DNA from: Octopus vulgaris
Lineage: Eukaryota
DNA length: 64,000 nucleotides
Assembly: GCA_951406725.2 (NCBI GenBank)
Contig: OX597821.1
Coordinates: 1,178,001-1,242,000 of the forward strand
Direction of reading: 5' to 3'
Shown: positions 1 to 64,000 of the stretch, one piece after another
Layout of the letters: each line of letters begins with the position of its first letter
Position numbering within the stretch: position 1 is the stretch's first letter
Made by a program: the position numbers and the translations under genes
Notes under the pieces: generated by a model
Databases searched by the model: none
Seen by the model: the letters and a program-made list of their open reading frames with translations, nothing else
Told to the model about the DNA's origin: nothing

Positions 1-184
1 TATATATATATATATATATTAGAAGATATGAGGTACTCAGAAAATCGGATGGTTTATATTTACAGATATTTTTTTGTATATTACATTTTTTATACATCAT
101 ATAACTTAGATCATATATTAGCGATTTCTCCCATTCTAGTGGGGTTTTCAAATCAAACGAAGTTCCTGTGTGAAAAGTTTTGAC

Positions 185-255
<71 letters not shown>

Positions 256-483
256 GACATGCATAAATATACTTTCGTGTGATAGTCTTGTGTGTGTGTG
301 CGTATATATATATACATATACACAGAAACTACCACGAAAACTAAGGTATACTACAGAACATAGGCTTATTAATCACATAATTACAGAATTGATAACTACG
401 AAGTATATATCATTGTATGCATGTATGCTGGTGTCAATGGGAGTTTCTATATATATATATATATATATATATGTATAAGTATA

Positions 484-641
<158 letters not shown>

Positions 642-647
642 GTATAA

Positions 648-682
<35 letters not shown>

Positions 683-716
683 TATATATATATATATATA
701 TATATATGAATAAGTA

Positions 717-749
<33 letters not shown>

Positions 750-1769
750 TTAAATCCTTATATCCTTAAAAATGTTTTAGCCCGAAGGCCGCGGCCATGC
801 TGGGGCACCACCGCTGAATGAGCTACACTAATATGTGAATCCACCTCTGATACGTGGCATTTGATCAACAAGGGAGTTCGATGCTGCTGCCTGCATCCGC
901 GTCTCCTGTCGTGAGGTAGGTTCATCTGGGACTCCCGACAAGAAGAGATCCAGTTTAGTTTTAAAGAAATCCACATCCACACCATGTAAGTCTCGTAGGC
1001 ATTTAAGTAGGATGTTAAAGAGCTGTGGTCCTCTGAAACCCAAGCTGATGCAGTATCTGGTCCTGTATTTTGATGGTGATGTTGGAAACTTTGGCACCAT
1101 GCAGTGGAGCCCCGTTCTGCGGTTGGGGTAACTTTCAATGTCAAAGTTTGGGACAAGACCCTCCAGGATTTCCCAGATGTATATCACCGAATATCTCTCC
1201 CGCTTCCACTCTAGGGAGAAGAGGTTTAATACTTTCAGTCTTTCCCAGTAGCTGATATGTTGCATTGAGACGATCTTCTATGTGTAGTTTCTCTGAATTG
1301 CTTCGAGTTCTGCTGTTAGTTTTATATTGTATGGTGACCATAGTTGGGAGCAGTAGTCCAAGCGGCTGAGGACAAATGTTTTCCATAGGACCATCAGTGT
1401 TTCCTTCTCTCTTGTTCTGAAAGTTCGGAGAATCCATCCAGCTAGCCGTCTGCATTTTATCACCAGATTAGTAATATGCACTTGGAAAGATGCATCATTG
1501 CTCATGTCAATGCCTAGGTCACGCACTGATTTTGACTCAGGGATTGCAATTCTTCCTGGGCCAGTGTATCCAGTCTGCACGTCGTTTACTTTGTGTGCCG
1601 GTAGAGCAGGGCCTGGAACTTACCTGCATTAAACTGCATGTTGTTGTCCTCCGCCCACCTGTATATTTTATCCAACTCCTGTTGCAGATACGCAATATTT
1701 TCAGGGTTTTGTATTGTGTGGGAGACTTTTGTGTCATCTGCATAGCTAGCAAAGGTGGCCATCGTAGCA
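750..1769 (-). mobile_element. 5'-truncated CR1-group LINE, family A (RT C-terminus plus 3' end)
   Basis: ORFs 1278-1580 and 828-1265 are near-identical to the 28195-29183 products (YADDTK region, LSRLDYCSQLW, FRGPQLFN); TAAGGAT-type tail near 750-768; flanked by TA tracts. Confidence 0.9.
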
Positions 1770-5164
<3,395 letters not shown>

Positions 5165-5195
5165 CATAGATATATATATATATATATATATATAA

Positions 5196-5260
<65 letters not shown>

Positions 5261-5262
<2 letters not shown>

Positions 5263-7941
5263 TTTTTTTCTTTTTTCTAGTTTCAGCTCAGAGCTGCGGC
5301 CATGCTAATGCACCGCCGTTTTGTGCTACACTGTTATTGCGAAGAACCTCGTCTAATATGTGGCACTTGTTGAAGAATGGAGTTTGATATAGCTACTCTC
5401 ATTTGCACCCCCTGCCGTGATGTAGGTTCATCTGGTACTCTTGACAGGAAGATGTTCAGTTTTGATTTTAAAATGCTACATCTACTTTGTGCAAGTTCCT
5501 CAGACTCTTTGGGATAATATTAAAAAGATGTGGGCCCTTGAAACCCAGGCTGTTGCAGAAGCTGGTCCTGAAGCGTGATGGTATTGCTGGGATCTTTGGC
5601 ACCATGCAGTGTCGTCCCGTTCTAGCATTGGTGTAGCTTACAATGTCAAAATTTGGTACAATTCCTTCAAGGATCTTCCAGACATATATTACTGCATACC
5701 TCTCCCGTCTTCTCTCCGGGGAGTAGAGTATTAGCTGTTTCAACCTTTCCCAGTAGCTGAGCTGTTGCAAAGAGACGATCTTCTTTGTGAATCTTTTCTG
5801 GATTGCTTCAAGGTCCGCTGTTAATTTCACACTGGTGGGTGACCATAGCTGTGAGCAGTAATCCAGGCGACTGAAGACGAATGTCCGCCAGAGAACCATC
5901 ATGGTTTCCTTATCTCTGGTTCTGAATGTTCTTAGGATCCACCCAGCCAGTCGTCTGCACTTTGTCGCCTTCCTGGTAATGTGCCCTTGGAAAGAGGTAT
6001 CATCACTCATGTCGATACCCAGGTCCCTCACAGACTTAGGCTCTGGGATTGAAATTCATTGTGGACCGGTGTATCCTGTAAGTTTAATATTCAGTTTTGG
6101 ATGCTGGTAGCGCAGGGCCTGGAATTTTTCAGCATTAAAATGCATATTATTATCCTAAGTCCATCTGTAGATTGAGTCCAACTCCTGCTGCAGGTGTGCA
6201 ACATCGCTGGAGTTCTGTATTTTCTGCGAGACTTTCGTATCGTCTGCATACCAGGCCAGAGTGGCTATCCGGTCATTTGAGGGCATATCTGAGAGGGCCA
6301 CTATAAAAAGCAGTGGTCCCAAGACAGTGCCCAGTGGAACACCGCTCACTATTTGTGTGTTCATAGAGGTGGCTCCATTAACCACTGTAGCCTGACTCCT
6401 ATCTTTCAGGAAGTCATGCAACCACACTCCAAGTTTTCCAACTATGTCGAGGTCACGTAGTTTGTGGCATATCATACCATGATCCACCTTTTCAAAAGCT
6501 TTTGCAAAATCAAGGTAGATTACGTCCACATTTGATTTGTTGAGTAATTGCCTCAACACCCAGTCATAATGCTGTAAGAGCTGGGTCAGGCAGCTCCTAC
6601 CTGGTCAAAAACCATGCTGAGTATTACTCAGCAAGTTATTTTCCTCAAGGAATGTGATTAGTTTCTTTCTGACTATCCATTCCATTACTTTACTGATGTG
6701 TGAAGTCAGAGAGATAGGACTATAGTTTTTGGCATCTGCTCTACTTCCCCCTTTATGTATTGGGCATATTATTCCCTCCTTCAGCTTACTTGGCAGTTTG
6801 CCATTCGCAAGAAAGCTCTGGAAGAGAATCTTGAGGGGTTTTGCCAGGGCATGCTTACACGTTTTGAGGAGGATGGCTGGGAAACCATTTGGACCAGCAG
6901 CTGAGTTTGTGTCCACTTAGTCTATGGCTAGTAGGACATCTTTTTCGCTTATGTCAATACATTCTATTGTAACCGCCTCGCTGGTTCCAACGCGGTGGTA
7001 AAGACACTTTTGAACTGGTCATTCAGCATCTCACTGATCTTAGTTGGACTGTCTGTGAGGGAGCCATCCTTTTGGAGGAGGGAGCCATCCTTTTGGTGGA
7101 GGGGTCCTATCTTGTAGTGCACTGAGACTGTTTCTTTCGCGTAATGAAAGAAGGCCTTTGGGTTTGATTTAATGTTTTTTATAACCCAGGCTTCTTTGTC
7201 TGCTTTCTCCTTCACATAGGATTGTTGCAGCCTTTTTTCGATCTCCATCAGTGTTATTTTTAGGCGGGACGTTTCGCTACTTTTGGGATGTTGGTTGAGA
7301 CGATTTGCAACCTTCGTCCGTCGTCTCATGAGGATCTTCCTGTCTCTTGGAATCTTCCTCCTATTTGTTTTAGCCTTGTGCTCTGGGACATATTTCTGGC
7401 ATACGGCTTGCACAGTAGACATGAAACATTCTAGTTTCATGTCAATGTCTGGTGTGGAGAGACATTCCGGCCAGTCCTCTCTGAGCATCTCTTTTTGGAT
7501 CGATTTCCAATCTGCTTTGTGGAAGTTCAGACTGGAGAGATTTCGGGTGCTTCCTTTAGGCTGTACGTCTCTGGTTACTTTTGGCCCAAACATAGACAGC
7601 TCTATTATGTTGTGATCCGAAACTGATGTCGGTGTCACTTTCACATCATGAATGATGTCCATATTGTTCGTGAAGCAGAGATCCAGAATGTTATTCACCC
7701 TAGTCGGCTTGAGTACAACTTGCTCCATGAATAAGGCATTGGTGAGGTTGAGCACGGACTCCACCTGTACTTGCTTGCAATGATTCATTCCTGAGAGTAT
7801 GTGACCTTCGGGCCATTTGACGTTGGGGAAGTAGAAATCACCCATAAGAAATATGTTCACGTGGTGTTCCAGATTCATGATGATTTCTTTAATTTTTGTG
7901 AGGCAATCTTCAAACTTGCCTGTAATCGAATACACAGCATC
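5261..7941 (-). mobile_element. 5'-truncated, degraded CR1-group LINE, family B (APE C-terminus, RT, 3' end)
   Basis: ORFs with FLMGDFYFP, LDLCFTN, SDHNII, YLDFAKAF, YADDTK; A-rich tail; ~48-bp deletion near 6988 relative to the 33.9-kb copy; 21-bp duplication near 7058-7100. Confidence 0.92.
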
Positions 7942-8057
7942 AAAACAAACGGAGGATTCATTCAAATTATTTTATTTTCATCTATATATGTACAACTGAC
8001 GTTGAATTTGTCCAAATCCATGTAAGAAATCTTACCTGTTTGAAATCTTAGAGGTTT

Positions 8058-8148
8058 AAAAGTTTACCTGATGATGGTGGATTCTATGTTATGATGTAAT
8101 CTATGACTGCATTAGTAAAATTCTACCGAAACAGCTGTCGTTAATTTT
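8058..8148 (+). ncRNA. Candidate type I hammerhead ribozyme
   Basis: aaaagtttac CTGATGA tggtggatt...aattctacc GAAAC agct GTC gttaatttt; stems I and II pair with wobbles or mismatches; palindromic stem III. Confidence 0.7.
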
Positions 8149-9615
8149 AAATTCCGTTTGTGTTTACCAGAGTCGGATCCATAATGTAATTTAGACTTTC
8201 TACATATCTACAGCATTCTACCAACACTTGACGTTTTCAATGTTGTTTACCTCAATCTGAGCTTATGTTATCACATCTAGCCATTTCTGGCGTCCACCGT
8301 ATTGATGTGCCTAGATTCTGATGAATCCTTATAACCAAATCATATGTATGAATGTATTTACGGGAATATGAATGTATATGTATTTATGTAAGTGTGTATG
8401 TATGTATATATACGTGTGCATACGTGCATGTATGTATGTGGGTATGTATACATATTTATAAATATGTGCTTGTGGGTACATGCATATATGCATTATGTAT
8501 GTACATATGTATGCATGAACTCCTGCATTATGTATGTACGTATGTATGCGTTATGTATATTTGCATGTATGTATATATTCATGTATGCAGATATATATAT
8601 GTTTGCATATATGCATGTATGCGTAAATATATATAAAGGGTTGAATGAATGAAAGGAAGTATAATGTGTCGCTTTTCCTAATTCGTTCCGTTTTGTCTCA
8701 AGATATATGACACGAAACGAAGTGAAGAAAATTATTTTTTTCTCTCTTTCTGTTCTCCGTTCTCTTCACTAAATCATTATTAAATCACATCCTAATGTCA
8801 ATGACTCACTTGGAAAATTCTAATTTTCTTCTTTTATTCTGTTTCATTATCTCCTCTGCTCGTATAATCGTGGCTTTTAGGCGAGCTTTTTATACGAGCT
8901 TCCTAGCATGGAGCTAATTAAAAATAACGATAATCCTATCTTAAAGTAATCAGCTGCAGAAAGAAAGGGGCTGATTATTGAGTGAAAAATGACGAAATCT
9001 AGGATGAAAGCAAAAATAATATGAAATAAGGGATAATTAACGAAACCGTTTAAACTCTTAGTAAATGAGAGAGAGAGGGAAGAGAGAGAAAGAAAGAATG
9101 AAGAAAGGAGAGAGAGAAATCTAGGGTAGATCTTAGCATAGATATCACTGAAACCTGTTTTAATATAAGTAATCTTATATTTGTGATCACGTTTAAATAG
9201 TCAGACATTTTCAGTAAAATGGAAAGTACTTTTAGTTTTCGTCGAAAGCAGCCATGATAATAGATGTCAGCTCTCACATTATCGATACAATGAGAGGTTT
9301 CGATATTCTATATTGTCGTCTTATTTCTGACACTTTACACCAAATGTCTTTGCGAATAGCATACACATTACAAACTGCCATTTCTCTCTTTCAGTTCATC
9401 TGAGCAAGTCTGAAGACTCGTGCGTAAAGAGAAACTCTAAACTGTGGCAGAAGGTATCATCAGTTATCGTGAGTTCTAACACAAATTCCTCCTCCCTTAA
9501 TATTTCTCTTGCCATACATCTACTACTACTACCTTAAAGCACGACTCGCAAAACACATGCTGATCCTTTGCATAAGGAGCTCGATAGCACCCTCGAATGA
9601 GAATATGTCAATTAC

Positions 9616-11010
9616 GTGTCTTTGAACTACAAGAAAACCCAGAAGCTGATCATATGTATATTGTTGCAATTATGTAAAAGTCCAAAGCGTTGCTTTTTCA
9701 GAAAACGAATAGTTTCACCATTCCAAAATTCTTTACTCAAACCCGAAACTAATTATAGGGATAAGCTGCTTAGCGCACACAAAGGTAAAAATAGGAATAA
9801 ACGTGACGTAACGTGGTATAACCATCCTTCAAATCCATAATAGATACCAATGTAAGTAGAAAATTAATGAGTGTACTAAAGCGCAATTTCCCCTTTCACA
9901 CAAGTATTACCATTTATCCTCCCGTAGAAACCTTTTGGATCTCCTACTCAACACTCCCCAATCTAGGTAGAACAATTATAGCTGGCATGAATAAGAAACA
10001 TATATCCATGGCCCGGAGTAGTAATAATACCCCTAGCAACACCGCTCCTAATAAAAATCGCAATAGGAAAAACAGGAGGAATATTAATATTAATATTAAT
10101 ATTAATATTATTACCATTGCTATCTCAACCGACTCTAATACTGTACGCAACAACACCATCAGCGAGTTAGTCCTCTCAGTAGATATTATAATATTGGCAC
10201 CAGTCAGCCTGTCACTAAAAGGGATATTAGCAGTAACAGCTCTGTCACAGCTACCAATAGTGACAGCAGTACGGATTCCACTAGCTTAAGCTCACACCGT
10301 ACCGTTCCCTACAGCCATAACATCTCTCCACTAGCTGCTATGACCACCCACCTACTCCCATTCATGTTGTCGATATGCTCAAAGCACAGAACACTAACAT
10401 TTGTGCTGGAAATCTTTCCATTTTACCACCCATCCTCGACCCTATAGTGTAACTATCTGAAAGCCAAATCTCTTACGACAATGCCCAGTACCAGCATTCT
10501 TCGACAACAAATTATAATAGCATTGATCATAGTAATGTACACCACAGCAACAACAATGCGAACACAAGTAACCCTCGCAAGCTTGAACTATTACGGTGTA
10601 ATAACGTTGGATGGTGTCCCCATAATAATAAATTTAAAGTATTAGAAAATATTGAGTGCAATTGTTTAGACAAAATATCATGTCCACTTTCTGGTCGAAA
10701 TGTGGTTTACAGATGTGATGTAACAGAGACCAAACTTATATCGGCTGTTCCGTAAATCTCAAGGGGCGCTTATGTAACTACTATTCTTCCTTTAAATTAA
10801 GGTCTAAGGCTAGCAGGACTAACCCTAGCCATGAAAATTTGGGAGATCAAGGATGACAATGTTAAATTCGATTTAAGTTGGGACATCATTAGGGTTGCTA
10901 AGCCGCACTTAAACAGCAGATAGGGGTGCAGGCTTTTCTGCATGGAGCTGTTTGAAATTTTAAAAGGATCAAATAGTGAATATCTACTAAATACTACACT
11001 AGATCTTCTA
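9616..11010 (+). pseudogene. Decayed Penelope-like RT linker plus GIY-YIG endonuclease
   Basis: KRDVTWYNHP...KRNFP linker motif; manual translation from ~10653 gives ECNCLDKISCPLSGRNVVYRC...YIG and WDIIRVAKP...C.L.C.E...IL....YLLN. Confidence 0.65.
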
Positions 11011-11011
11011 C

Positions 11012-11410
11012 GGTGCCGAGCTGGCAGAATCGTTAGCACGCCGGGCGAAATGCTCAGCGGTATTTCGTCTGCCGCTACGTTCTGAGTTCAAATTCCGCCG
11101 AGGTCGACTTTGCCTTTCATCATTTCGGGGTCGATTAAATAAGTACCAGTTACGCACTGGGGTCGATATAATTTACTTAATCCGTTTGTCTGTCCTTGTT
11201 TGTCCTACCTGTGTTTAGCCCTTTGTGGGTAGTAAAGAAATAGGTATTTCGTCTGTCTTAATGTTCTGAATTCATATCCCGCCGAGGTCAATTTTTCCTT
11301 TCATCCTTTCGGGGTCGATAAATTAAGTACCAGTTGCGTACTGGGGCCGATCTATTCGACTGGTCACCTCCTCCCCAAATTTCGGACCTTGTGCCTAGAG
11401 CAGAAAAGAA
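11012..11410 (+). mobile_element. tRNA-derived SINE, abundant octopod-type family (dimeric copy)
   Basis: A box gagctggcagaatcg, B box gagttcaaattcc, core tttcatcctttcggggtcgat; more than 15 copies in the window. Confidence 0.85.
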
Positions 11411-11789
11411 TAAATCAGACCTTCGTCTTTCTTGTTTACATAAGGCTACCCGCACATTTAAATATGTTAAGGACACTAAACCACTTCTATAATAGCTCCT
11501 AATTTAGAGACAATATAATTTACTCCCTCTATTGTTGACCCAATACTCAGTCGATCTATCTATTTGTTTCTGAGTCCTTCTAGTCTCGTTTATATGTTCG
11601 AAGGTGATACCACGTGTTTTACTTGTTCATCTCTCTTTCTAACATATATCTACCAGCTCAATGATGAACCACTTATAGCCATCTTTAATAGGCAGGTTCA
11701 CCGGAGTTTTAGTGGTAAACCAACCTCAGCAGTTATAGAACATACCTATTATGTCATTAGACGAAATTTTAAAAATATATATACCCGTC

Positions 11790-11837
<48 letters not shown>

Positions 11838-11845
11838 ACACACAC

Positions 11846-11879
<34 letters not shown>

Positions 11880-11880
<1 letters not shown>

Positions 11881-12045
11881 ATGGGCTTCGTTTCCGTCTA
11901 CCAAATCCACTGATAAGCCTTCGGTCGACCCGAGGCTATAGCAGTAGACACTTGCCCAAGGTGCCACGTAGTGGGACTGAACCAGGAACCATGTAGTTGG
12001 GAGGTTTCAGTCGTAGGACTGCAGCCATGATGGAGCACCACTTTG
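11880..12045 (-). mobile_element. Fragments of the SINE family seen at 41046-41850
   Basis: Reverse complement of gtggcaccttgggcaagtgtct and of the gtgctccatcatggctgcagtc tail. Confidence 0.7.
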
Positions 12046-12079
12046 ATTTATTTTTTATCAGTTTTTTGTCACTTTTATA

Positions 12080-13915
12080 GGTCGAAGTTGGTCTGTGATC
12101 GAGTTAGTAGCAAGTGATCGCCTCTGAGCGCATCCTGAGTGCTGACTGGTCCGGTTTCATTGTTAGGAGTTTATCCAATGTTTTTGTGTTTAATGTTTCA
12201 GTAGAATTTCCTCTTATATTTCCGATTACTTTAGGTAGGCAGTTGAACAGTTGAGAACCTCTAAATATCAGACTCGTACAATTAAATGTTTTTGCTCGTA
12301 CTTTCGAAGGTGGTATATTTGGAAGCTGACAATATCTAACAGATCGTGCATTAAAATTCTCTCTAATGCGGAAGCTTTGAACAGGATTTTCCATACGTAT
12401 GTGATAGTATATATCTTTTCAGGATTCAAGATTGTAGAGACGTAACGCTTTCAAATATTCCCAGTAGTTAAAGCTTTTACACAAAGGTATTTTGCTGGTG
12501 GGCGTTCTTTGTAACCCTTCAATTTCTTGTATGAGACCGGATGGGTTAGGAGAGCAAAGCTGTGAACAGTATTCTAACTTGTTCAGAGTTCAGGTTTTCC
12601 ATAGAGCTAGCTTAACTCCTGCTTTCATTGTCACGAAGGTTTTTAAGGTTTGTAGTATCTATCCTATGAGATGTTTGCATTTAGAGGTCAGTTTGTTGAT
12701 GTGGCTTATGAAAGATGCATCGTTTGACGTGATTACTTCTAAATCCTGTATGTCATCAGCTCTCTGAATCGTTCTGGCGTCAAATATTGTGATTTGTGTG
12801 TATTTCCCCTGTAACGAAGAATCTGAAAGTTTGATGTATTAAACTTCCTATTGTTTTAATCCACCCATTGATAAATGAGGTTTAGCTCGTTTTGGAGTGT
12901 GACAGTATCTTCTGAAGTTTGGACAGTCGTTGATATTTTTGCATCATCGGCGTAACTCGTTAGTTTGGATGAGTGCACTTGCGATAGTTTAATCAAGTGT
13001 TTACAGGAATAGGCGTGTTTATACAGGGCTTGCTTTGAACAAATCCTGATTAACTCTTCATACAGAAATTTCATTCCCTTGTTAACATTGGGGTTGCCAA
13101 TATGATCAGACCAGTTTGTTTCGTGGATTCCAGTTTCGATTTCCTTCCACTGGGCCTTCCTAAAGTTCAAGTTCATGCCGTGTAAGTAATGTTTGATGTT
13201 CTTTGTGTGTGTTACTCTCTTTGATAATTGTATAGTGTTGTGTCCGGAAATAGCTGTTAGAATGACTTGAACATTGTGAAAGAAGTCTGCATTGGTGGTA
13301 AAGACCAGGTCGAGTATGTTATTTCCCCTAGTAATGATTTTTTGCATGAGCAAATCTGTAGTGGTATCGAGAAGAGCATTCATATATCTTCTGTTCAGTT
13401 GTTTAGATTCAGGTTGGATATAGCCCTCAGATTAGCTGAAACTAGGAAGATTAAAGTCTACTGCTAAAAGTTCATTGGCCTGTAGGCTGGACTCATTTGG
13501 GGTTTGACTTATTGCCGACAAAACATCTTTGAAGTGATCTCCGTAGTTAGCTGCACCAAGAAAACAGTACGTAATGCAAATGATCAAATTGAAGGTGAAG
13601 GTCAATAACATACCTTATTAGTATATCGCACACTGCGTTTGAGTGGGAGAAGAGGACATTTGTTGCTAGGTCTTCTTGGATGAAGATCACTATTTCTCCG
13701 GTACCTCAAGAGTGGAAGCAATATTATCGATAATGGCACGTACTTGCGTTTGACCTTCTGGCCGATAACTGATAAAGAGTGGGCGACCTTCTGTGTTTGT
13801 TTTTCCGTCCGTCTGTACACTTGCTGTTTTTTCCAACTTGACATTGTGTCGGTTTCTGTTTGTTTGTGAATTTACTTCTCGCGTGTTGTATCTTTGTCAA
13901 ATCTTCTGTTTGTTG
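12080..13915 (-). mobile_element. Old, internally deleted CR1-group LINE (family C)
   Basis: NILDLVFT, SGHNTI, YADDAK and FRGSQLFNCLPK motifs in broken ORFs. Confidence 0.75.
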
Positions 13916-14367
13916 TGCTCTATTTACTGGGGTCAATCTAATCGACTAGCCCCCTCCCCCAAAATTTCGGGCCTTGTGCTTAGAGTAGAAAAGAATATAT
14001 GTCCTACTTAACATGGATGTCTCGTCAGAATGCCGAATACTGTGTAATCAAACTTTGGAAAATCCTGACTGGTAGACATTTGGCGCATAAAACCACACGC
14101 ATAAATTGTAATTGAGGAAAATACTCTATCATGGGCGCTGCAATTAACATATCACGTAATTTCGGTCTACTTGACCTCATCAGTGGGAAGTGTCGGGCAC
14201 CGGATGCCACGATATATATTAATAGCCAGCGGACTTTTACTATACGTGTTGGCTATTTTCGACCATCACTGTAAAAAAAATGCTGGTATTCTAAAAATAG
14301 GAAAAAAACAACAACTGTTGACTCAGCCTGGTTTAGTAAATAAATGATAGTAGTAGTTATAATGTGA

Positions 14368-14686
14368 AGGCGCATAGCTCAGTTGTTAGAGCGTCGAATT
14401 TACGATCGTGAGGTTGTGAGTTCGAATCCCGGACCGGGCTGAGTGTTGTGTTTTTGAGCAAGATACTTTATTTCACTCAGCTGTAGAAATGAGTTGCGAC
14501 GTTACAGGTGTCAAGCTGTATCAGCCCCTTTGCCTTTCCCTTGGATAACACTGGTGGCGTGGAGAGGGGGAAGCCGGTATGCATGGGCGACTGCTAGTCT
14601 TCCATAAACAAACTTGCCCGGACTTGTGTCTGGGAGGGTGACTTTCTAGGTGCAATACCACAGTCAGTCATGACCGAAGGGGGTCT
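14368..14686 (+). mobile_element. tRNA-derived SINE (second family; also at 58422-58715)
   Basis: tRNA-like head ggcgcatagctcagt...gagttcgaatccc; body shared with the 58.4-kb copy. Confidence 0.8.
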
Positions 14687-14709
14687 CAGCAGTAGCAATA
14701 ATAATAATT

Positions 14710-15413
14710 TTAAACTTTGGTGCAAGGCCAGCAATTTTGAGGGAGGGGTAAGTCGATTACGTCAACGTCAGAGTTCAACCCTAAAAAGATGAGAATTGCA
14801 AAGTCGGCCTCGGTGGAATTTCAACCCAAAACAAAGACGAAATGCCGTTAAGCATTTTCCCCGGCGTGCTAACCATTCTGCCAACTCGCCGCCTTCAAAA
14901 GAATTGACAGCAGGTGGCCATGAGAGGGTGGGTGTTGGGTCGAACGGCGCTACACTCAAATACCGGCTGGGTGCTCTAACCATTAAGCTAAACGGCCCTT
15001 GACGACGACGACAACGACAACAACAACAATACCAACAACAACAGTGATATCTTTATTAGCTACAGGGGCATAAACAGAAGATTCAAACCCACGCTAAAGC
15101 AAAAAATATGAATTATCAAAATTCAAGGCAAAACGAAAAAAAAATATAAAAGTAATTCCTTCTCCAAAGTATAATATTAACACTGTTTTCTTTCTGCCTC
15201 TATGTTAATGAATTCAGCACAAATTCTGGTTGCCATGGTAATGTAGATGTTGTCTATAAGATTATGAGATTGTCCTGAATAATATATATCCCTTATATGT
15301 TTGAAGCCTTCTTCCCTGCAGTCGTTTTGTATATGATCTGATTAAATGATATAAGTCATCAGTTGTTGTCACTACATGATCATTGACTAAATTACTCAAC
15401 TATCAACGTTTCC

Positions 15414-15444
<31 letters not shown>

Positions 15445-16670
15445 TTATTATTATTATTATTATTATAAGCTTCACCATGGTGGCAGATAAATGAAATCGT
15501 TATTATTATTCAAAATGCGGTGAGCTGGCAGAAACGTTAGCACGCCGGGCGAAATGCTCAGCAGTATTTCGTCTGTCGCTACGTTCTGAGTTCAAATTCC
15601 GCCGAGGTCGACTTTGCCTTTCATCCTTTCGGGGTCGATTAAATAAGTACCAGTTACGCACAGGGGTCCATATAATCGACTTAATCCATTTGCCTGTCCT
15701 TGTTTGTCCTCTGTGTATAGCCCCTTGTGGGTAGTAAAGAAATAGGTATTTCGTCTGCCGTTCCGAGTCCAAATTCCGCCGAGGTCAACTTTGACTTTTA
15801 TCCTTTCGGGGTCGATTGAATTAGTACAAGTTACGCACTAAGGTCGATGTAATCAACTTAAGCTCTCCCCCAAGCTGCCCTTGTGGCAAAAATTTGAAAT
15901 CATCATTATCGTTCAGGCGGCGAGCTGGCAGAATGCTTAGTGGTATTTTGCCCGACGCTCTGTTCTGAGTTCAAATTCCACCGTGGTCGAGTTTGCCTTT
16001 CATCTTTTAGGGGTCGATAAAATATGTACCAGTTGAACACTGGGGTTCGATGTAATCGACTCATTCCCTTTCGTAAATTTGTTGCATTTGTGGTAAAATT
16101 TGAAACCATTATTATTACTACTATCATCATTCAGGCGGCGAGCTGGCAGAATCGTTAGCACGCTGGACGAAATACTTAGCAGTATTTCGCCCGTCGCTAC
16201 ATTCTGGGTTCAAATTCTGCCGAGGTCGACTTTACCTTTATCCTTTCGGAGTTAATAAAGTAAGAACCAGTTGAACACTGGTGTGGATGCAATCGACTCA
16301 TTGCGGTATTTCATCCGCGTGGAAAGTCTGTTCAAATTTCACCCAGGTCGACTTTGCCTTTCATTCTTTCGGAATCGATAAATTAAGTACCAGTGAAATC
16401 GAGTAGTCCCCTCCCTCGAAATTTCAGGCCTAGAAAAGATTATCATTATCATCATTATCATTATCATTTATTATTATTTATTATTATTCATGCGGCGACC
16501 CGGGCAAAATGTTTAGCGGCATTTATGTTCTGAGTTTAAATTCCGCCGATGCTGACTTTTTCTTTCATCCTTTCGGGGTCCATAAATCAAGTACCAGTCA
16601 AGTGCTGGGGTCAATGTAATCGACTATAACCCTTCCCCTAATTTCAGGCTTTGTGCCTATAATATAAAGG
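14710..16670. mobile_element. Cluster of octopod-type SINE copies in (TTA)n/(TCA)n tracts (one - copy at 14710-14895, several + copies at 15516-16670)
   Basis: Repeated A box, B box and core motifs. Confidence 0.85.
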
Positions 16671-16685
16671 ATTATTATTATTATT

Positions 16686-17251
16686 GAGTGAGAGAGCAGT
16701 GTATGCCATCAAAGTGACACTAGGGTAAAATATACGAAGCCCAGTATACCCATCATGACTACCCGTCTGATAAGGGTATACTAGGCACATACTTCGCAAC
16801 CATATATGCACGACATGGTGATCTCATATCAAGATAAACAGCACATGACCTTGCAGGTAGGGCCCAGTTAGAATTTTCTTTAGGTCCCTGAATAAGGGTT
16901 GTTTAAGTATGTTGAACGAAACACCCATCTTTCCAGAGGTGAATTATTCAAACCCCAAAGAATCCCTCTCAACACATGGCTATGATGCTCCCCCACTACT
17001 TCTGCTCGTGATCGGAGATGTACATATCGTCAGCCACTAAGGGACATGATCAACTGGTTAAGGTCAAACAACTGACAAGCAAATCTGTGGTATTGAGCAG
17101 AATATTTGCTGTAGCCCATCTTTTATACCAAGATAAAACAATGTACATGATAACACTTCCAATCGGTTAAGATCAGAAGCTACGAGAGCCACTGCCTGGT
17201 ACTGCATCAGGGCATAGCCACGAGAGCCACTGCCTGGTACTGTATCAGGGC

Positions 17252-17255
<4 letters not shown>
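16686..17255. mobile_element. Unclassified non-coding insertion flanked by (TTA)n, with a ~38-bp terminal tandem duplication
   Basis: Sharp boundaries with ATT repeats; cgagagccactgcctggtactg occurs twice within 17183-17255. Confidence 0.5.
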
Positions 17256-17295
<40 letters not shown>

Positions 17296-18549
17296 CTGCG
17301 AACTTGCAGATTTGGTGGCACGTTCGACAAAATGCTTAGCACCATTTCTTCTAGCTGTGTATGTCCTGATTTCAAATCAGGTTATGATCAACTTATCCTC
17401 TCACCCTTTCGTGGTCGATAAAATGAAGAAAATTCATGTGTAGAATTCGATGTCATCAACATACTTTGTGCCAAAATTTTCAAGCAATTATTTCTAGATC
17501 TTTACAACCCGATTTCAAATACTATTTAGGTCGACTCTGCTTTTTCCTCTTTTCGAGGTCGATAAAATAAAGACTTAACAAGTACTGAGATCGATGTAAT
17601 CGATTATCCCCTCACAGTAGATTGGCTGGCTTGGCACACAAAAATGAGAAACAATTATTGTTACTCACATGACACCTTTTTCTTCATCTTCTTAGGAAAT
17701 TGATATTTCAGTAGAAGAGGCTGTGTCCGTTATCCTCCACAGGGTTTATGAGAGCTGAAGGAAGGAGTAAAAATGGTATACTGAAACCAAAGACCTGCTC
17801 CAAGAGCTTGCACAAATGTCGACACCAGTAAAGACACCCCATGTACCATATGGTGGTGTTAACCGAGGCAACGGATTCGGTTTACTACCAAAGTAGACTA
17901 TGGCGAAATTTGAACTCAGAATGTGAAACGACGGAACAAAGAGAAAAAGTTATCTATCGGACGTTTCAACAATGTCACTAATCCTGGAATGTTCCTATTT
18001 TATCGACCCCGAAAAGATGAAAGGAAATATTACCCTGGGCGTGATTTGAACCGAATGTGTAGATAATTGCAACGTATACTGACAATCATTTTAGCCGATA
18101 CTCTAACGAAACTATCATTGCGCCCCCTGGTGCACGGTGCAGTAACGATTGTTCTTGTTGTTATTTAGTTTTTGGTCAGCCCAGATGGAGCAGTACCATG
18201 ATTAAAGACATACTAACTGTAATCATACATGAATTTTCTTCGCGTAAAAGATAATAATTAGAAAACTGTTTACATTTTAAATCTTCATTCTGTCATTCCA
18301 TTCGTTTTCATTTTTTGTGGGTTTCTTCATTTTCTTCACACACACACACAGATTATTTAGTTTATAAGCTTGAAGCTTATAAGCGACCATCGTGTAATGA
18401 TTAAAGAAAATAGTTTAATATGGGGTCGTATAAGCTCTCGACGGAAAAAAAGTAGGGTGTTTTTTAGTCATTAGACGGACATCGCTTAAAAGCATATAAA
18501 ATATTATCAATTACAGAATTGCAAAAATCAATACTGCTTACCAAAAACC

Positions 18550-18917
18550 GTGGAATACCACAATAAAAAAGATCAATTCGGTGCAAACAGACCTGATATT
18601 GTTCTGTGGGTCGGGGAACAAAAGTCATGCGCTGTTGTAGAGGTCAGCGGATGTGAATGTACAATGAAAAGTCCAGAAAAAAGAGAACATTTAAAGCGAA
18701 TTAATAGGAAACTTACAGCTCTCGTACCCGGACAATGAATTCTCGCTTGTACCGATCATCGTTGGTGCATTAGGTTATGTACCAACAAATTTGCACAAAG
18801 CCTAGAAATACTTGGTTTCAAGGAAAAAGGGCAAAAGAAACTCGCAGATTCTTCAAATTCAATCTATTAATGATATGGTGAAGATTTGTAAGATATTCCA
18901 AAAGTTCTCCACCTGAG
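18550..18917 (+). pseudogene. Restriction-like endonuclease (PD-(D/E)XK) remnant of an R4/Dong-like non-LTR element
   Basis: NRPDIVLW...SCAVVEVS; a downstream frame gives SLVPIIVGALGYV, typical of R4-clade C-termini. Confidence 0.7.
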
Positions 18918-19999
18918 ATTCTTATGTGAATTAATGCACGTGGGTGTATGCATCGACAACCAACTCAACCACATATTTGCCAACACTGGGAACTCTCTTA
19001 ACTCAAATTCTTGTTGCTTTGTTAGCGACCGGTTTGAACTCTCTCAAGAAATTAAATTAAACTCAAAGAAAAAATCACACGCACACACACACACACACAC
19101 ACACACTTGTATATCGCACAGCTAAATTATTTCTCGTTTTTGTTTCTTCTGCATTATTGGTACCATGAAGGCTAAAATATCTCTAAAATATCTCCGGTAC
19201 TAAAAGGGGAGATAACCATAGAGATGCAGAAGACAAGCAAAGGAGTAAATATGTATTGAATGCGGGCAAAAACAAATGCACGGACATTTTCTGTTTGAAA
19301 TGCAATATCCTTGCAAGGCATTATTTGAAACTATCTACTTTTGACCACGAACAAGACCTTCTACGAGGGTATAGTGTGTGTGTGTGTGTGTGCATAAACT
19401 TGTTTCATACAAACACACACACAAGGATATATATGTGTATATATTCACGTATACACACAAACAATCCAACACCATACACAAACACCTTCACAAATGTGTT
19501 TGTGGTAAATATATTTACATACAGACTTACGTATGTATGCGTGCATGTAAAATAACTTATATATATATATATATACATGCATCACACACAGGTATATACA
19601 CATGTATGCACACGCATTTGTATATTTATTCATTGCAGGTACTCTACACAAACATAGGGACACCTAAGTAAGCATAGAGTGCATAACGGTTATTTCCTAC
19701 ACACACACACACACACGCACAAATAAATATCAGTCAATAGGAATTTTCCCAAGCTCACACACATGCGGGAGAAACTATGATTAACTAGAATAATTATTTG
19801 TTTCCTACGTACGTTTTAACGTTGTGGTTATTTGCAACTTCTGAATTGGATGCTGCAAGAGCAATTTTATGTGGCCCACAAAAGACTAGGAGGAGAACTC
19901 TTCACTGCAACATCTTACATCCATTCATCCATCCGCCAATAGGACACACACGCACGTACTCATATTGTTTACGCATATACATATTCGTATATATATGTA

Positions 20000-20050
<51 letters not shown>

Positions 20051-20074
20051 CTCTCAAATTTAAATTACTGAAAT

Positions 20075-20159
20075 CTTTGTGCTGATGACGGGAATGTTGG
20101 AATAGGGATGTATTTCTAGCATCTGTATATCTAACTAACCCAGAAACGCGTTCAGAAGT
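20075..20159 (+). ncRNA. Candidate type I hammerhead in a ~290-bp TA-flanked element (20047-20336)
   Basis: CTGATGA cggg aat gttgga...tctaac taa ccca GAAAC gc GTT; stem I imperfect. Confidence 0.55.
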
Positions 20160-20333
20160 AATCAAATGCCGGGTGAACTTTCGTTATTTTGCGTAAGTGA
20201 ATTGTTTTTGAGTATACATTGTCTGGGAGATTCTTCTTATAGTAGAAGAAATAGCTAAATTCTTTGGCTGCTATTTCTAAAAGTTCCGTATGTGGCGGAG
20301 CAAATTTATTTTGCTGAACCCTAATTATATAAA

Positions 20334-20371
<38 letters not shown>

Positions 20372-20382
<11 letters not shown>

Positions 20383-20430
20383 GCAAGAATTTTTATTGGC
20401 TAAACTGGCAATATGACCATTCAGAAATAT

Positions 20431-20438
<8 letters not shown>
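20372..20438. mobile_element. 67-bp derivative joining both outer ends of the 2936-4950 fold-back
   Basis: atatttgttgtgcaaga (as at ~2944-2960) fused through ttttat to ttttattggctaaactggcaatatgaccattc...aacaatat (as at ~4903-4950). Confidence 0.8.
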
Positions 20439-20482
<44 letters not shown>

Positions 20483-20735
20483 ATACACACATACAAACAC
20501 GCACACATACACCTAGCATTCATATGTAAATATATGAGTTCCTATCTGTCGTATATATACGTGCATGCATCATATCTCACGGGGATAATAAATTCATAAG
20601 AACCATCGTTGAATGTTTTCTATACGTTACTTAGTTATTTTCCTCCTTCATTCTTGAAACGCCTTCACCAAACACCACAGTCTTGTCATATCTTTGAATA
20701 TTTGTGGAACAAAATTAGATTCACACTATCTTTAT

Positions 20736-20775
<40 letters not shown>

Positions 20776-21229
20776 CGCCACAAATATATGATATATTCAC
20801 TAAATTGTAAAGAAGTCTTATTTGAAAATATCTTCTGTAAATGGCAAAAAGGAACAAATATAAATAAATATAATAATATTCTTCGGTTCCGAAGTATATT
20901 CTTTGAAAAATTTGTTACCTGCATTAAATAAATATGAATGTTTGACATAAAGTGTCCACAACTTCCGTAACAGCAGTCATTCAGAAGCTAAGTGTGCAAC
21001 TTAGGTTTATATGGGGAAGAAGAAATATAAACACATACCTACATATATAGGTAAGTCTACACCCTTGAATGCACATGCATACACATACATACGCAATCAC
21101 AACTGTTATTGAGATAGAAGGAATGAAGCGAAGACACTGAAACTTTTTGTAAATGCCATCGACGTAGAATTGACAGGTACGATTAGACAAAAAGTTTACA
21201 TTAATAATAATAATACATACATATAATGC

Positions 21230-21483
21230 GAATATATATATATATATATTTATAAGTATATATATCATATAAACACACACACATGTATATATATATATAT
21301 CACATATATCATACATACAAACACACACCCACTCATTGACAATATTTCCGTATTTATAAATATACATACATATATACAAAAACTCATGCATACACAAACA
21401 TGTACATGTGTACCTGTAATATATACATACATATACACATATATGTATGCATACATATGCACATACATATATATATACATATG

Positions 21484-21524
<41 letters not shown>

Positions 21525-21908
21525 GCACATATATATATATATATACATACATATACATACATGCATATGCATATATATACATACATATACATACATACCC
21601 ATACATACACATACATACATTCATACATACATACATATATACATACATACATATATACATACATATATACATACATATATACATATATATACACACATAC
21701 ATACATACATACATACACACACATACATACATATATACAAACATATACATACATACACACATATACATACATACACACATACATACACATACATACACAC
21801 ATACATAAATACATACATACATATATACATACACACAGAAATACATACATATATACATACATATACATACATATACATACATACGTATACATACATATAT
21901 ATATATAC

Positions 21909-21939
<31 letters not shown>

Positions 21940-22127
21940 CATACACATACATATATATACACACACATACATATAAATACACATACACACATATACATAC
22001 ATATTCGTACATACACACATACATATACACACATACACACATACATACACATACATAAATACATACATACATACACACACAAATACATACATATATACAT
22101 ACATATACATACATATACATACATACG

Positions 22128-22167
<40 letters not shown>

Positions 22168-23459
22168 CATACACATACATATATATACACACACATACAT
22201 ATACATACACATACATATATACATACATACATATATACATACATACATATATATACATACAAACATATATACATACAAATATACATATATAAATATTTAT
22301 ATATATACATACATACCTACATACATGCATACATACATACCTAAATACATGCATACATACATACCTACATACATGTATACACACATACATACATGCATAT
22401 ATACATACATACATGCATACATACATATACATGTACATATATATACATATATATACATACACATACATATATATACATACACATACATATATATACATAC
22501 ACATACACATATATACATACATATATATACATACACATACATATATATACATACATATATATACATACACATACATATATATACATACACATGCATATAT
22601 ATACATACACATACATAAATATATATACATACATATATATATATACATACATACATCCATACATCCATACATACACATACATGCATACACAGACATACAT
22701 ATACATACATACACACAAACATATACATATACATGCATACACACACATACATATACATACATACATACAGACATACATATACATGCATACACACACATAC
22801 ATATACATACACACATACATATACATATACATACACACATATACATACATACAAACATATACATACATACACACGTACATATACATACATACATACATAC
22901 ATACATATACATACACATATACATACATATATATACATATATATATATATATATCTACATATATATATACATACGTATATATACATACGTACATATATAT
23001 ACACATATATACATATATACATATATATACATATATATATATATACATATATATATACATATATACATATATATACCCATATATATATACATAAATATAT
23101 ATACATATATAGATATATATACACATATATACATACATAAATACATATATATACATATATATACATACATACATATATATACATACATACATACATATAT
23201 ATATACATACATACATATATATATACATACATACATATATATACATACATACATACACATATATATACATACATACATATATATATACATACATACATAT
23301 ATATATATACATATATATACATACTTACATAGATATATATATACACATATATACATACTTACATAGATATATATATACATATATATGCATACTTACATAG
23401 ATATATATATACATACATTCATATATATATACATATATATACATACATACTTATATACA

Positions 23460-23514
<55 letters not shown>

Positions 23515-23674
23515 ATGTACATATATATACACATACATACATATATATATACATACATACATACATATATATATACATACATACATATATTTATATATAT
23601 ATATATACATATATATATACATACATACATATATGTATACATACATATATATACATATATATATACATATATAT
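21230..23674. repeat. Complex CATA/TA/CA microsatellite
   Basis: Direct reading. Confidence 0.95.
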
Positions 23675-24499
23675 CAAGATGGCGCTGAACTAACAACAAG
23701 TGTGTTAACGTGTCTCTCCTAAATATTAAAGAAGTCCTTCTAGAGATCGATGTTATCAGAAGCGAAATTGTCTGCAAAGCGAATATAAGTGATAGTACAA
23801 CAAGTCACTGTATTTGAGAAGAATATTTTTGCTTTTGATATAGCATTTGCAACTAGAACATACTCGCGAATACACGTGTTAAAACGCACGTGTGTTACTT
23901 CCCGAAATCGAAGTGAATTTTATTCTTCGTCTGTGAATCAACAAGACAGTATTTTTGAGAAGGATATTTTCGTTTTTGATGTATATCTGCGTGTTCTGAA
24001 AAAAGCCTCTGAAAAATTTGCTGCTTAATACCAAATCGCTTAGGAAAATACAGAAAGTATCGTCAAACTGTTGCATGTGCTAAATCGAAACTCAAACCCC
24101 TTTTGTTTACAAAGTGCGCTTGGGGAAGAATATAAAAGGTCTGTCTTGTCTATCTATCTTCCTTTCTTATAAAAAGGAATCACGTAAGTACTCTCTCAGC
24201 CGGTAAGGTAAGATATTATTTATTTTGTTATCATTAGTGTTCTTTCAAACAGAAAATAATTAAAAAAAAAAAAAGATATAAAGAATTCTATCTTTATAAT
24301 TATAATTTCGTCCTCCGTGCCTGCCACGCACTCTCTTTCTCTTTCTTACATTTCTATTTCTATCTCTCTCATACATTTTTAATTTGTTAAAAAACAGAAA
24401 ATAATATAAAAAGATATAAAAATACGCGCTATTCTATCTTTATAATCTCTCCCTCTCTTTCTTACATTTCTATTTCTATCTCTCTCATACAGTTTATAC

Positions 24500-25310
24500 C
24501 TTATCTGTCTCCCCATCCACCAGACCCTCTATTTCAGCTCTCACTCTCCCCTCCTCCCTCTCTCTCCCTCTGCAATCGTTTCTCTTTCTGCATCTCTCTC
24601 AGATCAACTTTCTCTCACCTCACCCCCTCTCTCAGTTCCTCAACTTCACTCATTCTCTCTTGTATCTATATACCGCCCTCTTTCTCTCTCTCTCTCTCTC
24701 TGTTACTCCCCCTCCCTCTCTCTGCCTCTTTCCTCTCCGCTCCTTCACAGGTCAAACCCCTTTTCCTCTTCCCCTTCTGTCCCCTTATTTCTTTCTCTAC
24801 ACCACCCTCCCTGTCCCTTTACTACACTCTGTTGCGCCCCCTCTCTTCCTCTTCCCCCTTTTTTCTTCCTACTTTTCCTCTCCCTGTTCCCTCTAAGGCT
24901 CACCACCCCCTGTCTCTTTTTTCTCTCTCTCTGTCTCCTTCCTCCACACCACCCTCTCTGTCCCTTTACTTCACTCCCTGGTACCTCTATCCTGCCCTCT
25001 CTCTCTCTCCCTCTCCATTTCATCTCTCTCTTCCTCTCCATTTTATCTCTCCGCCTTTCTTCTCCCTGCTCCCCCTAGGGTCCACCCTCTTGTCTCACTT
25101 TTCCACCCTTTCTACTACACCTCTATCCCGCTCACTCTCCCCCTGCTGACCTGCCATTCTTTCACCTTTCTCTTTTTCCCTCTTATTTTCTCGCTTTCTC
25201 TCTTCTCTCAGGACAATCCCCTCGTCTCTCTCTCTATCCCCCCCTGGCTTTTCTCCTTTCTCTTCTCCCTCTCCATATCTCTCCTTCTCTCTCTCTCTCT
25301 CTCTGTTCCT
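24500..25310. repeat. CT-rich polypyrimidine low-complexity tract directly upstream of LINE ORF1
   Basis: Direct reading. Confidence 0.85.
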
Positions 25311-25328
25311 ATATTTCACTAGAAGAAA

Positions 25329-25979
25329 ATGGCAAGAAACTGGTCTGCGAGAGAGGTGCAATTGTTCGTCCGCGCTTGGAAGATCGCTGAGGACGACTCG
25401 CCGAACGACATTATTGCTGCGGCGCTGAAAAGCAACAATTTTTCGAGAACCACCGCCCAGATAGAGCGAAAGAAGACAGAAGTTATCCGTTCGTACGCTC
25501 TAATCAGGCAACATGTGGACACCCTGGACATCATCCTGGGAGGTGACGGCAGCAGGGAGGGCCAAAAGGATGAGGAAAGCATCCAGAGCCAAATGGAGAA
25601 GCCTGGAACACAGGGAAACGATGACACATGTCCAGCTTCCAACACCACAACTGAAGACCAAAGAGGTGCGATGGCCGCAAGAAAGGAAAGGCACCCTGGA
25701 ATTGATGGGAAGCAGGAGGTAAAGGGTGACAGAATCAAGGCTAAAGGAAGCCCTGTCCAGAGAAAGCAGAGGGACCCCAGCAAAAACTGTAAGGGCAGGG
25801 AAAGAAACACCTGCAAATTCTACCTGAGGGGGACTGCTGGTACGGCGTTGAAGGTGCAAACTGTCGCTTTGCACATCGGAGGCCCTACCAAAACCGCACG
25901 GACGCGAGACAGAGGTCCCTCCCTCAGGGAGAACAAAAACAAAAACAAAAAGTTAAAAGAAGGGAAAAAAGCGCACTGA
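25329..25979 (+). pseudogene. LINE ORF1 with Myb/SANT-like N-terminus and frameshifted CCCH zinc finger
   Basis: WSAREVQLFVRAW...IAAAL...SRTTAQIERK; restoring one G at ~25830 gives CKFYLRGDCWYGVEGANCRFAH. Confidence 0.6.
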
Positions 25980-26005
25980 CCACTACTGAAAGACGGTATG
26001 CAGAT

Positions 26006-29000
26006 GTGGTGCGCGGAAACCCAACAGGTGGCCAGCTTCACCCAGATGTGAGAAGGGCGGCAGCTGAACAGCAGTCTTTTTTGTGCATGGCACAAAAAAT
26101 TGTTCAGCAGCTGACCTGGCTACAAGCACAAAGCTGGAACTACCACCACATAAGGCCACCTCCAACAGATGCAGGATGGCCACCACAGACACCAACACCA
26201 CACACACACACAAAAATATTTCTACTGAATGTAGGAGGGCTGCTGCGCGGAAACTGTAAAAAGAAAATTTCATTCCTGAGAGACCTTGTGACATGCAATC
26301 AAGCTATATGCATGGCACTCACAGAAACGCATCTTGAACCCGATATAGGTGATGCAGAAATACACATGCCGCAATATGCAGTCATACGCACAGATAGAAA
26401 AGGGAGGAGCCATGGTGGAGTTGCAATGTACATCCGAGATGACCTCACGCCCCAGGTCCTGCTGTCATATTCAAACTCAGTATGTGAAACTCAAATTGTA
26501 CACATAAGACAACTGAATATCGTCATATGCACTACATATCGCCCACCAGACGCCCCAAAACACTCAGGCATGTTTGAAGACTGCCTAACAAAAATAGGAG
26601 AAGTCCTCACCAACCTTGAACAGCACAACAGTGTATTCTTCATGGGTGACTTTAACCTCCCCAATGTGGAATGGCCTGGGGGGCAGATGCTCCCAGGGAT
26701 GACACACCATCAGCAGACACAGGTAGAGTCCCTGCTCCATCTCACAAATACCTCTTTCATGGAGCAAATAGTTCTGCAACCAACAAGGGCAGATAATATA
26801 CTGGATCTCTGCTTCACAAACAATATGGATATTATCCATAATGTTAATGTGATGCCGACAATGATCTCGGATCACAACATAATAGAGCTGTCTATGTATG
26901 GAACAAAAGCCCCCGCAGACACACAGCCTATACGAAGCACCTACCATCTCTCCAACTTAAACTTTCATAAAGCCAACTGGAAGTCGATTGAGAAAGAGAT
27001 CCTCAAACAGGATTGGCCTGAATGTCTCTCCACACCGGACATAAACATGAAACACAAACACTTCATGTCCATAATACAAGCCATATGTGACAAATATGTC
27101 CCAATGTGCAGGGCCAGCACACACAAGAACAAAAACAGGATCCCTAGAGAAAGGAGGATTCTTATGAGACGACGGACAAGGATTGCAAACCGCCTGAGCA
27201 AGCACACCAAAAGTGGTGAGAAGTCTCGGCTCAAAAGAATGCTAATGGAAACTGAGAAAAGTCTACATCAGTCCCATGAAAAGGAGAGAGCAGATAAAGA
27301 AGCTTGGGTAATAGAAAATATAAAATCAAACCCTAAAGCTTTCTTTAAGTTTGCCAAAGAGACAGCCACAGTGCACCAGAGAATAGGACCTCTCTTCCAA
27401 AAGATGGCTCTCTCACAGGAAATCCCACGAGGATAAGTGAAATACTGAACGAACAGTTCCAAAGTGTGTTCACTACACCTCTAGGACACAGGCAAGTAAA
27501 CAACCCAGAAGAATTCTTTGCCACTTTACCAGCGGCCAAAGAGACAAAAATTGAGTACATCAACATCGAAGAAGATGATATCACACTAGCCATTGATGAG
27601 ATTGACACAAACTCAGCTGCTGGACCTGATGGATTCCCAGCGATCCTTCTCAAATCGTGCAAACGAGCCCTTGCAAAACCGCTACAGCTTCTTTTTCAGA
27701 GCTTTCTTGCAAGTGGTAAGCTCCCAGTCAAACTGAAAGAGGGGGTAATATGCCCTATCCATAAGGGAGGTAGCAGAGCAGATGCTAAAAATTATAGGCC
27801 TATCTCTCTGACCTCACACATCAGCAAAGTCATGGAACGAATAGTCCGTAAGAAACTAATCATGTTCCTTGAAGAAAATGACTTACTGTCTGACACCCAG
27901 CATGGATTTCGACCAGGTAGAGGCTGCCTAACACAGCTCCTGCAACACTATGACTGGGTGTTGAAACAGCTACTAAATGGCTCAAATGTGGATGTAATAT
28001 ATCTTGACTTTGCAAAAGCCTTTGATAAAGTCGACCATGGTATGATCTGTCACAAACTGCGTGGTCTCGGCATAGGCGGGAAACTTGGAGAGTGGCTGCA
28101 CAACTTCCTAAAAGACAGAAAACAGGCAGTTGTGAGCAATTGAGCCACCTCCAGGGAAACGCAAATAACAAGCGGTGTCCCACAGGGCACTGTCTTGGGG
28201 CCACTGATGTTCATAGTGGCCCTTTCAGACATGCCTTCAGTTGCTACGATGACCACCCTTGCTAGCTATGCAGATGACACAAAAGTCTCCCACGCAATAC
28301 AAAACCCTGAAAATATTGCGCATCTGCAACATGAGCTGGACACAATATACAGGTGGGCTGAGGACAACAACATGCAGTTTAATGCAGGTAAGTTCCAGGC
28401 CCTGCGCTACTGGCACACAAAGGTAAATGACGTGAAGACTGGATACACTGGCCCAGGAAGAATTGCAATCCCTGAGTCAAAATCAGTGCGTGACCTGGGC
28501 ATTGACATGAGCAATGATGCATCTTTCCAAATGCATATTGCTAATCTGGTGATAAAATGCAGACGGCTAGCTGGATGGATTCTCCGAACTTTCAGAACAA
28601 GAGAGAAGGAGACACTGATGGTCCTATGGAAAACATTTGTCCTCAGCCGCTTGGACTACTGCTCCCAACTTTGGTCACCACACAATATAAAACAAACAGC
28701 AGAACTCGAAGCAACTCAGAGAAGCTACACAAAGAAAATCGTCTCAATGCAAAATGTCAGCTACTGGGAAAGACTGAAGGTATTAAACCTCTTCTCCCTG
28801 GAGCGGAGGCGGGAGAGATATGCAGTGATATACATCTGGAAAATCCTGGAGGGTCTTGTCCCAAACTTTGGCATTCAAAGTTACTCCAACCGCAGAACGG
28901 GCGCCGCTGCGTGGTGCCAAGGATTCCAACATCACCATCAAAATACAGGTCCAGATACTGCAACAGCTTGGGTTTCAGAGGACCACAGCTCTTTAACATC

Positions 29001-29183
29001 CTCCCTAAATGCCTGAGAGACTTACATGGTGTGGATGTGGGTTTCTTTAAAACTAAACTGGATCTCTTCTTGTTGGGAGTCCCAGATGAACCTACCTCAC
29101 GACAGGAGACACGGATGCGGGCAGCAGCATCGAACTCCCTTGTTGATCAAGTGCCACGTATCAGAGGTGGATTCACAAACTAG
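26006..29183 (+). pseudogene. LINE ORF2, APE endonuclease plus reverse transcriptase, broken into 4 ORFs
   Basis: ORFs 26006-27436, 27466-28143, 28195-29016, 28557-29183. Confidence 0.92.
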
Positions 29184-29260
29184 TGTAGCTCATTCAGCGG
29201 TGGTGCCCCAGCATGGCCGCGGCCTCCGGGCTAAAACATTTTTAAGGATTTAAGGATTTA

Positions 29261-29409
29261 TAGATATACATACATACATATACATACATATATATATACA
29301 TACATATATATATATATACATACATATATATACAAACATACATATATATACATACATATATATACAAACATACATATATATACATACATATATATACAAA
29401 CATACATAC

Positions 29410-29444
<35 letters not shown>

Positions 29445-29457
29445 CAAACATACATAC

Positions 29458-29494
<37 letters not shown>

Positions 29495-29814
29495 CATACA
29501 TACATACATACATATATATATACATACATACATACATATATATATACATACATACATATATATATACATACATACATATATACATACATACATACATATA
29601 TATATACATACATACATATATATACATACATACATTCATATATACATACATATATATATACATACATATATATATACATACATATATACATATATATACA
29701 TGTATATATACATATATATATACATACATATATATATACATACATACATATATATATACATACATACATATATACATAGATACATACATATATATATATA
29801 CATATATATATACA

Positions 29815-29850
<36 letters not shown>

Positions 29851-30025
29851 CATATATATATATACATACATCCATATATACATAGATACATACATACATA
29901 CATACATATATACATAGATACATACATACATATATACATAGATACATACATATATACATAGATACATACATATATATATATATAGATACATACATATATA
30001 CATAGATACATACATATATACATAG

Positions 30026-30056
<31 letters not shown>

Positions 30057-30387
30057 CATACATCTATATATATATATATACATACACATATGCATACTTA
30101 CATATATATATATACATACATATATATATATACATACATATATATATATACATACATACATACATATATATACAAACATACGTATACATACATACATACA
30201 TACATATATATATACATACATACATACATATATATATACATACATACATACATATATATATACATACATACATACATATATATATACATACATACATACA
30301 TATATATATATACATACATACATACATATATATATATACATACATACATACATATATATATACATACATACATACGTATATATATAC

Positions 30388-30458
<71 letters not shown>

Positions 30459-30525
30459 CATACATATATATATACATGCATACATATACATATATACATA
30501 CATACATACATACATATATATATAT
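29261..30525. repeat. CATA/TA microsatellite
   Basis: Direct reading. Confidence 0.95.
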
Positions 30526-31201
30526 GAGTGCTTAAGCTCAGGTTGGTCCTACAGAGTGGCACAGCTACGATTATCCCCGTCTATGCCCCACAAGCGGGAC
30601 TACTAAATGATCAGAAGGACCACTTTTACGATACCCTTCAACAGGCTACCTCAAAGACTAGTGGCAAGGACCTCATCTTTGTGGGTGGAGACTTCAATGG
30701 GCATATTGGACGGGAATCGGGTATCTTCTTTGGGGTGCACGGTGCCCATGGTATTGGCACCAGAAATGATGAGGGAACTAGACTACTGGAATTTTGTGAT
30801 GCATGTAACCTTTTAATCTGCAACACTAACTTCAGGAAGCCTGACTGCCACCTTATAACCTATCAGTCAGGAGACTCCACTAGTCAAATAGACTTCATCC
30901 TCACCAGACAGCGGGATGCAGGGTCGCTCTTAAATACAAAGACCCTCCCGGGTGAAAAATGTATCCCTCAGCATAGGCTAATCATCAGTGACTTTAAGCT
31001 TGAGGCTAGAAGGACTCCAAGAAACAAACCAATCCAGAAAAGAAGGATTTGGAAGCTAAAGAATCCTTCACGTGGTCAGAGATTTAGGGACATCCTCATC
31101 AAAAAATTTGATGAGAGGGAGGATGAGCTTCAGACGTCGGACATAGAAGGTAGCTGGGAATTCCTACGGGACAGCTTGCTGAGTGCCACAGACCTAGAGT
31201 T

Positions 31202-33274
31202 ATGTGGTGGTGGAATAGTGCAGTAGACAAAGCCATTAGTGCAAAGAGACGGGTCTGGAAAGCCTGGAGGGATGGGGGTAGCAGGGAACTGTACCAGGTA
31301 GCCAAAAGGGAGGCTGGGCGGCAGGTATACATAGCCAAAGATGTAGCAGAAAAGAAGAAGTTTACCAATGTTCAGCGACGTGAGGACCAAAGAGCTGAGG
31401 TATTTCGGATTGCCAGACAGTGTGTGAGAGAAAATAGTGATGTTACAGGAGAGAAATGTGTCCGCATGGATGATGGGGCACTTGCTTTTACTGTTGGTGA
31501 AAAGAAAGAGGCTTGGAGAAGCCATTATGAAAGACTGCTGAATGAGGAGAATGAATGGGAGGAGGAGAGCCTGCCAAATGTTGACCCAATAGAGGGACCA
31601 GCTACCCGAATAGACAGCTCCCTTGTAGTAAAGGCAATTAAGGATATGAAACCAGGTAAAGCCCCCGGCCCATCAGGAATCACTGCTGAGATGCTTAAAA
31701 CAGCTGGTTATGTGGGCCATGGCCTAGTCACCCGCATTGTAAACCAGGTAGTTCATAATGGAGTCATACCCAATGACTGGCGTAGCAGCACCATAGTCAA
31801 CTGCTACAAGGGTAAGGGTGATGCTCTAGATAGAAATAACTACAGGGGTATTAAACTGTTGGATCAGGTGATGAAGGTCACAGAGATGGTCATAACCCAT
31901 CTCATTAGGGAGAGAATTTGCTTAGACGAGGTGCAGTTCGGTTTTGTGCCAGGTAGAAGCACCACTGATGCTATATTCCTGGTCCGACAACTGCAGGAGA
32001 AGCACCTAGCTAAAGATAAACCCCTCTACATAGTTTTTGTGGATTTGGAGAAAGCCTTTGACAGGGTTCCCCGATCCCTTATCTGGCGGTCGATGCGGAA
32101 ACTGGAGATTGACGAATGGCTAATAAGGGCTGTACAGGCTCTATACAGAGAGGCTGTCAGCAAGGTTAGGATTGGCAACGAATATAGTGAAGAATTCCGG
32201 GTAGAAGTAGGTGTACACCAAGGCTCAGCCCTCAGTCCCCTTTTATTCATCATAGTCCTCCAGGCAATAACAGAGGAATTCAAAACAGGATGCCCCTGGG
32301 AGCTCCTCTATGCTGATGACCTAGCTCTCATAGCAGAATCACTACCGGAACTAGAAAAGAAATTTCGAGTGTGGAAGCAAGGGTTAGAATCAAAGGGCCT
32401 TAGAGTAAATGTAGCAAATACCAAAGTTATAGTAAGCAGAAAGGCGAACTCAGCACACACACCCTCGGGCAGGTGGCCCTGCTCGATCTGTAGGAAAGGT
32501 AGAAACTCCATAAGATGCACCCAATATAAGTTATGGACGCATAAGAGGTGCAGCAACATTAAAGGGATATTAACTGATAAGACAGATTTCATGTGCGGCA
32601 GATGCACAGGGACAATAGACACCACAGACACTCAGAAAACAGATTCCATCACACTCCAGGGGGAGAAACTAGAAGTAGCTGATAGTTTCCGCTACCTGAG
32701 TGACCAAGTTAGTAGTGGAGGTGGATGCTCAGAGAGTATCACCACTAGAATACGAATAGCTTGGGCAAAGTTCAGAAAGCTCCTACCCCTACTGGCGACA
32801 AAGGGTTTCTCGCTCAGAGTGAAAGGTAGATTGTATGATGCATGTGTGCGAACTGCCATGTTTCACGGTAGTGAAACATGGGCTGTGACTGCAGAGGACA
32901 TGCGTATACTTGAAAGAAATGAAGCTAGCATGATCCGCTGGATGTGTAATGTCAGTGTGCACGCACGACAGAGTGTAAGCACCCTGAGAGAAATGCTGGA
33001 CATAAGAAGCATCAGATGTGGTGAGCGAGAGCGACGCTTGCGATGGTATGGTCATGTACTGCGGATGGATGAGGAGAGATGTGTGAAGAAGTGCCATTCC
33101 CAAACAGTTGAAGGTATCAGGGGGAGAGGTAGACCCAGGAAGACATGGGATGAGGTAGTCAAGCATGACCTCAGAGCGTCGGGCCTAACTGAGGCAATGG
33201 CGAAGGACCGAGATCTCTGGAGATATGCTGTGACTGCAAAGACTCGGGCTGCTTCCTGCATCAGTTCCGCATAG
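31202..33274 (+). CDS. RTE reverse transcriptase ORF (690 aa, open) with Cys-rich insertion
   Basis: Full set of RT motifs; separated from APE ORF 30528-31226 by a frameshift or deletion. Confidence 0.85.
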   Translation: MWWWNSAVDKAISAKRRVWKAWRDGGSRELYQVAKREAGRQVYIAKDVAEKKKFTNVQRREDQRAEVFRIARQCVRENSDVTGEKCVRMDDGALAFTVGEKKEAWRSHYERLLNEENEWEEESLPNVDPIEGPATRIDSSLVVKAIKDMKPGKAPGPSGITAEMLKTAGYVGHGLVTRIVNQVVHNGVIPNDWRSSTIVNCYKGKGDALDRNNYRGIKLLDQVMKVTEMVITHLIRERICLDEVQFGFVPGRSTTDAIFLVRQLQEKHLAKDKPLYIVFVDLEKAFDRVPRSLIWRSMRKLEIDEWLIRAVQALYREAVSKVRIGNEYSEEFRVEVGVHQGSALSPLLFIIVLQAITEEFKTGCPWELLYADDLALIAESLPELEKKFRVWKQGLESKGLRVNVANTKVIVSRKANSAHTPSGRWPCSICRKGRNSIRCTQYKLWTHKRCSNIKGILTDKTDFMCGRCTGTIDTTDTQKTDSITLQGEKLEVADSFRYLSDQVSSGGGCSESITTRIRIAWAKFRKLLPLLATKGFSLRVKGRLYDACVRTAMFHGSETWAVTAEDMRILERNEASMIRWMCNVSVHARQSVSTLREMLDIRSIRCGERERRLRWYGHVLRMDEERCVKKCHSQTVEGIRGRGRPRKTWDEVVKHDLRASGLTEAMAKDRDLWRYAVTAKTRAASCISSA

Positions 33275-33398
33275 CCCCTGCCCATTCAAAGTATCCTGGA
33301 TCCCAGAACGTCCCGCTGTGCTTGAGGAGACCTGTTGAGTCAAGTACATGAACATGAACATCGAAATAAATATAAATGGAAATAGTAGTTGTGATACA

Positions 33399-33620
33399 TG
33401 TGCCGGTGGCACATAAAAAGCACCATCCGAACGTGGCCATAGCCAGCGCCGACTCGACTGGCTTCTGTGCCGGTGGCACATAAAAAGCACCATCCGAACG
33501 TGGCCGTTGCCAGCGCCGCCTTGGCTGGCTTCCGTGCCGGTGGCACGTTAAAAGCTCCAACCGATCGTGGCCGATGCCGGACCCTCCTGGCACCTGTGCA
33601 GGTGGCACGTAAAAAGCACC
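33399..33620 (+). repeat. ~3.4 x 67-bp tandem repeat in the RTE 3' UTR
   Basis: Units start at 33399, 33466, 33533 and 33595 with gtgcc-ggt-ggcac followed by AAAAAGCACC-like sequence. Confidence 0.9.
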
Positions 33621-33851
33621 CACTACACTCGCGGAGTGGTTGGCGTTAGGAAGGGTATCCAGCTGTAGAAACTCTGCCAGATCAGACTGGAGCCTGGTGC
33701 AGCCCTTGGCTTCTCAGACCCCGGTCGAACCGTCCAACCCGTGCTAGCGCGGAAAACGGACGTTAAACGATGATGATGATGATGATATATACATATATAC
33801 ATATATGCATACATACATACATATATGCATACATACATATATATATATATA

Positions 33852-35670
33852 TTCTTTTTTTTTTCTAGTTTTAGCTCAGAGCTGCGGTCATGCTGATGCA
33901 CCACCGCTTTGTGCTACACTGTTATTGCGAAGAACCTCGTCTAATATGTGGCACTTGGTGAAGAATGGAGTTTGATACTGCTACTCTCATTTGCACCTCT
34001 TGCCGTGAGGTAGGTTCATCTGGGACTCCTGACAGGAAGATGTCCAGCTTTGATTTAAAACCGCCACATCTACTTTTTGCAAGTTCCTCAGACTCTTTGG
34101 GAGAATATTAAAAAACTGTGGGCCCTTGAAGCCCAGGCTGTTGCAGAAGCTGGTCCTGAAGAGTGATGGCATTGCTGGGATCTTTGGCACCATGCAGTAT
34201 CGTCCCGTTCTAGCATTGGTGTAGCTTACAATGCCAAAATTTGGCACAATTACTTCCAGGATCTTCCAGACATATATTACTGCATACCTCTCTCGACTTC
34301 TCTCCAGGAGTAGAGTCTTAGCTGTTTCAACCTTTCCCAGTAGCTGATCTGTTGCAAAGAGACGATCTTCTTTGTGAATCTTCTCTGGATTGCTTTAAGG
34401 TCCGCTGTTAATTTTACACTGGTGGGTGACCATAGCTGTGAGCAGTAATCCAGGCGGCTGAGGACGAATGTCCGCCAGAGGACCATCATGGTTTCCTTAT
34501 ATCTGGTTCTGAATGTTCTTAGGATCTACCCAGCCAGTCGTCTGCATTTTGTCGCCATCCTGGTAATGTGCACTTGGAAAGAGGTACCATTACTCATGTC
34601 GATACCCAGGTCCCTCACTGACTTAGGCTCTGGGATTGAAATTCCCTGTGGACCGGTGTGCCCTGTAAGTTTAATATTTAGTTTTGGATGCTGGTAGCGC
34701 AGGGCCTGGAATTTTTCAGCATTAAACTGCATATTATTATCCTCAGCCCATCTGTAGATCGTGTCCAACTCCTGCTGCAGTTGGGCAACATCGCTGGGGT
34801 TCTGTATTTTCTGCGAGACTTTCGTATCGTCTGCATAGATGGCCAGAGTGGCTATCCGGGCATTTGAGGGCATATCTGAGAGGGCCACTATAAAAAGCAG
34901 TGGTCCCAAGACAGTGCCCCGTGGAACACCGCTCACTATTTGTGTGTTCATAGAGGTGGCTCCATTAACCACTACTGCCTGACTCCTATCTTTCAGGAAG
35001 TCATGCCACCACACTCCAAGTTTTCCAGCTATGTCGAGGTCACGCAGTTTGTGGTATATCATACCATGATCCACCTTGTCAAAAGCTTTTGCAAAATCAA
35101 GGTAGATTACGTCCACATTTGATTTGTTGAGTAACTGCCTCAACACCCAGTCATAATGCTGTAAGAGCTGGGTCAGGCAGCTCCTACCTGGTCGAAAACC
35201 ATGCTGGGTATCACTCAGCAAGTTATTTTCCTCAAGGAATGTGATTAGTTTCTTTCTGACTATCCGTTCCATGACTCTGCTGATGTGTGAAGTCAGAGAG
35301 ATAGGCCTATAGTTTTGGCATCTGCTCTACTTCCCCCTTTATGTATTGGGCATATTATTCCCTCCTTCAGCTTGCTTGGCAGTTTGCCATTCGCAAGAAA
35401 GCTCTGGAGGAGAATCTTGAGGGGTTTTGCCAGGGCATGCTTACACGCTTTGAGGAGGATGGCTGGGAAACCATTTGGACCAGCAGCTGAGTTTGTGTCA
35501 ACTTCATCTATGGCTAGTAGGACATCTTTTTCGCTAATGTCAATACATTCTATTGTAACCGCCTCGCTGGTTACAGGTGAGGCGGCAAAGAAGTCCACTG
35601 GTTCGTTCACTTGTCTGTGTTCCAACGTGGTGGAAAAGACACTTTTGAACTGGTCATTCAGCATCTCACC
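33852..35670 (-). mobile_element. 5'-truncated CR1-group LINE, family B (second copy)
   Basis: Collinear and highly similar to 5261-7035; RT ORF 34526-35272. Confidence 0.92.
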
Positions 35671-36169
35671 GATATGAAATGTGGAGGGGGAGAAAGCAAG
35701 CAGCCGTCGAAGATATTTGTGGACTGATGACGTCAAAGAACGAGGTGGAAACAAGAGCCTTTGTTGATTGTATGAATATAAGAGAACAGAGATAACTGGG
35801 GTGTTTTGGTAAGCCGACCTTTGGAAATAGGGAGGACATTTGGATAGCTGATGGCTGCATGAACCCTTGTTCCTCCCTCGTTTGACAATGAAAGTTTAGG
35901 TGTTCGCTCAACTGAATTACCTGCTGATTGAATTAACCTTTAAGTGACTGAGTATTCCACTGACAGGTGTACTCTTAAAGAAATTCTCAAGCAGAATGGT
36001 CAGGAGATAGTGTTTGGGATAAGACTGGACCTAGAATTCAAAAGGCACAATGTAAAACAGGTTTCTGTACAGTTTCCATAAAACTTTCACACATTTGCCG
36101 AAAATTCTACGCCGTGTGACTGAAATCAAAACTACATGATTGCAAAGCGACCTTTTTAGTCATTCGACC

Positions 36170-36710
36170 CAAACATGGAGAATTAAAAGCATATTAAATG
36201 CATGGAGTATTAAAGCTATATTAAATACATAGATTATTAAAAATATATTTAACACGTGGAAAAAGAAACCTATATTTATTACATGGGGTATTAAAGTTGT
36301 AATTATTATATGGAATAATAAAGCTATTCTTAAAGCATAGAGCATTAAAAATATATGAATACATGAACCATTAAAATTATACTTAATGCATAGGTGATTA
36401 CATACATGAAACACATGAAGCATTAAAACAATATTATATACACAAGTAAATGGTGTCCCAAAGCTATATTTAATAAAGGGAGCAATAAGATTATATTAAA
36501 TTCGTGAACAATTAAAATATTCTCATTTAGAATAGGTGAATTAATAGTCAGAACAATAAAGCTATAATAATTCATGGAACATGAAAATAGGATGTAATGT
36601 AAATATCATTAAATAATTATTTACAGTCGGAGCATTAAAATATATTCGATATAAACGCTTTTAAAAATATACTTAATAAATGAAGCATAGAAAATATATA
36701 CTTTAATTAA
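36170..36710. repeat. Degenerate AT-rich minisatellite (~27-29-bp unit, consensus like catggagcattaaagctatattaaata)
   Basis: Recurrent catgga...attaaa...tatattaa units. Confidence 0.65.
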
Positions 36711-38246
36711 AACATGCAAACTTCTGAGTCATATAAACTCATAAGTTTAGTTTCTCGGTTTCTGTGGCCTATATATGCCCCCGACCACGACCACCGGAAA
36801 GGGACGCCATTTTGTCGCAGGGTTATTCTTTTTTGATAGCTGAGTGGAGTAACACGAAACGAAATGTTTTGCACAAGAACACAATGCGTTGCCCAGTTCA
36901 AGAACAGAAACTATAATCTTACAACCATGAGTCCAACATCCTAACCACTAAGCCATGCGCTTCTTCTTATAATTACAGCCTGGATTGTAAAAAAAACAAA
37001 AAAAAGGATTAAAATAAACAATGGTTTCTTTAAATTAGATCTTCTGTCACCAGATCTTTACTGTCCTTATTTCTTTAATTAGGCACAAGGTCTCAAAATA
37101 GAAGTACAACACAAAAGATAGACAAAACAATACATGGGGTACATAACGAATGAATATAAATGAAAATGAAATGGCTTTCCTACCCACCCCAAAGTAGGTA
37201 GTTCCATTTTACTGTTTTTAAATAAAGTGTGTACTTATCAGTCTTGTATCTTCTTAGTTTTCTTTTTGTTTAAAAATCCACACGATGTCACACCATATGT
37301 TCCATCAAATCGTCAATATTACCACTGTTAATATTTGTAACGAAATAACATTCCTGTTAACGCTATCCTGTCGCCACAAATATTTCCTGCAAATCTTTAG
37401 TGTTCTTAGTAAGGGTGAAAAATAATGTGTTATATTGCGAGTGAGGTTCGCCGCTAATGGCTGCATTAACTTTCGGTAACTTGTTATTTTACGTGAGCGT
37501 AGAAAATGGTTGTTTCTCACTTCGCAGTTTTGAGGAGTGGCTGGTAGTTGATTATGTCGGTCCTAGTATTTGGCTGTTATTTTATCTTATCAACTCTGAA
37601 AGTATGGAAGGCAAAGTTGACCTTGGTGATATTTGAATTTAGAACGTAAAAAAGTTAGGATAAAAATATGAAAAAAAAACTACTGCTAAGCATTTCCCCC
37701 AAGCTCTGTTACAAGTTAGCAGTGGTACAAAATGGTCGATCGTGCCGAAGCTATTCTTTATTTCGGTCTGCAAACCTTTCTAGCGATTTCTCTTTGACGA
37801 ACCACGAGTCCACAGAATATAATGTGACACAGGATAACCAATACCGGGCTTTTAAGAGCTATGACATAAATAAGCCTTTATATATACTCACATCAATACA
37901 ATCTATTGTGACTTTTTCTTTTTACATGTCTCGGGTACAGCTTAGATCCGTTTTGTCATCGTCGTACTAAAAGTTGGATTTCTTTCTTGACGCTGTTTTT
38001 GCCTGAAGTAATTGAAATTTCTAACAGAATAGATCGATTCTCGTTTTTGTTTTCGTTACTATTTTGGGGAATTATAGCTGAATGCTTATCTTGACCTTCC
38101 TTTAAGTTTAGGCAGGCATCAGTGTTTTTCAAGAAAAATTTCGCGAAATGAAGGGTCTTTAAATAAATTAATTGAAAATTATTTTATGAAATAGCATTCA
38201 TCAGTTTCAAAGTAATAATTTATTATAAAGATATTTTCTTACGTAG

Positions 38247-38487
38247 AGGCGCGTGGCTTAGTGGTTAGGGTGTCAGCATCATGATCGTAAGATTGTGGTT
38301 TCGATTCCTGGCGACGCATTGTGTTCTTGAGCAAAACACTTCATTTCACGTTGCTCCAGTCCACTCAGCCAGCAAAAATAAGTAACGCTGTGGTGGACTG
38401 GCGTCCCGTCCATCTCGGGAACACATACACCATTGAAAGTGGGAAACCGGGCCTATGAGTCTGGCTAGGCTTTAAAAGGGTGCATTA
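38247..38487 (+). mobile_element. tRNA-derived SINE (third family; - copies at 51955-52196 and ~36715-36960)
   Basis: Head ggcgcgtggcttagtggttagg...ggtttcgattcc; near-identical reverse copy at 52 kb. Confidence 0.8.
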
Positions 38488-38749
38488 AAAATAAAAAATT
38501 ATTAAATATTCTCTTTTAGATAAACTCGTTTCCTGAAACAAATTCGAATGAAACAAATTCGAATGATCTTTAAAAAATCGGAGTTCAAGGAAGAAGATCC
38601 AACAATATCCCTATTTTATTAATCTTTTCAGGGATTATTTATGACGGTCTGAAAATTTCCAGGCACATTCGAGCAATGAGTTTAGAATTTAATTTTAGTT
38701 GAGGGTGGCTAACATTATCTAATATTTGATAAAATTATTTCCAAAATTA

Positions 38750-39635
38750 AGGCGGCAAGTTTGATAAAATCGTTACCACGCCGAGCAAATTGCTTAGCGG
38801 CATTTTGTCCGTCTTTACATTCTGAGTTCAAATTCCGCCGAGGTTGACTTTGCCCTTCATTCTTTTGGGGTCGATAAAATAAGTACCTGTCAAAACTGGG
38901 GGTCGATGTAATCGATTTACTCTTCCCCCAAAATTGGTGGCCTCGTGCCAAAATTTGAAACCAAAGTTATTTACAAAATTGCATTTCAGTCGATTTCGTC
39001 AAATAAACTAAACACTAAAATGTGTGACAACATGTCAAAGAAAAACACCAATGTTACCGGAATAAATTTTATCGATTCTAGAACGATCAAAGGTTAATTC
39101 AGCTACCATGGGATTTGAACTCATTACATGGAGAGATGAAACTAAATACTATTAAAACAAATTTTTCTGTGTCCGCACGTAAACATTTCAAACTTGCTCA
39201 TTAACTTGGTAAGTCTCCTAATTAGTGAGCCATTCTTCCATTAGCGATATAAGGTTTAATGTAATCCTTTTCACTCTGCGTTGCGTGTTGAACCACTAAT
39301 TAAATATTCAACCTTCTACATTGGACGCGTATTTAGTTCTTAGTGGACTAAAATCTGAAACTGTTGTCCATTTGGTAAACTATCTTAACTTTAATGCTAT
39401 AATATGAGTGATTCTTCTTGACCATTAATCGGTTTAATCCGAAGTAATCTGAAAATCTGTTAGTCAGTTCTTTACACGAATTATCCACAATGAATATGGT
39501 CTTTCACTACCAAAATCACTGGATCGTTCTCTTTCCTCGGCTTTTGTCCTTTCGCTTCCTAACAACTGCAATTGTATCGATTCTAATCCTCTCTCTAGAA
39601 GTTAATCATTTCTAAATCAACGGCTAGATACTTAA

Positions 39636-39682
<47 letters not shown>

Positions 39683-40810
39683 ACGCCCTGTATTTACTTG
39701 TCGCACTATTTTATACTTGACTGTAAATGAAAAAAACTGGGGTGTGTCTTATACATGGAACAAAGAAATCTTATGAAGGAAAAATAATTTACATTAAGAT
39801 TTAACACTGGATTAGAGGTGCAACTCACACGCGAGGGCTGCTTGTGCACAAAGAAAAATGGTATAAAAATGGTATAAGGCGGTGAGTTGGCAGAATCGTT
39901 AGCACGCCGGGCGAAATGCTCAGCAGTATTTCGTCTGCCGCTAAGTTCTGAGTTCAAATTCCACCGAGGTCGACTTTGCCTTTCATCCTTTTGGGGTCGA
40001 TTAAATAATCGCACTGGGGTCGATGTAATCGACTTAATCCCTTTGTCTGTCCTTGTTTGTCGTCTCTGTGTTTAGCCCCTTGTGGATAGTAAAGAAATAT
40101 GTATTTCGTCGACTGCTACGTTCTGAGTTCAAATTCCGTCGAGGTCGACTTTGCCTTTCATCCTTTCGAGGTCGGTAAATTAAGTATCAGTTACGCACTG
40201 AGGTCGATGAAATCGACTTAATCCCTTTGTCAGTCCTTGTTTGTCCCTTCTATGTTTAGCCCCTTGTGGGCAATAAACAAACAAGAAAAATGGTATATTG
40301 TTGTGAGCTCAACAGTGTAGGCCACTGGTTTTTCGCTTAGTGGTTTTTATCATCAGGTTAAAAAAAATAGAAGTTGGCGTCGTAGGTCGAGCAGAATCGT
40401 TAATACGTTAGACAAAAGGCTTAGCGGCAATTTAACCGTTTTTATATCCCGGGTTCAAATTCTACTGAGGTCAACGTTGACTTTCATATTTTCAGAGTCG
40501 ATGAAATAGGTACCAATTAAGCAGTGGGGTGGGGGAGGAACGATGCAATCGACTAGATCCCTTCCTGAATTTTTAGATCTTACGCATGTAGTAGGAGGGG
40601 TCATTAAGGCAGCGAGTTGGTAGAATCGTTAGCTCGATTTCTTCCGGCCCTTTACATCCTGAGATTATAAATCTCGCCGACGTTGATTTTGTCTTCTCTC
40701 CTTTCGGTGTCGATCAAATAGGGACCACTTGATCGATCACTGGGAACGATGTAATCGACTATTCCTTTCTCCCAAAATTTCAGCCGTTATGCATAGAGTA
40801 GAAAGGATTC
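38750..40810 (+). mobile_element. Cluster of octopod-type SINEs (38750-38960, 39877-40285, 40385-40810)
   Basis: Same motifs as the 11012 copy. Confidence 0.8.
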
Positions 40811-41045
40811 CTCTTATTATTACTCGCAGAAAGACCGCCCAGGGGCAGCAGTATTCTGCAAGTACGCATAATTCCTTAAATCACTCACCGCCCCAGGGAC
40901 ATTTCTACATTCAGAACCATCTTTTATCTTCCTCATGAAGGTTAGGAATTGGAAAGGTTATATATTACCCACTCCCCCACTTTTAAAATTCTGTAATATC
41001 CTTACCATCCCTATTTGAAATATAAGATCAGATCATTACTCAAAA

Positions 41046-41196
41046 GTAGCTGTGTGGTAATTAGCCTGCTTGCCGACCACATGGTTCCGGGTTCAGTACG
41101 ATTGCGTGGCACCTTGGGCAAGTGTCTTCTACTATAGCCTCGGGCTGACCAAAGCCTTGTGAGTTGATTTGATAGGCGGAAATTGAAAGAAGCCCG

Positions 41197-41260
<64 letters not shown>

Positions 41261-41850
41261 AATATTAAATTTCTAAATATCTCATAGAGATATGTACGGT
41301 GGTGGAGCGATAGTGTGGTTGTATACTGTCAACTTAACGTGACAGTCCCGTAAGGGAATTACACCACCGCTGTTTAGCCCTAGGAAGCACCGACGCTTCC
41401 TGTCGGCCTTGACACATTTCCTGTGTCCTTATATATTTACGAAGGGGAGACAAACACCTCCAACAGCTAGGGGGTGGTTTGTCTCCCCTTCGTAAATATA
41501 TAAGGATACAGGAAGTGCGTCAAGGCTGACAGGAAGCGTCGATGCTTCCTAGGGCTAAACAGCGGTGGGGTAATTCCCTTACAAGACTGTCACGTTAAGT
41601 TGACAGTATACAACCACTCTCTCTCTTTATATATATGTATTTGTTTGTGTGTCTGTGTTTGTACCGCCAACATCACTTGACAACCGATGTTGGTGTGTTT
41701 ACGTCCCCGTAACTTAGCGGTTCAGCAAAAGAGCCGATAGAATAAGTACTAGGCTTACAAAAAAATAAGTCTTGGGGTCGATTTGCTCGACTAAAGGTGG
41801 TGCTCTAGCATGGCTACAGTCAAATGACTGAAACAAATAAAAGAATAAAA
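41046..41850 (+). mobile_element. SINE with internal TA tract, interrupted by a palindromic insertion
   Basis: Head 41046-41198 (gtagctgtgtggtaa...ccgggttcagt); body and tail ~41635-41850 ending ggtgctctagcatggctacagtcaaatgactgaaac. Confidence 0.75.
41315..41617. mobile_element. ~300-bp fold-back element (arms ~145 bp), related to the 45.1-kb family
   Basis: gtggttgtatactgtcaac...gttgacagtatacaaccac; shares tttagccc.agga and gacaca.ttcctgtg.ccttat with ~45220-45282. Confidence 0.85.
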
Positions 41851-41867
41851 AAAAGAATATATATATA

Positions 41868-42534
41868 CAGGGTAGCCCAAAAGTAGGTTTACAGTTATTC
41901 AAATATCTCTCTTTCACATTCGTATATCAACAGTTTAGATCTTAATTATCCAAAAATATGAAACCATTATTCTATGCTAATTTAGTTAATTTTGTCAAGC
42001 TCCCTTTTCAGTTTGTAATTGTTTTTTGTTTTTTGACAGGTTCTGTAAAATGTGCGCCATGACAAACGATTTAAATCACGAGCAAAGAAAGTGGATACTA
42101 AAGCAGTATTGGAAGTCTGAAAATGCCGAGCAAGGTGCACACCACACGGCAAGAAGCCTTTCACACACCCCTCATCTTCACGGTCGAGTAGGAGGGCGTC
42201 GCGGCGTGCATGGAAGCCGCGGGCGCGAGCCCGGGTGAAGCCGAGCGTGGGTGCAGATATCGGTGGTAGTAGCAAATATATATATGTAGATTGGATGAGA
42301 AATAAATTTGATACCACAGGTTCAGTGAGTAATGCACCACAATCTGGACGCCCAAATACTTCTGGGATTGAAAAAAATGAGATGTTAGTGGCTATGATAT
42401 TTGGAAACAGTCCAAAGCAGTCCACACGACCACGCTTCTCTAGAATTATCCATACCAAGAACATCATTGCAACACCTAATATCTAAGCTGAAATTAAAAC
42501 GTGATAACTGTAAACTTACTTTTGGGCCACCCTG
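41868..42534 (+). mobile_element. Internally deleted Tc1/mariner DNA transposon
   Basis: ~31-bp TIRs cagggtagcccaaaagtaggtttacagttat / ataactgtaaacttacttttgggccaccctg; TA flanks; HTH remnant EQRKWILKQYWK...KFDTTGSVSNAPQSGRP. Confidence 0.88.
42185..42279 (+). rRNA. 28S rRNA fragment (pseudogene) inserted in the mariner
   Basis: cgagtaggaggg...gaagcc...gcccgggtg.agcc...ggtgcagat.t.ggtggtagtagcaaatat matches a conserved eukaryotic LSU segment from memory; GC-rich island. Confidence 0.8.
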
Positions 42535-43526
42535 TATATATATTTATTCAACAACGTCGCGTAAATTTGTAAAAATTTACTAACATTCCCTGACAAATCG
42601 AATGATTTGTAGTAACTTTTCAGTCCCTGGTTATCCCGATAAAACAGAGCTGTTAGCAAACGCTTTTCAGCAATGGACATTTATCTTTAACTTCGTTTAC
42701 GTCTAGGGTTACTTGTCCAATATATGCTTCTCTTTTCCAGATGGTAGGATTTAAGTGAAGAATATTTACTGATCTTCCTAGCGTGTCAATGGTAATCCTG
42801 GTGATAATACGGTACTCCTAATAAATAGATGTACTCCTGACGTATAATTGTATGGTACCCGTATGGTACTCTTATATGGCACATTTAGTAACCCAATAAT
42901 TGGCGAGAGAATATTTCTCCATAAATCAAGGCAAGACAGCTTCTACGGAGCCATATTATACCTGTTAGAAATAGAGATGGAAAGGTCTCTCAAACAATGC
43001 CTTAGAGTCTGAAAAAAGAACACATTTATGAATGGTGTCTGGAATAAAATATTCATGAAAATATGACAGTGTGGGCATAGCTGGATCGACTCTGATTAAG
43101 GACCTTCTCAAGGAGAGCTAGGCTTGGGGTTAAGTTACAACATCAACAAAATCGACATATAAATTGGTAAGCACAACACTTGTGTTTGTTTCTGCATTCT
43201 ACCAAATAATTCACAAGGCTGCTCTCTCACACACACACACACCACGTGTATACATACACTCGTATATGCGTATGTGTGCATGTATGTATGTGTGCATTTG
43301 CGCGTGTGTATACGTGTATATATATAAATGTGTGTATATATATATAAAAGAGTGTGTATATATATATATATGTATGTATGTGTGTATATATATAAATATG
43401 TATGTGTACATATATATATATACATAAATATATACACAGATATATATATGTATATATGTGTGTGCATATATACATACATGTATATATAAATGTATATATA
43501 ATCTGTATGTTTGTAAGTATATGTTT

Positions 43527-43614
<88 letters not shown>

Positions 43615-43939
43615 CATACACATGTGTATGCATATATAAATATATATGCATACATACGCATAAGCAGACACAGACACACATGCGCACACAAACCTATATA
43701 TAAACCTTATAGAAGGTGACTTGTTCAACTTAAAGAATTCTCAGACGTGAGAGATCCTTAGCTATGGCACTCGTCTATCGTTACTGAGAACCAATTCTCC
43801 CGTGCAGAATGCAAAGTATCGCACTTAGACAGGTTTTGGGGGCATGGTATCGTGGTGACAAGGAGGGGAAATTTTGTAAACTTTTCATTCTACAAATAAA
43901 ATGAAAGATTGACCGATAAACGTAGGCAGAATAGATAAA

Positions 43940-44385
43940 AGTTGAAATCGCGAAAGAAGACTGAAAGTGAAAGTAGAGAGATGTGGTTAGAGAGAATGAT
44001 GAAGAGGAAGGTTGAGAGAGAAAGTGTGAGAGAGAGAGATAAAGTGAGTGAGAGAGAGAGAGATAGAGAAAGAGATAAAGAAACGTATTTAAAGAGAGAA
44101 AGAGAGAGTGAGAGAGGGAGGGAGAAAGGGAGAAGTACTTAGAGAGAATGATGGGAAAGAGCGATTGAGAAAGGAGAGAGAGGCAGAGAGGGGGAGAGGT
44201 GTACTTAGGGAGAATAAGGGAAGGGGAGATTGACTGATAGAGAAACGTACTTATAGAGAAGAAGGGAAAGAATGGGACAGAAGAGGAGCGAGGGGTAAAG
44301 AGGCAAAGAAGTGGAAAGACAGTGAGAGAGAGGGAGAGATTACTTAAAGGGAATGAAGAGGACAGAGTGAGAGAGAGACGTACAT

Positions 44386-44428
<43 letters not shown>

Positions 44429-44720
44429 CAGAATGGGGAAGAAATTGAGAGAGAGTCCGAAAGAAGCAGAATTACGTATGTTTGATCGAATGTGAGTAAA
44501 AAGGTAAGAATATGAAAGAAGGAGCAAATAGGAAAAAATAACAGAATATATAAAAATAGAAAGGGGAGTAGAGAGAAGGAGAGAGAGGCAAAAAGAGTGA
44601 GAGACAGAAGTGCATACAGAGAGGAAGCAGAGAGAGAGAGGTAGAGATAGAGAGAGAGAGAGAGCGAGAGATGAGTTGACAAGTAAAAACTACGAGTAAG
44701 AGATGAATGATGAGATAATG
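43940..44720. repeat. GA-rich polypurine low-complexity tract
   Basis: Direct reading. Confidence 0.85.
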
Positions 44721-45803
44721 CAAAAAACAAAACAAAAAACAAAACAAAATTGTTTGGTTGAAAGTGAAAGTGAAAGTGAAAGAAGGTAAGTAAATAAATA
44801 AATAAGTAAATAATAGATGCAAAGAAACTAGGGAAAAAAAGAGGAAAAGACGTAAAGTCATGATTGATCTTTGCCAGATAATTAAGTGCAAAATAAAAGG
44901 AGCGGAGAAGATCGACGCAGAGGAGGGGAGAACCGTAGAACCCATAACATGACAAAATACAGTGAACGGTCAACAATAAACTGACACTGTTATCCATAGT
45001 TAGAAAAATATATAATATAATATATCATATATTATGTATATATATTATATAATATAATATATTTATATATATATATATATAGTGTATTATAATAAACTAT
45101 ATATGTATATAGTGTATTATAATAAATCTCTCACCGAGATGTAAACAGTAAGCGTTCGACAGCGTAAAGTATACTAGGCATCGCAATATGGCTAACCACT
45201 AGGGGTGGGTGTTACTGTAGCTTTTAGCCCCAGGAGATCATCGTCTCCAGCTGGCTTTAGACACAATTCCTGTGCCCTTATGACATTCGCAAAGGGAGGT
45301 CATCCCCTCTCGAAAACCTAAATGATACGCATAAGGACACAGGAATTGTGTCTAAAGCCAGCTGGAGACGATGATCTCCTGGGGCTAAAAGCTACAGTAA
45401 CACCCACCCCTAGTGGTTAGCTATATTAAGATGCCTAGTATACTTTACGCTGTCGAGCGGTTCCTGTTTACATCTCGTTCAGAGATTTATTATTGCTTTC
45501 AGACCGTTTTTCGAAATCAGTGACAGTGGTTGCTGGGAAAAACATTAAATAAATATTCGCAAAAAGGTCTCTCCTCATCGAAAACCGGTGTTTTGACTCG
45601 TCTGCGTATTGAGAAGTTAGCTCCCTATTTTGTTGAGTGAGTTCGTTTTTTGTTCGTCGTTGTTTGTGTTTGCTCGTGAATTGTTGTCCGTTGTGTGACA
45701 GTAATTTTCGCCCTACGGGGCTAAAAATTCTGTGTATAAACATTGTTATTACCTTCGGGGTAATTTTTTGTTTTTTGAAAAATTGGTTCTCATAATTTGA
45801 GAA

Positions 45804-47153
45804 ATGGAGTTCGACTTGGCGTCGAGGAGCGACTTTCCCGTGATGGGAAAAGGGAAACAGAAGGATATCGAGGTTAAAAAACAGTCTTTTTCGGCCACAG
45901 TGGGCGGAACCATAACGGAAGTAGAATTTAAAATAGAACAGTTGTTCGAATACCGGAACTTGGTAAAAAAGGAAGGCAACGAAATTAAACTGGTACCGCC
46001 GCAAGCGATATTACAGGAAATAAAGGTTAAGACAGTCGTATACAAGGTTTACAGTAACAAAGAGAAAAAAATAATGGACGTGAAGAACAAAATAGTAGAG
46101 AAGTGCTTGTCCCCGGTGTGGAGCAAAATTCGCTACGTCGGTCGAGGTACCCGCAGCGCTACCGTTGAAGCACATTTCGACTCGGCTGATGTGGCAATAG
46201 AGACTTCATCGATGACCTTAAAAAGTGAGGACATCATGTTACTACCTACATATATGGGAAAAAGAACTGCGAAACTATATGTGGAAGACATTCCAAGAGG
46301 ATATGATATAATGTGGGTAGCAGCGGCGGTTCTGCACGACGTAGAGCAGAAAGTCTCAATTCTGCAGATGAAAAGGAAAGAGGGGGTAAACTGGAAGGGA
46401 CAAGTGCTCGAACTCCTCGTTCAAGCAGAAAATAAGGTGCTAGAAAACTTACCCGATAGGGTATTTATTGAGGAGGGAATTACAATGAGAGTATCAGTGG
46501 AGGGGCGCAGTCCTAGGTGTTTCAAATGTGGTGAAAAGGGTCACGTCCGCTCGAACTGCATAAAAAAAAAGAGAAACAGCGAAGCCCCTCCTCAAAGTGC
46601 TTCAAACACAGAAAAAGAAAAGGCGAAAAAAGACCCCAAGACTGCGACAAGGAAGGGAATCGAAACGGAAGATAAAAATGAACAAATGGAATTTACACAG
46701 GTGACACACAAAAGAAAAAAAGAAAATACCCTGGACTCCCCTCCCCAAACAAAGAAAAAATCAGCAAACACCGCAGAGATACATACAAAACAAATTCCCC
46801 AGCCCTACCCCCACGGCACTGTATTCATTGGAACACAGTTCGCCAAGCCCCACCCTATAAAACAAGATTGGAAAAAATTGATTTAAAAAAATGAAAAGGT
46901 TGTAGCATTCGACGAGAAAAATGATAGAGTGTTCAAGTATTTTAAATTTTCAAAACTGAAATTATTCAGTAAGTCTGCAGACACTAAGTCGACCACTCGT
47001 TTTGCAAAAATAAAGGAAGACGAGTGGAAGGATAAAACAATCCAAGAACATTTAAAAAATAACCTTATCAGAGACGTTACTAACGAAATACTGGAGGGCA
47101 AACTTACTATAACCCTACACACCTACCCAGAGCCCGATGGCAACGCTGGTTAA
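45804..47153 (+). CDS. Tx1 ORF1 (gag-like, CCHC knuckle); probable frameshift at ~46886
   Basis: CFKCGEKGHVRSNC; ORF 46929-47153 is the likely continuation. Confidence 0.8.
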
Positions 47154-47254
47154 GAGCCCTGCAGCTACGACCACAAGGGAGGAAGATTTAAATGCAGATT
47201 TAAACTGTCATGCTCCCTGTCTCAACAGTAAGTTTTTTTTCTCTCTCTCCGACA

Positions 47255-50200
47255 ATGGCTAAGCTGGGTTGTGTGAATGTGCGTGGAATGGGGTCGAAAT
47301 AGAAACAAATTTGTCTCCTGGACGACCTCACGACACACAGAGTGGACGTAGCTATTGTAACCGAGTCCAAGATGAACGGGGCCCAAGCGTTCTCGCCTCT
47401 TCTAAATGGTTTCGAGAAATTTATTTCTCCTAGCCGAGGAGGAGGAAGGGGCGTGGCAGTCCTTATCAGGAAGAGCTTGGACTTGCAGGTAAGTACTGTC
47501 TTTCTGGACCCAGAAGGCAGGCTGGTCGTTCTGGATGTGACCCACGTAAGTAAACAGTCCTTCAGGTTGGTAGCTGTCTACGCTCCGAATGAGAATAGGC
47601 AGTCGGGTTTTTTTCGGAATCTGGAGCACTTTTTAGTGACGTCGAAAACGGTAGTCTTAGTAGGGGACTTTAACACTGTCCTCGAAGCGCAGGTCGACAG
47701 TGTTGGCTCAACCAATAGGAAGGAGAACCCTAGCCTCAAGGGTCTACTAGAGAGCTTTAATCTAGTAGACCGTTATCGACTGGATGAGCCGAGCGTTCCA
47801 CAGTGGACGTGGAGTAACAACGACGGCTCACGCAGATCGTATATAGATAGGATATTCGTTAGGAAAAGAGATAAGGATACGTTTAGTTGTCCACAGTTTC
47901 ACATTGTGCCTTACACGGATCACAAATTTGTGACTTGTAGGGTGCAATTAGATAAGTGTCATAGACAGGGACCCAGGTACTGGAAGCTGAACAAGTCTAT
48001 TTTGAATTGTGAAGACTTTCGTACCCGGATTAAGGTGTTAGTACAGAGGGCATTGTGTGGCACCATCATTAACAATAGATGGCGGCACTCCCTCAAAAGA
48101 GCCATTCATTCAGAGTCCATTAGATTTAGCAATCAGCTAAGGTTAGATAGGTCTAGGATAGAGGACGATTTAGTTAAGAATCTAAACGAGGCAATGGAAT
48201 CTGGCTCTGCATCCGGAGTGATGGCGGCAAGGACGGTATTGTACCATCACCTTAACTCCAAACACGAAGGTTGCAGAGTTAGAGCTAAGCTACGCGCAGA
48301 GAAACGAGAAGGTATTAACGTTGCCGGATGGGCCCGTCGAGTGGAGAGTCAGAGAGGCAACAAAGCTTCAATCAAGTCTTTAACTGACGAACAGGGACAC
48401 AAGATCTATGGACAGGAGGAGATGCAAATGTTTCTTCACCAGCATTTCGCCCGCGCGTTCAGGGGTGGTGGTTCGCTGGAGCGGGGGAGGGCCTTAAAGG
48501 ACTTCCTAGCCGGCGGACCGCGGCTCTCGGGGCGTGAGGTGGAGTGCTGTGAAGGAGCGATCACTCACGCGGAGATAGAGGGGCTACTGGCCAGATGCGC
48601 CGGGGAGAAGTCGCCGAGGCTGGATGGTCTGCCCTACGAGTTTTACCAAAGTATGCCGGACTTGTTCGGGGGAATACTGGCAGGCGTCTACGCGAACTGG
48701 CAGCAGAACGGGAGAATTCCCAGTTCTGTAAGCCGGGGAGTGGTGACGCTAATCCAGAAAGACCCGAGCAAAGGAGATAACATTAGTAATTACAGGCCCA
48801 TAACTCTACTTAATGTAGAGTTAAAGATTTTGGCCAAGGTGTTGGCAAAAAGGTTGACGACTGTCGTGGAGAAACTTGTAGGGAAAGCACAGACATGTGC
48901 AATTCCAGGCAGGTCGATCCAGGACAATCTTCACCTTATACGCTATACCTTAGATAGGGTGGGTAAATTAACCGGCAAGGGCGGGGTAATGGTCCATTTA
49001 GACCAAAGTAAAGCGTTCGATAGGGTAGACCATAAGTACCTGGCGACGGTCCTCGAAGCGGCTGGACTGGGCCCTGAATTTCTTGGGTGGATCTCCGCAA
49101 TGTATAGCGGCATCAAGTCCACCGTCCAGATAAACGGTTACCTAACGGAACCGTTTTCGATCGAATGTTCAGTTCGTCAAGGGTGCCCCTTGTCACCACT
49201 TTTGTACGTGTTGGCTCTCGAGCCATTGCTGCGAAAGTTGGAGAGGCTGGGAAGTAACCCGGATGAGATCGGAGGCAGGAGGACGGTTTCTGCTTATGCG
49301 GATGACGTCACCCTCATCGTGTCCAATGAGGCTCAACTACCTTGTGTAGAAGATGCTATCAGAGGATACGAGGCGGTGGCAGGAGCAAAAGTTAACAAGG
49401 ACAAGTCGATTGGCTTACGCCTCGGCACCTGGAGGAGCAAGTCGATATCGTCCGGTGCCGTGGGACACTGGACAGATGGTCCTGTTAAGTTGCTAGGAGT
49501 TTGGTTTGGGCCAGAGGTGGAGGCCATAGTACGGACCTGGTCCGGAAGGTTTCTGTCCTTGAAAGGAAGGGCGGAGGTGGTACAGATGTTTATTGCATCT
49601 GTAATCACTTACCGCCTGACCGTTGTCCCTTGTCCCCGATTCATGGCTTAGCAAGTTGGAGCGAATCCTTTTCCGCTTTTTGTGGAAGGAAGGAAAGCCA
49701 CTTGTGAGGCGCTCCGTTTGCTGCCAGGAACCGTTAAAGGGTGGGTTAGGAATGCCTTGGTTGATGATGCGCAGACATGCGCTGAGGCTGAAGCATCTCT
49801 GGCACCACCTGGAGGGTGATAAGGTGTGGAGTCCGCTGGCAGGGGAATTTTTCCCGAGACCGGCTTCCTTAGTGAATTTTAAAACCGGTTACATCAAAAG
49901 ACGGAATCTGACTTTATGGCAAAAGGAGTGTCGACAGGCACTCACGCTGATCCACAAGGCGGACAAGGCCGGCTGCGGAAATACCACCTCGGTATTTTAT
50001 AGCAGGCTGGTAGAGGCAAAGAACGACGACGTTTTTAGGAGGGGCTCTGGGGTTCGACGAAGACCAGCTTACCAACCTGTTTAAAAAGACTTTCAGGACG
50101 GGGAATTTGGATAATTTCCAGAGATCCCTGGCCTGGCAGTGTTATAGGAATGCTTTACCTGTTCGCGAGAAGTTATCGCGGCACGGAATTTCAGTGCCAC

Positions 50201-50607
50201 CGACATGTCCAAGATGCGGGTTGGAGGATGAAACCGTCCAGCACGCTTGTGTACACTGTCGGCAGTTGTCAGACTTGATAAGTTACGCAGAACACATGTT
50301 ATCGCATCTGGGACGAGTACAGCTGTCGGCTGAGTCTATGATTAAGATGATACCGCCAACTGGACTCTCGAAGGAAGGTGAGGCATGTTTTCACTGCACG
50401 GTTGCAGTTGTAAAAGAATGCATGTGGCGTACAAGAATGGAAGGAGTCACAATAGGATCCTTTGTCTCAGGCCCCGGCTTGCTCACTTACTTCAGATATC
50501 ATCTGAATAACAAAATGGGGCTGGAAAAGAAGACCTTACCACGAGGTGTGTATGAAAAAAGATGGAAGGAAGTGGCGAAAAAGGTGGGTGTCAGAAACCC
50601 AGTTTAA
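47255..50607 (+). pseudogene. Tx1 ORF2 (APE plus RT plus C-terminal zinc finger) with one stop and two frameshifts
   Basis: MAKLGCVNVRG start then a stop at ~47300; VYAPN, GDFN, SYIDRI, TDHK, YWKLN, YRPITLLN, SVRQGCPLSP, AYADD, GGLG, CPRC...ETVQH...C. Confidence 0.92.
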
Positions 50608-50879
50608 CTATGGATGGAGAAGAGGAAAGGAAAGCTGCGGGTCCTTATAGGTTGCCGGGGTTTAAAATATATCGGTAATATTTCAATCTAATGTAATGTT
50701 ATATTAGTCAATGCAAAGGACAATTTAAATACAGTTTTTTGTATAATGAATAATCCATATATTTTGGAAATTTTTAAACGGACCACTTAACTGTTTTTTG
50801 TATGTATGTCCTGTATTGTTCTTCTATGTACTGATTTTATAATCATAATAAAGAATTACTCATCGAAAACCGGTGATTA

Positions 50880-50926
50880 GCGCATGTTGACAAGAGACAA
50901 TAATCTCGAAACTGCAGTCCATGCGT
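50880..50926 (+). ncRNA. Degenerate minimal type I hammerhead
   Basis: gcgcatg TTGACAA gaga-caataa-tctc GAAAC tgca GTC catgcgt; all three stems pair; core is two transitions from CTGACGA. Confidence 0.72.
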
Positions 50927-51067
50927 ATCACTTAGGTTTTCGAGAGGGGATGACCTCCCCTTGCGAATATCATAAGGGCATAGGAATTGGTCTAAAGCCA
51001 GCTGGAGACGATGATCTCCTACGTAACACCCACCCCTAGTGGTTAGCCATATTGAGACGGCTAGTAT

Positions 51068-51140
<73 letters not shown>

Positions 51141-51201
51141 GTATATATATATGTATATATATATGTATATATATATGTATATATATATATATATGTATAT
51201 A

Positions 51202-51244
<43 letters not shown>

Positions 51245-51270
51245 TGTATATATATATATGTATATATATG

Positions 51271-51301
<31 letters not shown>

Positions 51302-51321
51302 GTATATATATATGTATATAT

Positions 51322-51432
<111 letters not shown>

Positions 51433-51459
51433 TATATATATATGTACATATATATTTTA

Positions 51460-51935
51460 GCGGAGGGGTCTAGTCGATTAGATCGACCCCAGTACGCAAC
51501 AGTTACTTAATTTATCGACTCCAAAAAGATTAAAGGCAAATGGACCTCGGCGGAATTTGAACGTAGACAAGCGAATTCTACTCTAAGTACGAGGCCTGAA
51601 ATTTTTGGGGAGGGTGGACAGTTGATTAGATCGACCCCAGTACGCAACAGTTACTTAATTTATCGACTCCAAAAAGATTAAAGGCAAATGGACCTCGGCG
51701 GAATTTGAACGTAGACAAGCGAATTCTACTCTAAGTACGAGGCTTGAAATTTTTGGGGAGGGTGGGCAGTCGATTTGATCGACCCTAGTACGCAACTGGT
51801 ACTTAATTTATCGACCCTAAAAAGATGAAAGGCAAAGTCGATCTCGGGCGAATTTGAACTCAGGACGTGAAGGCAGATGAAATACCGCTAATCATTTTGC
51901 CTGGCGTCCTAACACTGCTGCCAGCTCGCCGCCTT
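51460..51935 (-). mobile_element. Octopod-type SINE with ~148-bp internal tandem duplication
   Basis: ttagatcgaccccagtacgcaacagttac at 51478 and 51626. Confidence 0.8.
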
Positions 51936-52252
51936 ATACATAAATAAATAATAAATGCGCCCTTTTAAAGCCTAGCCAGGCTCATGGGTCCGGTTTCCTG
52001 GTTTCTATGTCGTATGTGTTCCTCAGCTGGACGGGACGCCAGTCCATCGCAGCATTACTCATTTTTGCCAGCTGAGTGGACTGGAGCAACGTGAAATGGA
52101 GTGTTTTGCTCAAGAACACAACGCGTCGCCAGGAATCGAAACCACAATCTTACGATCATGATGCTGACACCCTAACCACTAAGCCTCGCGCCTCCACCTT
52201 ATACATACATATATATTATATATTGTAGGACAGCAGCCAAGTGCAGCAGAGA

Positions 52253-52346
<94 letters not shown>

Positions 52347-52873
52347 GTCTGTCTGTCTGTCTGTCTGTATGTCTGTATGTATGTATGTATGTATGTCTGT
52401 CTGCAAAATGCACGAATATATACGTATATACGCATATACGTATATCTGCATGCAGACACCAAATATTTGTATGCATAAATATGGAAAGTGTTGTACACCT
52501 GCTGCTAGCCTTTACACGAAAACTAAGCAAGTGAACAGTTAGTGTTGTACACAGAAATATAACACAATCAACTCATCTCAGATGCTGTTTAGCCCGACGG
52601 GGATTTATGCTAAGAGGTGCGAGATTTAACGGGCTTTAAACTTCATCATTCACCTAAAGCAATTTATTATTTTGTGGTGACCAGAAATTCACACCTTCGT
52701 TGTTTTTCTTGCAGAGGAATAGAAAAACAAACATCTCTTTGGGGAACGGGGGAAATCTTGAATGCTCCATTAGCTTCTACACAAAGATAACAACACTGGA
52801 ATGGCATCAGCTTGAATGAATTCTATATTGCAAAAATATGAGCCCAGACACAGGCACATATACAAAGATATAT

Positions 52874-52943
<70 letters not shown>

Positions 52944-53199
52944 GTATATATATATCTATGTATAAATATATATATATATATATATAAGTATTTAAGTAGA
53001 CAAATGAATTATCTTATTACGGATAATTCGAAAGATAACCGATACCTGGGTAGCAAACTCACAACAGAAAAAGCACGGTTGAAGTTACGACCATAGGGCA
53101 TAAAATCCGTGCCTTAGTGCGGAAATTTGAAGTTTAATTTAATATATTAAGTATAGGAAAGAATGGAGCTGAACGATTTAACAAAGTTCCTTTATTTTA

Positions 53200-53283
53200 T
53201 TTTCGACATATGTTTCGAAGTCTGCAAAATCCCTAATTCCGAATGAATAAGGAGTCCATTATGCAGCTTTCTCTTCAGGAAAA
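53200..53283 (-). ncRNA. Type I hammerhead (mirror copy)
   Basis: Reverse complement of 53972-54055. Confidence 0.8.
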
Positions 53284-53971
53284 ACCAGGAACTTAATTCT
53301 CCAACAAAATGCACAACAAGTTTTTCGATGACTGCTCACTAGGAACCCATAGAGATTGGTTCAGATGCCTTCACTGGAAAAAGCATACCTTTTTCTCATA
53401 CCAATGAAGTCTAATATAGATAATCCCTGGACTTCCTATTAAATTAATTTGTGATATCTCATCCCTTTAGTTTATAAGACTTTCTCATAATTGCTAAGAA
53501 CTACTACCAATTCCAGCAGTAACCTTCTCTCTTGTCATTATTATTGTGGTTCTTTCTACCCTCTCCCTCTTTAGTTGACACATTCGAACACACAGACACA
53601 GTCTTTTCACCTCTTGACCTTTAATTCTTTTTCTCTTCCTTCTACACACACATTCACTCAGTCACAGACACACACACACACACATTAAGGCAAATTTACA
53701 CACTCATACATACGAGCACTCATTCATAAAATAAATCAAATATAAACACCAGTCATACAGAATACATTCCCTCACTTTAGTTTTCCTTTACCTTCCTTCA
53801 CCAACCTTGATTGAACCCTTGAACTATTTTAACTGATATTTTCTCCTACTTTCAACCAATCTGGCGTCACCCCCTATAAATAGACACTATTTATCATTAT
53901 CTCTATGGGTTCCTAGTGAGCAGTCATCGAAAAACTTGTTGTGCATTTTGTTGGAGAATTAAGTTCCTGGT

Positions 53972-54055
53972 TTTTCCTGAAGAGAAAGCTGCATAATGGA
54001 CTCCTTATTCATTCGGAATTAGGGATTTTGCAGACTTCGAAACATATGTCGAAAA
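53972..54055 (+). ncRNA. Type I hammerhead ribozyme
   Basis: ttttc CTGAAGA gaaagctgca...tgcagacttc GAAAC atat GTC gaaaa; intact core, palindromic stem III. Confidence 0.82.
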
Positions 54056-54116
54056 TAAAATAAAGGAACTTTGTTAAATCTTCGTTCAGCTCCATTCTTT
54101 CCTATACTTAATATAT

Positions 54117-54152
<36 letters not shown>

Positions 54153-54193
54153 TAAATAAATGGAGTTTAACGCAGGTGTAATCAAATATTTTT

Positions 54194-54279
54194 ACTTTCG
54201 ACACATGTTTCGAAAATTCCACTGATACTATTCAAAAGAATAAATGGTATAAACAAAGCAATCTTCTCCTCAGGAAAGT
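54194..54279 (-). ncRNA. Type I hammerhead (mirror copy)
   Basis: Reverse complement of 54443-54528. Confidence 0.8.
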
Positions 54280-54442
54280 GAAAAAACGAAACTCGTCAAT
54301 AATATCCCTACTCTTTCTGTTAGCTACTTATGACGTTATATCATATAACGTTTTTTTAAACAATATTAATAGCGTTCTGTCAATCGCTATACAAATCCAT
54401 CATTTTTTGCTAAAATGTCTTATTGACGAGTTTCGTTTTTTC

Positions 54443-54528
54443 ACTTTCCTGAGGAGAAGATTGCTTTGTTTATACCATTTATTCTTTTGAATAGTATCAG
54501 TGGAATTTTCGAAACATGTGTCGAAAGT
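54443..54528 (+). ncRNA. Type I hammerhead ribozyme
   Basis: actttc CTGAGGA gaagatt...aattttc GAAAC atgt GTC gaaagt. Confidence 0.82.
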
Positions 54529-54779
54529 AAAAATATTTGATTACACCTGCGTTAAACTCCATTTATTTATTCATATATTATTCAAAATATTCAACGTAAA
54601 CACGAAGTTTCTACCTTTATAAACAAGGAGTTACAACACCTTTACTTGTGAGATTTTTGCTGCCCTGGTAACTATTTATTTTTTTTCCGTGTTAATTGTT
54701 AACAAGGTAAAGATGTACTCATCTATTTATAAATATAAATATATATATATATATGTAAATATATTCCGCACGTGGTGAA

Positions 54780-55007
54780 CTTTGTACTCTTTCACCACAA
54801 CTCTGTCTCACACTTTCTTCTGTTGTACCTGTATTCCAAAGGGCTAGCCTTGTCACACTCTGTGTCACACTGAATCTCCCCGAGAACTACGTTACGGGTA
54901 CGCGTGTCTGTGGAGTGCTCAACCACTTACGCGTTAATTCCACGAGTAGGCTGTTTCGTTGATCGGATCAACTGGAACCCTCGTCGTCGTAACCGACGGA
55001 GTGCCAT
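54780..55007 (+). mobile_element. SINE body (possibly Deu/Nin-domain type); related - fragment at ~35920-36030
   Basis: Shared motif gtggagtgctcaaccactta. Confidence 0.45.
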
Positions 55008-55029
55008 GAATATATTTTATTTATCTATT

Positions 55030-55515
<486 letters not shown>

Positions 55516-55623
55516 TATATATATAATAAAAACTTACTTGGAGAAACAAGAAAGTGACGCGGGGCGTTCAATCATATAATAACAATTTAACAAATAAAAC
55601 ACATGCATACATACATACATACA

Positions 55624-55656
<33 letters not shown>

Positions 55657-55687
55657 GTACGTACCTACATCTATATGTATATGTACA

Positions 55688-55717
<30 letters not shown>

Positions 55718-55721
<4 letters not shown>

Positions 55722-56846
55722 TACAGGACACCACAAATAAACGTAGAACACAACGAGAAACGAAAACATAAAAACAAACAAGAAAACGGACTTTTTTTAA
55801 CAACGAAAAAACAGAGTACAAGACAAACAACACAAGGAATATTACCCTTCATCAGCTGCCCCTGGTTCGACTCAATGCGTGTTTCGAAGGTAAGGGCAGA
55901 ACACGATCCGACCGAAGCGTTCCTTCCTGGAAAATGAATTAAATAAAATTATTTTGCAGAGGGGTAAAAAAAGGAAAGAAAAAAAGTGACAAGAACAGGA
56001 CGTAAAAGCAATACAAATAAAAATACAGTACACATAAAGAATAAAAACAGGACAAGGAAACCAACATTGAGGGCTTTTTTTAAGCCTAGACGGTGGAACT
56101 GCTCGCTGCTTTCAACAAGTCAACATCGACTTTCTTCTTGTCTCTAGCAAGTCGATCTTCTGAATTGCGTTCCAACGAATGTTTCCACCGTCTAGGCTTA
56201 AAAAAGTCCTTATTGTTGGTTTCCTTGTCCTGTTTTTATTCTTTACGTGAGATCTGTTGGTAGAACTCGCCCGCGAACGAGAAGCAATTAAGAGAAAGGA
56301 CAAGTTCGGTCAGACGAATGAGTGTGGATGTGTCGGGTTCGGGATTGGGGCGGAGGTCGAGAAAGTGTTGAAGTGCACGCAGTCCTTCGTGGTGAGGGAT
56401 GACGGTATAGAGGCTCTGGATGTCCATTGTAAAGAGGAGTTCGGAGGAGCAAGGAGGAAAAGAGAAAGAGTTGAAAAGCCGCAGAGCATGGTTGGTGTCG
56501 TGGATGTGAGAGGGAAGAGACGCCACTAGGGGGGCAAGGACACGGTCGAGGTATTTTGAGATAAGCTCGTTGGGACAGTTACAGGCGGAGACGATGGGGC
56601 GGCCAGGGTTGTTGGGTTTGTGGATTCTGGGGAGGAAGTAAATGGTGGGTGTGCGTGGGGTTCGGACAATGAGGTTGGATGCGGTGTGGGGGAGACGGGA
56701 GGACGAGATGAGGTCGTGGACAGTAGAGGAGACCGTCTGTTAGTAGCTAAGCGTGGGGAGAGGACAGAGGGGAGTAGAAGGAGGTGTCATTGAGTTGGCG
56801 GAGCGCCTCGGCCCTGTAGAGGTCCGCGCGCCATACCACCACGACA
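55718..56846 (-). mobile_element. Penelope-like element fragment: RT N-terminal part (56250-56846) plus probable non-coding pLTR with a local inversion
   Basis: VVVW..DLY..EA.RQLND..FY, YFLPRIHKPNNPGRPIVSAC, TMDIQSLYTVIPH, VLSLNCFSF....YQQI. Confidence 0.85.
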
Positions 56847-56998
56847 TTAAACCTTGTCGGCCGGTTTAATGACAATGTCAGCGCGCCGTCGAAGGGAACG
56901 AAGAGCCGAGAGCTCGGCCGGGGAGATGTTGAGGCAGTGGTGGCGCCTAGAGAAGTTGAACCGCTCCAACGCACGCTGACAGGCACCCGCGAAAAGTA

Positions 56999-57040
<42 letters not shown>

Positions 57041-57374
57041 TGTGTATGCATTCAACAATACATATGTGTGGCTATTCTCAGGCGAAGCCAGATTTATTCT
57101 CTTCTTCAATAGTTTAATTTAGTCTAACATATCCACCTCAGTGCTTAATTTTCTTTTAAAATTCCGGTTCATAATTTGTCGTTCTTTATTTGTCAAACTA
57201 CTAGGACCGACAGATACTCACATACACGCTTTCCCTCTTTCTCATATGCATATAACACACGAAGAAGAACAGAAACATACTGAAACACACACTTATATGC
57301 ATATAGATGTTCATGTATATTTTTGTGTACACACACACTCACACAATTTTTGTATCTTCCGTCTCTCATTAACC

Positions 57375-57420
<46 letters not shown>

Positions 57421-57459
57421 GTGCATGTGTGTGAATACATACATACATACATACATACA

Positions 57460-57525
<66 letters not shown>

Positions 57526-57717
57526 GAAGTAAATATATGGCACAACGAAGTACCGATATTTACTGGAAATAGCGAACGTAATAATACGACGCTAATGTAT
57601 AGCTTCACCGCGTATGTACTAGCAAAAATGCGTGAGTGCAACAAACTTGAAAAAATTGTCTCACCTCCAGGGAGAACATCTGAAAGATGAAATACCTAGA
57701 AAAGGATAATGTGGGAC

Positions 57718-57783
57718 CGGGACCGGTTTCAGATTTTTCAAGATATGTCTGCACACATATACTTGATCTATCTTCATCAGCCA
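57718..57783 (-). ncRNA. Candidate type I hammerhead
   Basis: Minus strand: tgg CTGATGA agat...atct GAAAC cg GTC ccg. Confidence 0.7.
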
Positions 57784-58270
57784 AACATATACCACGACAA
57801 CATTTCAGATGTTACCACATTAATGCCAATACACTCGACTGAAACGCTAAACGCTGACAGAACGAGAACAATGAAGAAGTTTCAATAAAATAGTAATGCA
57901 ATACGAGAGTGTGAAGTGACAGGTTCACCACTGTCTGTTTTTGGCATCTAACCAACCACATACACAATCACGCACACACATACACACACATAGACATTAA
58001 TGCAGTTATATACATACACACACATAGGCACTCATTCACAAAAGAAAACAACAAGATCACCATTCATATGACCTGCACCTTATCACCTTCCTATTCTTAG
58101 GCCTCTCTCCTCCAACCCTTGAACCTTCTAGAATCTTCTACATTCAACCATTTTTGACGTCACTGCTTATAACGGAATATTTTAAAGAAACACTCATTAT
58201 CGCTATGGGCTCCGTGTGGGCAGTCATCTAAAAGTTTTTGTGCATTTTGATTCTGACATAAGTTCCTTGT

Positions 58271-58342
58271 TTTTCCTGATGAGAAGGCGGCATAATGCAC
58301 CCCTTATTCCTTCGAAATTAGGATTATGCAGCCTGTCGAAAA
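58271..58342 (+). ncRNA. Deleted hammerhead of the 53972 family
   Basis: ttttc CTGATGA gaaggc...gcct GTC gaaaa; the canonical GAAACatat segment is missing. Confidence 0.5.
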
Positions 58343-58421
58343 TAAAGGAATTTTGTTAATTCGTCGTTCAACTCCATTCTTTCATTTATATATATATATA
58401 TATATATACATACACAAAGGA

Positions 58422-58715
58422 AGGCGCATGGCTCAGTGGTTAGAGCGCCGAGCTTACAATCGTGAGGTTGTGAGTTCGATCCCGGCCCGGGCTGCATGTT
58501 GTGTTCTTCTGCAAGACTTTATTTCACGTTGCTCCAGTTCCTTAGCTGTAGAAATGAGTTGCGACATAACTCTATCGGCCTTTGCCTTTCCCTCGGATAA
58601 CATCGGTGGTATGGAGAGGGGAGGCTGGTATGCATGGGCGACTGCGCGGACTTGTACCTGGGAGGGTAACTTTCTAGGTGCAATCTCATGGTCAGTCATG
58701 ACCGAAAAGGGTCTC
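58422..58715 (+). mobile_element. tRNA-derived SINE (family of 14368)
   Basis: ggcgcatggctcagtggttagagc...gagttcgatccc. Confidence 0.8.
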
Positions 58716-58764
58716 AACATATATACACATGGAGATACATATAAAAAGGCATATATACATATAC

Positions 58765-60635
58765 ACAGGCATTATCTAACAAACTTTGGGAGTTAAAAGA
58801 AATGGGACATAGTAAGAAAGGCACAGCCTTATAAAAATAGTATGGATGGATGTGAGCTTTACTCTATGGAGATATATGAAATTTTGAAACATAGGGATAA
58901 TACAAACTTATTAAATAACCGTTTTGAACTAGGAGTATCGTGTTTGCATTGTACTACCCATACCTTTAGATATTTTTAAAAAATAGCATTCTGTTATTCC
59001 TAAATTTTAGATCTTAATGTATTTTTAAAATTCAATAAGGAAATAGCATACCCTGCTAGTTTTTATTATTTAATCAGCAATATTTATTAAGAAATTTAAT
59101 AACATAAGCAAATTGAATAAAGTTGAATAAAATTTTTTAAATTTCTATAATTATTACATAAATTCTATATATCTAATGAAGTTATTAAGTTGTATACCTA
59201 ATCCACGATAAGTTTTAAAGATTTGGTAATTTTCATATCTATTTCTGCTAGAATTCTACTCCACCTAATCCTTTTCGATATTATAAATATTACCTCTAAT
59301 AAACCTAAATTATTATACCCCATATAACTACACTTCACTCTTAATACAAAATATAAGATTTCCATATAAATTACATATTTCTATTTTCGCTCTTTTTTTA
59401 AATTTATATTTTGGTTACCTCCCTTCCATTGTATTTTAAAGATTTTGGTATGTGAGTCAATTAATGTCTTATTTACTGAGAATCTCCTCATAAAAAGATT
59501 TTCTAAATCTCCTTAATTAATATTCAAAACCTGATAAAAAATAGATAATATCTAAGTTACTTGGTTTCTATTTCTCTAAAACAACTCTACCCTCATGATC
59601 TTTGTATGTATTAGAAAGCTTTATAAATAGATTATAAATAAATAAATAAGATTTTATAAGTGCCAATAAATAATTATAAATAAATTATAAATTAATTTTA
59701 AACCATTTTTTCTTACTTATTTACTCGCTATATCATTTTATTTATAATATATTTCTATAGATTTCATACTCAACCTATACAGAACCATACTGATATATTT
59801 CACTATTTATTTTATAATACAAGAAATATGTTCTAAGATTATTAGCATATAGAAAATATATAAATTTTTAACATATTCCTTTAATCTAACTTATTAATAC
59901 CAAAAATTACTATTTACTAATTAACTCTAAATACATGTTAGCTTAGTATAGAAATTTATATAAATATGGAATTATTTCTATATTCTCCATCCCTATATTG
60001 TGTAAAATATTGAAATTATTCTGGGGTTTTTTTTGTGTGTGTAAAAAAACTCTCTAAAATGTACCTATGTATTTCAAATTATCACTGAGTTGTCAAATAG
60101 TTAAGTATCATAAGTTTTACTCTCCCTACCCCATCAGCTTTAGCCTGGAAATTTGGCTGAAATATATTCTTACTGAACCTGAATGGTTTTTAATTCAAAG
60201 AAATCTTGATTTATGACTCTGCCACTTAAATTGTCTTTTTACTCTATCCATAAAAGATAGATTCTAGCTTCCATTAGACTTGATAAACTAGTCTATAAAT
60301 TAGAACTACCCCGCTCCCCAGTACTAAATCTAAATAACAAAGTAAAACCAATGATAAGCAGTGTCTTCCTGTGAAAAAATATCTGTTACAACTATGATGT
60401 TGTTGATGAAACATGTTCTTTGTCTTTCTACTTGTGATTTTGGTTAATAGAATAACTATACAAATGAATCTTTTGAATTTAACTAAATTCTATATTTTTA
60501 TGCATCTGAAGATTGCTCTACATTTTAAAACTGATGTAATATTTTCATTGTTCAATTAAATGGAGTCGCATGAAACGATCGTACTGCATTACCTTTAGAT
60601 ATCCTTGTTGCTTATTTTGATTGTAATATATGTAT
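58765..60635 (+). mobile_element. PLE 3' portion: GIY-YIG C-terminus (58765-58979) plus probable long AT-rich 3' region ending in a hammerhead
   Basis: Manual translation ALSNKLWELK / KWDIVRKAQPY....GCELYSMEIYEILK....LLNNRFE....CLH; linkage to the AT-rich region is inferred. Confidence 0.6.
60500..60589 (+). ncRNA. Candidate type I hammerhead
   Basis: atgcat CTGAAGA ttgctctacattt...aaatggagtcgcat GAAAC gatc GTA ctgcat; mismatches next to the core. Confidence 0.65.
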
Positions 60636-60773
60636 ATTCTACATTGAGAGAAAGACGGGATGGACGCTTCATTTTTGTGCTGGTACCGCATAATGTCGTA
60701 CGCGAATGAGAGGATTTGCATCCCCAACGTAGAATTTTTGATGTAATACACGTCCTTGAAGTAGTAATTGTGC

Positions 60774-60851
60774 GCGGCTGAAGAAGGCCATAGACACACA
60801 TTAAGCATTGTTATAAATCCGTCTAATAAAGGCCCGAAACATATGTACCGC
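60774..60851 (+). ncRNA. Candidate type I hammerhead
   Basis: gcgg CTGAAGA aggcc atagac...gtcta ataaa ggccc GAAAC atat GTA ccgc. Confidence 0.75.
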
Positions 60852-61518
60852 TGAATCCTTGGCATCATGTTTTTATTTTGATTAATATATATATATGTAT
60901 ATATACATGCATACACCTACATGTACACGAATATTTTTGTACAGTTTCCGGTTGCCAGATTTTCTTCACAAATCATTGGTAGACATCTAAGGCTGGGACA
61001 TGTAGAGGCTTCCATATATTTCGGACAGAATAAAAGTTTTATTTTGAAACACAACAACTAAGTCACGTCGTAAGGCGGCGAGTGGCACGCCGGGCAAAAT
61101 TCTTATCAGTATTTCGTCCGTCTTTACTTCCCAGGTTCAAACACCGTCGAGGTCGAATTTTGTCTTTCATCGTCTAGCGCTGAGATCGATGAAAGCGACT
61201 TAGACTCTCATCCGAAATTGCTGGCGTTGTGCCAAAATTTGAAACCATTAATAGTATCTTCCTGCTGTGTGGCGACCAGCATGCCAAAGAATAAGACCCA
61301 ACGTTTCCTCAGTGTATCGTAAAAGGCTACTAAACGAGCTCGAGGTAGGATTAACACCCCAGCATCATAAAACCCTCACTAACCACGACTATCCAAACAC
61401 ACCAATGGGTTGGTGGGGTGTTGCTTGAGTGGTGCAGAGGTATCATCCGCCAGAAGGAAGGAATCCACCATTTGTCAATAATGGATGCAGTAACTAGCTG
61501 TTACAGCGCATCTCCTCA

Positions 61519-61581
61519 TACTACTACTACTACTTCCCTACTACTACAACTACTACTACTACTACTACCACCACCACCACC

Positions 61582-61632
<51 letters not shown>

Positions 61633-61682
61633 GCCACTAATACAACTACTACTACTACCCCCACTACACCACCACCACCACC

Positions 61683-61732
<50 letters not shown>

Positions 61733-61758
61733 AACTACTACTGCTGCTGCTGCTGCTG

Positions 61759-61791
<33 letters not shown>
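61519..61791. repeat. Compound (CTA)n/(CCA)n/(CTG)n trinucleotide microsatellite
   Basis: Direct reading. Confidence 0.95.
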
Positions 61792-62274
61792 GAAACTTCG
61801 TTCAAAATGCATACCGGCATCTCTTCCGTTGAAATCCTGATCAGTTCGTATATGCCTTCTATCCTTTCGGGATCGATAAAATAAATACCAGTTGACTGCT
61901 GGTGCCCACTGTTACTATACTATTAGTAACTTCGTTAAATTAGTGAACTGGGTTGCCAGAATTGGTAGTACGTCGGACAAAATGCTGGACGGCATTTCTT
62001 CCGGCTTACATTCTGAGTCTAAGTTCTTCCGAGGTCGACATTTCCTTTCATCGTTTCGTATTTGATAAAATAACTAACATTTACCCTATTCCAACCGTGC
62101 CCACCAAGCCCGAGCTTCAGTCCTTGTGGCTATACTAGAAAGAATTGTTAGTAACTTCGTTTTTCAAAGACAAAACTGTGATTATCTTCGGCAATGTTTA
62201 TTTTACCACAGGAACTAATAAGAAGAAACCGTAAATTGCAGAAACCACAAATCTACATTAGGGCGGTCGTGTGA

Positions 62275-62313
<39 letters not shown>

Positions 62314-62394
62314 TGAGTATATGTGTGTGTATGTATACATATATATATTTATATATGTATATATGTATATATATATGAATATATATACGTGAAT

Positions 62395-62432
<38 letters not shown>

Positions 62433-62467
62433 GTATATATATGCGTATATGTATATATATATGTATG

Positions 62468-62512
<45 letters not shown>

Positions 62513-63644
62513 CAAAGTAAGGGTGAAAAAATTGGATATTAATTTAATAACATTAATTTAACACCAGGTGGTTTAGCGCATAAAAACCTGAGATTCAGTA
62601 AATATTAATACACAAATATGAGAGAGAATCTACTATGTGGACGCTCTTTCGCTAAAAATAGATCCTCAATTTGTATATATATATATATATATTCATATAT
62701 AAATATATATTATAGATGTATCTATCTCGCTACCTGTCTATGTATGTATGTATGTATGTATGTATGTATGTATGTATGTATCTATCTATCTATCTATCTA
62801 CATATATCTTTGTATTTACACACACACACACACACACACACGTACACACACACACACACACATATATAAATATTTGAGAAGCGGTGTATTTAGTACACTA
62901 TACATTAAAGGTATGTGTGTGTATTTATGTGAATGTATATGCATACTCTCACACACACACATACGTACACATAAGCAATACGCCCGTATAGGAACGGTAC
63001 TAAGGCAAATATTGATTTTGGCAACCTGACAAAGAGCAGAGAAGCATTTCGGTGCAAGTCAAGTAGGCAGAGTTGAATGAATAGTAGGAAGGTGGCCGCA
63101 CACTGGCCCACGGGTGTTTAGTCGAGCGACTGACATCTTATCTTTTCTGTCATCTTGACTCGCCGACCGTAAGGAAAGGCAGGAAATAAATCATCAAAAA
63201 CAAAGATATGAAAGACTGAATTCAGATACAAAAATACAAGTTCATTCCATGTACAGTTACCGAAACACCAACACAACGTATATGCGATTAAGTTTGTAAA
63301 CAGGCGTATTGATAGCCTAGCTGTCGAAGTAGGTTCAGTGTGTAAGCTATGCAAGGCTAAGTAATTGCCTGGGAGAAAGATGAAGGCGACTAGTGAATCG
63401 ATAACCCGTCGGGTTTCCTTGAAGTCATTAATGAATGTCTTTTTATAATATAAAAGAATGGTAACTAAATTCTCTCAGCAGACTGAAAAAGAAAAGTAAC
63501 TGAATCCTGACTAAGGCTTTAAAAATAATTGGATGTAATTAGTTGACTAGTGAACTGGGTCATTGTCACTGTTTACTGATTTTCTTATTCTTGTAAACTG
63601 TTTACAAATTCAAAACAAAATGGTGTTGTACAGAAGTAAATAAT

Positions 63645-64000
63645 CTTTTCTACTCTAGGCACAAGGCCCGGAATTTGGGGGGAGGGGGCCAGTCGATTAG
63701 ATCGACCCTAGTACGCAAATGGTACTTAATTTATCGGCGCCGAAAGGATGAAAGGCAAAGTCGACCTCGGCGGAATTTGAACTCAGAACGTAGCGACAGA
63801 CGAAATACCTATTTCTTTACTACCCACAAAAGGCTAAACATAGAGGGGACAAACAAGGACAGACAAACAGATTAAGTCGATTACATCGACCCCAGTGCGT
63901 AACAGATACTTAATTTATCGACCCCGAAAGGATGATAGGCAAAGTCGACCTCGGCGGAATTTGAACTCAAAACGTAACGGCAGACGAAATACCGCAAAGC
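63645..64000 (-). mobile_element. Octopod-type SINE (dimeric), running off the window end
   Basis: Reverse complement of the 11012-11410 copy. Confidence 0.85.

Follow-up and report, generated by a model that had tools for sequence, protein, structure and literature searches.

An L1/Tx1-type LINE family of Octopus vulgaris targets a fixed site in a hammerhead retrozyme, likely the start of an snRNA-type promoter

A window of 64,000 nucleotides of the Octopus vulgaris genome, the whole stretch of DNA analysed here, contains a broken copy of an L1/Tx1-type LINE. The family of this copy inserts at a single fixed position in a ~355-nt hammerhead retrozyme, and we consider it probable that this position marks the start of an snRNA-type promoter, which the LINE likely borrows. 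The copy is bracketed by a 17-bp target-site duplication (TSD), CTCATCGAAAACCGGTG, which occurs exactly twice in the 64-kb window, cannot be extended on either side and encloses 5,268 bp. The original prediction had described an exact 17-bp TSD around a 5.27-kb element without poly(A), and this description was borne out, the LINE terminating in ...AATAAAGAATTA with no A-tail. ORF1 encodes a zinc knuckle and ORF2 an APE endonuclease, a reverse transcriptase (RT) and zf-RVT; ORF2 is interrupted by an in-frame stop (47300–47302) and by frame breaks near 49630 and at 50020–50080 (Table 1). A whole ORF2 was present in none of 36 full-length copies of the same subfamily (subfamily A), where the longest frame reached 906 amino acids.

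Table 1 Features of the window LINE copy and the surrounding retrozyme (window coordinates).
Feature	Position	Strand	Evidence or remark
Inverted partial copy of the hammerhead repeat	45119–45331	-	blastn against array monomer, 91%
Retrozyme sequence 5′ of the insertion, terminating in the 5′ TSD	45325–45590	+	87% to array monomer
ATCAGT, predicted snRNA-type proximal promoter element	45516–45521	+	61 nt before ATCG; putative function
5′ TSD, 17 bp	45574–45590	+	ATCG at 45577, predicted +1
5′ UTR, short, 213 nt	45591–45803	+	lacks 19 nt present in sister copies
ORF1 with CCHC zinc knuckle	45804–46886	+	PF00098, E 2.7e-4
ORF2: APE endonuclease, RT, zf-RVT	47255–50607	+	one stop and two frame breaks
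3′ UTR; terminal GAATTA, no poly(A)	50608–50858	+	AATAAA at 50847–50852
3′ TSD	50859–50875	+	also 5′ arm of extended hammerhead stem I
Type I hammerhead: proximal stem I, U3-A8 core (50887–50893), stem II, GAAA, short stem III	50880–50926	+	descriptor match, covariation
Predicted hammerhead cleavage, after GUC	50919	+	
Retrozyme part 3′ of the insertion, terminating in a (TA)n run	50876–51073	+	

Other decayed APE/RT LINE pieces lie elsewhere in the window (5468–7971, 25793–29016, 31154–33274 and 34526–35895) and are 21–29% identical to the window ORF2; the stretches 6089–6968 and 27549–28428 are inverted copies of one family. Abundant SINE-like repeats, found in tandem and as single copies, occupy 51460–51940 and 51954–52197, and we take them to be octopus tRNA-derived SINEs. 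A short tRNA-like repeat head at 55256–55509, forming an inverted pair around a (TA)n run, was the source of spurious microRNA matches.

The best solved relative of ORF2 was human L1 ORF2p (E 9e-53, against 2e-23 for R2), and only L1 and R2 proteins were matched. The element thus combines an L1-group ORF2 with a two-ORF layout, in which a zinc-knuckle ORF1 precedes an ORF2 with APE, RT and C-terminal zinc finger. None of 57 homologues was named Tx1, the closest named one being an Argonauta hypothetical protein at 48% identity. For a target-specific Tx1 LINE, Kojima's rule, as given in the accessible text, asks for over 20% of flanks to be shared; in the family studied here, target-specific insertion with a TSD was found at 47 of 47 subfamily-A ends.

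The target is a ~355-nt unit that occurs in tandem or circularly permuted, as in one array with ten sites spaced 354–357 nt apart (L174), and often carries a 5′ inversion like that of the window copy, comparable inversions being present at several empty loci. A strict site pattern matched the genome 451 times and a loose one 2,996 times, 12 of the first 30 loose matches being the target repeat, which would put its total at roughly a thousand sites if this 30-site sample is typical. A type I hammerhead descriptor gave a single match in the window, with its core at 50887, a U3-A8 variant (TTGACAA). Rfam returned no match at E <= 10 for 50840–51070, no hammerhead among the 150 of 245 matches listed for the window, and no family at gathering score for three further loci (L193, L098 and L180). 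Across 29 copies, eight base pairs have changed in both partners, the exchange of C3-G8 for U3-A8 among them, a count that relatedness among the copies inflates and that comes from sites chosen by a pattern including the core; 91.8% of alignment cells were paired, versus 28–47% when the alignment was slid. We base the hammerhead identity on the descriptor together with the covariation, and its activity is predicted.

The original prediction placed the LINE 4 nt upstream of a hammerhead in a retrozyme-like repeat. The spacing is correct, as the proximal stem I does start 4 nt past the TSD. The TSD itself, however, forms the 5′ arm of an extended stem I (z = -5.2), so the LINE lies inside the repeat and not beside it. 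That the repeat is retrozyme-like was upheld by its tandem or permuted unit with a type I hammerhead, which matches the metazoan non-LTR retrozymes of PMC7229834 and bioRxiv 10.64898/2026.07.22.740005, as far as their accessible text describes them; these likewise consist of tandem or permuted type I hammerhead units (350–390 bp in mussel). Its 5′ inversions and variable ends would fit an origin from, or mobilization by, a Penelope-like element.

Targeting was assessed genome wide. A DNA search of the 2.8-Gb genome gave 205 candidates, of which 40 were scored; a pattern census blind to the flanks detected 42 exact 3′ ends, one more came from a 5′ search, and all searches pooled yielded 47 distinct 3′ ends of subfamily A, a count from which one copy with an altered end (L142) is left out. 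The same (A)TCG site adjoins all 47, which bears out the proposal that the family targets the retrozyme-like repeat; the unrelated flanks that would have spoken against it were seen at none of these ends. Beyond the site, 44 of the 47 continue into the ~355-nt hammerhead repeat and 3 into a TSD and another LINE stacked there. The usual TSD of the family is a 14-mer starting with ATCG, compared with which the 17 bp of the window copy are atypical. No target bases precede ATCG in 42 of the 47 3′ junctions, two to three extra ones do so in the other five, including the window copy, and an A-tail was found in none. Among individual loci, L094 and L119 (C2:109083800–109089700) form a tail-to-tail inverted pair, in which a full LINE with retrozyme faces a 213-nt LINE end with retrozyme, and L137 is a full-length copy with a nested retrozyme that bears its own related LINE. 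One sequencing contig (X19, organism E, depth 4.3) crosses the LINE 3′ junction minus three extra bases, its target side being too short for a bridge.

Mean pairwise identity was 96% among the LINE ends and 80% among their targets, and target variants are scattered across the clades of the LINE tree, from which the subfamily-A insertions are shown, as judged by comparison of the copies, to be mostly independent. In a tree and TSD table built without L126, L142 and any copy that was truncated or nested, the 14-mers at the 5′ and 3′ ends were identical in 23 of 36 full-length copies, and these 23 represent several target variants. Among the 18 full-length copies with a target other than AAAACC, four had a 5′ TSD shifted to AAAACC and a local 3′ TSD, and the reverse shift (5′ local, 3′ AAAACC) was not seen in these 18 informative copies; the other nine mismatched pairs mostly resemble later decay. 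The four donor-type shifts fit a leader carried on the RNA. Copies truncated at the 5′ end (L111, L112, L135 and L136) have TSDs of their own, and three of the 47 ends (L092, L094 and L098) are short LINE 3′ pieces with retrozyme and no matching upstream target, which may be cargo copies.

Related elements share this preference to different degrees. In sister subfamily B, which shares ~81% identity across ORF2, 13 of 14 ends lie at the retrozyme site; the sole off-target end (L193/L260) is a short fragment within unrelated sequence. One LINE (L143) is a chimera that joins a 5′ end of subfamily A to a 3′ end of subfamily B. A ~1.6-kb element whose sole frame is ORF1-like and contains a zinc knuckle (L251, L252, L255 and L303–L318), likely a non-autonomous partner, stacks at the retrozyme site with 3 of its 16 ends; 11 ends are at a second hammerhead family, which begins AGCGACACC, and 2 elsewhere. 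At L254:1944–4700, a tandem array of a different, ~362-nt hammerhead repeat has a related LINE 3′ end joined at its start. A control LINE family, ~67% identical (L319–L343), has 183 exact 3′ ends in the genome; the retrozyme site was in none of 25 flanks read, most of which were another repeated, coding-like sequence. As this control does not use the retrozyme site, targeting is lineage-specific. Members of the control family often stand in tandem stacks.

What marks the site is suggested by the octopus snRNA genes. ATCAGT occurs at −57 to −61 in 20 of 20 U1 loci and 17 of 20 U2 loci, and 57–61 nt before ATCG at 39 of the 40 retrozyme sites that are occupied and at 25 of 30 others, compared with 0.3% of shuffles; a matrix built from seven U1/U2 promoters alone found its best site in the array monomer at −58. 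Given the equal distance of ATCAGT before U1, U2 and the insertion site, ATCG is likely the transcription start of an snRNA-type promoter, the motif evidence consisting of one 6-mer plus its AT-rich context. The U1/U2 clusters (C18:48.97–49.21 Mb, C23:43.31 Mb and C3:20.78–20.84 Mb) have several promoter types, of which ATCAGT is the sole common element. A divergent hammerhead family that is also targeted (L135) keeps ATCAGT at −58 and has lost the TTC context, and in the L254 hammerhead family, a target of related elements, the position around −60 holds only the weaker match ACAAGT. With one stacked junction and one occupied site dropped beforehand, ATCAGT was present at 39 of 39 occupied and 25 of 29 empty sites (Fisher p = 0.03), a comparison that cannot separate promoter from sequence reading because the motif-less sites mostly lack the whole upstream part.

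Two of the three U2 loci without ATCAGT have a LINE end directly in front, and these LINEs belong to a further sister subfamily, B2; no LINE stood in front of U1 at the 20 loci read. Of 13 B2 ends, nine are in retrozymes and four at U2 +1. All four U2 copies have the same order: the 14-bp U2 TSD, then ATCGCTACGTGGTG, then the LINE. The intervening 14-mer is one base off the retrozyme variant ATCGCTACCTGGTG used by relatives (L264, L265 and L268), and its six genome matches are the four U2 copies and two unrelated ones; the captured leader begins exactly at ATCG. Nested within the retrozyme copies of B2, the four U2 copies show no fixed endonuclease difference from them over 234 residues, and two of the four are 99.1–99.5% identical to the four closest retrozyme copies. 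The leader therefore looks like one capture starting at ATCG, which probably then spread among U2 genes, and not like four captures. The U2-resident copies lie on two chromosomes, behind two U2 promoter types, with no hammerhead 3′ of them. Because sister copies sit at U2 +1 in this way, the earlier targeting idea can be refined: the predicted transcription start of the repeat, and not its ribozyme, is the likely target.

In the mechanism we propose, the host promoter would transcribe the LINE from ATCG, giving an RNA that would start with the 14-nt 5′ TSD. Once target-primed reverse transcription has copied this leader into cDNA, the copy would pair with the upper strand of the next target at the second-strand step, as has been proposed for R2 (PMC3774820). 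This would produce uniform 5′ junctions and occasional donor-type 5′ TSDs, while at a mismatched new target such as U2 the whole leader would be captured. Because snRNA-type transcripts are not polyadenylated, the LINE would have no tail. The hammerhead would be a bystander that at most trims read-through RNA, and the endonuclease might find the site by DNA sequence, by promoter-bound factors or by both. Several observations weigh against this mechanism: the five subfamily-A junctions with two to three extra target bases, which pairing of the 3′ end does not predict; the donor-type 5′ TSD in only four of 18 informative copies; a leader that was probably captured once; the shortness of the shared motif and its weaker form in the L254 family; and the absence of a whole ORF2 from all 36 full-length copies. 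The accessible text of PMC3774820 describes a parallel in R2, which is transcribed from its 28S rDNA target and whose RNAs retain upstream 28S sequence at the 5′ end, leading to uniform 5′ junctions; we propose the same for the octopus LINE. In R2, however, the 5′ end is produced by an HDV-like ribozyme of the element itself, and the endonuclease is restriction-like, whereas for the octopus LINE a promoter start is proposed and the ribozyme lies downstream, in the host repeat. Co-transcription from the target is also raised as a possibility for SINEU in the available part of PMC4494074.

An alternative that we regard as unlikely is that the APE endonuclease reads a short DNA sequence in the retrozyme (about TTCATCG...GGTG), with the promoter incidental and the LINE using a promoter of its own. 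APE endonucleases do determine Tx1 target choice, according to the accessible text of PMC4494074, and the motif TTCATCG...CYGG is mostly retrozyme (12 of 15 TTC-type sites among 30 read); in one retrozyme variant, 7 of the first 8 bases are also those of U2, and sequence drift could therefore account for the switch. A looser motif that admits the U2-type TTT nevertheless has 2,996 matches, and no family copy was found at the 18 of the first 30 that were non-retrozyme. Moreover, the motif is broken in the targets of L135, L098 and U2 while the promoter spacing is kept in L135 and U2, and the exact ATCG start of the captured leader is against sequence reading.

We give little credence to a role for the ribozyme itself, whereby the hammerhead would cut read-through RNA about 45 nt past the TSD, leaving an RNA whose 3′ end has no tail and would pair with the target at the nick. 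The tail-less junctions and the covarying fold, including its C3-G8 to U3-A8 exchange, would suit such a role, as would an A at the L135 junction where the target has G and a T absent from the target at three B2 junctions, which fit target bases borne by the RNA. Yet the copies at U2 occur on two chromosomes and behind two promoter types with no hammerhead behind them, which disfavours the hammerhead as the target, and an intact core was present at only 25 of 42 occupied sites scored (6 of 48 rows having been dropped for want of a site match). Least credible is the amplification of one old insertion as a LINE–retrozyme composite, by the mobilizer of the retrozyme or by duplication. Although three of the 47 ends look like such cargo, the targets differ from one another far more than the LINEs do and show no link to the LINE tree, most TSDs match the local variant, the four truncated copies have their own, and different families are stacked at one site; with LINE and target trees not congruent, composite amplification is refuted for most copies.

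The insertion of Keno, a U2-specific member of the Tx1 clade, lies inside U2. For Dictyostelium TRE5-A and yeast Ty1 and Ty3, tethering to promoter factors sets the insertion position with respect to small-RNA promoters; these elements use Pol III tRNA genes, whereas tethering of the octopus LINE is purely hypothetical. Keno and Utopia, as covered in the accessible text of PMC4640811, resemble subfamily B2 in inserting in U2 genes, and B2 differs from them in its position at U2 +1, its 14-bp duplication and its recent descent from a retrozyme-targeting line. Published targets of Tx1 families include other transposons, U2, U5, 5S, satellites and microsatellites (PMC4494074 and PMC4640811, in the parts available), the satellite target appearing in a figure legend of the former. 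Xenopus Tx1L in Tx1D and crocodilian Tx1-Mar in Mariner-N4_AMi, both in the same accessible part of PMC4494074, are likewise two-ORF APE LINEs fixed within another mobile element; the octopus LINE differs from them in using a hammerhead retrozyme as its target, at a position that is also a predicted snRNA-type start of the kind found in U1 and U2.

LINE targeting of retrozymes was not found in the available text of PMC7229834 or of bioRxiv 10.64898/2026.07.22.740005; the words 'promoter' and 'snRNA' are absent from that of the latter, and 'promoter' appears in that of the former in two mentions of T7 constructs. Our literature search, with Repbase and most subscription journals outside its scope, found nothing linking Tx1 with retrozymes or retrozymes with a proximal sequence element, and neither 'hammerhead' nor 'ribozyme' occurs in the accessible text of a 2026 Octopus repeat annotation (PMC13282606).

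The octopus family belongs to a known kind of element but uses a new class of target, and its record of a target switch is unusually clean; hammerhead retrozymes thereby join the list of Tx1-type targets. Newt satellite 2 has been reported to have an snRNA-type promoter (PMC2220036, accessible text), and our observations suggest that a mollusc-type retrozyme uses one as well. Site-specific LINEs are known to change target over time, and the step is rarely caught; here, copies ~99% identical reside in two targets with the first 14 bases of the old target attached, so the respective roles of protein, promoter and RNA leader can be asked about directly. For site-specific gene insertion, too, a compact APE LINE with a promoter start as its landing site is of relevance. 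More tentatively, and as a possibility we would put somewhat short of an even chance, the lineage may target snRNA-type starts as a class through the promoter machinery, finish insertion with its own RNA leader and hop between retrozyme families and U2 with its endonuclease unchanged, in which case the U2 copies would be the frozen record of a hop and the retrozyme an abundant reservoir of snRNA-targeting LINEs.
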